Sequence record: OR892555.1
Length of the DNA: 64,000 nucleotides
Strand: one strand, 5' to 3'
Source of the DNA: Escherichia phage EP1
The notes beneath the pieces were generated by a model, which was not told where the DNA came from, did no database searches, and worked only from the letters and a program-made list of their open reading frames with translations. The position numbers were made by a program, and so were the translations under genes. Numbering within the stretch: position 1 is the stretch's first letter; each line of letters opens with the position of its first letter. This document shows positions 1 through 64,000 of the stretch, piece by piece.

Positions 1-345
1 TGTGTAATCCATGTGTTCCCACAAACCCATTTGTTCCATCTTCATAACGAAGTTGAACAGTTGAGGAACTTTTGTGAAACCACCAAAAGCTTCTTTATAG
101 ATGATGCCAAGAAGTAAACGACCAGCCATATCAGAGTATTCTTGAGTCTGCTTATCAATACAAACGTCAATCATAGCTTGGTGCATCTCTTTGGTAGAGC
201 AACCTTCATAGACACGCTTCATAGCTTCCATAGTTACTTCTGACCAAATGATTCCTCGTTTGTCAGCCCATGAAGCCCATTTGTTTAAACGTTCTGGTTC
301 GAATGGTACGATTGTACCGTCAGATTTGCGAATGGTCTTAATCAT
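1..345 (-). CDS. nrdA: ribonucleotide reductase large subunit, N-terminal ATP-cone region (partial, gene runs off window start)
   Basis: Reverse translation from ATG at 343-345 reads MIKTIRKSDGTIVPFEPERLNKWASWADKRGIIWSEVTMEAMKRVYEGCSTKEMH, ATP-cone-like; absent from ORF track because truncated. Confidence 0.5.
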   Translation of the reverse strand, partial: MIKTIRKSDGTIVPFEPERLNKWASWADKRGIIWSEVTMEAMKRVYEGCSTKEMHQAMIDVCIDKQTQEYSDMAGRLLLGIIYKEAFGGFTKVPQLFNFVMKMEQMGLWEHMDYT

Positions 346-396
346 TATTTTAGAGTCCTACAGGTGAAAAGGGTCTCCGAAGAGACCCATTAGAGA

Positions 397-732
397 TTAA
401 ATGCTAAAGATTTGTTTATTTTGCCAAAGTTCATAGAACTTGTTAGAAACCTTGGTAAGTGAGGCTTTTGACATTGCGTTGAAGTACCACCAACGTTTAG
501 TTTCATCAAACAGTTTTTCAAGGTCTTCGTGCAGGTTGTCTTCCATTCGTGAAATAACAAAGTTACCACGCTTCTTACCAGTAACACGACCAAACTTGAT
601 ATCACTTCGTCCTTTACAATCTTCTGTGTACATCACTATGTCACCGAACCGTAAAGGTTTGTCAAACTTATCTACTCCAAGTTCAACGCCAGCTTTTACA
701 TCTTCAATTGTAAGATTGTTTGCTTTAGACAT
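397..732 (-). CDS. hypothetical protein (111 aa)
   Basis: ORF track; co-oriented and tightly packed with flanking genes. Confidence 0.4.
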   Translation of the reverse strand: MSKANNLTIEDVKAGVELGVDKFDKPLRFGDIVMYTEDCKGRSDIKFGRVTGKKRGNFVISRMEDNLHEDLEKLFDETKRWWYFNAMSKASLTKVSNKFYELWQNKQIFSI

Positions 733-1057
733 GATATTTATCCAAGTTTCGTTTCAGGTAAAGCCACCCATCATCAGTGCGTTCAACACCCATGAACAGT
801 GGAGCCGTTACAACCTTTCCAAACGTATTGCGATGCTGACAAATCTCATAAGAATACGTTTTCTCAATGTTCAGGCCATATTTGAAAAGAACTGCTTTCA
901 AGACCTGTTCATTATCCAGTAAAGTTTCTGGTGTCTCTCCATATTTTGCTAACAGTGAATCATTCATAAACACTGTCATAGAGAGATTGTAGTTTGAGAA
1001 ATGGCTCTTTGGAGCCACCTCTTCAGTATTAATGTTCTGTGAATCCATTATAACCAA
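725..1057 (-). CDS. hypothetical protein (110 aa)
   Basis: ORF track; short overlap with neighbours typical of phage operons. Confidence 0.4.
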   Translation of the reverse strand: MVIMDSQNINTEEVAPKSHFSNYNLSMTVFMNDSLLAKYGETPETLLDNEQVLKAVLFKYGLNIEKTYSYEICQHRNTFGKVVTAPLFMGVERTDDGWLYLKRNLDKYHV

Positions 1058-1784
1058 CCCCTTTTAACCAATTCTTCAGGTTATTTGCATCATAGTTCAG
1101 TTTCGGGTATGAGGTCACATGGAACTTCTCACCGTCATAGTAAACAATATCCGCAAGCCATAATCCGTTTTCTCGGCAGAAGTCTTTGTCTGCTTTTGAA
1201 CTGATTGGTCGAACTTCTGTGAAGTCACTCAATCCAAGGTCTTTCAAACTTCCTACAAGACCTTTACAGATAACGCATGTGTCAGATGTTACCACGAATA
1301 ATTCTTTGCTTTCAAGTTCCGCAATGAACTCTGCAAGCTGTACTTTAGGAAGATTAGACTGCTTCATAACCTTCTTATCAGACTCACGGATAATGGCGTA
1401 CCATTCTTTTCCATCAATCATTGAAGCACGTACATGACATTCATCACCAGTATACTTCTCGATATCTGCAAGACGCTTCAAAGCTTCTTCGTAGTTATCG
1501 GTATACTTCAGGTTGTTATTCTCACAGACTGCTTTCATAGCTCCGTCATGGTCATGCTGTGAAAGGTAAATCAGTCCATCAAGAACATACTGTAAATCCG
1601 CCTGAGCATCAAGAGCCTCAATAGGGTCTTTTTCATCAACAGCTTTTAAAAGCTCTTTGGCCTCTTCTAACATACAAAGTGCTTGACTACGCATTGAAGA
1701 CCAGTACTCAGGTGTATAAGGAGTCAACGGGGTATTACCACAACGCTGATTCCAAGTTAAAACGGATTCTCTGGAATTAAACAT
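1029..1784 (-). CDS. MazG-like NTP pyrophosphohydrolase domain fused to glutaredoxin-like CxxC domain (tentative)
   Basis: N-terminal all-alpha region with LEEAKELL and ADLQYVLDGL motifs; C-terminal FVVTSDTCVICKG thioredoxin-fold-like CxxC; sits next to nrdA. Confidence 0.4.
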   Translation of the reverse strand: MFNSRESVLTWNQRCGNTPLTPYTPEYWSSMRSQALCMLEEAKELLKAVDEKDPIEALDAQADLQYVLDGLIYLSQHDHDGAMKAVCENNNLKYTDNYEEALKRLADIEKYTGDECHVRASMIDGKEWYAIIRESDKKVMKQSNLPKVQLAEFIAELESKELFVVTSDTCVICKGLVGSLKDLGLSDFTEVRPISSKADKDFCRENGLWLADIVYYDGEKFHVTSYPKLNYDANNLKNWLKGVGYNGFTEH

Positions 1785-2011
1785 TAAACCTCCTGAAACA
1801 GTTTCTGCTGAGACTCAATATAATCCAGTCGGCCTTTCAGTTCAACACGTTTGTTAATCAGGTGCTGAATCTGGGACTCAAGAGCCTCCATTTCGGACTC
1901 CGTAGCTTCTTTAGCTTTGACAATTGCATCTTTCAGTGCTGCAATGTGGCTGTCAATTTTAGCTACGTGGTCATTATTAATTTTGTTAAATATCATCTTA
2001 TTCTCTCTCAT
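1784..2011 (-). CDS. hypothetical coiled-coil protein (75 aa)
   Basis: ORF track; heptad-like charged sequence. Confidence 0.35.
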   Translation of the reverse strand: MRENKMIFNKINNDHVAKIDSHIAALKDAIVKAKEATESEMEALESQIQHLINKRVELKGRLDYIESQQKLFQEV

Positions 2012-2498
2012 TAAGTTTCATGATTTTATGGATTCTCTTCTCAGCATCTTCATAAGTCTCTTTAGTCAGAAACTTGATTGCTGCAATGTTTGCATTGTAG
2101 AAGAGTCGAAGCTTGGAGTCAATCCTTTTTGTCATGACGTCAAACTTATGTTGAAGGTTAGCTTCTCCGTAGACCAAACCACCTCGCGTATAATAAGTTT
2201 GCACAATATAGAAGTCAAACTCTTTTTCACAGAAAGTTTCAATATCTTTCTTAATATACTCAGAAGAGGTCTGGTAAACCATCCAGTCACTCTCTTTTGT
2301 CACAATCTTACGTCTGGTCTTCCCAGCTACTTTCTTCTTGGTGACATTATTAAACTGCTTCTTACCAATGTAATACTGTCCAGTCTTTTTGCAGTACACT
2401 AAGTAAACGAAACCAAAATACTTAGCGGGGTCAATCTCCCCGCACAGTGAAATCCAATGTCCATATTCATGGCAATTGCCAAAACCTTTAATCTTCAT
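1998..2498 (-). CDS. GIY-YIG family endonuclease (homing endonuclease-like)
   Basis: FVYLVYCKKTGQYYIGKK matches the GIY-(10-11 aa)-YIG motif near the N-terminus. Confidence 0.55.
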   Translation of the reverse strand: MKIKGFGNCHEYGHWISLCGEIDPAKYFGFVYLVYCKKTGQYYIGKKQFNNVTKKKVAGKTRRKIVTKESDWMVYQTSSEYIKKDIETFCEKEFDFYIVQTYYTRGGLVYGEANLQHKFDVMTKRIDSKLRLFYNANIAAIKFLTKETYEDAEKRIHKIMKLNERE

Positions 2499-3528
2499 TC
2501 ATAACAGGCTCCCAACCATATTTAGCAAAGGTGAAATCGTCTTTAGGGTTACGCTCTTGATAGGCAATCCAGAAGTGCTGGTGCATCAGTTCAAGAGGTG
2601 TTTTTGTAATCACCTGACCATCCCACGATTCATAAGTGTATGACTCTTTCTTAGCGTAGAGTCCATAGATAGCATCAAGACACTCTTTATAGGTCTCTTT
2701 ACCTTCCAGAGCGTTCATTACAGCAACTTTCCCTGCACCCTTAAGGCCAAAGTAGTTATCTGCGTTATCTCCTGCTACAGCTTGATAGCAGAGGAATTTA
2801 AAGCCTACACCAACAGTCTTTTTAGCTTTTGGCTTAGACTTGATAGGGCAATCCCAAATATCACCTACATTGCCATCTGCAATGAAAATCAGAGGGGCTT
2901 TCTCGTAAGTCATATCAATACAGTAAGTTCCTTCCGCTTGGCGAAGGTCTTTGTCAATGCTCATAAGAGCAGCCTTCTTACCCATCTTCTCAGCTTTTGC
3001 AATAACAATGGAGTCAGCTTCAAAGCCACCTTTGAGAAGCTTAAACTCAGGTCGTGACAGAAGATACTCACGACAAGCAACTAAATGCGTAGGGGTTACT
3101 GATTCTTTACGGTTACCTTGATACTGGTGTTCAAGACCTTTAATGTCTTTGTGTTTGTGTACACCTTTTTCAGTAAGGTATCCCATCCAAGTTCGCTCTT
3201 TACCAACAACCTTCAACCATTCCTGAAGAACTTGCTGAGTTGCCATAATAGCTTCTTTTTCACTCTTAGCTTCTTTCCAAGACTGTCTTTCCCATTCATC
3301 TTCATCGAATGCAAGACCAAGTTCCTCTGTCAGAACTCTCTGGTCAGATAGCCATTGATTAGCATCTTTAGCACTCTCAAAAGCATCAGACTCTTCAGCA
3401 GTGAGTTTATTCACATACTTGTACTTTGCTTTCTCAACGACACAGGCTCCCTTGTAAGCGATACTGTCAGAGTCAATAAAGACATGTGTCACAGTATCTG
3501 GGAGTTTTGTTAATGTGTACTTTTCCAT
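2488..3528 (-). CDS. 5'-3' exonuclease / RNase H (FEN family)
   Basis: Acidic clusters FIDSDSIAY, FEADSIVIAKAE, MSIDKDLRQ and GDNADNYFGLKGAGK resemble T4 RNase H/FEN active-site and H3TH regions; 346 aa. Confidence 0.6.
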   Translation of the reverse strand: MEKYTLTKLPDTVTHVFIDSDSIAYKGACVVEKAKYKYVNKLTAEESDAFESAKDANQWLSDQRVLTEELGLAFDEDEWERQSWKEAKSEKEAIMATQQVLQEWLKVVGKERTWMGYLTEKGVHKHKDIKGLEHQYQGNRKESVTPTHLVACREYLLSRPEFKLLKGGFEADSIVIAKAEKMGKKAALMSIDKDLRQAEGTYCIDMTYEKAPLIFIADGNVGDIWDCPIKSKPKAKKTVGVGFKFLCYQAVAGDNADNYFGLKGAGKVAVMNALEGKETYKECLDAIYGLYAKKESYTYESWDGQVITKTPLELMHQHFWIAYQERNPKDDFTFAKYGWEPVMNED

Positions 3529-3540
3529 TTATATCTCCAA

Positions 3541-3573
3541 TACGAAAAAGCCCCATACTAAGTACAGGGCTTT
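3541..3573 (-). terminator. rho-independent terminator downstream of the SSB-like gene
   Basis: Minus-strand hairpin AGCCC/GGGCT (3549-3571) followed by U-run (plus-strand AAAAA at 3544-3548). Confidence 0.5.
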
Positions 3574-3590
3574 GTAGTAACTACTGAGAA

Positions 3591-4445
3591 TTAATCTTCA
3601 GTATCAAAATCTTCTTCTTCGTCGTCATCTGGGTCTGGCATCTCTTCGTCGTCGTCGTCGTCAGAGTTAGTATCTTCAGAATCCTTCGCATCTTCTTCGG
3701 TAATTTCACCGTTATCTTCAACGCCATCCAGACCAAGCAGAGCCAGTTCATCTTCATCCAGTTCAGGCTCACCGTTACCACCTGTACCACCAGTGTACGG
3801 AACCAGAGTATCAATGATAAACTGTTCCTGAATCGGCTTAGTCAGAACGTTGCTTTCAAAAGTGTAGAAGTGAGTTGCAAGAATCACACTACCAAATGAA
3901 CCGTTACCTACTGCGATATCTGGGTGAATAATGTCATAAGTTTTGTCGTCATCGTGTTTATCAGAATGTTGAGCCTTGATTTTCTTCATCGGCTGTTTAA
4001 CTGCAACACGCTTACCGTTAACCTCTTCAATCAGCATAACAGGGAATGACTGTTTCGCTGTCCAGACCGCACCATCTTTATAAGCAGCAGCGCGACTTAC
4101 TTTCAGAATGTGATAAGTGTCTGCTTCGAATGGTGGTTTGCAACCAAACTTCTCTTCGAAGTCATCTGCATCAACCGCTTCAGTTGTAACTTTATCCCAA
4201 CCATCAGGATTCTTTTTAGACTTGGTGAACTCTTTAAAGAGTTTGTTACCGTCTTTTGCCAGAATCGAAACGCTGTAGTTACAGTCCTTGCCTGGGAATT
4301 TCTTATCAACTGACTTACCTTTTCCCGGACGTGGGATAGTGTTCAGGTAGTAGAACCAAACATCTTTCAGCAAATAACGCAGAGTCTGACGTTCAGTACC
4401 GTTGTATTTTTCTACCGGAGATTTCATTTTAACAACTTTAGACAT
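3591..4445 (-). CDS. single-stranded DNA-binding protein (T7 gp2.5-like, acidic C-terminal tail), tentative
   Basis: Start moved to MSKVVK (RBS AAGAGGA upstream); strongly acidic C-terminus ending DFDTED; lies between exonuclease and primase-helicase. Confidence 0.45.
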   Translation of the reverse strand: MSKVVKMKSPVEKYNGTERQTLRYLLKDVWFYYLNTIPRPGKGKSVDKKFPGKDCNYSVSILAKDGNKLFKEFTKSKKNPDGWDKVTTEAVDADDFEEKFGCKPPFEADTYHILKVSRAAAYKDGAVWTAKQSFPVMLIEEVNGKRVAVKQPMKKIKAQHSDKHDDDKTYDIIHPDIAVGNGSFGSVILATHFYTFESNVLTKPIQEQFIIDTLVPYTGGTGGNGEPELDEDELALLGLDGVEDNGEITEEDAKDSEDTNSDDDDDEEMPDPDDDEEEDFDTED

Positions 4446-4664
4446 TCTTAAATCCTCTTTCTCAAAATTATTTCTTTCAAACTTGAAGGAGTACAATCTT
4501 ACAGACTTCATACTCCCTTGTCAAACACTTTTAAGCAGATTTTTTAGCTGCTTTACGTGCTGTCTTACCAGTGCGAACACGTTTTGCTTCATAGTGTGCA
4601 GCAGATTTACCAGCAGTTGCTTTCAGTGAATCGCCAAATACTTTTTCAAACGCTTTAGAATGTT

Positions 4665-4961
4665 TCATACAACTCTCCGATAAATTTCGTATTCAAATGT
4701 TTTGTCAGTTAACCTAAACATATAGCCAGTATCGTTGTCAATAGAAACTAAGATTCCATCAATGACACTCTCAAGTTCTCTATATCCTAACTCAACCGTA
4801 TGTCCTTTGTTAATGAGTACTTTACAGAAATTGTCTATACGAGTCAAGCACTCTTTTTTAAATTTTACTGAATTTGTTTCTTCATAGAATGGCGTAAAAC
4901 CCTCCTTAAGATACGCATCAGTCAGTTTCAAACGGGCAGTCATCGTCTTCTCCATCTTCAT
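4665..4961 (-). CDS. hypothetical protein (98 aa)
   Basis: ORF track. Confidence 0.4.
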   Translation of the reverse strand: MKMEKTMTARLKLTDAYLKEGFTPFYEETNSVKFKKECLTRIDNFCKVLINKGHTVELGYRELESVIDGILVSIDNDTGYMFRLTDKTFEYEIYRRVV

Positions 4962-6915
4962 TTAACACTGGTGGAATGGTAGAACTTTGACGTTGCTCTT
5001 GAGTGTAAACCTCTCCAGTCTCACGGTCAAAGTCTTCGTCATCATAATGTGGCATAGAGTCATCATAGTGGTCATCGGCTTCACCAATACCAAACTGCTG
5101 ACGAATATTCTCTGCTGCACCATCAATATCAACACCGCTACCAGCAGCCTTGATAAGACGGCCTGTATCTGGATTATACCAAGTGTGACCAGCAATACCA
5201 GTTGACTTACCATGACGACGGCATTTAGTTAACTTGATTTTTGTCAAGTTTTTCTTAACAGGGTCTGGGTCAACCTTGTTACGCATTAACAGAATGTTGT
5301 TCATGGAAATCTGGAAGTATGCACCAGAACCCTTGATATCCTCTTCAGAAATATCACCACCTTCAGAGTTAGCTTTCTGACCGCCTGCACTCTTACGAAC
5401 GTGGCAGACGTTTACCTGTGCATATTGGTAACGCTTGCAACGACGCAACAGTTCAGACAAGACTTCTTCTTCATCCGTATCAGAACGTGACAGAGCCAGT
5501 GTGATAGGGTCAAGAATGATAATCTTACAGTCTAAGCTGTTAACCAGATAGTCAACAAACTCTAACAGGTTATCTTGGTCGATTGCCCCTTGGTGGTCAA
5601 CGATATGGATACGACGACCAGCAGACAACTCATCATGTGCAACCTTGATTTCATCCCAATTACGTTCATCGTAAGGAATCTCTGAAATCTGTTTACTCAA
5701 GTGAATTGCACAAAGCATCTCCATTAACTCTTCATAAGTATCTTCTACAGGAATCACGCCAATATTGTAATCAGTTTCCTTCCAAGCAGTGTAAATCATT
5801 TCACGGGTGTAAGCTGATTTACCTACTGAAGATGGTGCTGCCAGAGTTGTAATCTCCCCTAAACCGTAACCACCATAAGTCAGCCTGTTCAAGTCTCCAA
5901 AAGATTCTGGGAATGGAATCAGTGGAATCTGACCACGATTCTTCATTGCATCAAAACCATCTGCGAAGTTCTTGATACCAGCAGGGCAGTAACGAGGTGC
6001 ATTATAGATACGCTGTTTAAAACCTTCCAGTACTGTATCTTTCTCTTTGTAAAACTTAGTCCACCACTCATTCAGGTCTTTGACACCTTCTGGATACTGA
6101 AATAAGCGAACCTTCTCAATCGGAAGAATACCAGCAGCCTCTTTAGTGGCTTTTGCACCTGCTTCATCGTTATCAAAGCACAGGTAAATCTCATCAAACG
6201 ATGTGATGTACTGATAGTTGTCTTTGATAGACTTAATGTTTGCACCTGATGGAACAGATACGTGACAGTAATTCTTACGACGAGACTTGTCTTTGATTGC
6301 CAGAGAAGTCATGTAGATTGCTGTAGCACATTCCATCTCACCTTCCCAGATGAATAGACGGTTGCCACCTTCTGGAGCAATCCATGAACCGAACATTGCC
6401 AGTTCACCTTTAATATCCCCTACACCACCTGAGAAGTCTTTAAGCTTACCACGAAGATGCTCTTTCGGATGGTCTTCTGGGTAACGGTGACGAACACGAT
6501 AACCTACATGTTCAAGTTTTCCATTTTCATCTTTCTTGTAAGTTGGGTAAAAGTGTGCATCAATCTCACCTTCACCATCTACATCAACCTTTATTCCAAG
6601 ACGGTCGAGAACCTTTGCAGGAATCTTACGGTCTTTCAAATCCATCGCTTCAAGGTTATCTTTTACATCGTCTAAATCCATACCACGGAAAGTACGATTT
6701 TTATTGTCTGAACCAGTAGAATAAGTACTCACAATTTGCCCTTTATCAAAATCCCACTCTGGAAAACCCTTGTTGCAACTAAAGCAAGTCATCGAATAAG
6801 AATCATCGTCATGATGATAGATTGAACCAGCATCTGATGAACCACACTTAGGGCAAGCACAATGACCAACAAACTGACCAGCTTCCTTCAATTTACGACC
6901 TTTAGACATTAGCAC
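4918..6915 (-). CDS. bifunctional DNA primase-helicase (T7 gp4-like)
   Basis: N-terminal Cys4 zinc ribbon (CPKCGSSD...CFSCNKG), TOPRIM-like FDNDEAGAKA, Walker A GLGEITTLAAPSSVGKSAY; 665 aa. Confidence 0.75.
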   Translation of the reverse strand: MLMSKGRKLKEAGQFVGHCACPKCGSSDAGSIYHHDDDSYSMTCFSCNKGFPEWDFDKGQIVSTYSTGSDNKNRTFRGMDLDDVKDNLEAMDLKDRKIPAKVLDRLGIKVDVDGEGEIDAHFYPTYKKDENGKLEHVGYRVRHRYPEDHPKEHLRGKLKDFSGGVGDIKGELAMFGSWIAPEGGNRLFIWEGEMECATAIYMTSLAIKDKSRRKNYCHVSVPSGANIKSIKDNYQYITSFDEIYLCFDNDEAGAKATKEAAGILPIEKVRLFQYPEGVKDLNEWWTKFYKEKDTVLEGFKQRIYNAPRYCPAGIKNFADGFDAMKNRGQIPLIPFPESFGDLNRLTYGGYGLGEITTLAAPSSVGKSAYTREMIYTAWKETDYNIGVIPVEDTYEELMEMLCAIHLSKQISEIPYDERNWDEIKVAHDELSAGRRIHIVDHQGAIDQDNLLEFVDYLVNSLDCKIIILDPITLALSRSDTDEEEVLSELLRRCKRYQYAQVNVCHVRKSAGGQKANSEGGDISEEDIKGSGAYFQISMNNILLMRNKVDPDPVKKNLTKIKLTKCRRHGKSTGIAGHTWYNPDTGRLIKAAGSGVDIDGAAENIRQQFGIGEADDHYDDSMPHYDDEDFDRETGEVYTQEQRQSSTIPPVLNEDGEDDDCPFETD

Positions 6916-7099
6916 CTCTGCGTTGTAGTTCTGCTTTTAAGCCATTTTCAATCTTGTCTAGCTCGTGAATCTCTTCTGCAATCTCTTTCCGTCTTGAAGC
7001 TACCCTTTCAAGTCGCTCCATCATAACTTCTTTGGAAAGAGATGAGAGTTCAACCGAACGATGGTCAATAACTTCTAAATTATTTACTCTCATCTTCAT
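6902..7099 (-). CDS. hypothetical coiled-coil protein (65 aa)
   Basis: ORF track. Confidence 0.35.
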   Translation of the reverse strand: MKMRVNNLEVIDHRSVELSSLSKEVMMERLERVASRRKEIAEEIHELDKIENGLKAELQRRGANV

Positions 7100-7104
7100 C
7101 TCTC

Positions 7105-7848
7105 TTATTTAATGATAATAGTTTTCAGCTTATTTTCGAGGTCTTCAAGACTACCATTGTTTTGAATAATGTCACGTTCAAATTTGGTAGAAATCCCATT
7201 TTCTGATTTATGTGATGAAACCTTAACCAGATTGTCTCTTTTTACCTCAATGATTTGGCTATCAAAAGACTTTAAGAACTCTGCTTCGTGGTCAAAACGT
7301 AAGTCACTAATCAGTGCAATACCATACTGGTTAGCTTTTGAGCATGATTCAAAGAACCTTTCCATCCTTTCTGCAAGGTCACGAATCCAGAACTTCTCTC
7401 CAAGAACTTTCCTGATAACTTCAGTTCCCCAGATTTGTTGAATCTGACGTGAAGAGAACTTGTAGGTTTTGCTAAGTCCCATTCTGGTTAGTAGAGTCGG
7501 TTTAGCAACCTTCTTCAGCTCCATGATTAAGCGTCCAGTTAGTTCACCACATAACTTGACGTCAAGATGCAAGTTTTTGTGCGGGAATACCTGTTCAAGT
7601 GACCATTGAACTGCAAAGTACAGGTCAGAGAATCTTAAGTTGAACTTTTGAGGTGTCTCTTTAGTTTCACCATATAAATCATTCCAGTCAAGACCAAAGA
7701 TGTATGCAGCAGATTCTTTTAAACTGTCTGCAAAAGCAAAGATGTGAACGTTGTAACCTTCTTCTTCTTGAAGAAAGTTCTTGGTCAACATGCAGGAAGT
7801 GTCCTTACCAGAACGAGCCTTTCCAGTAAATGCAATAATACTTTTCAT
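7105..7848 (-). CDS. P-loop kinase, deoxynucleoside monophosphate kinase-like
   Basis: N-terminal FTGKARSGKDT P-loop resembling phage dNMP kinases. Confidence 0.5.
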   Translation of the reverse strand: MKSIIAFTGKARSGKDTSCMLTKNFLQEEEGYNVHIFAFADSLKESAAYIFGLDWNDLYGETKETPQKFNLRFSDLYFAVQWSLEQVFPHKNLHLDVKLCGELTGRLIMELKKVAKPTLLTRMGLSKTYKFSSRQIQQIWGTEVIRKVLGEKFWIRDLAERMERFFESCSKANQYGIALISDLRFDHEAEFLKSFDSQIIEVKRDNLVKVSSHKSENGISTKFERDIIQNNGSLEDLENKLKTIIIK

Positions 7849-7862
7849 ATACCATTATCTCC

Positions 7863-7895
7863 ATACGAAAAAGCCCCCAATTAAGGAGGCTTTGG
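7863..7895 (-). terminator. rho-independent terminator
   Basis: Minus-strand hairpin AAAGCC/GGCTTT then U-run; shares CCATACGAAAAAGCCCC core with the terminator at 3541. Confidence 0.5.
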
Positions 7896-7908
7896 GAAAA
7901 CAATTCTA

Positions 7909-8712
7909 TTAGTGAATATGTGTAGAATCAAGCTTTTCTTTTTCAGACAGAGCCTGAATAGTTGCTACAAACTCGTCACCAAAGTTGATGGCAATCTTAT
8001 CTTGAAGTACTGCCGCACCAGTTTGCATGATAACTTCACGAAGTGCTTCACCACTTACGTTACCAGCAATCTGCTCTACAAACTCAATAGGTGCATCAAT
8101 CAAACCTGCAACTTCGAACAGGGCGTGAATACTCATAACAGTGATGATTGAAGGAACCAGAGCAGTCAGTTTGACTTGAATCTCATCAAGGCCACGTTCA
8201 GCTTCGTTGCCAACAATCTCTTGGAGTTGCTCTTTGGTTAACTTCACCATTTCCTGTGAACGCTCAAAGATATCTGCAAAACCCCAATCCAGTTTTTCAT
8301 AACGTGGAAGTTTCTCTTGAACACGCTTCTCAAGTACAGCCATCACACTTGCAATGGAGTTGATAATCAGGTTGAATGTGTCATCTTCAGTGAATTCAAG
8401 CAGTGCTTCTTTCTCTTCTTCAGAGAGAACTTTGTAGTCACCAGTTTGCATCTTGTCAAAGATGTAGCCTGTAAAGGCATCCACACCAACAGCTACTGAA
8501 GCAAGAGCAAGTTGACGGTTATTCAGAAGCAGTTCAACCTGTGAGCGAAATGCTGACTCATCAGAGATTTCTGCATTAGCCTGATAAGATTCAGGAGTTG
8601 CTTGTGAACTGAAGGTATTGCTACGCATGACAATAGCAAGGCTTTCAACAGTGTTCAGCATAAAGTTGCTATCAATACCTTTAGAGGCCAGCATTTCATT
8701 TACAGTAGTCAT
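7909..8712 (-). CDS. hypothetical protein (267 aa)
   Basis: ORF track; function not recognisable by eye. Confidence 0.45.
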   Translation of the reverse strand: MTTVNEMLASKGIDSNFMLNTVESLAIVMRSNTFSSQATPESYQANAEISDESAFRSQVELLLNNRQLALASVAVGVDAFTGYIFDKMQTGDYKVLSEEEKEALLEFTEDDTFNLIINSIASVMAVLEKRVQEKLPRYEKLDWGFADIFERSQEMVKLTKEQLQEIVGNEAERGLDEIQVKLTALVPSIITVMSIHALFEVAGLIDAPIEFVEQIAGNVSGEALREVIMQTGAAVLQDKIAINFGDEFVATIQALSEKEKLDSTHIH

Positions 8713-8713
8713 A

Positions 8714-9136
8714 TTAACTCTCTCTCATTTTGTTAAGTGTTTGTCGTGATAACTTTAAGCTTTCTGTAGAGGAAAAGTCAAGAACTTTTTCAGACCTTGG
8801 GAAGTAGTGTCTATCCCATGAACTTTCTACATCGCTAATCAGTGTTGTTAGGTTATCTAAGTCTGTTCCGTTTTGCAACTTCTTTTTTAAAGAATCTATC
8901 AAGAAGAGTGTATCTTTTGCTTTACGCCTCTCAGCAGATATCTCCTTCATATGCTCAAAGACTGAACATTTCATTCTTTCATCGTAACCTTCGGAGAGTT
9001 CAATCTCATGTTGAACATCAACCATTCGACGATGATGGTAAGCGTACTCCTTTTGAGCAGCAATGTCAAGTTCTTCCAACTTTTTTAAAGCTCTCATGAA
9101 GTCAGCTATGTCTGGGTGAACAAACATTCTCTGCAT
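8714..9136 (-). CDS. hypothetical protein (140 aa)
   Basis: ORF track. Confidence 0.4.
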   Translation of the reverse strand: MQRMFVHPDIADFMRALKKLEELDIAAQKEYAYHHRRMVDVQHEIELSEGYDERMKCSVFEHMKEISAERRKAKDTLFLIDSLKKKLQNGTDLDNLTTLISDVESSWDRHYFPRSEKVLDFSSTESLKLSRQTLNKMRES

Positions 9137-9312
9137 AATGCCCTCTTTTAAGTACCTATTAAACTTAATCTGTTTTCTTTACGTATTCTATACGTATAAC
9201 TTTAAAGCTTCTTAAAAGCTATTAAAAATCTTTTAAGGGTTTTTAAAGAAACTGTATAGTTAATCTGTAAAGGGAGTCTTTTAAGTTAAAACCCACTCCG
9301 CAAGATTAACAC

Positions 9313-9333
9313 CTTGTCAAGTGAATTGTCAAC
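9313..9333 (+). promoter_or_regulatory. conserved 21-bp element CTTGTCAAGTGAATTGTCAAC (tandem TTGTCAA half-sites) upstream of the polymerase operon
   Basis: Near-identical copy (18/21) at 50938-50958 upstream of another plus-strand gene block. Confidence 0.4.
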
Positions 9334-9393
9334 TTGCTTTTTTAAACTTTTTGCAGTAATGTATTGAGTCAATGATTTTGAGAGGGAGTAAAA

Positions 9394-12093
9394 ATGGAAA
9401 ACGTAGATTTTGAAAACTTGCACTTGGTAGGTGATACAGAAACTGATGGGTTACTCCTTGAGTTCACAAAAGCACATGTAATGGCATTTGCAGATTACAA
9501 AGATGATGGTGATGAACCTGCTGTGTGGGTATTCACCGATGAACCTATTCTTGGTCACAAATGCACTAAGTACATCAAAGGTGGTCTTCGTGAAGGTGTA
9601 GAGTTTGCTCTCAAGGCAAAGCGTCTCTGTATTCATAACGGTCTTGGCTACGACTGGTGGGTGTTCAATCACATTGCACCGGACTTATGGAACTTTGACA
9701 ATCCGAAGTGTAAACCTTGGGGAGACTTCTTTCAGGATTCTCTTATTCAGTCTCGTGTTCAGTGGATGGATAGACCTACACCAAAAGGTTACAAAGGTGC
9801 GCATGGTTTGGCTGCATGGGGTGCTCGTGTTGGTGTTCGTAAACCAGAGATTGAAGAGTGGGGTGTTTGGAATGCTGACATTCTGAACCGTGTTGTTGAG
9901 GATATTCGAATCAACGCCAAAACTAAACGTGCTCTTGATAACGAATACCTGAAGTTGAAGAAGTGTGGTGTAGACACTTACGAAACCTACATGCGAGCTA
10001 AAGAAACATCTTTCTGGATGAGTCAGCAAGCCATCAACGGTTGGAAAGCTGATATTGAACTTATGCAGTTCCATGTCAAAGAACTTGACAGATTGACTGA
10101 TGAATTAGCTGCTGAAGTTGAGCCTCATCTACCACCGACTATTAAGACGAAAGGTAAAGTTACTGGTGAAGAGTTTGCAAGGGCTTGGAACGAGTATGTT
10201 GAGACATTTGGTAAAGCAGATGGTCTGAAGCGCATCACTAAGTATCCAAAAACTAAGTTCCGTCAGCAGGTTCGTAATGGTGAGATGCAGACTTACGCTA
10301 TCAAACCTTTTGGTAAACCAACTACCAAGATTTTCAACATTGAGAAGCGTAACTGCTACACTCCAACTAACACGGTTACTGGAGAAGAGTACAAAGAAGG
10401 CTTCGTGGCAATGAAAGATGCTCGTGCAGTTTGTAACGAGTTGAATGCTGCGATTGATAAGAAGTGCAAAGACTGGAAACCAGTTAAGACCGTGAAGACT
10501 GTGAAGTACTACAATAATCACGTAGTAAATCACTTTGAACTTGAGTCAAGTCGTTACACAGGTTTGATTGATGCACCTTATACACCAATTGAGTTCGAAG
10601 TTTCACGCATGACTCAGGTTGCGGTTGTGAAGGATTATCTGAAAACTCTTGGCTGGATTCCTGATGACTGGAACTACAAGAAAGACTCTGATGGTCGTCC
10701 GGTGAAGGTTTGTCGCTTCAAAGACAACAAGAAGATGATTCGTAAACATCCGAAATGGCAAGAGATGGTGGAACGTTGCGGATTGAACTATGTTGAACAT
10801 GAAGGTGTACAGTATATCGAACACAACTGGTCTGTGAAGAAGTACACAGATTTGCTTGAGCCTTGCTTGATTCGTACTTCACCGAAACTGACTGAATCAT
10901 CTTACGATACAATTGAAGGTGAACTTGGACAGAAGATTGCGAAGTACTACACTTTGATGCACCGACGCAGAACTATTGAGAACTCAAAGGATGATGAAAA
11001 AGGTTGGTTAAACCAGATTCGTCCAGATGGTCGTTTGAGTGCTGGTGCAATGGTGTTTGGTACTTCAACTGGACGCATGACACAATACGGAATTGTGAAC
11101 GTACCTTCTGGTGCTGCTGTTTACGGTGAACCAATGAGGGCAGTCTGGATTTGTGAAGAAGGAACAAACGTAGTTTCCGTTGACATGAACTCTGCACAGC
11201 TTGTTTTACTGTGTAACTTTATGGGTGATAAAGAGTTCACCAAAGCGGTAACTCAGGGTAAAGAAGAGATTGAGTTTATCCGTCAGGAAGATGGCAGATA
11301 TTACTGCAAACACTTTGACGAATACCTGAATCCAGAAGTTGATAAGTATCTGCGTTATGACTCTGAAAACGACTTGTACGTAGTTTACTCAGGCACTGAT
11401 GCTCATACACTGAACAGTATCTACTTCAGCTTGAACGAAGAACAAGATATCTTGACTTGTCGTATGACTCAGGATGAAAATCTTCTTCACGAAATTAGTA
11501 AAGGTCGTAAAAAAGCTAAGAATGGTATCTATGCGTTACTGTTCGGTGCTGGTGATGAAAAGTTTGCTAAAACGATTAAAGCTGCGACTACTCAGGAAGG
11601 TGCATTGACTAAACAGACTTACTTTGTGCGCTTGCCGAAGATTAAGAAACTGTTAGATGACTTGGAAGCTGACTTTAAGGCAACTAAGAAAGCACTTGAA
11701 GAGGTGTTTGGTAAAACTGCTGCAATTGCTAAAGGTGGTTTTGTCAAGGTAGCTGGAGCATGGTTGTGGTGTAAGTCTCCACACAAACTGTTAAACTATT
11801 TGCTGATGGGTTCAGAAAGTCAGGTTCAAAATGAGGCAATTAACCTTGCTTGTCGTAGAGCCTATGACGAAGGGTTGATGAAATTGAATGGACGTAAGCC
11901 AGCTATCGGCGCTAGGCTTCTTCTGGCATACCACGATGAGAATAGTTGGGAATGTCCAGAGAGTATGACTCAAGAAGTTAAAGCTATTACTGACTGGATG
12001 TACGGACAGGCTTCTAAAAACCTTGGGCTAAGGAAAGAAACTATGGTAACAGGTACTGGTAAGGTTGGTAAGAGTTGGTTGGAAGTGCACTAA
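9394..12093 (+). CDS. DNA polymerase, family A, with N-terminal 3'-5' exonuclease domain
   Basis: Exo motif VGDTETDGL; Pol A-like motifs VSVDMNSAQLVLL (motif A-like), KNGIYALLFGAG (motif B-like), LLAYHDENSWE (motif C-like); 899 aa. Confidence 0.85.
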   Translation: MENVDFENLHLVGDTETDGLLLEFTKAHVMAFADYKDDGDEPAVWVFTDEPILGHKCTKYIKGGLREGVEFALKAKRLCIHNGLGYDWWVFNHIAPDLWNFDNPKCKPWGDFFQDSLIQSRVQWMDRPTPKGYKGAHGLAAWGARVGVRKPEIEEWGVWNADILNRVVEDIRINAKTKRALDNEYLKLKKCGVDTYETYMRAKETSFWMSQQAINGWKADIELMQFHVKELDRLTDELAAEVEPHLPPTIKTKGKVTGEEFARAWNEYVETFGKADGLKRITKYPKTKFRQQVRNGEMQTYAIKPFGKPTTKIFNIEKRNCYTPTNTVTGEEYKEGFVAMKDARAVCNELNAAIDKKCKDWKPVKTVKTVKYYNNHVVNHFELESSRYTGLIDAPYTPIEFEVSRMTQVAVVKDYLKTLGWIPDDWNYKKDSDGRPVKVCRFKDNKKMIRKHPKWQEMVERCGLNYVEHEGVQYIEHNWSVKKYTDLLEPCLIRTSPKLTESSYDTIEGELGQKIAKYYTLMHRRRTIENSKDDEKGWLNQIRPDGRLSAGAMVFGTSTGRMTQYGIVNVPSGAAVYGEPMRAVWICEEGTNVVSVDMNSAQLVLLCNFMGDKEFTKAVTQGKEEIEFIRQEDGRYYCKHFDEYLNPEVDKYLRYDSENDLYVVYSGTDAHTLNSIYFSLNEEQDILTCRMTQDENLLHEISKGRKKAKNGIYALLFGAGDEKFAKTIKAATTQEGALTKQTYFVRLPKIKKLLDDLEADFKATKKALEEVFGKTAAIAKGGFVKVAGAWLWCKSPHKLLNYLLMGSESQVQNEAINLACRRAYDEGLMKLNGRKPAIGARLLLAYHDENSWECPESMTQEVKAITDWMYGQASKNLGLRKETMVTGTGKVGKSWLEVH

Positions 12094-12102
12094 GGTATTG
12101 AA

Positions 12103-12615
12103 ATGATTACAGAAATTCGATTAAAGGAGATTTTAAAGTATGACCCCGATACAGGGGTCTTTACTTGGAAATTCAGAGAAGGTAATGCAAACTTTAACTC
12201 CAGATTTGGAGGCAAGAGGGCTGGAAACTACAGAACAAATACTGATGGTCACAAATCTGTCCAATTGCTGATTGATGGAAGGAGCTACCAAGCAAATCGT
12301 TTAGTTATCTTGTATATGGATGGATACCTACCCGATAAATCTTTACAGGTTGACCACAAAAACTGTGATGGATGGGATAACAGGTATTTGAATTTGAGGG
12401 TTTGCACAGCTTCACAAAACTCTTGCAATCGGTCTAAGAAGTCTCTATCAGGTTTACCAAAAGGTGTTCAGAAGATAAGGAAACGTTTTAGGGCAATGCT
12501 TCGTTTGCAAGGAAGGAATTACCATCTTGGGATGTTTGACACGCCTGAAGAAGCCCACGAAGCTTACTGTGAAGCTGCTATAAAACTCCACGGAGATTTT
12601 GCAAAACTTAGTTGA
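12103..12615 (+). CDS. HNH homing endonuclease with AP2-like DNA-binding domain
   Basis: HNH region VDHKNCDGWDN...CTASQN; C-terminal AP2-like RAMLRLQGRNYHLGMFDTPEEAHEAY; starts 10 nt after the polymerase stop. Confidence 0.7.
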   Translation: MITEIRLKEILKYDPDTGVFTWKFREGNANFNSRFGGKRAGNYRTNTDGHKSVQLLIDGRSYQANRLVILYMDGYLPDKSLQVDHKNCDGWDNRYLNLRVCTASQNSCNRSKKSLSGLPKGVQKIRKRFRAMLRLQGRNYHLGMFDTPEEAHEAYCEAAIKLHGDFAKLS

Positions 12616-12645
12616 CAAGGTGCTCATGGAAGAGTACCATATACT
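12612..12645 (+). promoter_or_regulatory. sigma70-like promoter candidate
   Basis: TTGACA at 12612-12617, 17-nt spacer, TACCAT at 12635-12640 (TATACT at 12640-12645). Confidence 0.35.
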
Positions 12646-12667
12646 ATATATTGTATAGGAGACTTGT

Positions 12668-12868
12668 ATGACTATTTCAGAAATTGAAGTTCAACTGCAA
12701 TGTGCTGGATACTCTCAAAGTGAGATTGAGTCTATGTGCATCATCATTTGCAGTAGCCATAAGCACCTCAAGCTTTCTAATGAAAATCTTCGCAAGGTTG
12801 ATATTTTTATTGCTGGAGGTAAGATTATCAAGGATAAGACAGGCTACCTTAAAGGTGAACGTCTATGA
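12668..12868 (+). CDS. hypothetical protein (66 aa)
   Basis: ORF track; RBS GGAGA upstream. Confidence 0.35.
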   Translation: MTISEIEVQLQCAGYSQSEIESMCIIICSSHKHLKLSNENLRKVDIFIAGGKIIKDKTGYLKGERL

Positions 12869-13074
12869 GCCATCGTGGAAGAACTCATCTCGCCATGATG
12901 CAAGGGGCTTCAAAAGAGACTATCAAGAATCGGAAGAAAACTCTTTTTGACAGAATGAATAGACTCATTGATAATGCAAGCCTACCTAACTCTGAAAAGG
13001 TTTTCTTGAAAGGGAATCTGAAGAGTATCGCACAGGAACTTATTGACATTGAATTTTGGAGACACCAAAAATGA
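12865..13074 (+). CDS. hypothetical protein (69 aa)
   Basis: ORF track; ATGA overlap with upstream gene. Confidence 0.35.
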   Translation: MSHRGRTHLAMMQGASKETIKNRKKTLFDRMNRLIDNASLPNSEKVFLKGNLKSIAQELIDIEFWRHQK

Positions 13075-13322
13075 GCAATAAAGAGCAAGAAGCTTTAGCA
13101 ATCTTCAAGAGCGAAGACAAATCAATAGCTTTTGTCTCAGAGGCTTGGTGCAGAGATTTGGGGTATGATTGGTATCTCTTCTTATGCGCTAAGAAAGATG
13201 TTAAACCAGTTGATGAAACCCGATTCAAAGAACTGTATAATATCTGCCAAGAGGGTTATGAAGAACATTACGAAGGTTCTTTGAATCTTGTAAATTCAAA
13301 AGCTTCAGACTTATTTTATTGA
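13072..13322 (+). CDS. hypothetical protein
   Basis: Start moved to MSNKEQ after GGAGA RBS. Confidence 0.35.
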
Positions 13323-13332
13323 GAGGTTCAAA

Positions 13333-13578
13333 ATGTTAAAATTATTGATACCAGCTTTAGTATTCTTACTGGTGGGGTGCAACCCTTCTTATGAGAATAA
13401 GGATGCCTCTTACAGACTTCCTCCAGAAATGCAAGACTGCAAGATTTACAAGCTTAATGGTGATGCCATTAGCAAAGATGTTATTGTAGTTCGCTGCCCA
13501 AATTCTCAGACGACAACTTCTTACAAGTATGGTAAGAATAATCAGTCACACACCACAGTTTTTGATGGAGGATATTGA
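13333..13578 (+). CDS. putative lipoprotein (81 aa)
   Basis: N-terminal MLKLLIPALVFLLVGC: hydrophobic signal with LVGC lipobox-like cysteine. Confidence 0.45.
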   Translation: MLKLLIPALVFLLVGCNPSYENKDASYRLPPEMQDCKIYKLNGDAISKDVIVVRCPNSQTTTSYKYGKNNQSHTTVFDGGY

Positions 13579-13579
13579 T

Positions 13580-13786
13580 ATGCAGGTTCTGGTAAACTTT
13601 ATCTATAAGTATGAAAACATCTTCAGCACTATGACTGTAGCTCAACGCAATCCGGTTATCCCACGAGAAGGGGAGACTGTTGAGATTAATGATTGGAACT
13701 ACAGAGTTGAAGAGGTCAAGCATAAACTTAAAGATGGTTATGACCACCAAGTTGTAAATGTGTATTTAAAAGGTAAGTGGCAATGA
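13580..13786 (+). CDS. hypothetical protein
   Basis: Start at MQVLVNF preceded by GGAGGA RBS. Confidence 0.35.
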   Translation: MQVLVNFIYKYENIFSTMTVAQRNPVIPREGETVEINDWNYRVEEVKHKLKDGYDHQVVNVYLKGKWQ

Positions 13787-13877
13787 GAGTCTTACATATC
13801 ATCTCTGAAGATTTTGGAGGGTGCTCTTGGCACTCATTTTTCACAAAAGGCTGTCTAGCTTGTGAGGCACGTAATAA

Positions 13878-14978
13878 ATGACAATTCTGTACAAACAAAA
13901 TAAAGATGGTTCTTTCAACGTCTGGTCATGTGTTGCTGTAGGTGATAAAGTCGTCACAACTTATGGTAAAGAAAATGGCAAGATGATGTTTGAAGAGTAC
14001 ACAGCAGAACCTAAGAACATCGGTAAGAAGAATGAGCGTAATGCTGAACAGCAAGCTCTCTTTGAAGTTGCTGCTAAGTACAAGAAGCAGGTTGACCGTA
14101 AAGGTTATGCTTATTCAAAATCTGAAGCAGAGAACACTGAAAAGGTTGGTGTACAACTCGCACAAGATGCTGCAAAGGTAAGCCATGCCAAGTATTTGAA
14201 GTTCCCTGCTGATGCTCAACCTAAGCTTGATGGTGTTCGTTGCCGCATATCAAGAGATGTTGACTCAGTGAACTTCACAGCTTATTCCCGTGAAAATACT
14301 GTGTACAACGTACCTGAAGAGTTGATTCCAGATTTACTCATGATGCTTAAACTCCATAAAGATGTTGATGATTTTGACGGTGAGATTTATGCTCATGGTT
14401 GGGACTTGGAAGATATTGTATCTATGATTAAGAATGCTGACAATCCAGACCGTCACCTGCTTAAATTCTACTGGTATGATATCTGTGATAAAACTAAAAC
14501 TTGGCCTGAGCGTCGTGGAATCATTGATAACTCACCAATTGTTGAACTCGGTGATGCTTGCAGAGTTGTGCCTGTTCAAACTATCCGTGTCAACTCTTGG
14601 GAAGAGTTCGACAAAGCCCATGATAATTGGGTTAAGCTGAAGTTTGAAGGGGCTATGTACCGTTCAATCTCTGAAGAATCTTTCTACGAGTGTAGTCACC
14701 GTTCATACTTCTTAATCAAGCATAAGAAGATGCACACTGAAGAGTTTAAAGTAACTGGTGTGAAGACTGATAAACGTGGTCATGGTAAGTTCGTTGTAGA
14801 AACTCTTCCTAACGTCTTTGTAGATGTTTCATGGAAAACTACCCATGATAAGAAACAGTATCTTGCTGAACATCCTGAAGAGTTTATCGGGAAGCCTTTG
14901 ACGGTTCAGTTCCAGAAGATGACTCGTAAGGGGTCTTTACAGTTCCCTGTTGGCCTCGTTATACGAGATTATGAATAA
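13878..14978 (+). CDS. ATP-dependent DNA ligase
   Basis: Adenylation motif I KLDGVRC; EGAMYRS and FLIKHKK resemble ligase motifs IV and V; 366 aa. Confidence 0.7.
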   Translation: MTILYKQNKDGSFNVWSCVAVGDKVVTTYGKENGKMMFEEYTAEPKNIGKKNERNAEQQALFEVAAKYKKQVDRKGYAYSKSEAENTEKVGVQLAQDAAKVSHAKYLKFPADAQPKLDGVRCRISRDVDSVNFTAYSRENTVYNVPEELIPDLLMMLKLHKDVDDFDGEIYAHGWDLEDIVSMIKNADNPDRHLLKFYWYDICDKTKTWPERRGIIDNSPIVELGDACRVVPVQTIRVNSWEEFDKAHDNWVKLKFEGAMYRSISEESFYECSHRSYFLIKHKKMHTEEFKVTGVKTDKRGHGKFVVETLPNVFVDVSWKTTHDKKQYLAEHPEEFIGKPLTVQFQKMTRKGSLQFPVGLVIRDYE

Positions 14979-14984
14979 AAGTTG

Positions 14985-15012
14985 TTGACATACACTCTCC
15001 GGTAGATATACT
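14985..15012 (+). promoter_or_regulatory. sigma70-like promoter
   Basis: TTGACA (14985-14990), 16-nt spacer, TATACT (15007-15012), about 50 nt upstream of the 15063 start. Confidence 0.5.
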
Positions 15013-15062
15013 AGCAATATAAAATTTGATATAGGAACTACCGGATGAGTTAGGAGAAGAAA

Positions 15063-15443
15063 ATGAAAAAGATTATGGTAGGTGTCATTCTGGCAACTCT
15101 GAGTTTTGGTGCATCAGCTATGAAGATGCCTGAAGCAGACTTTAGCAAGGTCTCTATGGAGGCTTGTCAGATTGTTCGTAAAGTCGTAACAGATGCTGGA
15201 GAGTTGACTAAACCGTTATCTTCTCCAACTGTAATGGAAATGTCTGACCGTATCACTGATTACAATTACCGTGTGATGGCAGACTACTACGAAGCTGTTT
15301 CTGATGCTATGGTCACTCAGGATGTTGACTTGCTTGATGACAAAGACATTGAGAAGGTTGAAGATACTAAGCGTGACATGATGGATGAAACTTTTAAAGG
15401 TGTTCATTATTTTGTTGAAAAGCGTACTTGTGTAGGTTTATGA
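15063..15443 (+). CDS. putative secreted/periplasmic protein (126 aa)
   Basis: N-terminal signal-peptide-like MKKIMVGVILATLSFGASA. Confidence 0.45.
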   Translation: MKKIMVGVILATLSFGASAMKMPEADFSKVSMEACQIVRKVVTDAGELTKPLSSPTVMEMSDRITDYNYRVMADYYEAVSDAMVTQDVDLLDDKDIEKVEDTKRDMMDETFKGVHYFVEKRTCVGL

Positions 15444-15444
15444 T

Positions 15445-15648
15445 ATGAAGAAGAATCATTGCAGAAAGAACTATGGAGAAGTGCTTGACGATGAAGGTTA
15501 TGCAATCTTTCGAGTTTACTGTGCAGATGACTCTGAAGTAGATAAAGCACTTGATGATTATATCAATGGTACTCGTGAAAACGTCAGAGCAACAAACATA
15601 GATTCATTGATTGACACTTCCAGAAAACGGAGGAAGAAAGATGAATGA
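15445..15648 (+). CDS. hypothetical protein (67 aa)
   Basis: ORF track. Confidence 0.3.
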   Translation: MKKNHCRKNYGEVLDDEGYAIFRVYCADDSEVDKALDDYINGTRENVRATNIDSLIDTSRKRRKKDE

Positions 15649-15940
15649 AGTCTTTGACCCTTACGCCCCACAAGATAAGTGGGAAGCCGATAGAGAGTAT
15701 GAGATGGAAAGTTATATCTGTCCAATGGATGTAGACGAAATGAGAGAGTTCGTTGCATTCCGTTTTGAAAAAGAAATTGAGAAAAGAAAACTTTCTCAGG
15801 CACAAGTGGCAAAAATTTGTGATATCTCTCAAAGTCGTGTTTCCAACATTGTCAATGGTACTGGAAAGATTACCCTTGAATACATGTTGAAAGCTTGTGA
15901 AAAACTTGGTGTTAACTTCAACTTAAGGTTGTCAGATTAA
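15641..15940 (+). CDS. helix-turn-helix (XRE-like) DNA-binding protein
   Basis: C-terminal LSQAQVAKICDISQSRVSNIVNG HTH-like segment; start set at MNEVFD after GGAGGAAG RBS. Confidence 0.5.
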   Translation: MNEVFDPYAPQDKWEADREYEMESYICPMDVDEMREFVAFRFEKEIEKRKLSQAQVAKICDISQSRVSNIVNGTGKITLEYMLKACEKLGVNFNLRLSD

Positions 15941-15941
15941 T

Positions 15942-16301
15942 ATGAAACGTGAAAATGCAATCATCAAAGGTAACTTCGCAATTGGCTTCTACGGGAAACC
16001 TACTGAAGCTGAGAAGGTATGGGGTCATGAGATTCTCGAAGAGATGATTCCAAAACTCCAAAAAGGAGAAATCAAGCATTCTGAAAAGAATCGTGTGAAA
16101 GGTTATATGGCAATTGGTTCAGCTATATCTAACATCAAACTTGAGACGACATGTGCAAAAGATGTTCGTAACTCGTTTATCAAAGAACTTTTCAATAACC
16201 TTGATGGTGTTGATGCTACCGCTATCTGGCTTGATATTGATGGTGTTAAGTATACAACTTTCGTATTTAAAAACGAGGATATCAAATGTCTCTTCCCGTA
16301 A
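15942..16301 (+). CDS. hypothetical protein (119 aa)
   Basis: ORF track. Confidence 0.4.
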   Translation: MKRENAIIKGNFAIGFYGKPTEAEKVWGHEILEEMIPKLQKGEIKHSEKNRVKGYMAIGSAISNIKLETTCAKDVRNSFIKELFNNLDGVDATAIWLDIDGVKYTTFVFKNEDIKCLFP

Positions 16302-16786
16302 AAATTGACTTGTTCTTCGGATACAATCTGATGACAGGATGTATGCTCAGTCTTCCAAAGTCTCCTTATCGTACTGAGAAGGGTGCTGTGAAACGTGCTG
16401 CACACTACAATAATGACTTAGGTCGTTTGCAGACGATTTACAAGTGGCTTGAAGAAGACGGTCGCGTGAATGAGTACTTTCATCAGCTTCGTATGTCTAA
16501 TGAAGAAAATAAGATGGGTTACGAAATGTTCCCACGTCTTTACAAAGTGACTTCACCAACTTCTCAAACTTGGAATGAGAAGTCTATTGAGGGTTACAAA
16601 AAGGTCACAATGTCTCCGTTTAGTAGTGGTGCAGAGTTTGAGAAGCTACGTGAGATAATTTATCAGACTGTTGCAAAGCGTGTTGCAAAGGGTCTTTCTT
16701 ATAATGAAAAGATTGACTGGAACACTCAAAAGGTTATACAATTCTTTGCATACGATAATGACAAACAAACTTTTGTAGAGGTTTAA
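16286..16786 (+). CDS. hypothetical protein (166 aa)
   Basis: ORF track. Confidence 0.4.
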   Translation: MSLPVKIDLFFGYNLMTGCMLSLPKSPYRTEKGAVKRAAHYNNDLGRLQTIYKWLEEDGRVNEYFHQLRMSNEENKMGYEMFPRLYKVTSPTSQTWNEKSIEGYKKVTMSPFSSGAEFEKLREIIYQTVAKRVAKGLSYNEKIDWNTQKVIQFFAYDNDKQTFVEV

Positions 16787-16787
16787 A

Positions 16788-17306
16788 ATGAAGATTGGAA
16801 ACAGCTTAACAGAGCCAGAAGCAATCCTGCTTAAGGGTGTTATCAAAGAACATCTGAAAAATCGTAGACTCCAAGAAGGTACAATCCTGATTGAGACAAA
16901 CTACGAAGCCGGAACGATTGAGTTTCTTGATGAAGATACTGGTGATGCACTTTGCCTTTTACCAACTCACCTCTTCACTACTGAGTTCCGAGATTCTAAA
17001 TCAATCTCTGTGAAGCTGGTTCCAAGCATTGAGTTGTATGAAGGTATGCAATATCCACGTAGCTTCAAAGCTTTACTTAACATCTTCATAGATGACATTG
17101 TAGATTTAGTAAGGCCAGAAGCTGGTGAGTATGTAATCACTGCTGAGTGTAAGAATAGCAGCTACATCACTCTCGCTGGTAATCTTTCAACGATGAACTT
17201 CTTAGATTTCATCCCGAAACACTTTGAAGACTTTCTTTCATCGTGTGGTGATGACCTTGATTTCATTGTAAAACTGGAACAAGAATATAAGGTGAATAAG
17301 AAATGA
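16788..17306 (+). CDS. hypothetical protein (172 aa)
   Basis: ORF track. Confidence 0.4.
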   Translation: MKIGNSLTEPEAILLKGVIKEHLKNRRLQEGTILIETNYEAGTIEFLDEDTGDALCLLPTHLFTTEFRDSKSISVKLVPSIELYEGMQYPRSFKALLNIFIDDIVDLVRPEAGEYVITAECKNSSYITLAGNLSTMNFLDFIPKHFEDFLSSCGDDLDFIVKLEQEYKVNKK

Positions 17307-17572
17307 AAATCTTTAAAGTTGAACACTGTTACATGCAGAGTGGTGAGCCAATTCGTTGTCCACATTGTGGTGGCACAGACTTCCAAGGTGAGGTTACAGA
17401 TATCATCTCTGGTCATGTAGCAGAAGAGTATACTCGTTGCCGTGGTTGTATGAAGATTGTTTCATTTTGGGCTTATGGAAGTTATGAGCCACACCCACAC
17501 ATTATTTACCATCCAGTTAAAGTGGTTAAGAACGTCATCAACTGGTTTATCATCAAGGGGTTTTTCAAATGA
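17303..17572 (+). CDS. zinc-ribbon protein (89 aa)
   Basis: CPHCGG ... CRGC paired CxxC motifs. Confidence 0.4.
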   Translation: MKIFKVEHCYMQSGEPIRCPHCGGTDFQGEVTDIISGHVAEEYTRCRGCMKIVSFWAYGSYEPHPHIIYHPVKVVKNVINWFIIKGFFK

Positions 17573-18114
17573 TTCGTTTAGTATTTGCAAGTGGTCGTAA
17601 AGGTGAGTTTGGTACTCCTGATGGAATGCCTTGGGAACGTAACCGTGAAGATATGAAAGAGTTTAAAAAGCTGACTCAAAACCAGCTTGTACTCATGGGT
17701 AATGAAACTTTCAAAACTCTTGGACGTAAACCTTTACCAAATCGTGAGAACATGATTCTGACAAACAACCTCCCATATTACGGTATAGACTTTGATAATG
17801 ATGGCTTTGTCTTTGCAAAGGTTGACCCAGATTCTTTCGGTGCATTCTTGAAGAAGATTGACAGCCAGATTGATGAAAACGTATGTGTGATTGGTGGTGC
17901 AAACATCTTGAAAGCAGCTTTACCGTTTGCTGATGAAGTTTACCACACAGTTATCTATGAAATTACTAAAGAGCCAACTGTGTATCTTCCTGAAGAGGGA
18001 TTCTTTGATTATTTACACGAACCTGAACTCTTTGCTAGAATACAGGCTAAACCTCTGGATGACAAATCTGGGGTTGTAAATTTCTATGTTCCACAAGTAA
18101 GAGGACGTTTCTGA
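17569..18114 (+). CDS. folA: dihydrofolate reductase
   Basis: MIRLVFASGRKGEFGTPDGMPWE...LVLMGNETFKTLGRKPLPNRENMILT matches DHFR N-terminal pattern; directly upstream of thymidylate synthase. Confidence 0.75.
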   Translation: MIRLVFASGRKGEFGTPDGMPWERNREDMKEFKKLTQNQLVLMGNETFKTLGRKPLPNRENMILTNNLPYYGIDFDNDGFVFAKVDPDSFGAFLKKIDSQIDENVCVIGGANILKAALPFADEVYHTVIYEITKEPTVYLPEEGFFDYLHEPELFARIQAKPLDDKSGVVNFYVPQVRGRF

Positions 18115-18115
18115 T

Positions 18116-19012
18116 ATGTCACAAGCAGATGTAAGCTACAAAAATATCCTGAACCATGTTTTAACAGTTGGTGAGCAGCGTAAAACCCGAACTGGTTCTG
18201 TAATTTCAACGTTCTCACCTCCAGAGTTTCGTTTTGATATGCGTACTGGTTTCCCTTTACTGACCTCTAAACAGGTTCTGACAAGACAAGTTATCGGGGA
18301 AGCTTTATGGTTCTTGAACGGTGAGAATAAACTTGGTCATCTTCGCTATCGTACTTGGGGAGAAAACGATGGGGAACGTTGGACAATCTGGACAAATGAC
18401 TTTGAACGCTGGCTTAAAACAACATATGCAAGCGAGCAAGACTGGTTAGAGGATGCAGGTGGACGAATCTACGGTGTTCAGTGGAGAGCCTCAGAAGGTC
18501 ATGGTGGCGTTACAGTTGACCAGTTAGACAATCTGATTACCAAGATGAAAAAGTCTCCTACAGACCGTTACATGCTGGTTAACGCTTGGAATGCTGCTGA
18601 TATCTCAGCTAATGCAATGGCTTTACCACCTTGTCATGTGCTTTTCCAGATTTACATCTCGAATACTGGTGAAGTGGATTTAAAATGGTATCAACGTTCT
18701 GTAGACAGTTTCTTAGGTTTGCCATTTAACATTGCGTCTTATGGTTTCATCTTAGAAGTGCTTTGCAAGATGACTGGCTATACACCTCGTTATCTGATTG
18801 GTACTTTTGGTGACACTCAGATTTATCAGAACCATATGAGTCAGGTATTCCAGCTTTTAGGTAATGAAGAGTTTCCTGCACCGAAGTTTGAGATTGTTCA
18901 AGATTTGAAATGTCTGGATGACCTAAAACATATGACTGCAAGTGACTTTATCGGTGGTTTCAAAGACTATCGACATGCAGGGAAGATTGAAGCTCCCTTG
19001 TCAGTAGGTTGA
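18116..19012 (+). CDS. thyA: thymidylate synthase
   Basis: Active-site region ALPPCHVLFQIY and YQRSVDSFLGLPFNIASY are ThyA signatures. Confidence 0.85.
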   Translation: MSQADVSYKNILNHVLTVGEQRKTRTGSVISTFSPPEFRFDMRTGFPLLTSKQVLTRQVIGEALWFLNGENKLGHLRYRTWGENDGERWTIWTNDFERWLKTTYASEQDWLEDAGGRIYGVQWRASEGHGGVTVDQLDNLITKMKKSPTDRYMLVNAWNAADISANAMALPPCHVLFQIYISNTGEVDLKWYQRSVDSFLGLPFNIASYGFILEVLCKMTGYTPRYLIGTFGDTQIYQNHMSQVFQLLGNEEFPAPKFEIVQDLKCLDDLKHMTASDFIGGFKDYRHAGKIEAPLSVG

Positions 19013-19021
19013 TAGATACAA

Positions 19022-19050
19022 AAAAGGCTCCTTTTTACGGGAGCCTTAAA
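19022..19050. terminator. bidirectional terminator hairpin between convergent genes
   Basis: GGCTCC-loop-GGAGCC hairpin; T-run on the minus-strand side, weaker on the plus side. Confidence 0.5.
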
Positions 19051-19051
19051 C

Positions 19052-19426
19052 TTATTTTTTCTTAGCATTTTGAGTGTTCTGTTCAGTGATTGCTTGCAAA
19101 GCTGATACAGATTGTGCTAGGTTGTTAACACTGTCAGAGAATTTATCAAGGGTCTTGGTCAACTTGGCGTTTTCACCCTTTACGTTCTCTAGCTGAACCT
19201 TCTGGTTCTCCATGCCTAATTGCAGGAGTTTCATGTCAGACTGTAAATCACGAATAGCTGAATAGTTGCTTTTGTTGTAACTATCTAGCTGCTGTAACTT
19301 TGTCGAAACGGAAACTTCCTGCTTCCCACTAGACACCTGCATTGTAGTGTACATACCAATTACACTGAAGATACCCACAACAATTGCACCAATGTTATTT
19401 TTGAAAGCATCCTCTAACCACTTCAT
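19052..19426 (-). CDS. membrane-anchored coiled-coil protein (124 aa)
   Basis: N-terminal TM segment IGAIVVGIFSVIGMY followed by long coiled coil. Confidence 0.4.
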   Translation of the reverse strand: MKWLEDAFKNNIGAIVVGIFSVIGMYTTMQVSSGKQEVSVSTKLQQLDSYNKSNYSAIRDLQSDMKLLQLGMENQKVQLENVKGENAKLTKTLDKFSDSVNNLAQSVSALQAITEQNTQNAKKK

Positions 19427-19620
19427 TCTTTCTCCCCTTTAAAGGCTTTTTCCAAGTTATTAACAAATTCATCATCAATAGGCGTATCTGTCTTACTCGC
19501 AAGGTATCTTGCAAGTCTGAAGAAGGCTTTCTCAATCATGTATTCACTCAGAAGGGAAAGTAGAAGTTTCCAGAGGAAGCTACCCAAGTTTTTTAAGAGG
19601 ATTACTAGGATAGTCGGCAT
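19423..19620 (-). CDS. small hydrophobic protein (65 aa)
   Basis: ORF track; hydrophobic N-terminus ILVILLKNLGSFLWKLLLSLL; ATGA overlap with downstream gene. Confidence 0.35.
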   Translation of the reverse strand: MPTILVILLKNLGSFLWKLLLSLLSEYMIEKAFFRLARYLASKTDTPIDDEFVNNLEKAFKGEKE

Positions 19621-19699
19621 TATGTCACCTCATCAGCCAAGATGGTGAGAATACCTATGAAAATATTAACACCGTCTTAACATTTAGTCAACAAATTGA

Positions 19700-22237
19700 T
19701 TACGCCGTTCTAACCCATGCCATCAATCTGATAAACAAGTTTACAACACTGAATGCTGAACCAGAACCTGTACCACCAGTGTCACCACTAACTGTGTGGG
19801 TGTGAGCACCAATACCAACCGTGTGAGCGTGGTTACCAGCAGAAGCAGCAGTACCAGAGATTGTGTGGGTGTGAGCACCACCTGCATCAGTGTAACCTGG
19901 CCCTGTACCAAGCTTACCACCACCACCACCAGAGTAGTGAGTAGAGTTCTGACCAATCCATGAGATAGCATGTTTGTGACTACCAGCAGATGCAGCAGAA
20001 CCACTTACAGAGTGGGTATGAGCACCAGTCGTGTTAGAGGTCTTAGTACCATAGTCAAAGCTTGACGTTGTAGCTGAGAAGCTGTGAGTATGTGAAGGAA
20101 GGTGTCCTACAGCTAATGTCACAGTATCTGCACCACCAACTGTCTTAACATCTGAACCATTCGCTGCACCGATTCTGACAGTTCTACCGACACCTTCATT
20201 TAGATACGTCCAAGTTAATCCCGGAAGGGTAGTATTAGGGTTCTGGTTAGTTGCAAACCATGTTACAATACCTACAGGGTAAACTTTCTTAAGGTCTGTA
20301 GAGTCTGTAACAGCATTTGCAATCTTCTGGTCAACTTCAGTTTTAGTATATGCACCAACATCTGATGCTGAAGGTTTTAACAAGCTTGTGTAAATAGACT
20401 GGACACTACCAGAAACCATGCTAGTTGGTGGTGTTACAGAACCTTCAGGTGTTGTATACATAGATACTGCGGCATTTGAAGTGCATCTCCAACTAAAGCT
20501 AATACTGTGTGCATAACCACCAGATTTAGCGTAGATATCATAACTATTGCTACCATTCGAAACATAACCAATATCAGTAAACAATGGACTAGTGTCAGTA
20601 CTATTCCAAAGAACTGCCGTGATACCAACAGGTGTAGAGTTGTTTCCAGTCCTTAAAATAATACTAGTAGGCGCGGCTTGTGCTGTTGAGCCAGCATTAT
20701 AACCAGCACCACCTGCAAACCTCATTTCTACAGTTGATGTACTCTGTGGCATAACTACGGTTGCCACCTTAACCCATAAACCATTAGTACCTGAGCTATT
20801 TGGACTAATAGACCCAATCATTTCATATCTTAAGTCTGATAAACTTTTTGTATAATATCTTGAATCAAAGTTTGCAAAGTCTGAAGGTTTCACCTGTCCA
20901 GTGATATTCACACTTTTATTGGCGACAATCTCATTAGCAAGCTGCAAAGAACTACCAAGTATGTGGTTTTGCAATGACAGAGTTGTTGAACCATCTGAGC
21001 CAACACCAATAAACCACCTGTTAGTAGTACCATCTGAGTCTCTTGAGATGATATAAGAGGCTTTACCTGCACTGCTTGGCATTAATACTAGACCCTGACC
21101 ATCATTCTTAATGGTCTGTACACCAGTAAAGGTGTTTGCAGTATTGTTCCTTGCAATTGTAGAAAGTGTTGCAGCAGGAATAAATCTGGCATCAATGTTA
21201 GACCAATCTGTAGGCTGAACCTGTCCAGTGATTGCAAGACTCTTGTTAACTCTGACCATGTTATCAAGTAATACATAGGTATCATTTGAGATGTTTGTCA
21301 ATACAACTGAGTTGCTACCATCTGCATAGTTACCTACAGCCCACTTCATAGAAGCATCTGTGTTCTGACCTTCAATGTAAAGTGCTTTACCACTTGTCAA
21401 GTTCTTCAGAGTTAATCTTGCACCATCACCAAGTAACGTTGTAGTACCTCTGAGGGTGTTGTTTCCAGTAATCGTGTTAGCTGCTGCCAACTGAACAAAT
21501 CTTTGGTCTGCTGCATCACGAGTATAGAATCTTGCATCAAAGTTTGCGAAGTCTGAAGGAACAACCTGTCCAGTAACTTGAAGACTTTTGTTAATACCTA
21601 CAGAACCAGTACCAAGAACAATATTAGTATTCTGTTTGGTGTTTGCAATAGTAACGTCAGAACCAGAACTCAAGTTACCAATTGTGAACCTTACAGCGTT
21701 TGCTGTATCACGACCTTCATAATACAATGCAGCCGCAGCAGTGTTCTTCAAAGTCAAACCAGCATTATCTGTCTGGAAAATCTGACTTGCTGTAAAGGTA
21801 TTTTGAGTTCCCTTGATAGCAAATCTTGCATCGTTCTCATCATTAGTTCTCATCCCAAGTTCATTGGGAGATGGCTTATTCAGAGTGTGATAAACAGTTG
21901 CACTTCTTGAAGCATCTGCAATAGTCAGTTTAAGACCATTTGCATTAAGCTTGAAAGTTTTTGCAGTGTCACCGAAGACAATTTCGGAGTTACCTGTTGG
22001 GTCAAGTAAATCTTTTCCCCCATAGGTAAGCTTTACAATTCCTAAATTACCTGTCATGGTTCCACCAACTAATTGCAGAAATCTTTCCAGTCTAAATGAT
22101 GCAAGGAAATCCGCATAAGTCATTCTACGGTCTTCATCACCTAGCATCTCAGTTCTTTTCTTAACTCTGACATGCAATAGGTCATCAGAACGAATCTCAC
22201 TAATCGAGTTTAATTCACTCAATTTAAATTCTGCCAT
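19700..22237 (-). CDS. tail fiber protein with tail-collar-like domain and His-rich C-terminal repeats
   Basis: Three internal repeats NKSL.ITGQV.PSDF.NFD.R.YT; tail-collar-like VYPVGIVTWFATN...LPGLTWTYL; C-terminal GAHTHS/GSHKHA/GAHTHT His boxes. Confidence 0.7.
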   Translation of the reverse strand: MAEFKLSELNSISEIRSDDLLHVRVKKRTEMLGDEDRRMTYADFLASFRLERFLQLVGGTMTGNLGIVKLTYGGKDLLDPTGNSEIVFGDTAKTFKLNANGLKLTIADASRSATVYHTLNKPSPNELGMRTNDENDARFAIKGTQNTFTASQIFQTDNAGLTLKNTAAAALYYEGRDTANAVRFTIGNLSSGSDVTIANTKQNTNIVLGTGSVGINKSLQVTGQVVPSDFANFDARFYTRDAADQRFVQLAAANTITGNNTLRGTTTLLGDGARLTLKNLTSGKALYIEGQNTDASMKWAVGNYADGSNSVVLTNISNDTYVLLDNMVRVNKSLAITGQVQPTDWSNIDARFIPAATLSTIARNNTANTFTGVQTIKNDGQGLVLMPSSAGKASYIISRDSDGTTNRWFIGVGSDGSTTLSLQNHILGSSLQLANEIVANKSVNITGQVKPSDFANFDSRYYTKSLSDLRYEMIGSISPNSSGTNGLWVKVATVVMPQSTSTVEMRFAGGAGYNAGSTAQAAPTSIILRTGNNSTPVGITAVLWNSTDTSPLFTDIGYVSNGSNSYDIYAKSGGYAHSISFSWRCTSNAAVSMYTTPEGSVTPPTSMVSGSVQSIYTSLLKPSASDVGAYTKTEVDQKIANAVTDSTDLKKVYPVGIVTWFATNQNPNTTLPGLTWTYLNEGVGRTVRIGAANGSDVKTVGGADTVTLAVGHLPSHTHSFSATTSSFDYGTKTSNTTGAHTHSVSGSAASAGSHKHAISWIGQNSTHYSGGGGGKLGTGPGYTDAGGAHTHTISGTAASAGNHAHTVGIGAHTHTVSGDTGGTGSGSAFSVVNLFIRLMAWVRTA

Positions 22238-22249
22238 TATACAATCCTC

Positions 22250-22275
22250 TTAAAAGGGGCTAAAAAGCCCCTATT
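22250..22275 (-). terminator. rho-independent terminator between the two fiber genes
   Basis: AGGGGCT-aaaa-AGCCCCT hairpin followed by U-run on the minus strand. Confidence 0.45.
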
Positions 22276-22279
22276 ATAA

Positions 22280-23428
22280 TTAAGCAGTTCTCTGCCATAC
22301 ATATAGAACAAATGATGGCTGTTCAATGTTAAATGCCTGACCAGAACCAGTTGAGCCAGTTGTACCAGAGTGAGAGTGTTCACCTGCACCTGTAACAGTT
22401 ACAGTAGCCGTATGCGAGTGGCTACCAATTGATACAGAGTGGCTATGAGCACCAATCGCTACAGTATGAGTGTGCGCACCAATCGCTACAGTGTGCGTAT
22501 GGTTGTTAGCGGTTGTCAGAGTGGCTCTTGGGTCATAGTCTGCACCAACTACTGAAAGTCCCGGATGACTCCCTGGGTCATAACCACGGTTAATCCACGT
22601 TGTCTGAGTGAATCCAGCAGAACTCGTAGTTTTATTACCATAGTTAAATGATGATGTGGTCTTAGTACCATAATCAAATGTTGTAGTGCTTCTATTCCCA
22701 TAGTCAAATGAACTGATTGAAGCAGTTGCACCATGTGAGTGACCACCACCTGTAACGTACACTGAGTGAGTGTGAGCAGGGATGTTATTAGCTGTCAATG
22801 CAGCAGTCTGTGAACCAAATGTCGAACCTGCTGGTCTAGAAGCACTGTCATAACCTACAAGCGCTCTACCTCTTGAAACCAGTTCCCAAGTACCTCCACA
22901 AATCAGGTAAGTAGATGGGTTAGCAGCATTCATCGACAAGTGGATAGTACCAACTGGATATGAAGCCTGAACAGCTCTGTATAGACTATTAACTGCTCTT
23001 GCTGTAGCATACTTATCAGCATCTTCATTATATGCGTTGGAGGCTAACCAGTTCTGAACATTACCCAAACCAACTTGTGATTTAGTTGTGTTGTGAGGGT
23101 TATTCTTATCATTAATGTGAGCCTGAATAAGTTGATTAACTTCATCAGAAGACATAATCTGTAAGTTCGCTCTTGCTTCAGCTACGTCAACGATATCTGA
23201 TAAGTTATTTGCAGCGACAAGCTGTAAAGCATTTAAGACATTACCTAATTCAACCTGAACTTTTGTGACACCGTGAGGGTTATTCCTCAAGGATGCGTGA
23301 GGGTCAAGTAGTTGTTCAAGTGTACATCTCTTGTCTTCAATACCTTGTTTAAGGTGGAAGATATCACTTAACTCAATTGGTAATGATGCTTGAGGCAAGG
23401 CACTAATTTGAATTTCACCTACTGCCAT
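22280..23428 (-). CDS. tail fiber / receptor-binding protein, paralogous C-terminus to the 845-aa fiber
   Basis: Tail-collar-like YPVGTIHLSMNAANPSTYLICGGTWEL; C-terminal HTHTVAIGAHTHTVAIGAHSHSVSIGSHSHT. Confidence 0.65.
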   Translation of the reverse strand: MAVGEIQISALPQASLPIELSDIFHLKQGIEDKRCTLEQLLDPHASLRNNPHGVTKVQVELGNVLNALQLVAANNLSDIVDVAEARANLQIMSSDEVNQLIQAHINDKNNPHNTTKSQVGLGNVQNWLASNAYNEDADKYATARAVNSLYRAVQASYPVGTIHLSMNAANPSTYLICGGTWELVSRGRALVGYDSASRPAGSTFGSQTAALTANNIPAHTHSVYVTGGGHSHGATASISSFDYGNRSTTTFDYGTKTTSSFNYGNKTTSSAGFTQTTWINRGYDPGSHPGLSVVGADYDPRATLTTANNHTHTVAIGAHTHTVAIGAHSHSVSIGSHSHTATVTVTGAGEHSHSGTTGSTGSGQAFNIEQPSFVLYVWQRTA

Positions 23429-23430
23429 TA

Positions 23431-23745
23431 TTAGCCTCCAATAAATTCATAAGTGTACTGATTAGTTGTGCTTGTTGGAGCAGTACCTGTCACTGTATTA
23501 ATAAGATTCCATCCAGCCGATACTAAATCAGGCTGTTCAGTAGCAAAGCTTCTTACTTCACCAACAATAGCTGTTGTCCCATTTGCTCTTTCCAGCAAAT
23601 AGTTTAAAATATAGTTATACCACTGACGACCCATTGGTTCACCACGTAGTAAACCTGTTGCCTGAATCTCAGGAGGTGGTAACACTTTTAACTGGTTACC
23701 ATCAGCGTCTACATCATCTGTAGCCCATCTTACTGCATCTGCCAT
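23431..23745 (-). CDS. tail/baseplate-associated protein (104 aa)
   Basis: ORF track; position between fiber and baseplate genes. Confidence 0.4.
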
Positions 23746-24602
23746 TATGAACTTCCTTCCTGTTGAGATTTATCTTTTCTGCCTTTGATGATTTGTGCAA
23801 CTTCAGCCATTACACCGTATTCACCACCTGCAACCGTTTCTTTGCCGACAATAAAGTTGTCGTTGCTGTTATTCGTTCTGCTCACATTCATATAATCTTT
23901 TGAAGTGCTTCCAGCAGTTCTATCAATTCTAAAATAACCGTCTCTTACACCTGCATCTGCTAAACTCCCTAGCAAGTTAGCTTCAAGAGAGCCACCAGTG
24001 TTATTCGTTACAAGACCTTTGTTATTGTCTGTTACAAACCAGTTATCTTTGTCATCAACGATAGCTAAGGCTGAATCAGCAACCTCTACAGGTGTCCAAG
24101 CAGTACCATTCAAAGTCACATCTCTTAAGATGACTGCTGAACCAATTGTTGTTGCAGCAATCTTTGAAAGTGTGTATGCTGTATCTAGAACGTTATTTCT
24201 CGTGTTAACACGAATAACAATCCCACCAGTCATCGGTGTAATATGCTCAAACACCTGTGAAAAGGTAGCATTGTAAAGTGTCATTACGGCATTTTGAAGA
24301 AACGCTGGAGTTGTGTCAGAACGTCTTAGGAAAATTTGGATATACAGCATTGCACGATATGAATCGTCATCAGCACCAAGAGGTCTAGGGACTTTAATCA
24401 AAGCCCCGATATTATCTAGTTGCTGACCAATAGCTGTACGGATATTACGTTCTGTGTGCATCTGCCAAGTAATATCCTCTAACAATTGTAACTCATCTGT
24501 AATAGATTTCAATAGACTAGTGTAAATAAACTTTTCTTTGAATTGAGTTACAGTTCTTTCATCCAATGTTTTGTAATAGACGTCTTCAATCTTTTCAAAC
24601 AT
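23745..24602 (-). CDS. baseplate protein (285 aa)
   Basis: Position in the baseplate cluster; no motif recognised. Confidence 0.4.
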
Positions 24603-24604
24603 TG

Positions 24605-26073
24605 TTACTCCTTAGTGATAGTGTACTGGCTGCTTTCCCATACCGTATACTGGTCACCATCAACTGTGATTCTCGAAGTAGTGTACTGGTCATCCGAAGG
24701 TGGAACTGCTTGGTTATTTGAAAGAGCAACTTTAATTTCGTTGATTTCAATACCTTGAATAACGTCATAGATGTATCCATAGATTCTGTTAGGAATCACG
24801 TCATTACCAACTTTCAGGGTTCTACCATAATCGTTAATACCCTGTACAATACTGTCATGGATATCTTCTTCAGGGATTGTCAAGCTTTCTTCATCATACA
24901 ACTCATAAGTTACCTTAACAAAGACATACTTAGGTGTTGGTCTGCTGAAGTAAACGTTATGAGCCAAACCTCCAAGGTCATATGCAGTACCAAAGATGGA
25001 GCCGTAAGCCCTGATACCAGCAGGTTTAGTATCCCAGATAGCTTGAGCAACGTTATCATTCTGACCACCTACAACGACAATCTTGAAAGATTTCGGAGGA
25101 ATACCATCAGAAGTTGTTGTCTCAGTGTCGTTCTCAACACCTGAAGCATCTGAAACACCCTGAACTCTCTTGACAGCAGCAACGATAGCGTCTAAAGTAC
25201 CTACACCAGTAACAGTTAAAGATTCTAGGTAACGCTGACGAAGTTCTGTATCAGTTTCTTCATCACGTCCTGTTGTCAGGTCGTATCTGTTAAACACATT
25301 ATCAAGACCGTCTACGGTTGTCTCGATTTCAATTAGTGTTCCTGCCAAAGCTGGAATAGCACCAACCTGTTCAGCAACTACATCGTGAATTGTAGTAATC
25401 TTCGTAAAGCTTAGGAATGTCGTTGCAGTAACAACCATAGGGTTTGTTCTGGCAATAATATCCCCTTCATCTTTATAGACCCTTAGAGATGAACCATCAT
25501 TAGTAACTTCAGCCTTAGCAACAATACCACCATTAATAGCATCTGCAAGTTCGTTTAGCAGAGTCGTGATAGTATCTGAAGAAGTAGGTTGATAAGAGAA
25601 AACAACGTTATCAATAATAATAACATAGTTTGCATCAGTACGTAAAGAGTTAACTTCTAAAACTGCTTCAACACAATAAGATGGTGTCAAGGTGAAGGTA
25701 GAAACTGGATAGAAAATATTACCAGCAGTACTTCTCAGTCTTGTTGTTGCAGGGATTGAAGCACCAGTTGTGCCAGTAAATTCAGCCTGTCCTCTTGTAG
25801 CCTGAGCAACGTATCTGTAGATTGCGTTTAAGGCTGTGATATCATCTAGGTTGAATCCTTCAGCTTTATCAATGGTATTACCATCATAAATCTCAGACAG
25901 AACTTCATGAGTATCTGCCAAGGCTCTTGCTACTGATGCTAAGAAGAGACCTAATTGGCTGTCTTCAGATACGTCAAGGTTTGGGGAGATATCTCTTAAA
26001 AGTCTTGCTTTGATATTATCAAAGATTTCTTGATATCTCAATGTTTGTAATCCTGTTGCGGTTAATCCAGCCA

Positions 26074-26074
<1 letters not shown>
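24605..26074 (-). CDS. baseplate J-like wedge protein
   Basis: 489 aa, immediately upstream of a gp25/W-like gene; gene order typical of contractile-tail baseplates. Confidence 0.55.
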
Positions 26075-28092
<2,018 letters not shown>

Positions 28093-28093
<1 letters not shown>

Positions 28094-28434
28094 TATAAGT
28101 TCTCCATCAAACGCATATCTTCAGAAGTGTAATAGTTAAGTTCAAATGCCTTATCCCTCCCAAAGTTATTTCTCGATGGTTGTAAGTCAGTTCCGAAGAT
28201 TTTTTCAACGAAGATTTCACCAGATAAGGAAGGAACTACATAGCGGCCTGTGATAGATTGGTCGGCAAGGCATTTCTTTTCAGATAATAATACATTACCA
28301 TCAACATCAGTTAGCGTCAAGAACCATCTGTCAAGCCTTTCTTTGTATTTCAATTCAATAACAAAAACAGCACCTTCTAAAGTCACTGTCTGAGTTGACC
28401 ATTCCGTATCTGGAACAGGGATATACTGAGACAT
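28093..28434 (-). CDS. tail protein (113 aa)
   Basis: ORF track; tail module position. Confidence 0.35.
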
Positions 28435-29231
28435 TAATAAGTTCCTTTCTTGTTTGGGTTAACTGAATGCTTCTGCATAGATTTACCACTTCCAGCACCA
28501 GTACTAAGAACTTGAGCAGCGTTTCTTTCAGCTTCATCACTAAAGGTTGTCTGCCCTTTACTGGTATTTGCAGAGCGACCACAAGCAGCCATAGCACGAT
28601 ATTCATCACTTGAAAGTTCTCTTACACCATTTGATTGTAGGTCATACAGAAGTTGACAGTTTAATTTACCGTTACCTAAAGAAGTTGTAGTATTACCAGT
28701 ATTCTTCTTTGAAGTTGCTCCACCATCATTTGTGGTAGCTGTTTTACCAGTTGCTGCTGAAACGTCAGTTTGTCCGACTACAGCTTTAAATTCCACACCT
28801 TGAAAAGTCATCTGAATACGAAGACCATTTGCAATCGTGTGTTCTTTATAAGCTTTGAAGTTTGTGATAATGCTATCGTCAATCTTAATACCATCTTTAC
28901 AGATAACAGAAATAATCTGTTTCTGGTCTCGCCAAGTTTCTACAGTGTCGATAAAGTTTTCTACAAGTTGGCCTTGACGGGTGCGTAATAGGCTACCTTC
29001 GTAGCCCACTACAACAACACCAGAGATAGTAATAGTCTTTGGAGCACGTTGAACGTTATCAGTTACAGTCTGTCCAGATTGCATTGTTTGAGTAGTCACC
29101 ATCATGGGTGAGTCATACTCCATACTCTCTGTTGCAGATAATGTCAAAAATGCGTCAACATTATCTCTCAGATGGAAGTAAATACCATCCTTACCAGAGT
29201 ATTTAATTTGCATATTAGAATTCCATAACAT
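28434..29231 (-). CDS. tail protein (265 aa)
   Basis: ORF track; tail module position. Confidence 0.4.
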
Positions 29232-31474
29232 TATTCTTCCTCTGGGTAACTTGAGTTAAGAAGGATATCTTCTTGGTGCTTGTCCATGATATCAACCATC
29301 TTAGTAGCAATCTGCTTACCATCAAGATTGAATGAAACATTCAGAGTCTGTCTAGTCTGCATAGGGAAACCAGAGGGTGTCATCATCATTGGTGTTTGAT
29401 TGAACTTAGTTGCAAAGTTATTTAAAGACTCTGACAAGTTGTTCATGATAATATCCCAATTGGACATTCCGTTATCAACAAAGCTACGATTACCTTGAGC
29501 ATCTACAGAATATTGTGCAAACTGTAGCTGTCCATTCTGGTCAAAAAACATTGGACGTTTTGGGTTGGTAATGCTTGATACAGCATCTTCAAAAGGCTTT
29601 GGAAGAGTAACTTCGTTGAACCTACCATTGTTCTTTCTGTCTGTAGAGCCAGATAACATCAATGATGAACCAACTGTACCAAGAACCATTCTGGTAGCTG
29701 TAACTCCTGCAACACCTGTAGCTGTTTCTGCTGTAGCTGCTGCACCACCTAGACCAAACTTCTGCATGATTTTTGCAAAGATACCTTCTTCAAAGATACT
29801 CTTAACGAATGCTACAGTGCCACCAAAGATTTTAGCAACCTTAGTAATAGCAGCAATTGCAACACCAATCATAGCAAAGGTTGAAACTAGTTCAGCAGAA
29901 TCCTTGATAAGTTTCTGTTGACTTGCATCCAAATCCTTGTACCATGCCATTGCAGAGTAATACAGTGAAGATGTTCTATACATGATATCTGTTACGAAGT
30001 CAAGTAAGTTACCAGCACCTTTTAACAGGTAACCAATCACTGTACCGAGTGCTTCAGCAGTACCCATAGAACCTTGTAAGAACATTGCAATGGATTGTGA
30101 AAGCTGTGAAATACCGTCGCTAGAGTTGTTAAACAATGCAACTAACATGTTATCCCACATAGACTTCGCTTGACCCATTGAGGTAGCTGTCTGCTTAGAT
30201 ACGGCATTCATACCACCTGCTGCCTGTACCAACTCAGCCATCTTTTCAGATACCTTTGGAAGTACATCTTCAGCAAGGAGCTTACCGTCTTTCATCAACT
30301 TATCAAGTTCTTGTGGGGTCTTACCAATAGCATCAGCAAATAACTGTACAGCACCTGCTAAACGGTCACCTAACTGACCACGAAGTTCTTCAGCCTGAAT
30401 CTTACCCTTAGAAGCCATCTGTTGGAAAGCAACCATGATACCTTTCAGGTCTTCGTCTGTTGCACCCCTGATACGAGAGAACATTGCAGCGTTCTTATAG
30501 AACTCCTGAGTTCCTTGGAATCCAAGAGCAGGTTGAGCACCAGCAGCAAAGTTTGAGTATTGCTTCATGGTATTTGTGTAGTTCTGTCCAATCTGATGAG
30601 CGAACGATGCAGCGAACATTCTAGCTTGCTGTGTATCTGCTCCGAAGATAGCTGTTGAGGCTAACTGTGCAGACTGTCTTTTAACACCTGCATCAATTGT
30701 CTTCTGAGCCAATTCTAAGGCTGCATAAGCTGAAACAAAACCACCAATCATCTGGCGTAGAGATGAGTTAGCTCTTTCCTGAAGCCAAGCTGATTCTCTG
30801 ACTGACTTGAGTCTAGCATTTTCTGCAATAACCCAACGCTTGGTAACGTCAATGAGCTTTTTGACTTCCATCTCATATTCACCGACTTTACCAGTTCCCT
30901 TATATTTGTTATAAAGACCTTGCAAGTTTCCTCTGAAGGAAGCTGCCATTTGGTTACCTTGCCCACCAATAGTTTCAAGGCGACGTGTCAGACCAGAATA
31001 GAAGTTGTTGTTAAACATTCTTTCCATCTGTCTCTGAGCAATATCAGGTCTTGGAGGTCTTGGGTTGCCACTTCCACCAGTAGGAGGGAAACCAGTACCA
31101 CCTTTTCTACCACCACGAACAGTGACTTTTCCATCAACTTTCATAGCGTCTCTTAAAGCCTTGTTAATTTCCTTGGCAGTTTTTCTACCTTGCGTCTCCA
31201 GTCTTTTAAGAGATTTAACACCTTGTGAATCAAGGTTAAGGGAGTTGTTGAGTGCTTTATTGATTCTGCCCGAAGCAGTCTGAGCGTTTTTTACAATTCT
31301 GTTTAATGCTTCCTGTGAAGACTTATTAGGTTTCACGTCAAAGGCTTTGTTAATATTACGTTCGATTCGTTGAGCAGACTGCATAGCCATCTTTTCAACT
31401 CTCTGCAAACCTTTAACAACCTTTTCACTGAAACCCAACTCCACAATAAAGCTATCAACTGTATATTGTGCCAT
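29231..31474 (-). CDS. tail tape measure protein
   Basis: 747 aa, Ala/Gly/Gln-rich and helical; directly after the chaperone pair, as in contractile and long-tail modules. Confidence 0.75.
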
Positions 31475-31713
31475 TAAATTTTACCTGCCCTTCTAAGTTC
31501 GTTATAAGCAATTTCTTCTTTGTATGACCTCTGGATTTCTAAATACTGTCGCAGAGATAATAAATCAGAGAAAGTCATTGAGAAGAGTTGGTCGAGTGTT
31601 TCTTTACACCCTTCCATACCGTAAATAGCAAGCACAAATTTCATCTCATCTGCTTCTTCATAAGTTGCTGCTACAGCCCCATCAGTCAATGGGGTCTGCA
31701 TAGCACTACTCAT
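31474..31713 (-). CDS. tail assembly chaperone T-segment (probably expressed as frameshift extension)
   Basis: 79-aa ORF in the -1 frame relative to the upstream chaperone, open from the slippery site through to its stop. Confidence 0.45.
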   Translation of the reverse strand: MSSAMQTPLTDGAVAATYEEADEMKFVLAIYGMEGCKETLDQLFSMTFSDLLSLRQYLEIQRSYKEEIAYNELRRAGKI

Positions 31714-31715
31714 GC

Positions 31716-32126
31716 TTACTGAGAAGTTAGGCTTTTGAAAATGCTTGCTTCGAAAAAACTTCCGAAATTAGCCTCCAGAGCAAATGCCAAGAAGTCAATA
31801 AATTCACCGTAGTTCGCTTGGAAGTATTTATCTACGTTTAGAGGGAAGTCATCTACAGTTGCACCTTGGAATAACAAAGCAGCCATTGAGTCAATATCGA
31901 GTTCATCAATACGGTCAAAGCAAGCTTCAACTAATTCTTTGAAAGGTACTGCTGTTACACTTTCTTCGCCTTCTTTCTGCTCTTTCCCAGATAAACTTGA
32001 AAACATCTGAGCAATTGTCGGTACAACAACTTTACCGAGTTTCATCGACATTTTAATACCATCTCTTGCACCTAGCAGGACAATATTCACTTTCTTACCA
32101 TTAATAATTTTAGATTCTGTCTTCAT
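31716..32126 (-). CDS. tail assembly chaperone (G-like)
   Basis: 136 aa between tube and tape measure; slippery T_TTT_TTC heptamer near its 3' end (plus-strand 31752-31758). Confidence 0.55.
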   Translation of the reverse strand: MKTESKIINGKKVNIVLLGARDGIKMSMKLGKVVVPTIAQMFSSLSGKEQKEGEESVTAVPFKELVEACFDRIDELDIDSMAALLFQGATVDDFPLNVDKYFQANYGEFIDFLAFALEANFGSFFEASIFKSLTSQ

Positions 32127-32205
32127 TGTGATTCCTTAAATTTCTTAGGTTCTATAAACGAAAAAAGGGAAGACCTTTTATAGTCTCCCCCTTATTAGGA
32201 TGTTC

Positions 32206-32652
32206 TTAAACACTTGACGCAGGAATCGTAGAAGTGTAGTCTAGCTTCTCACAACCAAAAATCCAAGTTTTAGAGTTCTGGTCACGACCAAGTTCAATCT
32301 GTGGAAGTTCCTGCAACCATGCGTTAATACCAGTTGCCAGAACAGAACCAGATGGGTCGTAGATTACGAAGTTAGAAGAGATATCTTCTTCAAGTTCCAT
32401 GTCATCTTGTTTAGCTTGAATCGCAGAAAGCATCTGGTTAGAGAGTGAAGTCTGCATTAGCTCAATCTCAATAGTACCTGTCTTATCTGCGTTTCTTGTC
32501 AGAGCTACCTGACCACCTGCACCAACAACTGGTGTAACAAGTGGAGAAGTTCTCTGTAGACGTAAGAATGAGTCTGGAGCAAAGCCTTCGATGGCAATAC
32601 CATTCCAGCTACATACAACGTCTTTAGGGGAATATTGCTGATACATAGCCAT
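32206..32652 (-). CDS. tail tube protein
   Basis: 148 aa directly downstream of the sheath gene. Confidence 0.55.
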   Translation of the reverse strand: MAMYQQYSPKDVVCSWNGIAIEGFAPDSFLRLQRTSPLVTPVVGAGGQVALTRNADKTGTIEIELMQTSLSNQMLSAIQAKQDDMELEEDISSNFVIYDPSGSVLATGINAWLQELPQIELGRDQNSKTWIFGCEKLDYTSTIPASSV

Positions 32653-32667
32653 TCCAATTTACCTCTA

Positions 32668-34020
32668 TTATTCGTAAGCCACTGTACCTTTCAAGTCAAC
32701 ATCCAAGATAGCACCTGCTAAGATACCTGCGAAGGTAACGTCTTTCAGGATACGAGCTTTCTTGTCTGCCAAAGCAACTTGAGAGGCTTTAGGAACATTA
32801 ACTGTATAAGATGACAGGAAGTTTCTGTTAACTGCTCTTTGCAGAGAGGTTTCAATGACCTGACGAATACGGGTAATACCAGTATCATCATAAGTAATCT
32901 TACCACCCTTCTGATTAATTAGCAAGTCTCTAAGAGAAGTTTTCAAGTCAGATTCTAACCAGTCAACACCACGGATGATATCAATCCATTCACCACCAGA
33001 AGTGATACCTCTACGTACAACTGGAACACCGCCATCAAGGTCGATGAAGTTGCAGTGACGTACATCCAAAGCGGATTTCTGAATGCTTGTCAGAGGTCTC
33101 TGGTTAGCTGGCTGAAGAGATGCTTCAACACCAGTCAACTGAGCGTTACCCCAAGCAATGGAACCTGCGTCATATGGAGCACCATAAGCGATGTAAGCCA
33201 TTTCTGGGTAGTCATAACTTGCAGTGTGATGCCATAGGCAAACAGTACGTGTGTACATGCTCTTAGCAAGTTGTGCAGGAACATCAGAAGCTGATGCCAA
33301 TTCAGTACCTTGCAGGGCAGCTACATCAGAGTTAGCTGTGAAGAAAATCTTCTTACGAGCCTGAATCTCAGAAGCCATTGCCAAGACGAACTGTGTAGTT
33401 CTATCTTCAGCAGCAATGAAGTACCAGTCAGTTGAGTACGTTTCAATTGCAGCCAGAGCAGTTGCAGCAGTATCAGCAGTTGTACCAGCGATTGATACAG
33501 TGTTGGTTGTTGATGTAACTTTTACGAAGTCATTGTCACCAGCTTTTGTAACAATCATGGTTGCAGAGCTACCAGTACCTGTTACGTTGATAGTAACATC
33601 ATCTTTGATTGTTTGGTCAGCTTCAATCTGCTCTTTAAACTGCGTCAGTACAATCAGAGCGGTGTCATCAGCTTGAGCAGTGTATTGGTATGGCTGAGAA
33701 ACCCCACCACCTACAGCAACCGTCAGAGAGTAATCTGTGCTTTCAGTTACTTCATCGGGGATTGAAACTGTATACTGCATAGCACGTCTACCAATATATA
33801 GCTGAGTTACTTTTGGAGTCTGACTCCATAGTTGTTTTGCAGCTTTATAAGCAGCAGTACTTTCACCGAAATCTTCAGCAACTTCAGTCAGAGAAGTATA
33901 GCCACGAACCCTTTCTTCAAAGTTGTCTGTTGACGCTAAGAATAATGGTAGACCAAAACCTTCTCTCGTAGTTCCTGCGGTGTTCAATGTAATATCTACA
34001 TTAACAATTGGATTCCACAT
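32668..34020 (-). CDS. tail sheath protein
   Basis: 450 aa preceding tube, chaperones and tape measure; indicates a contractile tail. Confidence 0.65.
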   Translation of the reverse strand: MWNPIVNVDITLNTAGTTREGFGLPLFLASTDNFEERVRGYTSLTEVAEDFGESTAAYKAAKQLWSQTPKVTQLYIGRRAMQYTVSIPDEVTESTDYSLTVAVGGGVSQPYQYTAQADDTALIVLTQFKEQIEADQTIKDDVTINVTGTGSSATMIVTKAGDNDFVKVTSTTNTVSIAGTTADTAATALAAIETYSTDWYFIAAEDRTTQFVLAMASEIQARKKIFFTANSDVAALQGTELASASDVPAQLAKSMYTRTVCLWHHTASYDYPEMAYIAYGAPYDAGSIAWGNAQLTGVEASLQPANQRPLTSIQKSALDVRHCNFIDLDGGVPVVRRGITSGGEWIDIIRGVDWLESDLKTSLRDLLINQKGGKITYDDTGITRIRQVIETSLQRAVNRNFLSSYTVNVPKASQVALADKKARILKDVTFAGILAGAILDVDLKGTVAYE

Positions 34021-34620
34021 TTATTTTACCCCTTTGGAGTCTACATCTAGATGGATAGTATATTCTGGTGGCTCCTGTCCTTCCTCATAAACCAACTCAC
34101 CATCAACGATAACGCACTCAATAATACCGCCACGTTCATCTTTCAAGACTGAGTTCATTACAAGGGTTACAACAAGAGGTGCAGAATTTTCGAAATCTGT
34201 ATTAAGATAAGTGTAATCATTCGGGATAGCTCCAGTATCAAGTACCGTAGCACCTGTCTGTTCAAGCAAGAAATCCCTTGTGGAACTCATCTCTAACCTT
34301 TGTTTTAGCTCCAGCATAATACTGTGAGCACCTTTACCATTTACAGTAATTAGTACGGGAATCTGAAAAGCAATTCGATAACAAACTACATCATCTTCCA
34401 CGAATTTATCAAGTAGCCAACCATAAGGTGTTGTAGCATCTTGGCAGTATACTGTAATGAATGGCTGGTCAGGTTTTAAACCTTTATCGTTAGAGTTGTC
34501 AGAGGGGTAAGCCCTAATAACGTTTGGTCTGTTATTCTTATCACGCGCTAATCGGTGACCAATAACATCTGCCAAAGTTCTGACAATCCCTTTCTCAAGT
34601 TCTGCTGTTTCTAACTGCAT
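34021..34620 (-). CDS. neck / tail completion protein (tentative)
   Basis: Position between head and tail modules. Confidence 0.4.
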   Translation of the reverse strand: MQLETAELEKGIVRTLADVIGHRLARDKNNRPNVIRAYPSDNSNDKGLKPDQPFITVYCQDATTPYGWLLDKFVEDDVVCYRIAFQIPVLITVNGKGAHSIMLELKQRLEMSSTRDFLLEQTGATVLDTGAIPNDYTYLNTDFENSAPLVVTLVMNSVLKDERGGIIECVIVDGELVYEEGQEPPEYTIHLDVDSKGVK

Positions 34621-34996
34621 TCATTTTATCCCTTCTAATAATGATATATTCATAATGGGATGTGTAAGCTAATTGATTTGACCAGTCCATTGTCATAAAT
34701 ACTTCGTACTCGTGACCATCAATCATCACAATATCGGATTCAGTCCAGTCAACATCATCAGATGCTCTCAACTTAGCTACAGTATAAAGGATTCTGGTAT
34801 CAGTCAGACGAATACCTTCCGGTAAGACAATCTGCGTACCATTCTTTACAGAACCCTTAATATATGGCTGGATATTACCTTTGCAGTTAATCTCTACAAT
34901 ATCTTCTGAAGCTACCCAATCACCATCGTTATTGTAATAACCATCTTCAGATACTTTGCGCTTAACTACAAAGCGGTGTCTGTTTAAGAGTCTCAT
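34595..34996 (-). CDS. neck / head-tail joining protein (tentative)
   Basis: Position between head and tail modules. Confidence 0.4.
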   Translation of the reverse strand: MRLLNRHRFVVKRKVSEDGYYNNDGDWVASEDIVEINCKGNIQPYIKGSVKNGTQIVLPEGIRLTDTRILYTVAKLRASDDVDWTESDIVMIDGHEYEVFMTMDWSNQLAYTSHYEYIIIRRDKMNAVRNSRT

Positions 34997-35475
34997 TTCT
35001 TAATACCTTTTTTAGTAGAAATTTTATAAGCAAGCTTGTCTCTCAAATCACCTGTCTCTACAAGAGGTGCGTTAAAACCTTTTTTCTTGACTGTGGAAGG
35101 TGCGTTAGGAGGAAGGATAGCAGTATTACCGAAACCTCTTTTAATTGACTTCTGAGCACTCTTTGCAAATGCTTCCAAAGTATTTGTGGGGTCTACGTTA
35201 AGACTGTTAAGTTGCTTATAGAGATTCTTCTTAGTCTGCTCTAACAAGGTCTGTCTGTTTAGCATCATAGTGATTTCAAACAACCTACGATATACTTTAC
35301 CAGAAGCTGAGGGAACCCCAATAACTTCGTGTAAATACATTAAAGCAGGATAAGAAAAACCAGAGCTATGTTGACCTTGTTCTTGAAAATACCCAACTTG
35401 AGCATTAGCCGTATGCAAGTTCTTCATAGCCCCGACTAATTTAGCTCTAGCGGGGTGAATAACCCTTTTAACCAT
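34993..35475 (-). CDS. head-tail connector/completion protein (tentative)
   Basis: Position between head and tail modules. Confidence 0.4.
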   Translation of the reverse strand: MVKRVIHPARAKLVGAMKNLHTANAQVGYFQEQGQHSSGFSYPALMYLHEVIGVPSASGKVYRRLFEITMMLNRQTLLEQTKKNLYKQLNSLNVDPTNTLEAFAKSAQKSIKRGFGNTAILPPNAPSTVKKKGFNAPLVETGDLRDKLAYKISTKKGIKK

Positions 35476-35927
35476 TATTCATCTCGCTCGATAATAAATA
35501 CGCCATTGACATTAGGGCAGAAGTCTCTACCATGATATCTAGCAGCATCGCCATATTCAGTATATTTCTTGACAGAGCAAGGATTCTGTTGACGTCTGAT
35601 ATCAATATCACACTGACTAATCCCACCCGCATAAGGTAGACCAGACACTGAACTTTTAATCAGGTCGTCGTAGACAGCTTTTAGAGACTTGAATCTGGAA
35701 GAGTTACGTAAGTAAACACCACCAACTTTCTCATCTCCCATCTTGGCTACTTGAAAGAGTAAATATTTAAGAGCTTTGATGGCTGCTTTCTTTTCGTCTT
35801 TACCAGATTCCACATAGAACCACTCTAGCACCGACTGTTCAATAAGAAGTTCATCGTTATTGGTGTCGGTGCAGAGGATTCTTACTCTATCAAGAGGGTT
35901 ATTGGCTGGGTCGCCTGTATAACACAT
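35475..35927 (-). CDS. head completion/adaptor protein (tentative)
   Basis: Immediately downstream of the major capsid gene. Confidence 0.4.
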   Translation of the reverse strand: MCYTGDPANNPLDRVRILCTDTNNDELLIEQSVLEWFYVESGKDEKKAAIKALKYLLFQVAKMGDEKVGGVYLRNSSRFKSLKAVYDDLIKSSVSGLPYAGGISQCDIDIRRQQNPCSVKKYTEYGDAARYHGRDFCPNVNGVFIIERDE

Positions 35928-35948
35928 TTATAACCCTCCTTTCAAGTA

Positions 35949-37061
35949 TTAGTCTTGTGGTGCAGCGTCAGAACGAACGTCTACCAGCAACTGAGGACGT
36001 GTGCAGTATGGCAGCATGTAAGAGTGAGCTTCGAAGTCAATACCTTCGTCACGGTCTTTTTCGTATTCGAATACATACAGTTCCTGACCAAGAGTATTTG
36101 CGTAACCCATCTTCGGACATGGGCCATATGCAACTTCGAAGATGTTGTTAGCTTCACCCAACATAGAAACGTTAGGGAACGCATGACCAACACCTACAGT
36201 GTTTGCTACGCCGTCGATGCTTACCAGAACGTGAGTCTTACCACGCTTATCTTGGAACTTACCGTTGTACTGTACAAACTTCACACCACCGTAGTAGAAT
36301 GTGTTCATATGAGCCTGAACGCCATCAGTACCACCAGTTCTCAGAGAGCCAGTAATCTGCTGCCAAGCCAGTGGAGTCTGCTGTGCAAGGTATGCGTCAC
36401 GAATCTTCGGATGCTTGATAAGCTTGCTGAAGAACAGACGGTCAACAACTACGTGAATTTCTTCACCGTTGATAACTGTACCAATCTTAGCTTCATCTTC
36501 CATGTGCATACGAAGTTCTTCGATAGCAGCGTCGATATCAGCGTTTGGATTGTCAAGGTCAAAGTAAACAGTCTTCTTCTCAACGTCAAACTGCTTGAAC
36601 AGGTCAGCATAAAGAACACCATTAGCGTCGATTACTTTACCCTTCAGAGCTTGCATAAACAAGAACTCACGAGTAATATCGAACTTGGTACGAATCTTCA
36701 TCAGCTTACGAGCACGAACGATAGCTTCAGTAGTCAGTTCGTTTGCAGTGCCTGGGCGACGTACACCCTGAATTTCATCAGGAGTGATGCTTTCAATTTC
36801 TTTGAAATACATCATTGGGAAGCTAATCTGCTTAACTTTCTCTGGAGCGCTCGTTTCAGCTTTGCGGCTGGTACGGTCTACAGCATCCAGTAAGCTAACA
36901 TCAGACTCAGTTAAATCCATCAGGAAAGTGGTCTGAGTGGTTGGAGCAGAACGGAAAAGACCCAAACCGGAAATATAACCGTAAGTATTTGGGATAGACT
37001 GGACTTCACCAGTCAGGTCAGCAAGGAAAAATCTGCTTTGTTCAGAATTGATTAATGCCAT
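35949..37061 (-). CDS. major capsid protein (lambda gpE-like family)
   Basis: 370 aa; C-terminal MLGEANNIFEVAYGPCPK...YMLPYCTRPQLLVDV parallels lambda gpE; preceded by D-like decoration and S49 protease genes. Confidence 0.75.
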   Translation of the reverse strand: MALINSEQSRFFLADLTGEVQSIPNTYGYISGLGLFRSAPTTQTTFLMDLTESDVSLLDAVDRTSRKAETSAPEKVKQISFPMMYFKEIESITPDEIQGVRRPGTANELTTEAIVRARKLMKIRTKFDITREFLFMQALKGKVIDANGVLYADLFKQFDVEKKTVYFDLDNPNADIDAAIEELRMHMEDEAKIGTVINGEEIHVVVDRLFFSKLIKHPKIRDAYLAQQTPLAWQQITGSLRTGGTDGVQAHMNTFYYGGVKFVQYNGKFQDKRGKTHVLVSIDGVANTVGVGHAFPNVSMLGEANNIFEVAYGPCPKMGYANTLGQELYVFEYEKDRDEGIDFEAHSYMLPYCTRPQLLVDVRSDAAPQD

Positions 37062-37091
37062 TATAAAATTCTCCAGAATGTCTTATTGTTA

Positions 37092-37469
37092 TTACAGGCC
37101 AGTTGGTACGAAATCAATGCCTTTCGCTTTAAGAGCAGTCTTAACAGCGTCAGCATCAACACCTTCAGCCAGAGTTAAGAGGTCTTTAAGTTCAGCATCA
37201 CGGAAGATACCAACAACTTTCAACTGACCATGATAAGACAGTTGCAGGTCTGCGTAGAAGTTAACGATGCAAACAGAGTCAGCCTGAGCTTCTTCACCTG
37301 CTGCAACTTTAGTACCATCAGCTTTCAGAACTTCACCTACACGGTAGTCTGTTGAAGCTACTGGTTCATACACTTTACGAGAGTGACCATTTGGTGTAAT
37401 CTGTTCCCAAAGAATGATATCATTCAGTGGTTCTCTGTTACCTAAGTGAGTAAAACCTTGATATGCCAT
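37092..37469 (-). CDS. head decoration protein (lambda gpD-like)
   Basis: 125 aa between protease and capsid genes; LKADGTKVAAGEEAQADSVCIV resembles the gpD core. Confidence 0.5.
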   Translation of the reverse strand: MAYQGFTHLGNREPLNDIILWEQITPNGHSRKVYEPVASTDYRVGEVLKADGTKVAAGEEAQADSVCIVNFYADLQLSYHGQLKVVGIFRDAELKDLLTLAEGVDADAVKTALKAKGIDFVPTGL

Positions 37470-37480
37470 TATGTGTTTCC

Positions 37481-38833
37481 TTAATTGATAAGAGATTTCA
37501 AAGCATTCTGGAGAGCCAGTTTGCGTTGTTCTGCGGTGTCATCAGAAGCCTTTTCAGAAGGTTTTTCTTCATCAACCAGTTCTGCTTCACCGTCATTACC
37601 CATTTCTTCCATTGCATTAGAGTGTTCCAGAACAGCACCAGCAGTTTCTTTCAGCTTAGTGATTTCTGAATCTTTCTCCGACATTGCAGAAGCATGAGCC
37701 GCGATAGTTTCATTTAGTTTCTGGTTAGCACCTTCCATAGCATTCATAAAGAGAACACTCAGAGGGTTGTCAAGACCAGCGCCTAAGATAGCCTGAGCAG
37801 CTTCTGTTGCGTCAAACCCGAAAGCTTCAGCAGAAGCAGAAATCTTACCAGTCAGTTCAGACATAGTTTTTTCCTGTTCTTTTGCTTTCATCTGAGCAAC
37901 CTGAGCGCGTAGAGCCTCTAGTTCTTGCTTTTCTTGTTCAGTCATTTCTTCACCTGAATTGTTAACGTTTAAACTTACAGGAGCTTCGTCAGAACCTTGT
38001 AAGTAATTTAAGAAATCATCTTGAGACATGATTGAATTAATTAAACCAAGTTCAAGAGCTTCCTGAGCAGAATAAACATTCGCCTCAGTATTCTTTACAG
38101 CTTCTTCAGAGATGTTACGTGCATCAGCTACAAAACCTGTGAAGGTGTTATAGGTGTCATTAATTCTCTGTTGAAGTCTTGTTTTGCTTTCTTCTGAGAG
38201 TGCTTGGAATGGAGAACCCAAACCTTTAAATTCACCAGCTTTAATAACGTTAATTGTAACGCCATTCTTTTCAAATGCTTTAGTTAATTCTTGGTGAACC
38301 ATAATTACACCGATTGAACCAACATCTGCATCTGGTGATGCAATTACTTCATCAGCAGAACATGCAAGTGCATATGCAGCGGAACATGCGAACTCATCAA
38401 CATATGCTACAATTTTCTTTTTGCCTCTGGAGGCTACGATGTGACGTGCTAATTCAAAACAACCTGAAGCTTCACCACCACCAGAATCAACGTGCAGTAC
38501 AATTGTCTTAATAGATTCATCTGCTAAAGCTTCGTCGAAGCCTCTGCGTAAACCTTCATAAGAACTTAGACCACCAGTACACATTGCATCCATAAATGTC
38601 ATACGATGTGTTAGGCCACCCATAATAGGAATAATAGCAATGTCGTCTTTGACTTTTAAAAGACTTCTTGCCTCACCTTTAGGTTTGTCGAAATTGACTG
38701 CTGCTTGAACTTCACCTAACAAGCGGTTATTTACATAAGTCGCTGCTGAGTGAGCTAGAGATTCAGTGGCTAGTAAAGGCTGGTTGAATAATCTATCAGC
38801 AAGTCTGAAGATATTCGAACTCATTTTACTCAC
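37481..38833 (-). CDS. prohead protease (S49/SppA-like) with C-terminal scaffold-like coiled-coil region
   Basis: VLHVDSGGGEASG...ACSAAYALACSADEVIASPDADVGSIGV serine protease core; C-terminal Glu/Ala/Lys-rich helical region. Confidence 0.75.
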   Translation of the reverse strand: MSKMSSNIFRLADRLFNQPLLATESLAHSAATYVNNRLLGEVQAAVNFDKPKGEARSLLKVKDDIAIIPIMGGLTHRMTFMDAMCTGGLSSYEGLRRGFDEALADESIKTIVLHVDSGGGEASGCFELARHIVASRGKKKIVAYVDEFACSAAYALACSADEVIASPDADVGSIGVIMVHQELTKAFEKNGVTINVIKAGEFKGLGSPFQALSEESKTRLQQRINDTYNTFTGFVADARNISEEAVKNTEANVYSAQEALELGLINSIMSQDDFLNYLQGSDEAPVSLNVNNSGEEMTEQEKQELEALRAQVAQMKAKEQEKTMSELTGKISASAEAFGFDATEAAQAILGAGLDNPLSVLFMNAMEGANQKLNETIAAHASAMSEKDSEITKLKETAGAVLEHSNAMEEMGNDGEAELVDEEKPSEKASDDTAEQRKLALQNALKSLIN

Positions 38834-38834
38834 C

Positions 38835-39167
38835 CTATTTGTTTAAATCCACCGATACTGAAGCGATAACATAGATACCTTCTTCAGCAAAGAATTGAGG
38901 GCTGCTAAGAGCACCTGTTGCCACGCATTTATCGTTGGCATCCCATAGGCTATAGTGTGAGACCGTTGCAGAAGCTGGCACAGTGATATTAACTGTGTCT
39001 TCTGAGGCAATTAAGCCATTGTTCGGTTCAGAGAAATAAATAGCCACTGGCTGAGTAACCTTATTTGCTGTAGGGTCTGCCGTTGGGTCTACATTGTGTA
39101 AAACAATAGTCGTTGGGGTTAGCGTGGCGAGGATTTTATTCTTACCATCAATAGTTAATGTTCCCAT
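38835..39167 (-). CDS. hypothetical head-module protein (110 aa)
   Basis: ORF track. Confidence 0.35.
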   Translation of the reverse strand: MGTLTIDGKNKILATLTPTTIVLHNVDPTADPTANKVTQPVAIYFSEPNNGLIASEDTVNITVPASATVSHYSLWDANDKCVATGALSSPQFFAEEGIYVIASVSVDLNK

Positions 39168-39667
39168 TAATTGAACCTTACTTTCTGTTTAAGGACTGTT
39201 GAATGGTTACCAGATTCATCCACCACATTTACAATCATATCATATACTTTACCTTTGACAAGTACTTTGTAATCATTTTGTGAAAAAATGTACTCAAGTC
39301 TGTTAGACTCTTTGTTTACTGTCATTGGAGATTGAAATGCTGTGTCAATGGTAATGAACGCAGCTTCAACGCTATTAACGTTTATACGTTTATTCTCACA
39401 GTTATATAACTTTACACCCAAAAGGCATGAACTGTCAAATGGAATTTTAACAATTTCACTACAATTGTTTGAAATAAACGAATTTCCGTCCATTGGGGCA
39501 TCAAGTAACCTGCAAATAGTGAAAACGTTAGAGGTTCCACCATCACTTACATAACCTGAAAGGCTGACCCTTGAGCCAGCCTCCACAGATAATGTATCAG
39601 TAATAACCAGAACACCTCTATACGAATGCACTCGTGTAGCATTTGAAATAGAGATAACTTCAGCCAT
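39167..39667 (-). CDS. hypothetical head-module protein (166 aa)
   Basis: ORF track. Confidence 0.35.
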   Translation of the reverse strand: MAEVISISNATRVHSYRGVLVITDTLSVEAGSRVSLSGYVSDGGTSNVFTICRLLDAPMDGNSFISNNCSEIVKIPFDSSCLLGVKLYNCENKRINVNSVEAAFITIDTAFQSPMTVNKESNRLEYIFSQNDYKVLVKGKVYDMIVNVVDESGNHSTVLKQKVRFN

Positions 39668-41142
39668 TATTTATTTGCCTTATTCGCTGTACTTGGGTCT
39701 TTTGCTGAAGGGGTCTTTGCAGTCCCCTCTCCGGCAGTCTTATAACCATCACCTGAACGACTTTGAGTGTTAGGAGATAATTCTTCAGACACAGGTTGGG
39801 ACTCATCAGCAGGTGGTAAGCCAATGTGTTCTCTAAGCTTGTTAGACAGTTCCTTATCAACTTCCATAGCACCAACTGCAACGGTCTTCTGGATATAAGC
39901 ACCGATAGCTTCAAGGTCTGGAGTTTCAATGTCGTCATAAACGATTTGGACGTGTTCTTCGTCATCCCACATATTCAGAGCGTAAGTCTGTGCTACTAGG
40001 TCACGGTTAATTACGTTTCTGATTTGTTTCAGAAGAATATCTACAGACATTGCAAGTAAACTTGTCTTAGAATCTGCTAAAGAGAATGAACCGTATTTTG
40101 ACTGACCCATTGCAAGAACATCTGACATAAACGCCATCATAATCTGCTTAGAATAACGGTCAATAATAGCTCCAGTATCATAAGCCTTTGCACCCTGTCT
40201 AGACACTAATGAGAACTCAAAGATATCCTCTTTAGTTTCTGGGTCGATGAATCTAGGCCAGATTAAACCTGCTCGGTCATTTGCAATCATATCATTAACT
40301 ACAGATTTGCAGTATTCTACGAAAGCTTTCTTTTCAGGTTCAGCATTCTCATCCAGATAATCAGGTGGTAAACCAATCTTTGGCATACCTACTAAATCTC
40401 TGGAAACACCAACTGCTTCGTACTCTTCAATTTGGACTTTATATTTCCAAGGTACATAAGCATTAAGTAATGGTGAACGACCTTCTGGGTTACCGTATTC
40501 ATCATCATATTTGAACAGCAAGAATTTACTTCTTGGAAGTTTTCTTGTTAATGGCTGTTCAGCCATATTAATAGCTCCAGCAATGTGTGAAACGTTTCTC
40601 AGATTCTGTCTAACACCTGTTACTTTTCGATAGTCTGAATCAAAATACCATTTATCAAGTGTTGATTGGTTTCTGATGGGGAGTTTAGCCCAACCAATTA
40701 AACCATCATTATATCTCGAAGGGTATTTCCCTTTATTACCCTGACGCTTCTTGTAAACTTTCTCATTCACGCAGAATCCGTAAGTGCAGAATGACATTAC
40801 AGAGTTAATAAAGTCAGCCCAATCATGCTCCATGTCATCCATCAGAGAGTTAAAGAAGTCTGCTCGTTCAATCATCTTAGGGTCTTGTTCTTTTCCCTTC
40901 GGAGGAACAAATCTCCAGTTGACTTTTCTAACAAACATCTTAATAATGTTTACAGATGCCGCTACAGCAGGGTCACGCATCATTAGTTGGAAAGTCTTAA
41001 TGCTTTCTGGGAATCTTAAAGCTTGTCTAGGTTCTTCATAGATTCTTCCATTACGAACCTTTAAACCAAGGCTCCCAACCTCACCCATTCTGAATGGAGG
41101 TAGGATTTCTTGTGTTTCTGTAATTTCTGCCATTCTTCTCAC
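39667..41142 (-). CDS. portal protein
   Basis: 491 aa directly downstream of the large terminase gene and upstream of the protease. Confidence 0.65.
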   Translation of the reverse strand: MRRMAEITETQEILPPFRMGEVGSLGLKVRNGRIYEEPRQALRFPESIKTFQLMMRDPAVAASVNIIKMFVRKVNWRFVPPKGKEQDPKMIERADFFNSLMDDMEHDWADFINSVMSFCTYGFCVNEKVYKKRQGNKGKYPSRYNDGLIGWAKLPIRNQSTLDKWYFDSDYRKVTGVRQNLRNVSHIAGAINMAEQPLTRKLPRSKFLLFKYDDEYGNPEGRSPLLNAYVPWKYKVQIEEYEAVGVSRDLVGMPKIGLPPDYLDENAEPEKKAFVEYCKSVVNDMIANDRAGLIWPRFIDPETKEDIFEFSLVSRQGAKAYDTGAIIDRYSKQIMMAFMSDVLAMGQSKYGSFSLADSKTSLLAMSVDILLKQIRNVINRDLVAQTYALNMWDDEEHVQIVYDDIETPDLEAIGAYIQKTVAVGAMEVDKELSNKLREHIGLPPADESQPVSEELSPNTQSRSGDGYKTAGEGTAKTPSAKDPSTANKANK

Positions 41143-41150
41143 CTGAATTG

Positions 41151-42767
41151 TTAACGTCTAAGCCCCTCATAAGGATTGCTTCTCACTAAATCAGTGTGAG
41201 TACCCATAGAAGGTGGCTTGAATAGTTTTACTTCGTTGAGACTGTTGAAAGCATCGCTTGTGGCATCCACTTGGTCATCCTTGGTTTTCCCATCTCCACA
41301 AAAACCTTCCAGTTCTTGGAAATAGGCTTCGTTCCAGCTACCTCTAACGATTTTTACCAATCCTGCTTCAGAAGCAGCAGAGAAACCCGCAAAACGGGTA
41401 ACTTTATCTTTATTGGTTGGTTTGGCTCTTGCACGATAACCTTTCTCGGAAAGTTTTCTGATAAGAGATGTTGCGTAGGATTTACCAGCAGCGCCTGGGT
41501 CTTGAGGAATAAAGATACCAGTACGTTTGCCGTCGCTTTCAGCGGTCAAGTTAATTTGTGTCTCGACTCCAGAAGGTCTATCTCTAAATCTTACTACGTT
41601 CATGACATAATAGCAACCATCTTTTTTAGATTTAGCCATTCTAACACCTGCTGTCCAGTCAGGGTTAGGGTTAACTTCAGAAGGTAAAGTAGCCGCTAAG
41701 TCCCATGCTCTCACGTCAAATACGTCAGGTGGAACTGAATCAACAATCTCACACCATTGTCTTTGCCAATAGTTAGAACCTTCTGCACGAGCTTTCCAGT
41801 TACCAAATCTCAAACGTGCAACGTTTACTGGAGTGTTGTTTTCCAGCTTACCACGATACTTCGGTTCCAAGAAGTCAAGAATTGGGTTATCATCAATCGT
41901 ACCAGAGATAAAGGTATACGTCTGAGGAATCTCCAGAGGGAACATTTCAAGAATCTTGTCTCTATCCCAATCAGATACCATCACACCATCATTCATCACA
42001 TACCAACGAATACGACCACATTTCTCAGGGTCTGGATAACCTTCTTCGTCTAAGAATGGTTCTACCCAATCATAAATGAAGTGGTCTCTGTCTGGGTTCA
42101 TGGAAATCTTCATGTAAGAGTCACCTTCAGCACCAGAACGCAAACGAGTTTGCAGGTATGAAATCTGTGACGCAGAGAAGTGTGTACCTTCGTCAAAGTA
42201 AATTGCTGAGTATTCAATACCCTGATGACCTTCAGCGTGTTTTTCAAGTTCTAAGTAGGTAAACTTGATAGTAGCCCCAGAAGGGAATACAATGGTCATC
42301 TTCTGTTCATGTGGAACACCACCGAACTTACCAAAAAGCTTCTTCGCAGCAGGCCATAAACCACCTTGTAACTGTGTCGTGTTTCGACGGAAGTATACAG
42401 CGTTGTAGTTAGGGTCTTCGATAAATCTGAGTGAATCCATCAGCAAAGCAGCAGTCTTACCAGCACCAGCCGCACCACCATATAGAACTAAGTCAGCATT
42501 TGTGTTAAGAAATACTTCCTGAGAGCCGGGTTGTGGAGCTACATAGTTCTTATCAGTCATAAGTTTAAAGATAAGTCTTACTTGGTCTGGAGTGTATCTT
42601 AATAAAGTCAGAATCTGAGTAGGAAGGAATTTAGAGGGGTCTTTACCAAATGACTTGATAATATCTTTAACTTCATCAGAAAGCCCCAACTCTCCAGCTA
42701 GGACTTTCCTTACATCTTCCACTCGCTTCTGCTTAACAGCATTCAAATCCATTAAGCGCCTCCGCAA
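41151..42767 (-). CDS. terminase large subunit
   Basis: Walker A LYGGAAGAGKTAA; C-terminal RNase H-like nuclease region; 538 aa. Confidence 0.85.
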   Translation of the reverse strand: MRRRLMDLNAVKQKRVEDVRKVLAGELGLSDEVKDIIKSFGKDPSKFLPTQILTLLRYTPDQVRLIFKLMTDKNYVAPQPGSQEVFLNTNADLVLYGGAAGAGKTAALLMDSLRFIEDPNYNAVYFRRNTTQLQGGLWPAAKKLFGKFGGVPHEQKMTIVFPSGATIKFTYLELEKHAEGHQGIEYSAIYFDEGTHFSASQISYLQTRLRSGAEGDSYMKISMNPDRDHFIYDWVEPFLDEEGYPDPEKCGRIRWYVMNDGVMVSDWDRDKILEMFPLEIPQTYTFISGTIDDNPILDFLEPKYRGKLENNTPVNVARLRFGNWKARAEGSNYWQRQWCEIVDSVPPDVFDVRAWDLAATLPSEVNPNPDWTAGVRMAKSKKDGCYYVMNVVRFRDRPSGVETQINLTAESDGKRTGIFIPQDPGAAGKSYATSLIRKLSEKGYRARAKPTNKDKVTRFAGFSAASEAGLVKIVRGSWNEAYFQELEGFCGDGKTKDDQVDATSDAFNSLNEVKLFKPPSMGTHTDLVRSNPYEGLRR

Positions 42768-42773
42768 ATAGAA

Positions 42774-42974
42774 TTATTCAGCAGCAACTTCTTCGGCAGC
42801 CTTAACACCAAACTTTGCATCAACTGCATCTAACAGTTCATCCATATTGGTTTCTTTAATGTCTTTGCCAGTTGCATTAGCCAGACGGTGAGCAACACTG
42901 ATAATAGTGTTCTGCAACAGTTCGGCTCTTTTGTTTGCTTCATAAAGTTCTTTGTAAACATTAGTCTCGTTCAT
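42774..42974 (-). CDS. hypothetical small protein upstream of terminase
   Basis: ORF track with start trimmed to MNETNVYKEL; helical. Confidence 0.3.
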   Translation of the reverse strand: MNETNVYKELYEANKRAELLQNTIISVAHRLANATGKDIKETNMDELLDAVDAKFGVKAAEEVAAE

Positions 42975-43195
42975 TGTATTTCTCCAAAATAATAAGTGAA
43001 TGGCTCTCCTGAAAAAAGACGGTGCAGAGACCGTCAAGGAGAAACCACAATGTATGCCAGAGACATACTGTATAAGTCTTCTTATAAAGTATACATCTGT
43101 AAAAAAGCCCTGTCTAAAAATACTCTTCGGTAGCGAAAGGAAGAATACTCGTAGCAGGGCGTTATTATTTTATTTTGAGAGAGAGTAAAATAATT

Positions 43196-43271
43196 TGGAG
43201 CGTCGAAAGGGAGTCGAACCCTCATAATCCTGTTTTGCAGACAGGTACATAGCCATTTCTGTCATCGACGC
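43196..43271 (-). tRNA. tRNA-Cys (anticodon GCA)
   Basis: Acceptor halves 43200-43206/43265-43271 pair; T-arm AAGGG-AGTCGAA-CCCTC (reverse-complement view); anticodon loop CUGCAAA; CCA encoded. Confidence 0.7.
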
Positions 43272-43277
43272 ATTAAT

Positions 43278-43369
43278 TGGAGGAAGATACCAGACTTGAA
43301 CTGGTACGCCGATTTCTCGGTTACTGACAGTTTAGCAAACTGTCCCCTTACCTTTAGGGTTAATCTTCC
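43278..43369 (-). tRNA. tRNA-Ser (anticodon GCU), long variable arm
   Basis: 92 nt; acceptor GGAAGAT/ATCTTCC; anticodon stem ACAGT/ACTGT with loop UUGCUAA. Confidence 0.7.
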
Positions 43370-43371
43370 AA

Positions 43372-44103
43372 TTATTTATTCAAGGCATCCTTCATTTCTG
43401 GAGTTGCAATTGAATCAATCACGCCAGATTTACAGGAATCATCAAACCAGTCTGGTAAGATACCTGCAAGGAAACCATTAATATTTGTTTTCAAGTAATC
43501 AGCAATCAAAGCCGCTTCATCTGCAATCATCTGAGCCACTTCATTAGCATAGGCAGTAATCTTTGCCATACCATCATTAATCGCTGTAACAGCTTGTGTA
43601 GCGAGGTCAGAGATGGTTGCTAGTCCTTTATCAATTGCATCCTGTAAGTCGCTTAGAACGCTGTTTACGGCATCTATAGAGGTATTAATCAAATCCATAG
43701 CCTTGTTACCGTATTCAGTAGCAACTCCCATGATTCCACTAAACGGTGTACAACCAACTTGTTCACCTGCTGCTCCCATAACATTAGAGTAACCTTTAGC
43801 TACTTGCATACGTTGTGAAAACTCATCTACAGACTTCTGTCCATATTGAGTCAGTGTGTTAGTTGTCGTTGTAGTGCTTCCAAGGCTAGTTGAGAAGCTA
43901 CTTAACAAGGCTGTAGTCAAACCAGCAGCAATAAGTTTATCTTTTACTGTAGGGTCTGATACCGAGCTAATAGAGCTTACTAATGAAGTAGAAGCGGCAA
44001 CTGTACCACCAAGAACTGCTGCACCAGTAATAAGAGGGTTAGAGAACCCGTTACCGGATTTAAGGAGACTGAAAATCTCTTTACCTTGTCCTGTCATCTC
44101 TTT
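43372..44103 (-). CDS. Ser/Thr/Ala-rich protein embedded in the tRNA array
   Basis: ORF trimmed to MKEMTGQ so it does not overlap the adjacent tRNA; low-complexity S/T-rich centre. Confidence 0.4.
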   Translation of the reverse strand, partial: KEMTGQGKEIFSLLKSGNGFSNPLITGAAVLGGTVAASTSLVSSISSVSDPTVKDKLIAAGLTTALLSSFSTSLGSTTTTTNTLTQYGQKSVDEFSQRMQVAKGYSNVMGAAGEQVGCTPFSGIMGVATEYGNKAMDLINTSIDAVNSVLSDLQDAIDKGLATISDLATQAVTAINDGMAKITAYANEVAQMIADEAALIADYLKTNINGFLAGILPDWFDDSCKSGVIDSIATPEMKDALNK

Positions 44104-44122
44104 CATTATGCACCTATAAAAT

Positions 44123-44199
44123 TGGTAGCCCATCGGGATTTGAACCCTGTTCTCATGTTTTTCAGACACGCGCTTTAACCATATAAGCTAATTGAGCTA
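44123..44199 (-). tRNA. tRNA, tentative Phe (anticodon GAA), atypical T-stem and acceptor/D-arm linker
   Basis: T-loop ATTTGAA with 3-bp GGG/CCC stem; anticodon loop CUGAAAA; acceptor TAGCTCA/TGGGCTA pairs with one G-U. Confidence 0.45.
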
Positions 44200-44206
44200 T
44201 TAAAAT

Positions 44207-44283
44207 TGGGGTGACCTACGGGAATCGAACCCGTATAGACCATGTTCACAGCATGGGTCATTATCCATTTATGATAAGGCCAC
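44207..44283 (-). tRNA. tRNA-His (anticodon GUG)
   Basis: T-arm ACGGG-AATCGAA-CCCGT; anticodon stem CCATG/CATGG with loop CUGUGAA; D-stem TCAT/ATGA. Confidence 0.7.
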
Positions 44284-44314
44284 ATGTAAGGACTCTCGTA
44301 AGAACCCTTAGAGG

Positions 44315-44390
44315 TGGCAGCAGCGTAAGGATTTGAACCTTAATCTTTCAGCTTCAGAGGCTGGAGCATTGCCAGTTATGCTACACTGCT
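44315..44390 (-). tRNA. tRNA-Gln (anticodon CUG)
   Basis: T-arm TAAGG-ATTTGAA-CCTTA; anticodon loop CUCUGAA; D-stem GCAT/ATGC. Confidence 0.65.
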
Positions 44391-44397
44391 ATTAATT

Positions 44398-44468
44398 TGG
44401 TACTCCATATCGGATTCGAACCGATACATAACACAGATTTTAAGTCTGGCCTCTCTGCCAATTGGAGT
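44398..44468 (-). tRNA. tRNA-like gene, anticodon loop reads UAA (Leu-type) but D-arm appears truncated
   Basis: Perfect T-arm ATCGG-ATTCGAA-CCGAT and 6-bp acceptor; only about 10 nt available for the D-arm. Confidence 0.4.
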
Positions 44469-44478
44469 AATGGAGCAT

Positions 44479-44554
44479 TGGCGGGGGATGTTGGAATTGA
44501 ACCAACTTCTTCGATTTCAAAGACCGAGGTTTTAACCTTGTAAACTAATCCCCT
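44479..44554 (-). tRNA. tRNA-Gln (anticodon UUG)
   Basis: T-arm GTTGG-AATTGAA-CCAAC; anticodon loop CUUUGAA; D-stem GTTT/AAAC. Confidence 0.6.
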
Positions 44555-44562
44555 TTAAATCT

Positions 44563-45120
44563 TTACTTTCTTAGTGGATGAATAAAGAATGCCAACATAA
44601 TTCTTTCCCTTGAGAATGCTCTTTCTTCTGGGACAACACTTTTAAGTTTCCATCCAACATAAATTCTCCAGTAAAACTGTTTACCAAAGACTTTAATTGA
44701 TGGGATAAAAGCGAATAATCCCCAAGCATTCCTATTCCACATCAGGAGATAACCTGTCTGATTATCTTCAGGGTTAGAACTTACGTTGATATTACCTTTC
44801 CACTTAGTAACATCTTTTACATCTCTTCCTAATACATGGTAAGAGAAGTTATAAGCTTTGTTTCTCCAGAGCCACCCAACTCTCTGCATATAAACACCAA
44901 GCTTACCAATCTTTCTAATCTTAGCCCATCGCTCAACGTGACCTTTGTCACCGTCAATTGGGTTATCATAAGTTTCCATCCATCTGAATCCAAAAGGTAG
45001 ATGGCCTTTCTTCTCACTGTAGAATGGAACAACAAAAGGTGCTAAGATTACTGCTAAGATTGCTGCAAATGGCTCTAGCAAAGCTAGGAAAATCCATGAA
45101 GCATACTTCAAATATCTCAT
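44563..45120 (-). CDS. membrane protein embedded in the tRNA array
   Basis: ORF trimmed to MRYLKYAS to avoid tRNA overlap; N-terminal TM segment ASWIFLALLEPFAAILAVILAPFVV. Confidence 0.4.
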   Translation of the reverse strand: MRYLKYASWIFLALLEPFAAILAVILAPFVVPFYSEKKGHLPFGFRWMETYDNPIDGDKGHVERWAKIRKIGKLGVYMQRVGWLWRNKAYNFSYHVLGRDVKDVTKWKGNINVSSNPEDNQTGYLLMWNRNAWGLFAFIPSIKVFGKQFYWRIYVGWKLKSVVPEERAFSRERIMLAFFIHPLRK

Positions 45121-45140
45121 TTTAAATAGCCTCTTTAAAT

Positions 45141-45216
45141 TGGTGCAGAATAAGGGATTCGAACCCCTATTAACAGCTTCGTAGACTGTTGCTCTATCCA
45201 TTTGAACTAATCCTGC
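45141..45216 (-). tRNA. tRNA-Arg (anticodon ACG)
   Basis: T-arm AAGGG-ATTCGAA-CCCCT; anticodon loop CUACGAA. Confidence 0.6.
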
Positions 45217-45330
45217 TTCCCTACGAGAACACCATACAGTTTTTCACAAACTTTGTTTTTACGTCTGTTTAGGTATGACGCTCTAAACTTTTTTGCGATG
45301 GAGTTATTGCTCATAGTGCTCTCCTCAAAT

Positions 45331-45408
45331 TGGTGTTCCAAGACGGATTCGAACCGTCACTAATACAAGGTTTGAGCTTGCATCCTCTGCCAATTGGGAT
45401 ACTGGAAC
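45331..45408 (-). tRNA. tRNA with anticodon CAA (Leu-type) but short variable region
   Basis: Well-formed cloverleaf in reverse complement (acceptor GTTCCAG/TTGGAAC, D-loop AATTGGCAG, T-loop TTCGAAT); anticodon loop CUCAAAC; 78 nt. Confidence 0.55.
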
Positions 45409-45410
45409 AT

Positions 45411-45485
45411 TGGTACTCGCTGAAGGAATTGAACCTTCTTTACCAACTTGTAAGGATGGGGCTTTACCGTATAAACTAAGCGAGT
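45411..45485 (-). tRNA. tRNA-Val (anticodon UAC)
   Basis: Acceptor ACTCGCT/AGCGAGT perfect; T-arm GAAGG-AATTGAA-CCTTC; anticodon loop CUUACAA. Confidence 0.65.
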
Positions 45486-45490
45486 ATGAA

Positions 45491-45578
45491 AAGAGGTCTG
45501 AAGTTGTGCCGCTAACTCAACTCCGTGGAATTTGTTACGGTCTTCAGTTGACTCAAGCGGTCTTTCACTCGACCTCTG
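45491..45578. ncRNA. structured element with acceptor-like terminal stem but no T-loop (candidate small RNA or degenerate tRNA)
   Basis: AGAGGTC (45492-45498) pairs with GACCTCT (45571-45577); internal hairpin CTGAAG...CTTCAG; fills a tRNA-sized gap in the array. Confidence 0.3.
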
Positions 45579-45581
45579 AAA

Positions 45582-45658
45582 TGGTGCTGCTCACAGGACT
45601 CGAACCTGCATTTCCATCCTTACAAGGGATGTGTAATAGCCAATTATACGAAAGCAGC
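45582..45658 (-). tRNA. tRNA-Thr (anticodon UGU)
   Basis: T-arm ACAGG-ACTCGAA-CCTGC; anticodon stem CATCC/GGATG with loop CUUGUAA. Confidence 0.7.
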
Positions 45659-45664
45659 ATTGTT

Positions 45665-45739
45665 TGGAGCATCCAGAGGGAATCGAACCCTCAACCTCAG
45701 TTTGGAAGACTGTAATTTTCCCGTTTAAACTATGGATGC
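45665..45739 (-). tRNA. tRNA-Gly (anticodon UCC)
   Basis: Acceptor GCATCCA/TGGATGC perfect; T-arm GAGGG-AATCGAA-CCCTC; anticodon loop CUUCCAA. Confidence 0.65.
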
Positions 45740-45745
45740 ACTAAT

Positions 45746-45821
45746 TGGTGGAGAAGCAGGGAATTGAACCCTGTACTTAAGTTTGCAAAACTTATGTTTT
45801 AACCATGTAAACTACATCCCC
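45746..45821 (-). tRNA. tRNA-Ala (anticodon UGC)
   Basis: T-arm CAGGG-AATTGAA-CCCTG; anticodon stem TAAGT/ACTTA with loop UUUGCAA. Confidence 0.65.
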
Positions 45822-45827
45822 AATGTT

Positions 45828-45903
45828 TGGTACAGGTGGAGGGAATTGAACCCATCATCTTACTGATTAAGAGTCAGCCGCATAACCATTTTGCTACACC
45901 TGC
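45828..45903 (-). tRNA. tRNA-Lys (anticodon CUU), tentative
   Basis: T-loop AATTGAA with GGG/CCC stem; anticodon loop CUCUUAA; acceptor ACAGGTG/CACCTGC. Confidence 0.55.
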
Positions 45904-45910
45904 ATTAATT

Positions 45911-45988
45911 TGGTAGGAGACAAGGGATTCGAACCCTCAAACACCAACTTCTAAGGATGGTAGGTTTACCAATTACCGTCAATCTCCC
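45911..45988 (-). tRNA. tRNA with anticodon UAG (Leu-type) but short variable region, structure partly unresolved
   Basis: T-arm AAGGG-ATTCGAA-CCCTC; acceptor with two G-U pairs; anticodon loop CUUAGAA; D-loop AATTGGTAA. Confidence 0.45.
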
Positions 45989-46052
45989 ATTAAATCTTTG
46001 TAGAGAACTGCTAAGACGCCAAAGCAACAATGGTATCAAATGCCTTAACAAT

Positions 46053-46080
46053 TCTCTAAAAAGACCTAACTGGTCTTTGC
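46053..46080 (-). terminator. hairpin, possible minus-strand terminator inside the tRNA array (weak)
   Basis: AAAGACC-taact-GGTCTTT stem followed by short U-run on the minus strand. Confidence 0.3.
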
Positions 46081-46229
46081 ATAGTCTTGTTTAATCCGGT
46101 GACTATAACCTTTGGAGAGCTTGATATTATCTCTTCTCCGTGACACCTACTAGGTGCTTTGTTGTGCGTGTACGACAATACACGAGGGAAACCGAACGCT
46201 GTACCAGAGCGTGGGCTTAAATCTCATTA

Positions 46230-46319
46230 GGCGGTAGATAAAGGAGTCGAACCCTCACCGTATCACTACAATGGCAATTGTTTTCAAGACAATTTGGCTT
46301 CCATTAGCCGCTATCTACC
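46230..46319 (-). tRNA. tRNA-Ser (anticodon UGA), long variable arm
   Basis: Acceptor GGTAGAT/ATCTACC; anticodon stem ATTGT/ACAAT with loop CUUGAAA; about 87 nt. Confidence 0.65.
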
Positions 46320-46332
46320 CCTAATAAGACTG

Positions 46333-46737
46333 TTAAACCTCTAACAGTCCTGCATGAACTTTCCTATGACAGTTAGAACACAGTACAACACATTTTCTAA
46401 CTTCTCTCTTAATAGTCCCTCTAGAGTAAGTCTTTAAATTGCTAGGTTCAAAGTCTTTTTCATTTGGGTCTAAATGGTGGAAGTCTAATGCTACTGGTTC
46501 AGATTCACCACAAACTCTGCATTTGCAGATTCTTTTGTATCGGTTAAGAAACTCTCTGTTTCTTTTTCTGTCAGCTACCGCCCTAATTTTCCTTTTAGCT
46601 TTATAAGTTGGGTCTTCTTGATACTTCTTAGAAGAGTATTTGGATTTGCAATCTTTGCATACTGACTGGTATCCATTACCACGCTTATGAAAACAACTTA
46701 AAGGTTTTTCTTGTGAGCATTTTCTACAAAGTTTCAT
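46333..46737 (-). CDS. HNH homing endonuclease inserted in the tRNA array
   Basis: Cys-rich zinc-binding N-terminus; HNH core DFHHLDPNEK ... CSNCHRKVH. Confidence 0.65.
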   Translation of the reverse strand: MKLCRKCSQEKPLSCFHKRGNGYQSVCKDCKSKYSSKKYQEDPTYKAKRKIRAVADRKRNREFLNRYKRICKCRVCGESEPVALDFHHLDPNEKDFEPSNLKTYSRGTIKREVRKCVVLCSNCHRKVHAGLLEV

Positions 46738-46751
46738 ACAAGTACCTATTC

Positions 46752-46822
46752 TGGCAGGGGTGTAGAGATTCGAACTCTAATCAAGAATTTTGGAGACTCT
46801 ATTGCTGCCTTAGCTCACCCCT
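46752..46822 (-). tRNA. tRNA-Trp (anticodon CCA), tentative
   Basis: Acceptor AGGGGTG/CACCCCT perfect; T-arm TAGAG-ATTCGAA-CTCTA; anticodon loop CUCCAAA; short D-arm. Confidence 0.6.
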
Positions 46823-46993
46823 ATTAACACTATAATTCGAAGCTTACCGTATTGTCACAACACTGTCAAGCCTCTTCTCAGATTATTTACATGTTCTGGA
46901 AAACATGAGATACAGACCACCTCCTTATGAAGTTGACTCATCTGAATCAACACGGAGACCCGCTAAGGTCGTCTAAGTAATCTGCTAACTAAT

Positions 46994-47070
46994 TGGCACA
47001 CCCTACAGGGCTCGAACCTGTAACTCAGTGCTTAGAAGGCACTTGCTCTATCCAATTGAACTAAGGGTGC
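46994..47070 (-). tRNA. tRNA-Arg (anticodon UCU)
   Basis: T-arm ACAGG-GCTCGAA-CCTGT; anticodon stem AGTGC/GCACT with loop CUUCUAA. Confidence 0.7.
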
Positions 47071-47320
47071 ATTCTTATCTTTAAAGGCTCTCTTAGAAAA
47101 CCCTTAAAGATGCCCACCTTATTAATCATACCGTGGGCGAGTACGCCAAATTCTTTGATGAGGGGTTGGAAGACCTCACTGGTGTTTAGCCTATTAAGCT
47201 ACTGCCAGAAAAACATTATCGTTTGCATTTATTTTAGTTTGCAAAAATAGACGCTACGCTAACGAAAACTAAGGTTACTATAAAGTGGTCACATCTGAAT
47301 GTCAACAACTTTATCGAATT

Positions 47321-47396
47321 TGGTAGTGGTAGCAGGAATCGAACCTGCGATGTTCGGTTATCAGCCGAGTGTTATGACCGTCTTAACTATACCACC
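47321..47396 (-). tRNA. tRNA-Ile (anticodon GAU)
   Basis: T-arm GCAGG-AATCGAA-CCTGC; anticodon loop CUGAUAA. Confidence 0.6.
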
Positions 47397-47398
47397 AT

Positions 47399-47475
47399 TG
47401 GAGGTTCAGATGGGATTCGAACCCACATTCATAGGGCTTATGAAACCCTTGCATTACCTTATCTGCGACTGAACC
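47399..47475 (-). tRNA. tRNA-Met (anticodon CAU), G-C-rich anticodon stem
   Basis: Acceptor GGTTCAG/CTGAACC perfect; T-arm ATGGG-ATTCGAA-CCCAC; anticodon stem AGGGC/ACCCT with loop UUCAUAA. Confidence 0.65.
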
Positions 47476-47554
47476 ATAATAAGTTGCCCTTTGGAGAAGA
47501 ACTATTGAGTGGGTGTTTCCAGCCGCGCAGGTGTTCTTCAGTTAAGGGCGAATT
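47476..47554. ncRNA. structured element with acceptor-like terminal stem but no T-loop (candidate small RNA)
   Basis: TTGCCCT (about 47484-47490) pairs with AGGGCGA (about 47544-47550); shares a TTCAGTT motif with the element at 45491. Confidence 0.25.
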
Positions 47555-47630
47555 TGGTAGGAGTGGAGGGATTCGAACCCGTCGCCTGTCAGATTAAAAG
47601 TCTGCCGCATCACCATTCTGCTACACTCCC
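47555..47630 (-). tRNA. tRNA-Lys (anticodon UUU)
   Basis: T-loop ATTCGAA with GGG/CCC stem; anticodon stem TCAGA/TCTGC with loop CUUUUAA. Confidence 0.65.
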
Positions 47631-47775
47631 ATTAAATCATCTTTGCAGTAACCTACGCAAACCTTGCTAAAGGGTTTGTAGAGTCATTTCCTATTAAGCT
47701 AATCTAGAATCATGCTAAGGAAATTCATCGGCACTCATGGGACGACATTTAGCTCCATAAGCCACTGCAAAGAGG

Positions 47776-47907
47776 ATTACCAGACCGTTGTTTTATCTTA
47801 AGTGCTCCCATTACACCAACACGCCGTAACGTGTGAAGGAATCGAACCTTCGCCTTTTCTTTACCAGAGAAATAGATTGTTTAATACTTGCTGTAAACGG
47901 TCTTCTG
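47776..47907 (-). ncRNA. tRNA-like RNA lacking a canonical acceptor stem, enclosed by a long-range stem (candidate Y-RNA-like or pseudo-tRNA)
   Basis: Minus strand reads AGACCGTT...[anticodon-like arm TTTCT-CTGGTAA-AGAAA][T-arm GAAGG-TTCGATT-CCTTC][hairpin ACACG-TTACGG-CGTGT]...AACGGTCT; ends pair over 8 bp. Confidence 0.4.
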
Positions 47908-47919
47908 TAAATTTGTTGA

Positions 47920-47993
47920 GCCAGACCAAGTTTTAAATTATTCAAATTAATTGGCTTGAAATTTTTAAGTTGGCTTGCTGAATTTGGTCTTCT
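47920..47993 (-). repeat. hairpin spacer module, copy B1 (CAGAAGACCAA ... TTGGTCTGG)
   Basis: AGACCAA (47922-47928) complementary to TTGGTCT (47983-47989); conserved flanks shared with copies at 47779, 48388, 48544. Confidence 0.5.
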
Positions 47994-48055
47994 GCTCCTT
48001 TAAAGAATACTCGTAAGAACTCTTTAAGGGATGGGCTAAAAAGCCCTCTCAAATT

Positions 48056-48133
48056 TGGCGGTTACGAAGGGATTCGAACCCTCATCATCTCCCGTGACAG
48101 GGGAGTATTTTAACCAGATTAAACTACATAACC
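48056..48133 (-). tRNA. tRNA-Asp (anticodon GUC)
   Basis: T-arm AAGGG-ATTCGAA-CCCTC; anticodon stem CTCCC/GGGAG with loop CUGUCAC. Confidence 0.7.
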
Positions 48134-48139
48134 TTTGTT

Positions 48140-48227
48140 TGGTGCGCCGTGAAGGAGTCGAACCTACCGAGTCATAATGACAAGTGATTTACAGTCACCA
48201 CCGCTTCCATCTACGGGATAACGACGC
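48140..48227 (-). tRNA. tRNA-Tyr (anticodon GUA), long variable arm
   Basis: 88 nt; T-arm GAAGG-AGTCGAA-CCTAC; anticodon loop CUGUAAA. Confidence 0.65.
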
Positions 48228-48297
48228 ATTTTATTCTATTCAGGCTAAGGACTTGCACCTTACAAATCGGTGAGCATTACGCTTCTCTCCCAAATCT

Positions 48298-48374
48298 TGG
48301 CGGTGAGTTAGGGATTCGAACCCTATACCATTCGGTTAACAGCCGACCGCACATGCCTTATGTGCTTCCTCACC
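48298..48374 (-). tRNA. tRNA-Asn (anticodon GUU)
   Basis: T-arm TAGGG-ATTCGAA-CCCTA; anticodon loop CUGUUAA. Confidence 0.7.
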
Positions 48375-48387
48375 ATGTTTAGTATTG

Positions 48388-48449
48388 CCAGACCGTATCT
48401 TTTCATTTTTTCCTATAAAAATTTTGAGATTGCTGTAAACGGTCTTCTG
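48388..48449 (-). repeat. hairpin spacer module, copy A2 (CAGAAGACCGT ... ACGGTCTGG)
   Basis: AGACCGT (48390-48396) complementary to ACGGTCT (48439-48445); lies between tRNA-Asn and the CAU tRNA. Confidence 0.5.
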
Positions 48450-48455
48450 CAAATT

Positions 48456-48532
48456 TGGAGGCGGGTGTTGGAGTCGAACCAACCGTTACCATGCTAATGA
48501 GACATGTGAGACACCCTTTCTCTATACCCGCG
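48456..48532 (-). tRNA. tRNA with anticodon CAU (Met, fMet or Ile-lysidine type)
   Basis: T-arm GTTGG-AGTCGAA-CCAAC; D-stem GAGA/TCTC; anticodon loop CUCAUUA; position 1-72 mismatched. Confidence 0.6.
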
Positions 48533-48543
48533 ATTCTTAATGA

Positions 48544-48607
48544 CCAGACCAAGTTTTATTTTCTATAAGCGAAGAAAGTTTTTTAACTTGCTGAATTTGG
48601 TCTTCTG
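48544..48607 (-). repeat. hairpin spacer module, copy B2 (CAGAAGACCAA ... TTGGTCTGG)
   Basis: AGACCAA (48546-48552) complementary to TTGGTCT (48597-48603). Confidence 0.5.
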
Positions 48608-48614
48608 TCAAATT

Positions 48615-48689
48615 TGGAGTCGTAGACGGGATTCGAACCCGCGAGCAACTGATTGAAGGTCAGGTGGCTAACCATTTGCCTTCTACGAC
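48615..48689 (-). tRNA. tRNA-Glu (anticodon UUC), tentative (C at position 33)
   Basis: Acceptor GTCGTAG/CTACGAC perfect; T-arm ACGGG-ATTCGAA-CCCGC; anticodon loop CCUUCAA. Confidence 0.55.
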
Positions 48690-48696
48690 ATTAATT

Positions 48697-48773
48697 TGGT
48701 CTCCGTTGAGGGAGTTGAACCCTCGACCCCTTGCTCCCAAAGCAAGTGCTCTGCCAAACTGAGCTAAACGGAA
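48697..48773 (-). tRNA. tRNA-Pro (anticodon UGG)
   Basis: T-arm GAGGG-AGTTGAA-CCCTC; anticodon stem CTTGC/GCAAG with loop UUUGGGA. Confidence 0.7.
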
Positions 48774-48940
48774 ATAATTCTTTTCAAACTCTATGTAACC
48801 ACTTTAACATTATTTTTTAGTGGTTGTCAAGAACTTTTTTAAAATATTTTTCAGTATCTTAGAAAAACTCTCGATTTCGTTTTTATGTAGAACATATTAA
48901 AGGGTATCAAACAATTTGTCAATACCCTTTTTAAAACTTT

Positions 48941-50356
48941 TTACCAGATGTAACGGTCAATCATTACTGCTTTGAGCATTACGCTGATTGGGTCAAACTT
49001 CTCACCACCAAGCAGAGCCTTTAAAGTGGCTGGAGAGAAACCTGATACCATCGCTACTCCGTTATCATTTACGGATACTTCGCAGTGACCATTACGGTTT
49101 GCTAAGTACCAGAATACCAGTTGTGGCATCTCATATCCAGCTTTTTCATACTTACTACGAATTACTTCGAAGTTTGTACGACCATTTGCCCCGTCAACCT
49201 GATTAAACTCCATATCAGAGAAGATAATAAGCTTACTTGGCATTGCTGCCTGAGTCAAGTTATTTCTTACACCAATTTCAAGAATACGGTCAAATGCTGC
49301 TTGTAGGTTTGTAGAACCATACTCAACATGACTCATAATCTGACGATGACGATTCTGTAAAGTGCCACTCAGGGTGATAAAGTGAGGTCTGTCTGAGTAA
49401 ATCATTAACTCGTCTTTAAAACAACCTGTATTGCGTTCTGAGACGTATAACGCCAGAGACACACCAATATCAAGAGCGGTTACTGAACCAAATGTTTCCC
49501 AAGTCATAGAGCATGATACATCTGTCATACAAAGGATGTTTTCACCATCAGCCATCCAGTTTGGTAGTGCTTTCCACTGTTCATTAGCAACTTGTGCTTT
49601 ACCACGCTGAACAGATTTAAGAACATCATAAGGGTATACAGCACCAGCATTAATCTTCGTCTCGCCCTTAGATAGAGCTTCAACGTAAGCTGCATAACGT
49701 TCACCATCTTTCTTACTGAACAGTTTTTGATAACGTGCAGCAGCCAGTGAAGGAATCTTACTGTAGTCAATCTCGCCAAAGTTATTTGTAGAGATTTTCT
49801 GTTCAACGGTGTCAGATAAAGCTGACAGCAGTGTACGGTACTCTTTCTCACTCAAGTTTGCAAATTTACAGAAACGTTTTACAAACTGCTTGTGGCGTGG
49901 TTTTACTCGTGGTAACCACTTAGCTGCTAAACATGCTGTATCAGGGTCTAACAAAGCTTCTTCTAAATGCTTGAAAGCATCTGTCTCATAACGAGTACCT
50001 ACGAAGATTTTGAAGTCATCGAAACGACCTAATTCAGAAATCTTATCCATGATACGAAGAACTTGGAAAGAATCCAGAATGTTATCTTCGATTGCTTGTA
50101 AGAGGACAGTTCGGAAAGCTTTACGCTCACCCATACCTTCTCGTACATCTCGCATATGCAGTAAAATACGAACTGCTACATCAACATCCTCACGCAAAGC
50201 TTTGTAGAACAAGTCTGGGAGAATCTCTACATTGTTACGGCTTGAACCAGCAGCTTTGTAGAAGTCTACCAAGGCAGACATTGATGATGTATGGTTAACA
50301 GCACCATTTTCAGTTCGCCCTGCATTGAGGTGCGAATGCTTAAATAAATCGCTCAT
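48941..50356 (-). CDS. Ro60-like protein: helical TROVE-like N-terminal region plus C-terminal vWA domain with MIDAS motif
   Basis: C-terminal MTDVSCSMTWE (DxSxS) ... GSTNLQAAF ... LVFWYLANRNGHCEVSVNDNGVAMVSGFS parallels the Ro60 vWA domain; 471 aa; directly upstream of the tRNA array on the same strand. Confidence 0.6.
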   Translation of the reverse strand: MSDLFKHSHLNAGRTENGAVNHTSSMSALVDFYKAAGSSRNNVEILPDLFYKALREDVDVAVRILLHMRDVREGMGERKAFRTVLLQAIEDNILDSFQVLRIMDKISELGRFDDFKIFVGTRYETDAFKHLEEALLDPDTACLAAKWLPRVKPRHKQFVKRFCKFANLSEKEYRTLLSALSDTVEQKISTNNFGEIDYSKIPSLAAARYQKLFSKKDGERYAAYVEALSKGETKINAGAVYPYDVLKSVQRGKAQVANEQWKALPNWMADGENILCMTDVSCSMTWETFGSVTALDIGVSLALYVSERNTGCFKDELMIYSDRPHFITLSGTLQNRHRQIMSHVEYGSTNLQAAFDRILEIGVRNNLTQAAMPSKLIIFSDMEFNQVDGANGRTNFEVIRSKYEKAGYEMPQLVFWYLANRNGHCEVSVNDNGVAMVSGFSPATLKALLGGEKFDPISVMLKAVMIDRYIW

Positions 50357-50436
50357 ATTTTACTCTCTTCTCTCTTTTGTTGTTTGATGTGACAGACTTT
50401 AGAACATCTTCGTAGAGCCTGTCAACATCTTTTAAA

Positions 50437-50808
50437 TTATTTTTTCAGAGCCGCTACAGCAGAGAACGTTGGCTTGTTCTCTTGTGGCTTATCTCCACCT
50501 TTCTCACCCTCTTTCTTAGTATCTGCTGCAATAGCTTTCATCTCACCTGCTGAGTGAGTCATGATAGTTTTGCCAGCTTCCATCATTGACTTCAGGTTTA
50601 CATCATCAGCCGTCAAACCAAACTCTGCAAGTTTTACAGGGTCTCTGGTAACAATTGCCTCAAACAACTTTGCAGCATACTCTGCTGAGTTGTCAATGGT
50701 TAATTGGGCTTTTACAAGAGAACTTTTGTTACGTGAGCCTTTTGGTCTTCCAGATGGGTTACCGGACTGGCCTTTCTTGAATTGGCCTTTGTTTGTACGT
50801 TTTGTCAT
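50437..50808 (-). CDS. hypothetical protein with N-terminal GNPSGRPKG motif (123 aa)
   Basis: ORF track; Gly/Pro/Lys-rich N-terminus. Confidence 0.4.
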   Translation of the reverse strand: MTKRTNKGQFKKGQSGNPSGRPKGSRNKSSLVKAQLTIDNSAEYAAKLFEAIVTRDPVKLAEFGLTADDVNLKSMMEAGKTIMTHSAGEMKAIAADTKKEGEKGGDKPQENKPTFSAVAALKK

Positions 50809-50937
50809 TCAGTCTCCTTCTAAGACTTCTTAAAAGGCTTTTAAGATAAGAGATAGATATCCAGAAAGATATCTGTTTAAATAGCCTTTTTAGAAGAGTC
50901 TTTTAAGTAATCTTCTAAGTGTTTTATTAGGCTACAG

Positions 50938-50958
50938 CTTGTCAAGTCATTTGTCAAC
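50938..50958 (+). promoter_or_regulatory. conserved 21-bp element CTTGTCAAGTCATTTGTCAAC (second copy)
   Basis: 18/21 identity with 9313-9333; in the divergent intergenic region. Confidence 0.4.
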
Positions 50959-50981
50959 AACTTTTTCAGTTGCAATAGTTC

Positions 50982-51010
50982 TTGACTTGTTGTATGGATT
51001 ACTGTACCAT
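50982..51010 (+). promoter_or_regulatory. sigma70-like promoter candidate
   Basis: TTGACT (50982-50987), 17-nt spacer, TACCAT (51005-51010). Confidence 0.35.
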
Positions 51011-51198
51011 CTTACTTAAAGCTGTAGGTCTGCCTTTATCTACAAAGGAGACTTAATGAGAAAATCTAATAAACCGAAGAAAGGTAATAATACCAATCAC
51101 TGTAAGGAATCAAAAAGGGTAGAATCAATCTACTATTCGTCCTCTGAAATTGGTCTGTACCTGTTCTTTCAAAATTACAGAAGACAAGAGGATTATTT

Positions 51199-51432
51199 AT
51201 GTGTAGTTCACAATTAGAAATCACAGATATTATTGAGTTGTATCAGACTGCAAAGAATCATGGCTATATAACTTCTATTGGGAAGAATAGTCACTATGAT
51301 GCTCTAACTGGAATGTATTTCAGGGCTGTAGCTCAATCTAGTGAACAGCATTTAATGGTTTCTTCCAGTGAGTTTGCTTCGTTTCTCTATTGCAGCAAAA
51401 TTATAAATCGTAGGAGAACTGATAAATGTTAA
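51199..51432 (+). CDS. hypothetical protein (77 aa)
   Basis: ORF track; GAGGA RBS. Confidence 0.3.
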   Translation: MCSSQLEITDIIELYQTAKNHGYITSIGKNSHYDALTGMYFRAVAQSSEQHLMVSSSEFASFLYCSKIINRRRTDKC

Positions 51433-52016
51433 CCGTAAGTTTTAATTATAATAGTGATGGTTCTGTATCCGTCACTTCACCTTATGCAAATGACCTCTTA
51501 AAAGAGTTGGTTAATCAGTGTGGAAGAGGTATGCACTACGTACCTGACACTTTTAAACAGAAGACAATTGCAAATAACCTGATGCGTGTGACAGTAAGCA
51601 ATACAAACCCGTCATATGACTTGAGCGAAGAATCTCCATATTCACTTATGGCTCTTGGTGAAGACAGCAAATTTAAGCTTGTTTGCCATGATTCTGAGAC
51701 TTTCCTTAAGGTATTCTCAAACCTCATCCACAATTCTAAATATTCATACGTAGATGGCTCTGTGTCATTCTACCCAGCAAACTACACATGTGTTCTTGTG
51801 GACAATATGAGAAGTGGTGAACTAATCCCTACAGATATCTCGTTTGATGTGAACACTACACCAGACGCAACTCCAAGAAATGACTTCGACATGGATTATG
51901 CACTTGCTTTGAGTAAGAAATCTGAGTTCATTGAGTATGTCAATGGATTCGGCTTTAAGTTTGATGAGACTATGAATCTCAAAAAGCTTAAAAACCTGCT
52001 TAAGACTAAAGCTTAA
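51426..52016 (+). CDS. hypothetical protein (196 aa)
   Basis: ORF track; followed by terminator. Confidence 0.4.
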   Translation: MLTVSFNYNSDGSVSVTSPYANDLLKELVNQCGRGMHYVPDTFKQKTIANNLMRVTVSNTNPSYDLSEESPYSLMALGEDSKFKLVCHDSETFLKVFSNLIHNSKYSYVDGSVSFYPANYTCVLVDNMRSGELIPTDISFDVNTTPDATPRNDFDMDYALALSKKSEFIEYVNGFGFKFDETMNLKKLKNLLKTKA

Positions 52017-52021
52017 GCACT

Positions 52022-52041
52022 TCGGGGCGAAAGCCCCTTTT
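52022..52041 (+). terminator. rho-independent terminator
   Basis: GGGGC-gaaa-GCCCC hairpin followed by TTTTT. Confidence 0.6.
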
Positions 52042-52061
52042 TAATTATTTAAGGATAGATA

Positions 52062-52436
52062 ATGAAGGCGAAGAGTGGAAAAGACTTTTACTGCTTCCTA
52101 CAATCCTATGTACAAACAATTGAAGAAGGTGAGAGATATAATCTTGAAGATGTTCTCCCAACTCCTTTGACGTGGCATACTAGTAAATGGCCTGAAACGG
52201 ATATCCAACCAACCACTGCAACCTTCAAATACACCCCTAAAATTGACCTACCAGATTCTGAAGGATTACTCTACCCAATGTTTCACATTGTCGGTCTAGG
52301 TACTTTCCTTATGGATATTCAGTATGTAATGGGTAAGGGATATAAAATTGAAGGTGTAGTTCTTGGTGATGTTTCTCCGCAACACAAAGGCTACTTCAGA
52401 TTAAATGCAAGATTAGAGGCTAATAAAAATGATTAA
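52062..52436 (+). CDS. hypothetical protein, paralog of the N-terminal domain of the next gene
   Basis: SKWPETDI, FLMDIQYVM and LNARLE align with SPWPEADI, FFMDLQYAI and LNAKLK in the 52429 product. Confidence 0.45.
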   Translation: MKAKSGKDFYCFLQSYVQTIEEGERYNLEDVLPTPLTWHTSKWPETDIQPTTATFKYTPKIDLPDSEGLLYPMFHIVGLGTFLMDIQYVMGKGYKIEGVVLGDVSPQHKGYFRLNARLEANKND

Positions 52437-53313
52437 GGCAAAAACATACCCAGATTTTAAAGAGTTCGTCAAAGGTTTTATTGCGAACGTTAAGGCTGGT
52501 AAAAGATATGACTTCAGAACATATCAGGAAGCTATTCTCCCACTAACTTACAGTTCACCTTGGCCTGAAGCAGACATTGCAGAGTCGACCAACTTCACTT
52601 ACGAGCCAGCCTACACAGTGCCATTCAGTCAAGAACTTCTTTACAGCATCGGTGCTCAAATGAGAACTTCTGATTTCTTTATGGATTTGCAGTATGCAAT
52701 CATTAATGGTAAGGATGTTGACACGGTTTACTGTGAATGGCTTGCAAGAGTCAAACCCTTCTCAATGCTTAACGCAAAACTGAAAGATGCTGTAGTTCCT
52801 CCAGTAATCACTACACAGCCAACTAACCAGACTATTAATGAGGGTGACACGTTGACTCTGAGTATCGTTGCAACTGGTGCTACAGGCCATCAGTGGAAGA
52901 AAGGTGCAAGTAACATCTCCGGTGCAACATCTGCAACCTACACAAAATCAAACGTAGTCCCTGCTGATGCTGGTTCTTACACTTGCGTAGTAACTGGAGA
53001 GGGTGGTGTAACGGTAACGTCAAACGCTGCAACTGTGACGGTGAATGCTTTACCCGTAATCACTACGCAGCCACAAAACGTTGAAATCACTGAAGGTGAA
53101 ACTCTTGAGTTGAGCATCGTGGCTACTGGAGCAACTGGTTACCAGTGGAAGAAAGGTGCTGACAACATCTCTGGAGCAACTTCAGCAACTTACACAAAAG
53201 AGAATGCAACAACTGCTGACGATGCCGGAACGTACACTTGTGTAGTTACTGGTGCAGGTGGTTCTGTGACTTCTAACGCAGCTACTGTTGTGGTTAACGA
53301 AGTAGGAGGTTAA
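52429..53313 (+). CDS. protein with two tandem Ig-like domains (Hoc-like surface/decoration candidate)
   Basis: C-terminal duplicated about 85-aa unit ITTQP.N..I.EG.TL.LSIVATGATG.QWKKGA.NISGATSATYTK...AG.YTCVVTG. Confidence 0.55.
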   Translation: MIKAKTYPDFKEFVKGFIANVKAGKRYDFRTYQEAILPLTYSSPWPEADIAESTNFTYEPAYTVPFSQELLYSIGAQMRTSDFFMDLQYAIINGKDVDTVYCEWLARVKPFSMLNAKLKDAVVPPVITTQPTNQTINEGDTLTLSIVATGATGHQWKKGASNISGATSATYTKSNVVPADAGSYTCVVTGEGGVTVTSNAATVTVNALPVITTQPQNVEITEGETLELSIVATGATGYQWKKGADNISGATSATYTKENATTADDAGTYTCVVTGAGGSVTSNAATVVVNEVGG

Positions 53314-53315
53314 TA

Positions 53316-53780
53316 ATGCGACTCTCTGATAAGGGGCTTGCAGCAATTAAGTTCTTTGAAGGGCTTCGTCTAGAAGCCTATAAAGACTCTGCTGGAATCC
53401 CAACAATCGGGTACGGTACAATTCGTATTGGTGGTAAACCTGTTACGATGGGTATGAAGATTACTGCTGCACAAGCTGAACAGTATCTGCTTGCAGATGT
53501 TGAAAGCTATGTTGGTGCAGTGAACAAAGCTATCAAGGTTCCAACTTCTCAAAATGAGTTTGATGCTCTCGTTGTAGAAACTTACAACATCGGTATCACA
53601 GCTATGAGAGATTCCACTTTCATCAAGCGTCACAATGCTGGTAACAAAGCTGGCTGTGCTGAAGCTATGCAGTGGTGGAACAAGGTAACGGTCAATGGTA
53701 AGAAAGAAGTTTCTAAGGGTCTGCAAAACAGACGTCGCTTAGAAGCTAAAATTTATCTTGACGCTGTTTATCCTAAATAG
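53316..53780 (+). CDS. endolysin, GH24 lysozyme family (T4 e / P22 gp19-like)
   Basis: N-terminal FEGLRLEAYKDSAGIPTIGYGT catalytic motif region; 154 aa. Confidence 0.75.
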   Translation: MRLSDKGLAAIKFFEGLRLEAYKDSAGIPTIGYGTIRIGGKPVTMGMKITAAQAEQYLLADVESYVGAVNKAIKVPTSQNEFDALVVETYNIGITAMRDSTFIKRHNAGNKAGCAEAMQWWNKVTVNGKKEVSKGLQNRRRLEAKIYLDAVYPK

Positions 53781-53788
53781 TAGATTTA

Positions 53789-53813
53789 GAGGCTCCTTCG
53801 GGAGCCTTTTTTA
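53789..53813 (+). terminator. rho-independent terminator after endolysin
   Basis: GGCTCC-ttcg-GGAGCC hairpin followed by TTTTTT. Confidence 0.6.
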
Positions 53814-53818
53814 TTTCT

Positions 53819-54229
53819 ATGGAGAAAACTATGAAGATTTGGGCTAGTGATGTTGGAACTTTCAAATACACCCGTAGTGGTATGAAGGTTCGTATCAGTG
53901 GGAGTAAGATTGTGACCTTGGGAGATAAGGTTTACAGCAAGTTTATTGTTGAGGTGATTGAGCGTTCGCCTATCACAATTGCTAACAACGCTTTCTATGT
54001 AGGTAGCATGTACAACGTGGATGGTGAAGGTATGTTCAGTCCACTTGGTGAGAATGGTTTAGATATTATTTCAGAACACCCCTTGACAAGAGAGCAGCTT
54101 TCCGGTTACTATAAAAGCCTACTTGAGAAGCAGAAAGCTTTGCATAAAGGTGAGGCTAACTACCACAACAACCAGTGCATCAAGCTTCTGGACAAGATTG
54201 AAAAAGCTGAGAGAGGTTATTATGAATAA
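53819..54229 (+). CDS. hypothetical protein
   Basis: ORF track. Confidence 0.4.
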   Translation: MEKTMKIWASDVGTFKYTRSGMKVRISGSKIVTLGDKVYSKFIVEVIERSPITIANNAFYVGSMYNVDGEGMFSPLGENGLDIISEHPLTREQLSGYYKSLLEKQKALHKGEANYHNNQCIKLLDKIEKAERGYYE

Positions 54230-54611
54230 AGAGATTCCTGTAAAAGTTGATACTTCACGTCATGGTAATGACACACGAAATCTTGCAGATGCTGTAATAT
54301 ATCAATATCAAGGAAATCTGCGTCTACGTTTTAGAGCATCTGGAAGCATTCTTTCACACACTCGTGATGATGAAGATGGTTGTCCAGTATTTGGTTGGTA
54401 TTGCACAGACTTCCCTCTGTATGCAATCCATTACCCAGACGGTCAGGAAGATTGGACTACACAATCTATCTTTGATGAACTGAATGGCATTCCTGTAGAG
54501 ACAGAAGTTGAGAAGGAGCCTGTAGAACTAACCTTCACTTTCGTTACTGAAGAGAAAGTTGGTGACATTTCTGTTACAGAAGCTATTCAGGTTACACAGG
54601 TAATTCGCTAA
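54222..54611 (+). CDS. hypothetical protein
   Basis: Start trimmed to MNKEIPV after GAGAGG RBS. Confidence 0.4.
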   Translation: MNKEIPVKVDTSRHGNDTRNLADAVIYQYQGNLRLRFRASGSILSHTRDDEDGCPVFGWYCTDFPLYAIHYPDGQEDWTTQSIFDELNGIPVETEVEKEPVELTFTFVTEEKVGDISVTEAIQVTQVIR

Positions 54612-54904
54612 TGAGTCGTTTACAGGTTGTCTTTCCGATTTGTGACTTTGTTCTTGAACGAGAGTTCGACCTGTACGAAGAAATAACCGATGACATGACT
54701 TGGAGTGTCGTTGAAGAGGCTATAAAGAAACTTTATGGTGGCCTCTTAAACCCCGCCAACAAGAAACTCACCACTAAGCAGGTGTCTGAACCGTACACTA
54801 CGTATGATGCCTCAAAGACACCTTTTGAGAACACCTGCTTTGAGTTACTTATTGGTGGCAACAAGGTTAACTATTTCTTCGTCAGGGAATACCGTGATGA
54901 CTAA
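54611..54904 (+). CDS. hypothetical protein (97 aa)
   Basis: ORF track. Confidence 0.4.
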   Translation: MSRLQVVFPICDFVLEREFDLYEEITDDMTWSVVEEAIKKLYGGLLNPANKKLTTKQVSEPYTTYDASKTPFENTCFELLIGGNKVNYFFVREYRDD

Positions 54905-55241
54905 GTTACACGTTGTTGTTTACAAGAGCTTTGCGGATATGCAGAATGCTTTGACTTCACAAGTTGATAAGCACCGTTCAAGGCTCTTTATCATGTGTGA
55001 TTTAGGAGATTACCAGCAACCTAAAGAGTTTAAATACAAAGATGGTGTCAGAGTCTTACAGTTTGAGGATAGCGTAACAGTTTTCGTCAAGCATGACCTT
55101 CCAGCAAAACACATAGGTATGTTTGAGTACTACATTTACCGCCATACAAATATGCGTGGTGATGATATCAAGATTTCTTCTTTAGAGGTCTTTGAAACTC
55201 CTAACACACAACTTAAAAAATATTTAGTGAGGAAACTATAA
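54897..55241 (+). CDS. hypothetical protein
   Basis: Start trimmed to MTKLHVV. Confidence 0.35.
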   Translation: MTKLHVVVYKSFADMQNALTSQVDKHRSRLFIMCDLGDYQQPKEFKYKDGVRVLQFEDSVTVFVKHDLPAKHIGMFEYYIYRHTNMRGDDIKISSLEVFETPNTQLKKYLVRKL

Positions 55242-55831
55242 TGTCTGAAGAAGTAAAGCCAGAGAATCAAGAAGAATTTATGCCACGAGTTACCCTTGTG
55301 CAACATTTTGGTAACATTGAAGGTATTCTTGCAGCATTCCAACCAACTGTTAACTCACCTGCAAAGGTTTGTACAGTGACTATGAACGTTAACAACATAT
55401 CTGCGTGTGTTATCGAAGAAGTTCAGTACTTCAAGTATAACGACAAAGAAGTTGATGCAGCACTTTTGAAGTATCGTGCAACTCTTGACAAGGATATTAA
55501 CCACCGTGACGTAGTTTCACTGTTTGGTGACTTGCATAAGCTGCTTGAAAAGGTTCTTAAGCGTACATACTACATGAATAGTGGTGCAATCATTACTACG
55601 TACATTTCACCTTGCATTACTGAACCAGTTCTGACAGATGATGCACAGTTCTACGTGACCGCTGCTTCTAGTCCTGATTGGTGGATGAAAAACAATGCTC
55701 TGAAGACTGTTGTTGAAGCTATCCGTGAACATATTCCTGGGTTTAGCCCTTGGCGTGGTGCTAAAGATGACTTCATCTCCATGCTTGAGAATGAACGAAA
55801 CAGACGTAGTGCATTACTGCCTAAAAAATAA
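55241..55831 (+). CDS. hypothetical protein (196 aa)
   Basis: ORF track. Confidence 0.4.
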   Translation: MSEEVKPENQEEFMPRVTLVQHFGNIEGILAAFQPTVNSPAKVCTVTMNVNNISACVIEEVQYFKYNDKEVDAALLKYRATLDKDINHRDVVSLFGDLHKLLEKVLKRTYYMNSGAIITTYISPCITEPVLTDDAQFYVTAASSPDWWMKNNALKTVVEAIREHIPGFSPWRGAKDDFISMLENERNRRSALLPKK

Positions 55832-55833
55832 GC

Positions 55834-55863
55834 TTGACAGCAGTATACATGTTTTTATATGAT
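55834..55863 (+). promoter_or_regulatory. sigma70-like promoter
   Basis: TTGACA (55834-55839), 18-nt spacer, TATGAT (55858-55863). Confidence 0.45.
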
Positions 55864-55890
55864 GGGGCTACTTAAGGGTAGTCCCTTTTT
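55864..55890 (+). terminator. terminator-like hairpin immediately after the promoter
   Basis: GGGGCTAC-ttaag-GGTAGTCCC followed by TTTTT. Confidence 0.4.
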
Positions 55891-55909
55891 CATATGCGAG
55901 GAAAGTAAA

Positions 55910-56602
55910 ATGAAAGTACAAAAAGGTGATGTAATAGCTATTCGCGTCCTTCATGGTCTAGCAACAAAACATGACACAGTTTATGCTGACGTAACATTTG
56001 TATCAGGTAATGGAAGAGTATACTTCAAACCAAGAGCTAATATGCGTTTTCTTGTTGACCGTCGCGGAAAGGTTGAGAATGGAATCTACGCTGGTCAAGT
56101 GTACTCAACCGATGAGTTTGGCAAAGGCATATTCACAGGTACTTGGCGAGGTATTTTAACACTTGGGCTATGTACAAGTATGAAATCTGAAGAAGCTGAA
56201 GAAGTATGTGAAGAAACCTTTGAAGCACCTGTCATTAATGCTGAAGACCTCCCTAAACATGACTATGGTGCAGCACGTTTCACAACTAAGGCAGATGCTA
56301 ATGGGGCAGCTTCAGTAGTTGTCGACAAAGCCCAAGACTTCTTCAAAGCTTTCTCTTCAAGTAACCAACATCATCACCACTTCAATCCTCAAACAAAACT
56401 TGATTCAGTGTTAACTAGTAAATGTGAAGATGCTAAGAAGTTGGCTAAAGAGGTTTATGAAGCTTCTTTTACAGCAAGTGAAGTGATTGAAGAGAATCAG
56501 TTTGAAAAGGTCATTCGTACAATGATGAAGGCTGGTTTAACACCTTATCAGATTGCTGAAGAGATTCAACGTCAGTTCTACAACGCTATGGTGAACGAAT
56601 GA
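55910..56602 (+). CDS. hypothetical protein
   Basis: Start trimmed to MKVQKGD (RBS GAGGAAAG) so it follows the hairpin. Confidence 0.4.
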   Translation: MKVQKGDVIAIRVLHGLATKHDTVYADVTFVSGNGRVYFKPRANMRFLVDRRGKVENGIYAGQVYSTDEFGKGIFTGTWRGILTLGLCTSMKSEEAEEVCEETFEAPVINAEDLPKHDYGAARFTTKADANGAASVVVDKAQDFFKAFSSSNQHHHHFNPQTKLDSVLTSKCEDAKKLAKEVYEASFTASEVIEENQFEKVIRTMMKAGLTPYQIAEEIQRQFYNAMVNE

Positions 56603-56820
56603 AAAAATTTACAACACTTGGTGAGTACTGGATGCTTGCTGCTACAGAATCATACAGGAAAGCCAAAAAGACTAAACAGTGCTATGGTAAGAAAGCTGAA
56701 GGTGATATTCTGTACTGCACAGTGTATGATGGAATGCCTCATGTTACACCAAGAGGTAAAGCTTTCAAACGTCTGATGGATATTGAGTGGAATGCTCGTT
56801 TAGAGAGGGTAGCAAAATGA
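56599..56820 (+). CDS. hypothetical protein (73 aa)
   Basis: ORF track; ATGA overlaps on both sides. Confidence 0.35.
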   Translation: MKKFTTLGEYWMLAATESYRKAKKTKQCYGKKAEGDILYCTVYDGMPHVTPRGKAFKRLMDIEWNARLERVAK

Positions 56821-57323
56821 TTTATGAAGATAGCCGTGATGTAATTTCTTATCAGAAATCTCAACACCATGTCTCTATCAAGATTGTCAAACCTGATGGT
56901 GAAGAAGGTGTTATCTCTCACTTTGGAGGCGACAATTGGTTTGGCACAGGGTGCTTTGAAGGTTACAGTAAAGAATACCTGAAAGCATTCTACCGAGACT
57001 TTAGCAGTGACTACAATGAACTGATTGATGTGAAGAATAAGTGTACAGCCAGTGAGTACAAAGTCAGGGGTTGGGCTGGAATGATTCTGATGCTTGGTAT
57101 TTTCCTTCTGATGATTTGTGCAATCTCCTTCATGGGCTTCTACACCCAAGATTTAACACTGAATCAGACCGAAAAGAAAATAGGTGAAATTTGGTTCTTG
57201 TATGTCCTTCCAATTGCTGGTATGATTTCTGCCTATTGGAGAATGAAGGTTCATAAGAAACGACTTGTGGACGCTGAGAATAAATTTGAAGAGGTAAGTA
57301 AAGAATGCAACCTAAGATTTTAG
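56817..57323 (+). CDS. membrane protein (two predicted TM helices)
   Basis: Start trimmed to MIYEDS; hydrophobic segments WAGMILMLGIFLLMICAISFMGFY and IWFLYVLPIAGMISAYW. Confidence 0.4.
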   Translation: MIYEDSRDVISYQKSQHHVSIKIVKPDGEEGVISHFGGDNWFGTGCFEGYSKEYLKAFYRDFSSDYNELIDVKNKCTASEYKVRGWAGMILMLGIFLLMICAISFMGFYTQDLTLNQTEKKIGEIWFLYVLPIAGMISAYWRMKVHKKRLVDAENKFEEVSKECNLRF

Positions 57324-57397
57324 CTGTATGTATCCGCTATGCAATTGCTGATATGATTAATCAGGCAATCCTGAAAGATGCTTATAAGGAGTGATAA

Positions 57398-57625
57398 ATG
57401 ATTAAGACACCTATCCAGCCATTCGGCTTTAGCTCTCTGAACGAACTGAAAGAGCACCTTGACAAGAACTACTACAACGAACAACCTGTAACGGTTCTTA
57501 AAGCTGACCTTTCAAAACTTCTGGACATTGCTATTGAAGCTACTGTAGAATCAAAACCAGAAGTTGAGAAGAAAGCTGAAAAGAAAACGAAGAAGACTGA
57601 GAAGAAATCTGAGGATTCTGAGTAA
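57398..57625 (+). CDS. hypothetical Lys/Glu-rich protein (75 aa)
   Basis: ORF track. Confidence 0.35.
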   Translation: MIKTPIQPFGFSSLNELKEHLDKNYYNEQPVTVLKADLSKLLDIAIEATVESKPEVEKKAEKKTKKTEKKSEDSE

Positions 57626-57678
57626 AATCTTGAAGGGGTTACTTGATAGCCCCTCTTAACCAAACAAGGTAGCAAAAA

Positions 57679-58146
57679 ATGAAACTTAAAGAAATCGTTC
57701 GTAAAGCAATGCTGGACAACTCCACTAAAGATGAGATGTACAAAGAAATCTGTGATAAGTTGAACTGTTCAAGACATGCTGCCAAGGTTCTTGTCGCAAG
57801 TTTTATATGGGAGTGTTCAGAGGCTTATATGAACTATACAGCTTTTGAGAGTTCTCACTTGATAGGCGACATAAAGGTTGGTACAGAGTTCAAAGAGCCT
57901 GAAATGAAACCTTCAGTGAAAGTAGGTAACCTTTATCAGATTAAAGATTTCCAGACTGCACAGATTGTTGCAAAAGGTGAAGTAGAAGCTGTGTACAATG
58001 ATGGTACATACCTCATTAAAATCTTTGAGTATGCTAAGTCATATGCTCACCTTTGTGGAATAAGATTTCTTGTGACGAAAGAAGATTTAGTTATGTCATC
58101 TGGTGATAAAGCTTATGCTGTACCACATTATGAAATTGTACGATGA
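57679..58146 (+). CDS. hypothetical protein (155 aa)
   Basis: ORF track. Confidence 0.4.
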   Translation: MKLKEIVRKAMLDNSTKDEMYKEICDKLNCSRHAAKVLVASFIWECSEAYMNYTAFESSHLIGDIKVGTEFKEPEMKPSVKVGNLYQIKDFQTAQIVAKGEVEAVYNDGTYLIKIFEYAKSYAHLCGIRFLVTKEDLVMSSGDKAYAVPHYEIVR

Positions 58147-58826
58147 AGAGTCTTATGGGACACCTTCGCAGGATGAATTGGACGAACTTGAAAGATACGG
58201 TTCTCCTTCGGAAGAAGAAAAAGATTCAATCTGATGAATGGTCAAAACTTACTAAGAAGTGTTTTCAGGATTTGATAGATATGGAAAAACAATTTGAGTT
58301 AGAGAGAAAGTACTTGGTACTGAGTTTGGAAGATATTGATAACTATCTTTCACCAGAATGCAGAGACCAGCTTCAACAAATTGTAATGTCACTGAGGCAT
58401 TCAAGAGAACTTGTAGATGGTAAAGAGCCACTTGAAGGTATCTTTGTTAAGAACTCTTATCCGTTCTATAAAGATACTTTGCAGAAACTTGAAATGTACG
58501 TTAAACAGCAGAACCGTAAAGAGTTCACTATGGTTTCTCTTGGTGGACAACAAATGCTTGTTATGGAGGATATCAATCCTAAACGAGTTAACAGAGGTGT
58601 TTGTATCAAGGTCACAGGTAAAGAAGAATTTGTTGATTATGACATACTCAGACATATTATAGATGGTTTGGGTGCTGTACTGAACATGAATGAATACCAT
58701 ATTAGTTCACACCCAATTAAGGGTGACCAGATAATGATTCAGGTAAGAGAACGTCATAATGGGTTCACACACTTCTTCCAGACTTCTAAAACTTCATTGC
58801 AAGCTATGCTTAGTGAAGTGATGTAA
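58143..58826 (+). CDS. hypothetical protein (227 aa)
   Basis: ORF track; last gene of the plus-strand block. Confidence 0.4.
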   Translation: MKSLMGHLRRMNWTNLKDTVLLRKKKKIQSDEWSKLTKKCFQDLIDMEKQFELERKYLVLSLEDIDNYLSPECRDQLQQIVMSLRHSRELVDGKEPLEGIFVKNSYPFYKDTLQKLEMYVKQQNRKEFTMVSLGGQQMLVMEDINPKRVNRGVCIKVTGKEEFVDYDILRHIIDGLGAVLNMNEYHISSHPIKGDQIMIQVRERHNGFTHFFQTSKTSLQAMLSEVM

Positions 58827-58833
58827 AACTCTA

Positions 58834-58882
58834 CAGCCCCTTAAAATGGATTCGATAGAATCTATCTCATAGGGGCTTTTTA
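58834..58882 (+). terminator. rho-independent terminator with large structured loop
   Basis: AGCCCCT (58834-58840) pairs with AGGGGCT (58870-58876) then TTTTT; loop holds GATTCGATAGAATCTATC. Confidence 0.5.
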
Positions 58883-60420
58883 TTGAGTAAAATAATTTTT
58901 ATAAAATTTGGGATTCACTACGTTCATCTTGGGTCACCATATCATGTGATAAAATATCTACCCCTCTTAACAGTCTACTTAATCTTACTCTCTATATAGT
59001 TATATAGTACTATATAGTATCTTAGTCTCTTAACAGTGAGTCTCTATAGCACTCTGTATAGCCCTTCTAAATAGCCCTCTATAAAGCCCTCTAATCAATC
59101 CTCTTCCAAACCTATACAATCCCTTAACCATCTCTTCATAGCTCCTTAGAAGCCCCTATACCCATCTTAATCTCTAGGTAAAAGATAGTACCCTCTATAG
59201 GGTGTTCACTAGGTTCTACTAACCCTCTATATAGACTGTTTTAGCTAACTAAACAGGTATTACCTTCTAAGGCTTATCCTACAAGGTCTAACACGGTACT
59301 AACAAGGTATCTTATAAGCCTGTATTTACCTGTTTTATACAGAATACTATATAGATATTTATGCAACTATTAAAATTTTTATAAAATAGAACTGTCAAGT
59401 CACTTTTTAGGGTCTTGAGAGCAACTCAAAAATATCTGTCTAGGGTGTATATCTGCTTGGTAGCCCTTAACAGCCTTGTAACATACCCTTTGCAAAATTT
59501 TAAAATATCATTAACAATTTCTTTACAACTCTATCAATCTCTTAACATCTCTTCAAAGGTCTTAACAGATTCTTAACAGGACTAACAAGGGTGTAACAAG
59601 TCTCTAACAAGTGCTACATAGACTTTACAGATTCTTAACAGATGACTAACAAGAGCTAACAAGTTAATTTTAAAGGGTTATTTTGTTAAGATAATTAACA
59701 AGTTCCTAACAAGGCTTTAAAGCTTTTAACATACTGTTAACATGGTCACTATCTCTTCTCTTATCGTTCCCTTAACTTCTTAGTGATTCTCTAAACATCC
59801 TCTTAAAAGCTCTCTATAGCTCTATACAGCCTCTTTTAAGCCCCTTGTAAGGTATCTATAGCCCAAGTAACTACAAAGGGCTTTATAGGGCTTTACAGAG
59901 GCTTTAAAGGGTATGCCAAGTTAGCTAACAAGAGTTTAACAAGGTCTTAACAATGATTTAACATACCCCTAACAAGGGTAACTATTCAGGAGTTGTTAAG
60001 AATTTGTTAAGAAAATGTTAAGGGGGCTAGCATTTACGTAACTTTTAAGCCACTTTTAAGCAACTTTATAGCCCCTATAACATACTTTTAAGACACTAAC
60101 AAGCCCTTTTTAGTAGTTCACAAGGTGACTAACGAGATGATAAAGCTTGATACCTTATAAGATTCTTTTAAGGCCATAGAAAGCTCTATAAAGGGCTTTT
60201 AAGAGTGGGTTAATATGATTGCTTAAGTTAGGTTGATAAGCTGTTATAGGGCTTTATAGAGCGTTTTAGAGGGTTGCCCTTCCCTTTGGGTTATGGGCTT
60301 ATATTTTAGGGAAAGAATAGTTGATTTGATAAGAGAATATAGAGTAAGCTATAGAGTTATTGTTCTAAATGTATGAGATAGATTCTATCGAATCTGTGAT
60401 ATGAGTCTGTATAGACGTAA
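58883..60420. repeat. ORF-free region of degenerate short repeats (CTAACAAG, CTTAACAG, CTCTATAG, GGCTTTATAG)
   Basis: No ORF of 60 aa or more in any frame across about 1.6 kb; stop-containing 8-10 bp motifs recur dozens of times. Confidence 0.55.
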
Positions 60421-60496
60421 AAAAGCCCCTATGCGATAGATTCTATGAAGGTAATTCATTACCTAAATCACTATCGAATCCATAGAAAGGGGCTGT
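60421..60496 (-). terminator. rho-independent terminator, mirror image of the 58834 terminator
   Basis: AGCCCCT (60424-60430) pairs with AGGGGCT (60488-60494); U-run on minus strand (plus-strand AAAA at 60421-60424); loop holds GATAGATTCTATG and CTATCGAATC. Confidence 0.45.
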
Positions 60497-60537
60497 TAAG
60501 GTATCTGGGGCTATTTTAGCCCCGTTGCGGCGTCTCG

Positions 60538-60786
60538 TTAGTTATGACCGTCCTTGTCATAGTAAAGAGAAATGATTTTATCGTTCCAATAGTGCCAATG
60601 ATTACCATCTTTCACCGCCTCTTGGATAGCTGCAATCCAAAAATCCGATTCAGGGTTATAATCCTTGACAATCTGGCTAACAAGGCTTTTCACCATATCA
60701 AAAGCACTATCTGTACTGATAATGTCAAATTTAACGTCCAGTGAGTAAAAACCATATTCGTTAACAGTTGCGCGGATAGTTGCCAT
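60538..60786 (-). CDS. hypothetical protein (82 aa)
   Basis: ORF track; preceded by conserved leader. Confidence 0.4.
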   Translation of the reverse strand: MATIRATVNEYGFYSLDVKFDIISTDSAFDMVKSLVSQIVKDYNPESDFWIAAIQEAVKDGNHWHYWNDKIISLYYDKDGHN

Positions 60787-60806
60787 TTTTGAACCTCCAG
60801 TTTAGG
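60787..60806 (-). promoter_or_regulatory. conserved leader CCTAAACTGGAG upstream of start codon (copy 1)
   Basis: Minus strand TTTCCTAAACTGGAGGTTCAAAAATG; upstream hairpin GGGGAGGG/CCTTCCCC. Confidence 0.5.
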
Positions 60807-60845
60807 AAAGTGGGGAAGGTCAATCCCTCCCCGTTGATTAGTAAT

Positions 60846-61109
60846 TTACTGCATATTGGCGTATGTTGCAAGCCTTTTTTCGTTGTATTTTGTCAGAATC
60901 TCACAAGACAAAACATCATATTTAGTAATGGCGTTGCTTTTGTCAAGGTCAAAAAAGCTAAACACTTTACCATCTTTGAATCCTACAACTTCATAAGACT
61001 CTTTGATGAGTTCACCGCTAAACATATCACTTTCGACACGGTGAAACAAGGATACATCTTCTTTATCAGTTGCAATCTGTAAAAGTGTGGTTAATTCTAC
61101 ATGTTCCAT
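60846..61109 (-). CDS. hypothetical protein (87 aa)
   Basis: ORF track; conserved leader. Confidence 0.4.
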   Translation of the reverse strand: MEHVELTTLLQIATDKEDVSLFHRVESDMFSGELIKESYEVVGFKDGKVFSFFDLDKSNAITKYDVLSCEILTKYNEKRLATYANMQ

Positions 61110-61131
61110 CTTGATTTCTCCAGTTTAGGAT
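61110..61131 (-). promoter_or_regulatory. conserved leader CCTAAACTGGAG (copy 2)
   Basis: Minus strand ATAATCCTAAACTGGAGAAATCAAGATG; preceded by hairpin GGGGAAG-aaatca-CTTCCCC (61135-61154). Confidence 0.5.
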
Positions 61132-61166
61132 TATGGGGAAGTGATTTCTTCCCCTTGATAGACACT

Positions 61167-61694
61167 TTAAAGATTCGCTATCGTTTCGTCAAGTGAATTT
61201 TCTAAGTTTTTTAAAGATTGTTCGTAAAGTCTAATCCCTCTAGTTAATGCCTCCCCCAACGTAATTTTAAATTTAGTTGTTGGATAGTCACTTGTAAAGA
61301 GATTTTCAACTTCATAGAGTGGGTGTTGTTGGTTACCCGTTCCCATAGCATACATCCCTGTATAGTGGATTGCAATAAAAAGATTATGAGACTTTATAGA
61401 GCGTTCATAGGCCATTTTGTAGCGGTTTAGCTCGTTTTTAGTCGCCTTGATAGCCATTTCATGAATCTCTGCGACGATAGCCATATAATCCGGCAGAATC
61501 ATTGCAACAGCTTTCATAAAGTTGTCAGCGGTCATAATTTTCTGATTTGGGCGATGGATGTAATACTTTTTATCTTCCCCTTTCGTGATGACTGCAAAAG
61601 TTTTATCTTTCAGGGTGAATTCAAAGGTATCTTTGACAGGTTTTTTCATTACATCTTTTGAGCGAATAGTGTTGATTGCTGTAAACTTGTTCAT
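61167..61694 (-). CDS. hypothetical protein (175 aa)
   Basis: ORF track; conserved leader. Confidence 0.4.
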   Translation of the reverse strand: MNKFTAINTIRSKDVMKKPVKDTFEFTLKDKTFAVITKGEDKKYYIHRPNQKIMTADNFMKAVAMILPDYMAIVAEIHEMAIKATKNELNRYKMAYERSIKSHNLFIAIHYTGMYAMGTGNQQHPLYEVENLFTSDYPTTKFKITLGEALTRGIRLYEQSLKNLENSLDETIANL

Positions 61695-61716
61695 CTTTGA
61701 TTCTCCAGTTTAGGAA
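61695..61716 (-). promoter_or_regulatory. conserved leader CCTAAACTGGAG (copy 3)
   Basis: Minus strand TACTTCCTAAACTGGAGAATCAAAGATG. Confidence 0.5.
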
Positions 61717-61896
61717 GTAAGCTTGATTGCTTGATAGATACTATAGGGCTTTTAGAAAGTGATTGCAAGCCCTTTTTAGTCTTATCTATAAAGAATCTTT
61801 TAAGTGATTCCTTTTAGATAAAACCCCCTCGAACAAATGTACTATTGTCAAGGGGTATCGTCAAGTAATTTTTGAAAGTTTTTTGTAAGTTGTTGA

Positions 61897-62238
61897 TTAG
61901 CTTATAAAGATTTTTTCAGGCTTGACGTAGTTCATTTTTTGGCCTTTAAGTAAATCACTCCAGATTAAAGCGGCAATGTGACCATAACCAAATTCACGTA
62001 GTGCTTTCATCGTGTTGACTTTTGTTTCAAATCGTGTTGCGTAGTATTCACTGTTAAGGGTTGTTTTGTTCCCTTCATTGTCTGTATGAATGATTTGCAT
62101 CACATGAAACGGGCTAACATCCTCTCCGCGATTCCATTGCTCAAAGTATTTTAAACACTGCATAGGCGACATATTATCACTTACTCGTGTAGACCATGAC
62201 GAATTTTCTTTATCGGTAATTACGGTTACATGTGCCAT
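61897..62238 (-). CDS. hypothetical protein (113 aa)
   Basis: ORF track; conserved leader. Confidence 0.4.
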   Translation of the reverse strand: MAHVTVITDKENSSWSTRVSDNMSPMQCLKYFEQWNRGEDVSPFHVMQIIHTDNEGNKTTLNSEYYATRFETKVNTMKALREFGYGHIAALIWSDLLKGQKMNYVKPEKIFIS

Positions 62239-62260
62239 CTTTGAATCTCCAGTTTAGGAA
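62239..62260 (-). promoter_or_regulatory. conserved leader CCTAAACTGGAG (copy 4)
   Basis: Minus strand AGCTTTCCTAAACTGGAGATTCAAAGATG; upstream GCCCCAGATAAAGAG box shared with copy 6. Confidence 0.5.
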
Positions 62261-62314
62261 AGCTCTTTATCTGGGGCTTATGGTATCAAGCTTTTAAGCC
62301 CCTTGTAAAGTACT

Positions 62315-62551
62315 TTATTTGTAAATCTCTAAAAATTCATCTTCATTAACATTTTCGTAGTATTCTGCGTTTTCGTCTTCACCTTGTAAGACATAACAGC
62401 CCATTCTAGACGATTTCGGGTATTCTTGTCTAGCAATATTGCAAGCTTCTACCGCGTTTTGTTTAGTTCCTTCAAAGGATTCTAAAACCCCATAATGGCA
62501 ATTATTAGCCCCAGAGCATACAGCAAGCATGAGATAGATTGTAGTTAACAT
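62315..62551 (-). CDS. small protein with signal-peptide-like N-terminus (78 aa)
   Basis: MLTTIYLMLAVCSGANNC hydrophobic N-terminus; lacks the conserved leader, has a GC hairpin upstream instead. Confidence 0.4.
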   Translation of the reverse strand: MLTTIYLMLAVCSGANNCHYGVLESFEGTKQNAVEACNIARQEYPKSSRMGCYVLQGEDENAEYYENVNEDEFLEIYK

Positions 62552-62614
62552 GATTTAAGCCCCTTGCAAGCCCCTATGCGGGGCTTTTTAATGTTGTTAG
62601 TGTGATTGTATGGT

Positions 62615-63172
62615 TTACGCTAAAACGTCGTTTACAGTGCTTTCTGTTAAGCTTTCCTGCATTGCGTCTAGCATGTTGCAATAGATAATTGAACTATCAT
62701 CAGTATTTTGAATAAGGCTTGCAACTTCTTCAAGTTTTTCATCAACATAGCCTAAATTTGGATTTTTTAAGTTAGGTACAAAAAACGGTGAATACATAGC
62801 GTTAAATTCTGTGATGTAAACCTTTTTAATCCAATCTTTATCAAAAGATTCTGTAAAGCTTGCGATATCACTCATATTTTCACAAGACCAATCATCTTGC
62901 AATTCATATTCTGGAATGTCAAGTTCTAAGATAACAATATTTTGAGTTTTCATCTGAAAAGCTGCTGTGATTGTAGCACTATCAAGAGCATTGCGTAAAC
63001 CTTCATTAGTAATTTCTTCAGCATTCATAGAATCAAGGTCATAGAATTTATTAACAGGGTAAACGTAAAAACAACCATCACTATCAGAGCAATTCCAAGC
63101 GCCTGATGGTTTATCACCGCCATTGATGAGGTTTACAAAGTTTTCTTGAGTAGTACCGTGAAAGCATTTCAT
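62615..63172 (-). CDS. hypothetical acidic protein (185 aa)
   Basis: ORF track; conserved leader. Confidence 0.4.
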   Translation of the reverse strand: MKCFHGTTQENFVNLINGGDKPSGAWNCSDSDGCFYVYPVNKFYDLDSMNAEEITNEGLRNALDSATITAAFQMKTQNIVILELDIPEYELQDDWSCENMSDIASFTESFDKDWIKKVYITEFNAMYSPFFVPNLKNPNLGYVDEKLEEVASLIQNTDDSSIIYCNMLDAMQESLTESTVNDVLA

Positions 63173-63193
63173 TTTGAATCTCCAGTTTAGGAA
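63173..63193 (-). promoter_or_regulatory. conserved leader CCTAAACTGGAG (copy 5)
   Basis: Minus strand CCACTTCCTAAACTGGAGATTCAAAATG. Confidence 0.5.
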
Positions 63194-63257
63194 GTGGGCT
63201 TGCTTGCCCGTCTGATAAGTAATTTAAGCTATTTAAAAACCAGTGTCAATAGATTTT

Positions 63258-63662
63258 TTAAAGTTCTGCGTAAATTGCATCACAGATATCACGAAAATCA
63301 TAGCTTGTTAAGTTACGTTGTAACCATGTTGCGAAAAAATCAGCTATTGCAAAATTTGCATCATACTCAACAGACAACCACACTTTTACAGCAAATCGAA
63401 ACATTTTCAAGTCAAGTTCTTTATTCATTACTTTTGATTTGCCCAACATATCAACCATTTCATATTGTGCTCCGTCAAGTGTAACACCTGAAGCAACATT
63501 TGCAAGTGAATTTTTTACGTTTTCAACGTCTAAGATTGCACCTTGAATCTTTCCAATAATGTTGTGTAGTGTTTCATCTGGTGCTGCTGATGTAATTACG
63601 TTGATGCGGTTAACGGTCAAACGTGCTTTTAGGATTGCAGTGTCGCGATTGTTAATAGCCAT
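63258..63662 (-). CDS. hypothetical protein (134 aa)
   Basis: ORF track; conserved leader. Confidence 0.4.
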   Translation of the reverse strand: MAINNRDTAILKARLTVNRINVITSAAPDETLHNIIGKIQGAILDVENVKNSLANVASGVTLDGAQYEMVDMLGKSKVMNKELDLKMFRFAVKVWLSVEYDANFAIADFFATWLQRNLTSYDFRDICDAIYAEL

Positions 63663-63682
63663 TTTTGAATCTCCAGTTTAGG
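63663..63682 (-). promoter_or_regulatory. conserved leader CCTAAACTGGAG (copy 6)
   Basis: Minus strand CACTAACCTAAACTGGAGATTCAAAAATG; upstream GCCCCAGATAAAGAG box. Confidence 0.5.
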
Positions 63683-63837
63683 TTAGTGATAAAATCTCTT
63701 TATCTGGGGCTATACTAGCAAACTTTATAACCCCATGTAAAGCAATTTTTAGACTAAATTTAACTTTTTACCGTTAACAATGATGTAACTTACACCACTA
63801 TTGCTGTAAACATCTTGATAGATTCTGCGTAACTTGC

Positions 63838-64000
63838 CTAAATAGCGTACTTTCCAAGAGGTAGGAATCTTTTTACCGTATCCGGTGGATGTTTTCTGTA
63901 AACCTGCTAATTGCCATTCTAAAATGTGCTGTTCTGCTGTTAACTCTTCAAAGTTTAATACGCCGTCTACATAGTGCTTTAAAGTGACGTTTAAAGTACG
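63838..64000 (-). CDS. hypothetical protein, C-terminal part (gene starts beyond window end)
   Basis: Open minus-strand frame from the window edge to TAG at 63838-63840 (ends ...TSWKVRYAI); not in ORF track because no start lies in the window. Confidence 0.3.

Follow-up and report, generated by a model that had tools for sequence, protein, structure and literature searches.

The free-standing homing endonuclease genes (HEGs) of T4-like phages, Seg and Mob, are intergenic and lie beside essential replication genes, as does the gene described here, and they are found at the boundaries of exchanged sequence, with co-converted flanks; the nuclease of Seg is of the GIY-YIG type and the DNA-binding module of Mob is a zinc finger, unlike the modules of the present protein. 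Enzymes of the I-HmuI kind are nickases. The HNH-AP2 family of Magnani et al. (2004) reportedly has the same two-domain build that we find, and AP2-type endonucleases have been proposed as the ancestors of the plant AP2/ERF factors. By now the HNH-AP2 homing endonucleases have been described as a family (PMC10448857, PMC5714182, PMC2248197), and six HNH genes have been reported in FelixO1 (PMC3185647). The 'IPA-HNH' genes of ICP1 are intergenic neighbours of essential replication genes and also mark the boundaries of exchanged sequence, with co-converted flanks (PMC10448857). In the Xanthomonas phages Xp10, OP1 and Xop411 the HNN-AP2 endonucleases have two domains and no Cys dyads, and their genes are dispersed, devoid of conserved flanks and often decayed (PMC2248197).

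We have analysed a gene of this kind in a stretch of 64,000 nucleotides from Escherichia phage EP1 (sequence record OR892555.1), referred to here as the window and numbered from its first letter. The gene covers 12103-12615 on the plus strand, and we consider it, with a probability of about 0.8, a free-standing HEG of the HNH(HNN)-AP2 family that occupies a precise slot bounded on one side by the stop codon of the DNA polymerase gene (pol) and on the other by the -35 box of the following promoter. Its product shares the build of the Xanthomonas phage enzymes, including the absence of Cys dyads, and the boxes described for them (HRLAW-like, DH, DNR, NLR and E/QN) are also present (PMC2248197). 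Unlike in the Xanthomonas phages, the insertion is exact to the nucleotide, all the copies seen are intact and different lineages compete for one slot. The best match to the nuclease half among solved structures was I-HmuI (1U3E), which like our protein carries an HNH_3 domain of His-Me finger group 2 (PMC5714182) and is also associated with a phage DNA polymerase gene, that of the Bacillus phage SPO1. However, I-HmuI is intron-encoded and its C-terminal DNA-binding region is of the helix-turn-helix type, whereas the gene found here is free-standing and intergenic and codes for an AP2 domain. Like the Seg, Mob and ICP1 genes, it sits at a boundary of sequence that appears to have been exchanged, with flanks that look co-converted, and its nuclease domain is recognised by Pfam HNH_3, in contrast to that of the ICP1 proteins, which is too divergent.

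Orthologues of the window protein with 91-94% amino acid identity are found in Shigella phage KPS64 (gp36, QBP32799; 94%), Salmonella phage Mushroom (gp38, AJF40568) and Escherichia phage Alf5 (ORF095). They are located at the same place, between pol and the conserved promoter, and are already annotated as HNH (homing) endonucleases with an AP2/ERF domain. Since the family has been described and near-identical orthologues are annotated at this very position, the finding as such is already known and ordinary. Four details were not described in the papers searched, namely the empty site defined to the nucleotide, the competition of five lineages with a constant tail, the putative co-conversion tract in this genome and a hairpin fixed at synonymous sites; they are of modest interest for specialists.

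The genome is that of a FelixO1-like myophage of the Ounavirinae and is Suspvirus-like. The segment from pol to the ligase gene has 94.6% identity to Escherichia phages mistaenkt (classified in the genus Suspvirus) and CHB7, and 86-90% to Mooglevirus and Felixounavirus phages, while the exonuclease/MazG segment shares 97.4% of its nucleotides with SUSP2. Clustered at 43199-48773 on the minus strand are 25 tRNA genes, a feature typical of FelixO1-like phages. The family-A DNA polymerase gene (9394-12093, plus strand) codes for 899 amino acids (Pfam DNA_pol_A; PHROG_17, E=5e-112); its reading frame is uninterrupted, it lacks the group I intron found in some relatives, and it ends with TAA at 12091-12093. 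No Rfam intron was detected in the window, and the HEG lies after the pol stop codon, an arrangement that is not that of an intron- or intein-encoded endonuclease.

According to the list of open reading frames, the HEG has an ATG start, 170 codons and a TGA stop. A preliminary description of the window had pointed out this gene and placed its start 10 nt after the polymerase stop; both observations are confirmed, the gene being real and its ATG beginning at the tenth base after a spacer of 9 nt (GGTATTGAA, 12094-12102, plus strand). The pol stop together with the first bases of the spacer forms TAAGG, a Shine-Dalgarno-like sequence 7 nt ahead of the ATG. A scan for promoters gave no promoter-like site just upstream of the HEG. 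On its other side there is a sigma-70-like promoter candidate, TTGACA-N17-TACCAT (12612-12640, plus strand; 10 of 12 matches), that would serve the downstream genes, and the TGA stop of the HEG (12613-12615) is contained in its -35 hexamer TTGACA. The first downstream gene (12668-12868, plus strand) codes for a 66 amino acid protein of unknown function (PHROG_4230). Hiding of the ribosome-binding site in an RNA structure was also considered and rejected, the fold of 12050-12170 being no better than that of shuffled sequences (z=-0.25). A tblastn search of the whole 64-kb window with the protein gave no second HNH-AP2 gene.

Domain and profile comparisons show that the protein combines a predicted I-HmuI-type His-Me nuclease domain with a predicted AP2 DNA-binding domain. 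The HNH_3 domain, a His-Me finger of the 'HNN' type, spans residues 63-107 (12289-12423, plus strand), with E=4.3e-11 and 42.7 bits in Pfam, above the cut-off of 24.8, and PHROG_99, 'HNH endonuclease', matched over residues 1-168 (E=2e-57). In the alignment with I-HmuI, D84-H85, N93, N97-L98-R99 and Q105-N106 correspond to D74-H75, N83, N87-L88-R89 and N96 of 1U3E, and we take D74-H75, N83, N87 and N96 to be the catalytic positions of that enzyme. Residues D84, H85, N93, N97 and N109 were invariant in the 11 sequences compared. Cys dyads are absent from the HNH_3 domain, and for this reason the protein can be assigned to the 'HNN-AP2' type of the Xanthomonas phages (PMC2248197). The AP2/ERF-type domain covers residues 124-164 (12472-12594, plus strand). 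As a single sequence it obtained only 24.4 bits in Pfam (E=3.8e-5), below the gathering cut-off of 33.3. However, a profile built from 11 orthologues and allelic lineages of this locus matched the AP2/ERF structures 7WQ5, 5WX9, 7ET4 and 1GCC in the PDB at E=9e-11 to 1.7e-4, the proteins being WRI1 (E=9e-11), ERF096, TEM1 and ATERF1; the same profile matched I-HmuI at E=3e-7. The sister lineages found at the same site score 30-54 bits for AP2, and two of them, the allelic lineages B and D described below, pass the Pfam cut-off (53.6 and 41.3 bits). Since the profile matches AP2/ERF structures and sister lineages are above the cut-off, the AP2-type domain that had been proposed for this protein from the letters alone can be upheld despite the low single-sequence score.

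To define the insertion we have compared the locus in 8 GenBank and 31 IMG/VR sequences, and the junction could be resolved in 37 of them. The gene was present in 22 and missing in 15, the empty relatives including Sf14, Sf16, ESh21 and Moogle. A similar picture was obtained in a spread sample of 60 out of 302 GenBank Ounavirinae records, in which the state was read from spans and annotations (about 18 empty, about 33 occupied and 9 unresolved). About a third of the relatives have no gene at the slot, indicating that it is dispensable. Universal and syntenic presence in all relatives, named in the preliminary description as the pattern that would speak against a mobile gene, is therefore not what is observed, and the comparison with polymerase loci lacking the insert that was suggested there defines a precise insertion of 513 nt. 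In the empty alleles of Sf14, ESh21 and Moogle the promoter block (TTGACAAGGTGCTC...) starts 5-6 nt past the pol stop, and the same block is found 518 nt past the stop in the window. The next gene begins 61 nt after the pol stop in the empty alleles against 574 nt in the window, so that the insert is exactly 574-61 = 513 nt and thus as long as the ORF including its stop codon. A block of 27 nt (TTGACAAGGTGCTCATGGAAGAGTACC), conserved in empty and occupied alleles over the 37 loci, marks the right-hand boundary. As the TGA stop of the HEG is at the same time the TGA of TTGACA, the insert regenerates the -35 box. On the left, the spacer GGTATTGAA repeats the left part of the empty site (..GTGTTGAC..), TTGAA being a copy of the left part of TTGACA, and the boundaries are thus ambiguous only within this repeat of 4-5 nt. 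The 27-nt block occurs only once in the window, for which reason homing to a family of repeated phage promoters was dropped as a candidate.

The occupied loci contain five intact HNH_3+AP2 lineages, which we call A, B, B2 (a sub-lineage of B), C and D. Lineage A, with the window, KPS64, Alf5 and Mushroom, has its ATG 9-10 nt past the pol stop. In lineage B (Sf13) and the SUSP2-type sub-lineage B2 this distance is 3-10 nt, in lineage C (mistaenkt and Michonne) the ATG overlaps the pol stop, and in the FelixO1-type lineage D it is located 19 nt inside pol. Lineage D might be taken for a decayed copy, but this was rejected because it has an intact ORF of 167 amino acids from that start; no decayed HEG copies were seen at any of the 22 occupied loci. 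Protein identity between lineages is 44-58%, with 73% shared by the two related B sub-lineages. The slot is a hot spot, filled by different HNH-AP2 lineages in different phages. Even where Suspvirus-like backbones share at least 94% identity the lineages differ, with C in mistaenkt and CHB7, B2 in SUSP2 and A in the window; the described Suspvirus members have lineages B or C. The 5' junction of the window (TAA plus a 9-nt spacer) resembles that of the lineage B phage Sf13, while the other lineage A copies have TGA and a spacer of 10 nt. At the junctions with 9-nt spacers (the window and Sf13/L010) the HEG is in frame with pol, with TAA and three codons between them (window 12091-12105). Given the 10-nt spacer of the other lineage A copies this arrangement looks incidental, and a read-through fusion of pol and HEG was rejected, the frame being shared only at these 9-nt-spacer junctions.

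All five lineages share the same 3' junction. The last ~70 nt of the gene (12546-12615, plus strand), about the last 23 codons (EAHEAYCEAAIKLHGDFAKLS followed by the stop), are nearly identical at the nucleotide level in lineages that are otherwise divergent, and upstream of ~12546 the similarity between lineages falls abruptly to 40-55%. The comparison of the window with the lineage C gene of mistaenkt gives 100% identity from ~12546 onward and 42-53% before. The few synonymous variants in the tail follow the phage backbone and not the HEG lineage, which is the pattern expected of recombination within the tail, and this stretch is likely to act as a recombination arm.

Pol itself is mosaic. 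Measured per 100 nt, identity between the window and mistaenkt is 94-99% up to ~11790 and then drops to 80% for the last 300 nt. Against KPS64 it is ~85% in pol, 89-93% in the last ~300 nt and 90-94% through the HEG. At the sites that distinguish mistaenkt from KPS64, the change from mistaenkt-like to KPS64-like letters in the window falls at 11790/11799. The corresponding tract of mistaenkt matches empty Mooglevirus alleles at 93-95%, and consequently the recombinant is more likely the window lineage than mistaenkt. By per-100-nt identity and informative sites, the last ~300 nt of pol (11799-12093, plus strand) are recombinant, and the segment from ~11799 through the HEG looks like a co-conversion tract. 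Between loci that differ in HEG status, identity is unusually low over the final 210 nt of pol (75-76%, against 83-84% in the stretch 270-540 nt upstream); among lineage A loci the final 210 nt reach 87.5%. The last five pol codons of the empty alleles read CTT GAA GTx CAC TAA, and the pol ends of the occupied alleles have TTG or TAT ... mostly CAT TGA. The mosaic, the divergence of the flank and these codon differences are footprints to be expected of co-conversion and/or of target-site immunity, but they do not prove a transfer driven by the endonuclease. Ordinary homologous recombination between co-infecting phages could yield the same mosaic without any endonuclease activity. On the other side of the gene, the small genes at 12594-13593 show 95-100% identity when the window, mistaenkt, KPS64 and Sf14 are compared, whereas in pol KPS64 and Sf14 reach only ~85% identity to the window; this suggests a recent exchange of the segment bordering the HEG. 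With the empty alleles, the exact insert, a lineage different from that of the nearest genomes and the recombinant tract, the reading of this gene as a free-standing HNH-AP2 HEG inserted just past pol, already put forward in the preliminary description, is supported.

Lineage A copies have a dN/dS of 0.06-0.17 at dS values of 0.28-0.81. The ratio of ~0.1 and the invariance of the predicted catalytic residues indicate that the HEG is maintained by selection. A dS of up to 0.8 between genera, similar to that of the backbones, indicates mostly vertical inheritance with occasional transfers. The following mechanism would be compatible with these data. Transcription of the HEG would proceed together with that of pol, and its translation would start at the TAAGG-N7-ATG site, which overlaps the pol stop. 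During mixed infection the enzyme would bind the genome of the competitor through its AP2 domain and nick or cut it at or near the pol-stop/promoter junction, which is intact only in alleles without this lineage. Recombinational repair from the HEG-bearing genome might then copy the gene and adjacent pol sequence into the cut genome. Its own genome would be immune, the insert splitting the site and the last pol codons being different. One lineage could replace another through two homology arms, the 3' end of pol on one side and the shared ~70-nt tail plus the promoter on the other. The polymerase gene is here the presumed target, with the alternative that the cleavage site may lie elsewhere in pol. 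No cleavage or homing experiments on this protein or its orthologues were found in the literature searched.

A second conserved element is found inside the ORF. At 12142-12159 (plus strand) there is a perfect 18-nt hairpin, GACCCC-GATACA-GGGGTC, followed by TTTACTTGG, with a dG of -11.4 kcal/mol. It was flagged as terminator-like in a terminator scan, it was the sole element kept in the centroid fold and it is unique in the window. The hairpin encodes residues D14-V19 (D-P-D-T-G-V) of a YDPxTGVFTW motif, and does so with codons that are otherwise avoided: in five genes of the window none of the 64 Pro codons is CCC, and GGG and GTC account for 6% of the Gly and 9% of the Val codons. All five lineages have the same stem but differ in the loop, and the stem recurs unchanged in the HNH-AP2 paralogues that occupy a second site in the genome (dune_50, Sf14 gp075 and seven IMG/VR loci). 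We have examined the codons of 15 Ounavirinae genes at the 26 columns where the amino acid never changes: nearly all of them use 2-4 synonymous codons, and each of the four hairpin columns keeps to a single codon (59 of 60 cases). The hairpin as a feature of the whole family was rejected, as 60 relatives showed free codon choice and no complementarity; these were phages from outside the Ounavirinae, mostly richer in GC. The comparison points to selection at the nucleotide level, or to very local gene conversion, specific to the Ounavirinae. Candidate roles are an attenuator that limits HEG expression, an operator for the AP2 domain or an anchor for recombination. Combining the hairpin with the data on the slot, we tentatively propose, as a possibility short of an established model, that the HNH-AP2 genes of the Ounavirinae might form an allelic cassette system, with at least five specificities for one slot and two arms (the pol 3' end and the tail plus promoter), in which the hairpin would be a cis-element, either attenuator or AP2 operator.

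Group I introns were found in pol at eight of the loci, always at the position corresponding to 11535|11536 of the window (pol residues 714|715). Two of them have no ORF: the one of Mushroom (L004, 3143-3453; 311 nt, Rfam RF00028 with 62 bits) and one of 268 nt (L037, 2843-3110). In five IMG/VR loci (L032-L036, ~1697-2500) the intron has 780-805 nt and contains an ORF for a 179 amino acid Endonuclease_7 protein. The Mushroom polymerase was published as 'two genes', without calling an intron (PMC4392139).

Other explanations of the locus are conceivable, the most serious being a domesticated or beneficial nuclease, which would cut competing related phages in co-infection (marker exclusion) or serve replication or recombination. 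The polymorphism would then reflect an arms race between specificities, a scenario that overlaps with homing and differs from it mainly in the beneficiary. Strong purifying selection in all the copies and five specificities competing for a single slot are in line with this idea, and an occupancy of about two thirds of the relatives, with every lineage intact and no decay among the 22 occupied loci, also fits a gene that is useful to the phage. However, a slot that is empty in about a third of the relatives shows that the gene can be dispensed with, and occupancy does not track phylogeny; we consider a beneficial role possible but the lesser option. Another view, in which a single ancient insertion was followed by vertical descent and divergence in place, the empty sites being precise deletions, would account for the right-hand junction and 3' tail common to all lineages and for the high dS between genera. 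It is hard to reconcile with a distribution of lineages that contradicts the backbone phylogeny, three of them being found inside one genus-level backbone, and with the sharp mosaic breakpoints at ~11799 in pol and at ~12546. Besides, it would demand independent and exact deletions of 513 nt restoring the same junction in several genera, and such an absence of mobility appears quite improbable.

Two further explanations would change the function or the target of the protein. It might act mainly as an AP2-type DNA-binding regulator, controlling either the neighbouring promoter or its own synthesis, with a vestigial nuclease function. Autorepressing endonucleases have a precedent in I-TevI, and both the position of the HEG stop codon, inside the -35 box of a promoter-like block that is highly conserved, and the conserved GC-rich palindromic hairpin within the ORF could be accommodated by the idea. 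In PMC10448857, which cites Magnani 2004, AP2 domains are said to favour GC-rich DNA, and this reported preference would agree with binding to such a palindrome. Nevertheless, the D-H...N...N residues are invariant and the HNH_3 domain is conserved throughout, at a dN/dS of ~0.1, and in the phages with empty sites the promoter works without the protein, so that we regard a purely regulatory protein as unlikely. The remaining alternative is collaborative homing, for which the free-standing psbA endonuclease of cyanophages is the precedent: the enzyme would target the intron site of pol at 11535|11536, ~570 nt upstream. The group I intron found at that site in relatives and small KPS64-like patches at 11595-11715 in the window would be compatible with it. 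But the presence of the intron is independent of the HEG, introns accompanying lineages A, B and C as well as empty sites; an Endonuclease_7 gene of their own is present in the longer introns; and the solid recombinant tract begins at ~11799 and not at 11536. All this makes collaborative homing very improbable, and a HEG homing to its own slot past pol is the explanation that we prefer.

For annotation purposes the routine call of HNH-AP2 homing endonuclease can be maintained, with the addition that the gene is dispensable and polymorphic. In FelixO1-like phages the terminal ~300 nt of pol and the small genes beside it appear to be recombinant and should be avoided in phylogeny and in species demarcation. 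With its exact empty sites, five intact competing lineages, shared tail and conserved hairpin, the locus is a compact natural experiment. The five lineages differ in their predicted DNA-recognition strands, and the locus is suited to the study of target specificity in AP2-type endonucleases, of the displacement of one lineage by another and of the control of their expression.

Other elements of the replication module were also compared. In many relatives, among them dune, Sf14, EC6 and typing phage 8, an extra HNH-AP2 paralogue of ~500 nt separates a GIY-YIG-like gene from the exonuclease gene (L040, 1699-2214; L041, 1673-2164). The window is empty at this site (~2488-2498), where the GIY-YIG-like and exonuclease genes overlap by 11 nt. 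The preliminary description had taken the GIY-YIG gene, together with the HEG, as a sign of active traffic of selfish elements in the replication module. Such traffic is supported by the polymorphic HNH-AP2 sites and by the group I intron in the pol of relatives, but the GIY-YIG gene does not contribute to it. The gene exists at 1998-2498, on the minus strand (SegE_GIY-YIG, E=5.7e-26). However, 257 of 302 related records have it in syntenic position, partial matches in Erwinia phages included, and by the criterion of the preliminary description itself such a near-universal, syntenic core gene is not evidence of traffic; it looks fixed rather than mobile and is possibly domesticated. Its annotation varies between 'NAD synthetase' and 'GIY-YIG homing endonuclease'.

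Follow-up and report, generated by a model that had tools for sequence, protein, structure and literature searches.

Two adjacent genes on the minus strand of Escherichia phage EP1 (OR892555.1), located at positions 19,700–23,428 of the 64,000-nucleotide stretch of DNA that was analyzed (the window), raise the question of whether they encode tail fibers with a shared histidine-rich tip, and whether such tips have been exchanged by recombination. The window derives from a Suspvirus (Ounavirinae) genome and shows 92–96% identity to Suspvirus genomes. The two open reading frames, 22,280–23,428 (382 amino acids) and 19,700–22,237 (845 amino acids), matched the limits given in the initial annotation. 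They correspond to the short tail fiber (STF) and the long tail fiber (LTF), with gp26 and gp27 of phage Bas63, and gp52 and gp53 of phage Sf14, as the respective counterparts. The STF was assigned to PHROG 2097, a family annotated as 'tail fiber protein' (E = 1e-123), and is identical to GenBank entries WQY99579.1 (phage EP1) and QHR67972.1 (phage mistaenkt). The LTF matched PHROG 4277 over its full length and shows 100% identity to WQY99578.1, which is deposited as 'long tail fiber protein [Escherichia phage EP1]'. Thus, both the PHROG tail-fiber families and the GenBank records of EP1 agree with the earlier identification of the two genes as tail fibers.

The gene order supports the same assignment. 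A 489-aa Baseplate_J wedge protein, a 285-aa baseplate wedge protein and a 104-aa protein are followed by the STF and the LTF, which is the Ounavirinae order of wedge 2, wedge 1, LTF platform, STF and LTF. Wedge 2 and wedge 1 of Bas63 have likewise been published as having 489 and 285 aa, respectively (PMC12609058). A search of the flanking 65-, 124- and 104-aa proteins gave no match to chaperone families. We conclude, with a probability of about 0.9, that the genes encode the ordinary STF and LTF, with tips of the T4 gp37 type, of a Felix O1-like phage of E. coli. The finding is not new, as this architecture with gp37-type tips has already been published for the subfamily.

The His-rich C-termini were confirmed by the number of HxH motifs, of which the LTF contains six (three before and three after the head) and the STF seven (two before and five after). 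These counts are far above expectation, given that 5,000 shuffles of each protein yielded a mean of 0.37 motifs for the LTF and 1.1 for the STF, with maxima of 4 and 6, respectively. Both proteins matched the crystal structure of the T4 gp37 tip (2XGF) in phmmer searches (LTF, E = 1.3e-16; STF, E = 1.7e-12) and with family profiles (LTF, E = 2e-17; STF, E = 1.8e-30), and the alignments span both needle strands in each fiber. Across the 55 sequences of the LTF family, four HxH motifs are invariant, as are His 716, 718, 740 and 742, and two motifs are kept in 47–48 sequences. The motif histidines of the STF are kept in 57–66 of 66 sequences. Most of the aligned STF relatives carry nine HxH motifs as compared to seven in EP1, and the motif number thus varies across the STF family. 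The tail-collar-like segments described earlier were detected in both proteins as the Pfam domain Gp10_C (PF21939), at residues 650–759 of the LTF (E = 4.5e-06) and 154–248 of the STF (E = 1.9e-18). PF07484 was not matched in either protein at the Pfam threshold and was found only in more distant STF homologues. The resemblance to T4 tips was likewise upheld, by the matches to 2XGF, the conserved His ladder and the architecture published for Bas63 (PMC12609058). The His boxes of both fibers are thus truly homologous to the HxH needle that binds metal in the T4 gp37 tip.

The STF starts with a putative baseplate-binding region and a helix-turn shaft (residues ~1–145; 22,994–23,428), assigned by analogy with Bas63. 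Helices are predicted within this region, which contains two NNPHxxTKxQVxLGNV motifs spaced by 60 aa (direct repeat D7), and the median identity of the N-terminus is 95% among 65 homologues. The collar (residues ~146–215; 22,784–22,993) is of the T4 gp10 C-terminal type and matched Gp10_C as well as PDB entries 2FKK and 5HX2. It is followed by the descending needle strand (residues ~216–268; 22,625–22,783), with HxH motifs at residues 219 and 230 and then three SFDYGxKxT repeats (D4/D6); the histidines of this strand were found in 65 of 66 homologues. The head (residues ~269–308; 22,505–22,624), which was aligned with the head region of T4 gp37, presumably forms the hairpin turn and the receptor contact. 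It is hypervariable, with a median identity of 15% versus 58–77% in the flanks among the 65 homologues. The ascending needle strand (residues ~309–356; 22,361–22,504) carries HxH motifs at residues 310, 319, 328, 337 and 351, and includes a 27-nt tandem repeat at 22,424–22,495. The C-terminal strand (22,280–22,360), ending in GQAFNIEQPSFVLYVWQRTA, is expected to lead back to the collar if the topology follows Bas63 and T4; W378 and R380 are invariant.

The first part of the LTF (residues 1–130; 21,848–22,237) comprises a probable baseplate-binding domain, by analogy with Bas63, and the first shaft domain; it is 81–84% identical to Felixounavirus LTFs and 98–100% identical to Suspvirus LTFs. 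Next are three shaft repeats of about 110 aa (residues 131–243, 244–358 and 359–467; 20,837–21,847), each of which terminates in the connector NKSLxITGQVxPSDFxNFDxRY. The three internal motif copies recognized in the initial annotation lie within these units, at residues 216, 331 and 440. The repeats show pairwise identities of 35–39%, matched Pfam gp37_trimer (PF20744) three times (E = 2.6e-52) and the T7 gp17 structures 4A0T and 4A0U, and are also spanned by the DNA repeat D1. The connector residues are invariant in 11 LTFs. The shaft leads to a predicted beta-sandwich knob (residues 468–625; 20,363–20,836), which matches no Pfam family, and to the collar (residues ~651–712; 20,102–20,287), which falls within the Gp10_C match and is 93% identical to Suspvirus relatives. 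The descending needle strand (residues ~713–758; 19,964–20,101) contains HxH motifs at residues 716, 740 and 754 and the SSFDYGTK motif, and aligns with 2XGF. The head, SWIGQNSTHYSGGGGGKLGTGPGYTDAGG (residues ~759–787; 19,877–19,963), was aligned with the T4 head segment and is the presumed hairpin turn and site of receptor contact; two allele classes were found in the family, with identities of 86–96% versus 17–27%. In phage mistaenkt, which was isolated as a viable phage, the LTF head is deleted and two HxH motifs are lost, suggesting that on some hosts the phage may do without the LTF head. The ascending needle strand and the C-terminal strand, ending in AFSVVNLFIRLMAWVRTA (19,700–19,876), include HxH motifs at residues 789, 803 and 812, and Suspvirus relatives show 100% identity over the last 25 aa.

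The C-termini of the STF and the LTF are homologous but distant, with a BLASTP identity of 27% over about 200 aa (E = 1e-11). At the DNA level, the similarity is limited to patches of 25–48 nt, 65–88% identical, over conserved peptide motifs. Peptide motifs common to both C-termini include SFDYGTK and IGAHTHTV.

Alignment with related phages, which had been proposed as a means to find breakpoints, located a recombinant segment inside the LTF gene. The DNA identity to mistaenkt is 95–100% above position 21,193, falls to 7–67% per 100-nt window within the segment (54–60% where the alignment has no large gaps) and is back to 85–92% below ~20,300. The resulting cassette (20,300–21,193) covers LTF residues ~347–646, that is, the third repeat, the knob and the linker. 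The junction at ~21,193 is sharp and located inside the codons of the connector motif. Both EP1 tips are 93–100% identical to the nearest relatives, and the cassette is the sole part that differs from close relatives. The knob has no relative above about 50% identity among 1.8 billion representative proteins, and the cassette as a whole is at most ~50% identical to any homologue compared; knob-type modules are present in many unrelated fibers. Thus, the visible swap in EP1 is an internal LTF cassette and not the tips. Family-wide, sequence divergence points to the head between the two needle halves as the part that is exchanged or hypervariable.

The AlphaFold2 monomer models showed low confidence for the needles and heads of both fibers (pLDDT 30–70). 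In the STF monomer, the collar was the sole part modeled with confidence (pLDDT 81–89), with values of 82–86 for the adjoining C-terminal strand, and a Foldseek search with this model gave no significant match. Support for the proposed hairpin topology thus comes from sequence homology and not from the models. Low confidence in monomer needles may be explained by the intertwined, metal-dependent trimer that is expected here. The low pLDDT and a high content of G, S, T, A and H would also be seen if the stretches were tails of low complexity, or disordered ones, that scavenge metal and lack an ordered ladder, but such an interpretation is extremely improbable, since the stretches are homologous to the ordered crystal structure 2XGF and every His pair is near-completely conserved by position while the neighboring residues vary. 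The structure prediction of the C-termini that had been called for thus left the needles at low confidence, and the conserved His ladder with its crystal-structure homologue speaks against C-termini that are disordered and devoid of a ladder. Similarly, we find it highly improbable that the 382-aa protein is not a fiber but part of the baseplate, as a wedge or tail-pin protein like T4 gp10/gp11. It is so annotated in mistaenkt (MN850587), and it matches Gp10_C and, among PDB entries, T4 gp10. However, the similarity to gp10 is confined to the collar of about 70 aa and the rest matches the gp37 needle (E = 1.8e-30); PHROG 2097 is a tail-fiber family, and the Bas63 counterpart gp26 was seen as a 430-Å fiber on wedge 2A (PMC12609058).

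The divergent N-termini and shared C-terminal module had earlier been taken to suggest recombinational exchange of receptor-binding tips. What stands is that the heads are variable family-wide, as seen from the 15% versus 58–77% identity in the STF and the two alleles of the LTF; this hypervariability, and the same domain order and common motifs (SFDYGTK and IGAHTHTV) in both C-termini, would fit a recent event of recombination or gene conversion that involved both fiber genes, or wholesale tip swapping in EP1. We nevertheless consider such events very unlikely. The 27% identity of the tips and the confinement of DNA similarity to short patches contradict a recent exchange, suggesting that the tips are old paralogues and not recent exchange partners, and the segment replaced in EP1 (LTF residues 347–646) is internal, with tips conserved relative to the nearest relatives. 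A possible but rather doubtful alternative is that LTF host range is set mainly by the internal cassette (shaft domain 4 and the knob) through a lateral glycan-binding site, the tip being mostly structural. The cassette is the only LTF part unlike close relatives, its module recurs in unrelated fibers and mistaenkt tolerates the loss of the head. Furthermore, the knob is confidently predicted to be a beta-sandwich, whose nearest folds are N-terminal domains of tailspikes and which also gave lectin/CBM-like matches, though weak ones, and the authors of the Bas63 study name differences in host recognition among the explanations for variable shaft domains (PMC12609058). Tentatively, and against the odds as we see them, the EP1 LTF may have gained a two-domain cassette by recombination at the connector, with the knob as a second, lateral receptor-binding site and the tip untouched. 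If so, the connector motifs would be general crossover points behind the unexplained shaft-domain variability of Ounavirinae LTFs, and the knob would retarget the phage while the gp37-like tip stays unchanged.

The preferred reading, an ordinary STF and LTF with gp37-type tips, draws on gene structure, homology, the number and conservation of motifs, and mosaic boundaries, all of which were observed directly. Its mechanism is modeled on T4, Bas63 and Sf14 as regards assembly into trimers, the binding of metal, the nature of the receptor and the order in which the fibers bind. Each fiber would be a homotrimer with a baseplate-docking N-terminal domain, followed by a shaft that may consist of helix-turn motifs in the STF, and in the LTF of ~110-aa domains linked by conserved connectors and then the beta-sandwich knob. 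At the tip, each chain would exit the gp10-like collar, descend the needle, turn in the variable head and ascend to the collar, such that three doubled-back chains would build a six-stranded needle. One HxH motif from each of the three chains would place six histidines around a single metal ion, which is iron in T4. With one ion per HxH layer, six metal sites are predicted in the LTF and seven in the STF. The head is likely to contact the LPS core, the known receptor class of the subfamily, and, if T4 and Bas63 are a guide, the LTF may make the first, reversible contact and the STF a later one.

In its initial form, the finding matters little, since it re-identifies two annotated fiber genes with an architecture published in 2025. 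It serves as a positive control, in that the sequence-only reading of the fibers was accurate. Three by-products may be of some use, if modest, when the host range of Ounavirinae phages is to be engineered: the natural cut sites of the LTF, mapped inside the connector motif; an internal cassette that is unique to one phage, in which the tips are unchanged; and a relative whose LTF has no head. Taken together, they raise the testable question of which part of the LTF sets host range.

Among known systems, T4 gp37 has in common with both EP1 fibers the SSFDYGTK motif, HxH boxes of the IGAHTHTV type, a short head between the strands and a hydrophobic C-terminal strand, whereas the heads are unrelated in sequence. 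The T4 fiber is built from four proteins, of which gp37 makes up the distal quarter and depends on the chaperones gp38 and gp57A. In contrast, a whole EP1 fiber is made from a single polypeptide, and no chaperone was recognized among the adjoining genes. Only the ~70-aa collar is shared with the C-terminal domain of T4 gp10 (PDB 2FKK, PF21939), which has no HxH needle, and neither the LTF nor its family profile gave a sequence match to the T4 gp34 structure 5NXH. The pyramid domain of T7 gp17 (4A0T/4A0U) is terminal, whereas the PF20744 units of EP1 are tandem shaft modules. The RBPseg class TC6 consists of Ounavirinae fibers whose needle tip resembles that of T4 and is connected through a gp10-like domain (PMC12143355); compared by domain layout, the EP1 fibers correspond exactly to this class.

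The Shigella phage Sf14 belongs to another genus (Mooglevirus) than EP1 (Suspvirus). Its gp52 and gp53 were both detected by mass spectrometry, and there are two fibers per baseplate, each apparently of one protein and the longer with a gp37-like distal tip; its authors reported no homologues of the Mu fiber chaperones gp50 and gp51 (PMC11821841). The fiber domain organization of Sf14 has been described as identical to that of Bas63 (Escherichia phage JohannRWettstein), a Felixounavirus and thus, unlike EP1, not a Suspvirus, in which the STF and LTF were resolved by cryo-EM and display a collar, an HxH needle with seven and six motifs, respectively, and a head (Sci Adv 2025, PMC12609058). EP1 has the same two-fiber set after the wedge genes, the same numbers of HxH motifs in the STF (7) and LTF (6), and an LTF shaft of repeated domains with conserved connectors between them. 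This likeness is drawn from the published description, as a search of a PDB copy with the STF and LTF gave no matching Bas63 fiber chain and the sequence comparison used other Felixounavirus fibers, whose LTFs share 55–63% identity with that of EP1 across the 499 C-terminal aa. For the STF, identity to the more distant relatives is ~60–75%. In Bas63, the LTF shaft repeats have been likened to the T4 gp34 rod, and the variability of the shaft was attributed to point divergence without domain changes (PMC12609058). Unlike in that account, Suspvirus LTFs exchange a whole cassette, in which the fifth domain differs in both type and length, with fibers of 782 versus 845 aa.

The two fiber genes of Escherichia phage EP1 (OR892555.1) are adjacent on the minus strand of the window, with open reading frames that agree exactly with the limits proposed in the initial annotation. 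The short tail fiber (STF, 382 amino acids) is encoded at positions 22280-23428 and the long tail fiber (LTF, 845 amino acids) at positions 19700-22237, and the two are separated by 42 nt. In the direction of transcription, the fiber genes are preceded by genes for a 104-aa product, a baseplate protein of 285 aa and a Baseplate_J protein of 489 aa. Downstream of LTF are open reading frames of 65 and 124 aa, a bidirectional terminator and then convergent genes for dihydrofolate reductase and thymidylate synthase. The DNA of the region is 92–96% identical to that of Suspvirus (Ounavirinae, Felix O1-like myophages), the closest relatives being mistaenkt, SUSP1/SUSP2, PC79-13 and EcSzw. Both proteins match GenBank entries of EP1 to the letter, which read 'long tail fiber protein' (WQY99578.1) and 'tail fiber protein' (WQY99579.1), and a search of NCBIfam found no family for either fiber. 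No fiber chaperone was recognized among the genes flanking the fibers.

All sequence elements listed in the initial annotation are present in the two proteins. Histidine boxes of the HxH type, the metal-binding motif of the T4 needle, occur at both C-termini, with six copies in LTF (starting at residues 716, 740, 754, 789, 803 and 812) and seven in STF (residues 219, 230, 310, 319, 328, 337 and 351). In 5000 shuffles of the sequences, the averages were 0.37 and 1.1 such motifs for LTF and STF, respectively, and no shuffle had as many as the real protein. The three internal copies of NKSLxITGQVxPSDFxNFDxR(F/Y) start at LTF residues 216, 331 and 440, and each of them closes a unit of approximately 110 aa. 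These units are 35–39% identical in pairwise comparisons and were recognized by Pfam as three gp37_trimer domains (E 2.6e-52). The segment ahead of the histidine boxes, described as tail-collar-like, corresponds in both proteins to the T4 gp10 C-terminal domain (PF21939), while the Pfam search did not detect PF07484 in the collar of either fiber.

The resemblance to the tip of the T4 long tail fiber was found to be one of homology, going beyond analogy. Both fibers matched the T4 gp37 tip as solved in crystal structure 2XGF, in searches with the single proteins (E 1.3e-16 for LTF and 1.7e-12 for STF) and with profiles built from 11 LTF homologues (E 2e-17) and 66 STF homologues (E 1.8e-30). 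The alignments take in the SSFDYGTK motif and, on either side of a short part that is not conserved, the descending HxH boxes and the ascending boxes of the IGAHTHTV type. The profile search also matched the STF collar to T4 gp10. A conserved histidine ladder, on which the initial annotation had staked its reading, was confirmed position by position. Among 55 LTF homologues, four of the HxH motifs are invariant and the two that flank the head are found in 47–48, and the motif histidines of STF are present in 57–66 of 66 homologues, with variation in the adjacent residues.

AlphaFold2 models of the monomers displayed mean pLDDT values of 61.6 for STF and 57.2 for LTF residues 460-845. Confidence was high solely for the STF collar and for a beta-sandwich domain of LTF (the knob, residues 468-625), and low for the needles and heads of both fibers, as expected for an intertwined, metal-dependent trimer. 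A Foldseek search with the STF monomer model gave no match in the PDB at E <= 0.001; the best weak matches were gp10 C-terminal domains and a Bizionia fiber tip. We considered whether the histidine tracts could be disordered tails, as low model confidence might be taken to indicate, but rejected this explanation since the ladder is conserved and homologous to a crystal structure. Judged by sequence, the interpretation of both fibers as carrying a T4-type HxH tip is correct.

Both chains would run from a baseplate-binding domain at the N-terminus through the shaft, the collar and a descending needle strand to a small head, which would form the hairpin turn of the needle, and continue with an ascending strand. 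The final hydrophobic strand (…WxRTA) is predicted to go back to the collar. Three chains would then build a six-stranded needle in which the six histidines of each HxH layer surround one metal ion, giving six predicted sites in LTF and seven in STF, with the head as the probable receptor contact. We infer the trimer, the metal binding and the receptor role from T4 and from cryo-EM of relatives. Felix O1-like phages have been reported to use LPS, and Bas63, a Felixounavirus, requires an intact LPS core. A 2026 paper that names Suspvirus beside TolC-dependent phages was considered and found to be unrelated to EP1.

Repeats were also observed within STF. The shaft contains NNPHxxTKxQVxLGNV twice, 60 aa apart (23058-23105 and 23238-23285, minus strand), and this pair is probably the counterpart of the 'triple alpha-helix and turn' element of Bas63. 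The IGAH(T/S)H(T/S)V boxes of the ascending strand are encoded by a 27-nt tandem repeat of 2.7 copies with 80% matches (22424-22495, minus strand). The number of HxH motifs varies in the STF family, with nine in most of the aligned relatives as compared to seven in EP1, and slippage or unequal recombination may be behind this variation.

The initial annotation also suggested that the receptor-binding tips are exchanged by recombination. For a recent exchange between the two tips of EP1 this does not hold: they are only 27% identical at the protein level and their DNA shares solely short patches over conserved peptide motifs, and gene conversion between them was rejected on the same grounds. 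From their sequences, the two tips are paralogous modules of old standing and have not recently been exchanged with each other. At the level of the families, the suggestion stands for the head. Across 65 STF homologues the median identity is 15% in the head as compared to 58–77% in its flanks. The LTF heads fall into two classes, 86–96% and 17–27% identical to that of EP1, with the flanking needle strands at 67–86% before and 57–90% after the head. Variable tips were also reported by the authors of the Bas63 study. Among the closest relatives, STF is 95–100% identical throughout, and the few differences in SUSP2 cluster in the needle and the head.

Alignment of related fibers, proposed as a way of finding recombination breakpoints, did reveal a swap in EP1, but one internal to LTF that leaves both tips in place. 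LTF residues 1-346 are 97–100% identical to SUSP-type relatives, and residues 651-845 are 91–100% identical to close Suspvirus relatives. Between them, a cassette at 20300-21193 (minus strand; LTF residues ~347-646), which comprises the third Pfam repeat, the beta-sandwich knob and a linker, has been replaced in comparison with all close Suspvirus relatives. The DNA is 95–100% identical to mistaenkt down to position ~21193, beyond which identity falls within a few bases to between 7% and 67% in segments of 100 nt. Within the cassette it is 54–60% in segments that can be aligned free of large gaps and drops further across long gaps; below ~20300 it climbs back gradually to 85–92%. The sharp junction at ~21193 falls within the stretch that codes for the second connector motif (…TGQVQPTDWxNID), and this motif, repeated three times in the LTF gene, is invariant across the LTF family. 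In the cassette that SUSP2, PC79-13 and mistaenkt share, the position of the knob is taken by another, shorter domain (gp37_C, PF12604), which explains why LTF is 782 aa long in SUSP2 and PC79-13 and 733 aa in mistaenkt, as compared to 845 aa in EP1. A second mosaic patch was seen in LTF of EcSzw_1 (P0110), which is identical to EP1 over residues 1-130 (100%), 86% identical over residues 131-243, the first Pfam repeat, and 97% identical over residues 244-346.

The EP1 cassette has the layout of the Felixounavirus type, and it is 29–50% identical to the ten LTF homologues that were compared region by region (six of Felixounavirus type and four from Suspvirus). When ~15 billion sequences are clustered at 90%, the whole LTF protein forms a cluster of its own. 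An exhaustive HMMER search with the knob only against 1.84 billion representatives identified 156 related clusters, in fibers of widely differing lengths, with 40–44% identity for the best-scoring full-domain matches. When the cassette was used as the query of a word-indexed search, the only matches were tail proteins of Salmonella prophages (~46% identity over half of the query); the search missed the EP1 protein itself and is hence untrusted. Neither the homologues compared nor the knob search of 1.84 billion representatives yielded a donor of more than ~50% identity.

LTF of mistaenkt (MN850587) lacks 49 aa that correspond to EP1 LTF residues 748-796 (19829-20027). The deletion takes the entire head together with the two HxH motifs closest to it, and its ends coincide with two 52-nt direct repeats that are 79% identical, 147 nt apart, and code for SG(S/T)AASAG and the next codons. 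The needle of this viable isolate is therefore 'head-less' and shorter.

Several other elements were observed around the fiber genes and elsewhere in the window. Just past the STF stop, the spacer contains a GC-rich hairpin with a 7-bp stem (AGGGGCT-TTTT-AGCCCCT; 22255-22272, coding strand), after which come TTT and the Shine-Dalgarno sequence of LTF, AAGAGGA; the ratio of STF to LTF expression could be set by this hairpin, acting as an attenuator or as an mRNA-stability element. Of the two small genes directly 3' of LTF (19052-19620, minus strand), the one whose 124-aa product has a long coiled coil and a single predicted membrane segment is labelled 'holin' in the mistaenkt and SUSP2 records, and both are hypothetical in PC79-13. 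No family match explains either product. In the table of the study on the Mooglevirus Sf14, the product of a nearby gene, gp55 ('holin or lysozyme'), is given as found in virions by mass spectrometry. Between the convergent thymidylate synthase gene on the plus strand and the fiber and lysis-side genes on the minus strand lies the perfect hairpin of a bidirectional intrinsic terminator, which has runs of T on both strands (19024-19047). A cluster of 24 tRNA genes, including tRNA-His(GTG), is located at 43196-48773 (minus strand). Such a cluster fits Felix O1-like genomes.

The architecture of the EP1 fibers is already known, in that the genes are annotated and the layout has been published for the subfamily. 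In the 2025 cryo-EM study of Bas63, STF (gp26, 430 Å) and LTF (gp27, 630 Å) each bind the baseplate through a conserved domain at the N-terminus and end in a gp37-like tip made up of collar, HxH needle and head. The HxH counts of Bas63, seven in STF and six in LTF, are those of EP1. The gene order, wedge 2 (489 aa), wedge 1 (285 aa), LTF platform, STF and LTF, is also the same, as are the lengths of both wedge proteins. LTF of Bas63 has five repeat domains with conserved motifs between them, resembling the T4 gp34 rod. The Sf14 study described two such fibers in a third genus, apparently with one protein per fiber, and did not find homologues of the Mu fiber chaperones. In the RBPseg atlas, class TC6 consists of Ounavirinae fibers whose T4-like needle tip is joined via a gp10-like domain. 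The homology to 2XGF, the collar, the conserved HxH ladder flanking the head on both sides, the gene order and the numbers of motifs qualify the EP1 locus for this class of tip and fiber. A mistaenkt protein identical to STF (QHR67972.1) carries the annotation 'baseplate wedge subunit and tail pin' and is assigned to Mooglevirus in UniRef. The label is misleading and a role of STF as a baseplate pin was rejected, since the likeness to gp10 is restricted to the collar of ~70 aa.

The variability of the shaft domains of LTF puzzled the authors of the Bas63 study, who put forward three explanations for it. The sharp junction in EP1 suggests a further, mundane one, namely that cassettes are exchanged at the conserved connectors. 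Only two points are mildly new, namely the unique cassette inside LTF, whose junction falls in a connector motif, and the head-less allele of LTF that occurs naturally in mistaenkt, and both bear on which part of LTF sets the host range.

What the first reader, a model, noticed from the sequence alone, without database searches (positions are those of the whole stretch)
31716..31760. Slippery heptamer for a -1 frameshift joining the tail assembly chaperone ORFs
The G-like chaperone ORF (31716-32126) contains T_TTT_TTC in the zero frame (plus-strand 31752-31758), 34 nt before its stop. The -1 frame from this point is open through the entire 79-aa downstream ORF (31474-31713) with no intervening stop. 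This matches the conserved G/GT frameshift of tailed phages, so the 79-aa ORF is probably made only as a fusion.
Basis: partly seen in the sequence, partly recalled or inferred. Interest (0 to 1): 0.45.

Follow-up and report, generated by a model that had tools for sequence, protein, structure and literature searches.

The report
Tail chaperone -1 frameshift site
This is the standard "G/GT" programmed -1 ribosomal frameshift that long-tailed phages use to make a short and a long tail-assembly chaperone; the site is real and deeply conserved, but it has already been described for this phage family.

Summary
On the minus strand, the 136-aa tail assembly chaperone ORF (32126-31716, Pfam PF21822) carries T_TTT_TTC (31758-31752) in its zero frame. 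From there the -1 frame is open for 92 codons, through the 79-aa ORF (31713-31474), to a stop that overlaps the tape-measure start. The predicted fusion is 217 aa.

The window is a Suspvirus (Felix O1-like myovirus, Andersonviridae). I compared 14 lineage clusters of this chaperone family, spanning 25-100% amino-acid identity and 37-65% GC. Twelve keep NNT TTT TTN in frame, and the other two keep an in-frame T_TTC or T_TTT tetramer. The fusion length stays near 200-220 aa. The ORF2 ATG is not conserved. Synonymous variability collapses around the site.

No conserved downstream RNA structure exists in the Felix O1-like group. A GGAGG lies 13 nt upstream and may act as a stimulator.

The frameshift is already annotated in phage Moogle (RefSeq joined CDS). 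It was published for Moogle and Mijalis, and in 2025 for 231 Andersonviridae genomes. Only the annotation of Suspvirus records, which list two separate CDS, is behind.

Verdict: supported, ordinary, already known. No experiment has yet shown the fusion protein.

The parts
31716..32126 (-). Tail assembly chaperone ORF1 (gpG-like, TAC-N), 136 aa, zero frame
31752..31758 (-). Slippery heptamer T_TTT_TTC in the ORF1 zero frame (codons Ser123-Phe124-Phe125 = AGT TTT TTC)
   Evidence: Sequence and frame arithmetic. Conserved as NNT TTT TTN in 12 of 14 lineage clusters. U_UU.C is the second-best tetramer in E. coli, and all-pyrimidine heptamers are shift-prone (PMC4066793).
31474..31752 (-). -1 frame extension read after the shift. 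C31752 is re-read. It comprises a 13-aa linker RSKHFQKPNFSVS, then the 79 aa of ORF2, then the stop at 31476-31474. Predicted fusion: 125 + 92 = 217 aa.
   Evidence: Translation. Fusion length is 191-221 aa in the relatives whose ORF1 start is held.
31474..31713 (-). ORF2 as usually annotated (79 aa; T-like domain, TAC-C)
   Evidence: phrog_4963 'tail assembly chaperone' E=4e-53. No SD-like sequence lies upstream of ATG 31713 or ATG 31701. RefSeq SUSP2 annotates it as a separate 75-aa CDS.
31768..31770 (-). TAA stop in the -1 frame that bounds the 49-nt overlap window just upstream of the heptamer
31772..31776 (-). SD-like GGAGG (CTG GAG GCT), 13 nt 5' of the heptamer. Candidate upstream stimulator (inferred).
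   Evidence: Sequence. It falls inside the 6-17 nt interval that PMC4066793 used for SD-like stimulators. GAGG or GGAG occurs at this place in about 20 of 31 lineage representatives, but not in Kolesnikvirus or Yersinia phage P778. GGAGG occurs only 12 times inside the window's ORFs.
29231..31474 (-). Tape measure protein gene; its ATG overlaps the -1 frame stop (TAATG)
   Evidence: PF20155 TMP_3. phrog_4036 E=0. Junction sequence.
32206..32652 (-). Tail tube gene upstream of the chaperone
   Evidence: PF11681; phrog_280; role inferred from its position after the sheath gene.
32668..34020 (-). Tail sheath gene
   Evidence: phrog_205 tail sheath E=6e-120

Best explanation
A small fraction of ribosomes translating the chaperone ORF1 slip back one nucleotide. 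They do so when Phe-tRNAs occupy the P site (UUU) and the A site (UUC) of U_UUU_UUC at 31758-31752, and the tRNAs re-pair with UUU UUU. Those ribosomes then read CGA AGC AAG and onward in the -1 frame. They pass the ORF1 stop, read through ORF2 and terminate at 31476-31474. The result is two proteins from one start codon: an abundant 136-aa chaperone (gpG-like) and a minor 217-aa fusion (gpGT-like). By analogy with lambda G/GT, the shared N-terminal part coats the tape measure protein and the -1-encoded C-terminal domain recruits the tube protein. Neither protein ends up in the virion. What is shown here: the sequence anatomy, family membership, and nucleotide-level conservation of the site and of the open -1 frame. 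What is inferred: that slippage happens at all, its efficiency (probably about one to a few percent), the role of the upstream GGAGG, and the protein functions.
For: Anatomy and register are confirmed. Gene order is sheath, tube, TAC, -1 ORF, TMP, and ORF1 matches PF21822. Conservation is strong. There are 31 lineage representatives in 14 clusters at 50% identity. Twelve clusters keep NNT TTT TTN in frame. The preceding amino acid changes (AGT, GAT, ACT, GGT, TGT) but its third base stays T. This holds even in 61-65% GC genomes, where P(NNT|aa) is 0.10-0.19 and P(TTT|Phe) is 0.20-0.36. My hand product of the values, one representative per cluster, is about 7e-10 if lineages are treated as independent. 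The two remaining clusters keep in-frame T_TTC or T_TTT tetramers. The -1 frame is open past the ORF1 stop in 70 of the 71 IMG/VR loci; in the other (L046) the held DNA ends at the ORF1 stop. It is also open in the six GenBank loci examined. Fusion length stays at 191-221 aa while ORF1 varies from 124 to 177 aa. The ORF2 ATG is lost in L019 (ATA). There is no start before extension residue 37-62 in L031, L076, L054, L057 and L058. Third-position variability is 0.026 across ORF1 nt 361-390, against 0.14-0.29 in the preceding twelve 30-nt blocks of ORF1, in 31 unique Ounavirinae sequences. In E. coli, U_UU.C is the second most shift-prone tetramer and all-pyrimidine heptamers are shift-prone (PMC4066793). 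Moogle RefSeq carries a joined CDS of the length predicted here. The frameshift is published for Moogle, Mijalis and Andersonviridae as a whole.
Against: There is no experimental evidence for the fusion protein in any Felix O1-like phage, either in the papers found or here. In the Felix O1-like group there is no conserved downstream stimulatory structure: RNAalifold gives -0.37 kcal/mol with no covariation, and local folds are not better than shuffles (z = -0.64). Efficiency may therefore be low. This phage has an ATG 2 nt after the ORF1 stop, so a free ORF2 product made by reinitiation is possible. The independence assumption behind the 7e-10 figure is generous.
Confidence: 0.86

Rival explanations
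1. ORF2 is made as a free 79-aa (or 75-aa) protein. Initiation would be at ATG 31713 or 31701, for instance by termination-reinitiation after the ORF1 stop two nucleotides upstream. The T-run would then be only the codons of a conserved Ser-Phe-Phe motif.
For: The stop-N2-ATG spacing in the window and the stop-N3-ATG spacing in Felixounavirus fit translational coupling. Nearly all public records annotate two separate CDS.
Against: No SD-like sequence precedes either ATG. The ATG is ATA in L019 and absent in the Kolesnikvirus-like loci L031 and L076. In the GC-rich relatives the first possible start lies at residue 62 of an 82-84-aa extension. Gene callers pick inconsistent starts: 43, 56, 71, 79 and 98 aa. 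The rival does not explain why the wobble T of the preceding codon and TTT rather than TTC are kept in 61-65% GC genomes.
Confidence: 0.08
2. The frame change is transcriptional. RNA polymerase stutters on the T6 run and adds one U, producing a minority of mRNAs in which ORF1 and ORF2 are in frame.
For: The site is a homopolymer. One GenBank record (phage CL1, OK040806.1) has T7 here and encodes exactly the predicted fusion as a single CDS, which shows the run is where length changes occur.
Against: Efficient bacterial RNAP slippage needs runs of about 9 A or T, and none is detectable at T5C5 without special context (PMC5009743). The run here is T6. It is only T4 in the CTT TTC lineages. The run is held in one codon register (NNT TTT TTN) in 12 of 14 clusters, which matters for ribosomes but not for RNA polymerase.
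Confidence: 0.03
3. The -1 shift happens mainly at a neighbouring in-frame U_UUC tetramer rather than at the heptamer. The candidates are AAT TTC at 31767-31764 and ATT TTC at 31740-31737. The fusion would have the same length with a slightly different junction.
For: Both tetramers lie inside the open -1 window. U_UU.C is shift-prone in E. coli. The downstream one is invariant in Ounavirinae.
Against: In the reporter series, the most efficient heptamer reached 54% and the most efficient tetramer 5.6%. Outside Ounavirinae the downstream tetramer is not conserved, whereas the heptamer is.
Confidence: 0.03

Closest known systems
Citrobacter phage Moogle / Mijalis tape-measure chaperone frameshift (Mooglevirus, Ounavirinae) and the 'GTTTTT' motif reported for 231 Andersonviridae and 56 Vandenendeviridae alleles
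   Same: Homologous genes: the fusion is 74% identical by tblastn. The AGT TTT TTC heptamer is identical and sits at the same codon. The fusion architecture is the same. The RefSeq joined CDS spans 638 nt, which matches the 212-aa fusion predicted here for the Moogle-like locus. Published in PMC4319497, PMC5543628 and PMC12846349.
   Different: Nothing mechanistic differs. ORF1 ends 9 nt earlier in the window. Suspvirus records (SUSP2, mistaenkt, EcSzw-2) still list two separate CDS.
Phage lambda gpG/gpGT -1 frameshift (G_GGA_AAG)
   Same: [quoted passage not shown] It gives a minor fusion whose C-terminal domain is read only in the -1 frame, and neither product is in virions (PMC5009743).
   Different: The heptamer differs (U_UUU_UUC on tRNA-Phe versus G_GGA_AAG on tRNA-Gly and tRNA-Lys). 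There is no detectable sequence similarity. The host virus is a myovirus with a sheath. The ratio of products has not been measured here.
Phage P2 E / E+E' (myovirus counterpart)
   Same: A contractile-tail phage with a -1 shift on a T-rich heptamer between the tube and tape measure genes. The heptamer identity is from my own memory and was not checked here. The review states that P2-type efficiency is 2-3 fold higher than lambda.
   Different: It is a different chaperone family; no P2-like match was seen in the Pfam or PHROG results for ORF1.
E. coli dnaX and IS911/IS3 -1 frameshift cassettes
   Same: An upstream SD-like element within 6-17 nt of the motif is a proven stimulator in these systems. 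The window has GGAGG 13 nt upstream.
   Different: Those cassettes also have a strong downstream hairpin or pseudoknot. None is conserved in the Felix O1-like group, although GC-rich relatives of the chaperone family do have one 3-9 nt downstream.

Membership tests
G/GT-type tail assembly chaperone frameshift of long-tailed phages | Two ORFs located between the major tail/tube gene and the tape measure gene | tested here: met
   Order on the minus strand is sheath 34020-32668, tube 32652-32206, ORF1, ORF2, TMP 31474-29231.
G/GT-type tail assembly chaperone frameshift of long-tailed phages | The upstream ORF is a tail assembly chaperone | tested here: met
   [not shown]
G/GT-type tail assembly chaperone frameshift of long-tailed phages | The downstream ORF is in the -1 frame, overlaps the 3' end of the first, and lacks its own conserved start and RBS | tested here: met
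   Frame arithmetic and a 49-nt overlap window. No SD-like sequence precedes the ATG, and the ATG is not conserved in relatives.
G/GT-type tail assembly chaperone frameshift of long-tailed phages | A slippery X_XXY_YYZ sequence in the zero frame inside the overlap, conserved among relatives | tested here: met
   T_TTT_TTC at 31758-31752. Conserved in 12 of 14 clusters; the other two keep a tetramer. Synonymous variability is depressed at the site.
G/GT-type tail assembly chaperone frameshift of long-tailed phages | Both the short product and the fusion are actually made, at a fixed ratio, and both are needed for tail assembly | not testable with these tools
   This needs a western blot, mass spectrometry, a reporter assay and phage genetics. 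None of the papers read reports experimental data for Felix O1-like phages.
G/GT-type tail assembly chaperone frameshift of long-tailed phages | The C-terminal (T) domain binds the tube protein | not tested
   There is only a PHROG annotation. No structure was predicted for the extension.
Transcriptional-slippage recoding site | A homopolymer run long enough for RNAP realignment (about 9 A/T, or shorter with a nascent-RNA hairpin immediately 5') | tested here: not met
   The run is T6 followed by C. Some lineages have only T4. The criterion comes from PMC5009743.
dnaX/IS3-type cassette with downstream stimulatory structure | A conserved hairpin or pseudoknot starting 4-10 nt after the motif | tested here: not met
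   In the window, a 13-bp imperfect stem at 31748-31698 (-12.2 kcal/mol) meets the empirical rules of PMC4066793. However, its z-score is -0.64 against shuffles and it is not conserved in Felixounavirus. No Rfam match.

The most novel reading that the evidence does not exclude
In the Felix O1-like group the shift may be stimulated by something other than a downstream RNA structure. Three things surround the heptamer. The invariant peptide F-A-L-E-A-N-F-G-S-F-F would sit in the exit tunnel when the ribosome is on the heptamer. The SD-like GGAGG lies 13 nt upstream. About 30 invariant nucleotides lie downstream. These could together form a nascent-peptide or primary-sequence stimulator rather than reflecting protein function and dual coding alone.
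Probability: 0.07. Interest if true: 0.5.

Novelty: already known. Interest (0 to 1): 0.14.

Why it matters
The practical value is for annotation. The Suspvirus and Felixounavirus GenBank/RefSeq records examined here list two separate chaperone CDS, often with arbitrary starts for the second. The correct product is a joined CDS, complement(join(31474..31752,31752..32126)) in window coordinates. The comparative data also show that AGT TTT TTC is a very deeply conserved slippery site. It is retained from 37% to 65% GC and down to about 25% protein identity in the PF21822 chaperone family. That makes it a reliable landmark for finding the chaperone and tape measure genes in uncharacterised myovirus contigs. 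It opens no new biological question.

Tried and rejected
Searches for a downstream stimulatory structure led nowhere.
- Folding 131 nt gave a long-range stem with z = -2.3, but it depends on where the fragment is cut.
- Folding 70 nt downstream gave z = -0.64 in the window and similar values in other Ounavirinae.
- RNAalifold on nine Ounavirinae sequences gave -0.37 kcal/mol and no covariation.
- The neat hairpin at 31698-31674 starts 54 nt after the heptamer, too far to act on a ribosome at the site, and it is absent in Felixounavirus.
- An Rfam scan of 31400-32200 returned only a chance-level hit, E = 5.9.

Protein searches added little.
- A PDB sequence search with the fusion found nothing.
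- A homologue search with the 217-aa fusion returned only ORF1-sized proteins of 123-140 aa and no fused protein.
- A search with ORF2 alone returned only six proteins. That database evidently lacks the Moogle and CL1 fusion entries.

Literature searches added no experimental evidence.
- The PhageMaP (Bas63) and PRFect papers hold nothing on this site.
- Vladimirov et al. 2022 on T4-like chaperones is not held. According to the PRFect paper, those phages carry separate short and long genes.

Transcriptional slippage and chance co-occurrence were considered and rejected for the reasons given under the rival explanations.

Full report
**Identity of the window.** The 4.8-kb stretch 29231-34020 is 97-98% identical to Escherichia phages EcSzw-2, SUSP2, phiSUSP1 and mistaenkt. 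It is about 84% identical to some 250 Felix O1-like phages. These belong to the genus Suspvirus, subfamily Ounavirinae, family Andersonviridae. The genes of interest lie on the minus strand in this order:
- tail sheath, 34020-32668 (phrog_205)
- tube, 32652-32206
- ORF1, 32126-31716, 136 aa
- ORF2, 31713-31474, 79 aa
- tape measure protein, 31474-29231 (PF20155, phrog_4036)

ORF1 matches Pfam PF21822 'Phage_TAC_15' (E=1e-21). ORF2 matches phrog_4963, which is annotated as tail assembly chaperone (E=4e-53).

**Checking the observation.** The minus-strand zero-frame codons around the site are CTG GAG GCT AAT TTC GGA AGT TTT TTC GAA GCA AGC ATT TTC AAA AGC CTA ACT TCT CAG TAA. T_TTT_TTC therefore occupies 31758-31752 in the X_XXY_YYZ register. 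ORF2 is in the -1 frame of ORF1. That frame is closed by TAA at 31770-31768, three codons before the heptamer. After the shift it stays open for 92 codons, until TAA at 31476-31474, which overlaps the tape-measure ATG (TAATG). A shift at the heptamer gives 125 + 13 + 79 = 217 aa, with the junction ...ANFGSFF|RSKHFQKPNFSVS|MSSAMQ....

The site is not a chance find. In-frame X_XXY_YYZ heptamers occur at 0.0033 per codon in the window's ORFs, which gives 0.05 expected in the 16-codon overlap. In-frame TTTTTTN occurs only twice in 17,446 codons. I listed eight shift-prone heptamer types, and four in-frame copies occur in these ORFs. Only this copy opens a long -1 ORF: 92 codons against 4-9 for the others.

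**Comparative evidence.** An alignment of 20 ORF1 homologues down to 41% identity shows Ser123-Phe124-Phe125 and the preceding FALEANF motif to be invariant. A scan of IMG/VR with that alignment returned 71 loci at 25-100% identity. I added GenBank loci for Moogle, CL1, Erwinia phage Panisse, Yersinia phage P778, Pectobacterium phage Arno18 and the rV5-like phage UPEC06. This gave 31 lineage representatives, which fall into 14 clusters at 50% identity.

- Twelve clusters have NNT TTT TTN in the zero frame at the homologous codons.
- The amino acid before the two Phe codons varies (AGT Ser, GAT Asp, ACT Thr, GGT Gly, TGT Cys), yet its third base is always T.
- The first Phe codon is always TTT, even in genomes of 61-65% GC. 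In those genomes local codon usage gives P(NNT) of 0.10-0.19 and P(TTT|Phe) of 0.20-0.36.
- Multiplying one representative per cluster from the values gives about 7e-10. This assumes the lineages are independent, which is generous, but synonymous sites are saturated at these distances.
- The other two clusters have CTT TTC/T or GTT TTT. These retain an in-frame U_UUC or U_UUU tetramer.

Several further observations point the same way.
- The -1 frame is open beyond the ORF1 stop in 70 of the 71 IMG/VR loci. In the remaining locus, L046, the held DNA ends at the ORF1 stop. It is also open in the six GenBank loci.
- ORF1 length ranges from 124 to 177 aa and the overlap from 34 to 244 nt. Two loci show 802 nt because their -1 frame happens to be open far upstream. 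Despite this, the predicted fusion stays at 191-221 aa where the ORF1 start is held.
- The ORF2 start codon is not conserved. It is ATA in the Felixounavirus locus L019. It is absent in the Kolesnikvirus-like loci L031 and L076. In several GC-rich relatives the first possible start lies at residue 62 of an 82-84-aa extension.
- Gene callers accordingly give ORF2 homologues inconsistent lengths.
- Among 31 unique Ounavirinae sequences, third-position variability is 0.026 in ORF1 nt 361-390, which covers the heptamer and the overlap. It is 0.14-0.29 in the preceding twelve 30-nt blocks of ORF1.

**Mechanism.** U_UUU_UUC lets both Phe-tRNAs re-pair perfectly or by G:U wobble after a one-base backward slip. 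The systematic E. coli study ranks U_UU.C as the second most shift-prone tetramer after A_AA.G. It finds UUN and AAN codons the most shift-prone, and all-pyrimidine X/Z combinations shift-prone (PMC4066793).

I looked for stimulators. Downstream, GC-rich relatives have strong hairpins starting 3-9 nt after the motif. Their sequences are unrelated (for example L054, L062, L069, L060, L041), which suggests selection for structure there. The window and the other Ounavirinae have nothing that beats shuffled controls (z = -0.64). No consensus structure or covariation was found, and there is no Rfam match.

Upstream, the window has GGAGG (31776-31772) 13 nt before the heptamer. This lies inside the 6-17 nt interval used for SD-like stimulators in that study. 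GGAGG is rare inside the window's ORFs, with 12 occurrences. Given Leu-Glu-Ala, it requires two minority codon choices: P(GAG|Glu) = 0.30 and P(NNG|Leu) = 0.34. About 20 of 31 representatives have GAGG or GGAG here, but Kolesnikvirus and Yersinia phage P778 do not. I therefore treat it as a plausible stimulator, not an established one.

Lambda G/GT works at a few percent, and a 30:1 ratio of products is what tail assembly needs (PMC5009743). A weakly stimulated heptamer would therefore be adequate.

**Rivals.** Independent translation of ORF2 is conceivable in this phage, because ATG 31713 lies 2 nt after the ORF1 stop. It lacks an SD-like sequence, however, and the start is not conserved. This rival also leaves the nucleotide-level conservation of the heptamer unexplained.

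Transcriptional slippage is unlikely for three reasons. Efficient bacterial RNAP slippage needs about 9 A or T. The run here is T6, and only T4 in some lineages. The run is also held in one codon register, which matters to ribosomes but not to RNA polymerase.

A shift at one of the flanking in-frame U_UUC tetramers (31767-31764 or 31740-31737) would give a fusion of the same length. Only mass spectrometry can separate that from a shift at the heptamer. The heptamer is favoured by its far wider conservation.

**Comparison with what is known.** This is the conserved G/GT-type frameshift of long-tailed phages, and it has already been recognised in this very family.
- Mijalis reports the same (PMC5543628).
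- Moogle's RefSeq record carries a two-piece joined CDS. Its 638-nt span equals the 212-aa fusion I predict for the Moogle-like locus.
- A 2025 paper on Pseudomonas phage Adele reports an invariant GTTTTT motif and an uninterrupted -1 frame in 56 Vandenendeviridae alleles. It reports the same motif in 231 Andersonviridae genomes (PMC12846349).

**Verdict.** Novelty: already known. Interest is low (0.14). The useful outcome is a corrected annotation, complement(join(31474..31752,31752..32126)), and the recognition that AGT TTT TTC is a robust landmark of the PF21822 chaperone family.

Noticed in passing
window 32164-32193 (minus strand): A terminator-like hairpin (12 pairs) followed by a T-run sits in the 79-nt gap between the tube gene and chaperone ORF1. 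It could lower transcription into the chaperone and tape-measure genes relative to sheath and tube. The scan found 3 terminator-like sites in the region against 3.1 expected, so this one rests on its position and stem length only.
   Followed up: no
window 31674-31698 (minus strand), inside ORF2: The hairpin CAGACCCCAU-UGACUG-AUGGGGCUG starts 54 nt after the heptamer. In the Moogle-like loci L015 and L028 a double synonymous change (CCA..GAT to CCG..GAC) keeps the fifth pair. The hairpin is absent in Felixounavirus. It is too far from the heptamer to stimulate the frameshift, and its function is unknown.
   Followed up: partly
L075 (GenBank OK040806.1, Escherichia phage CL1) 957-963: This record has T7 instead of T6 at the slip site. 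ORF1 and ORF2 are therefore one in-frame 213-aa CDS, identical in layout to the predicted frameshift product. The likeliest cause is a homopolymer sequencing error; a real mutant making only the fusion is the alternative.
   Followed up: partly
GenBank GU169904.1 'Staphylococcus phage SA1' 74360-74997: A record labelled as a Staphylococcus phage holds a Felix O1-like chaperone locus that is 81% identical at the protein level to the window's fusion. This suggests a chimeric or contaminated assembly.
   Followed up: no
[not shown]
   Followed up: no
loci L058, L062-L065, L067, L069, L071-L073 (61-65% GC relatives): These loci carry a second in-frame slippery heptamer, A_AAT_TTC (GCA AAT TTC), 12 nt upstream of T_TTT_TTC and inside the open -1 window. 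It is built from codons that are rare in those genomes. They also have strong hairpins of unrelated sequence 3-9 nt downstream of the main site.
   Followed up: partly
window 8714-9136 (minus) and 63258-63662 (minus): Other in-frame strong heptamers occur here: two A_AAA_AAG at 9080-9086 and 8882-8888, and one T_TTT_TTC at 63333-63339. Their -1 frames close after 4-9 codons, so they look incidental.
   Followed up: partly
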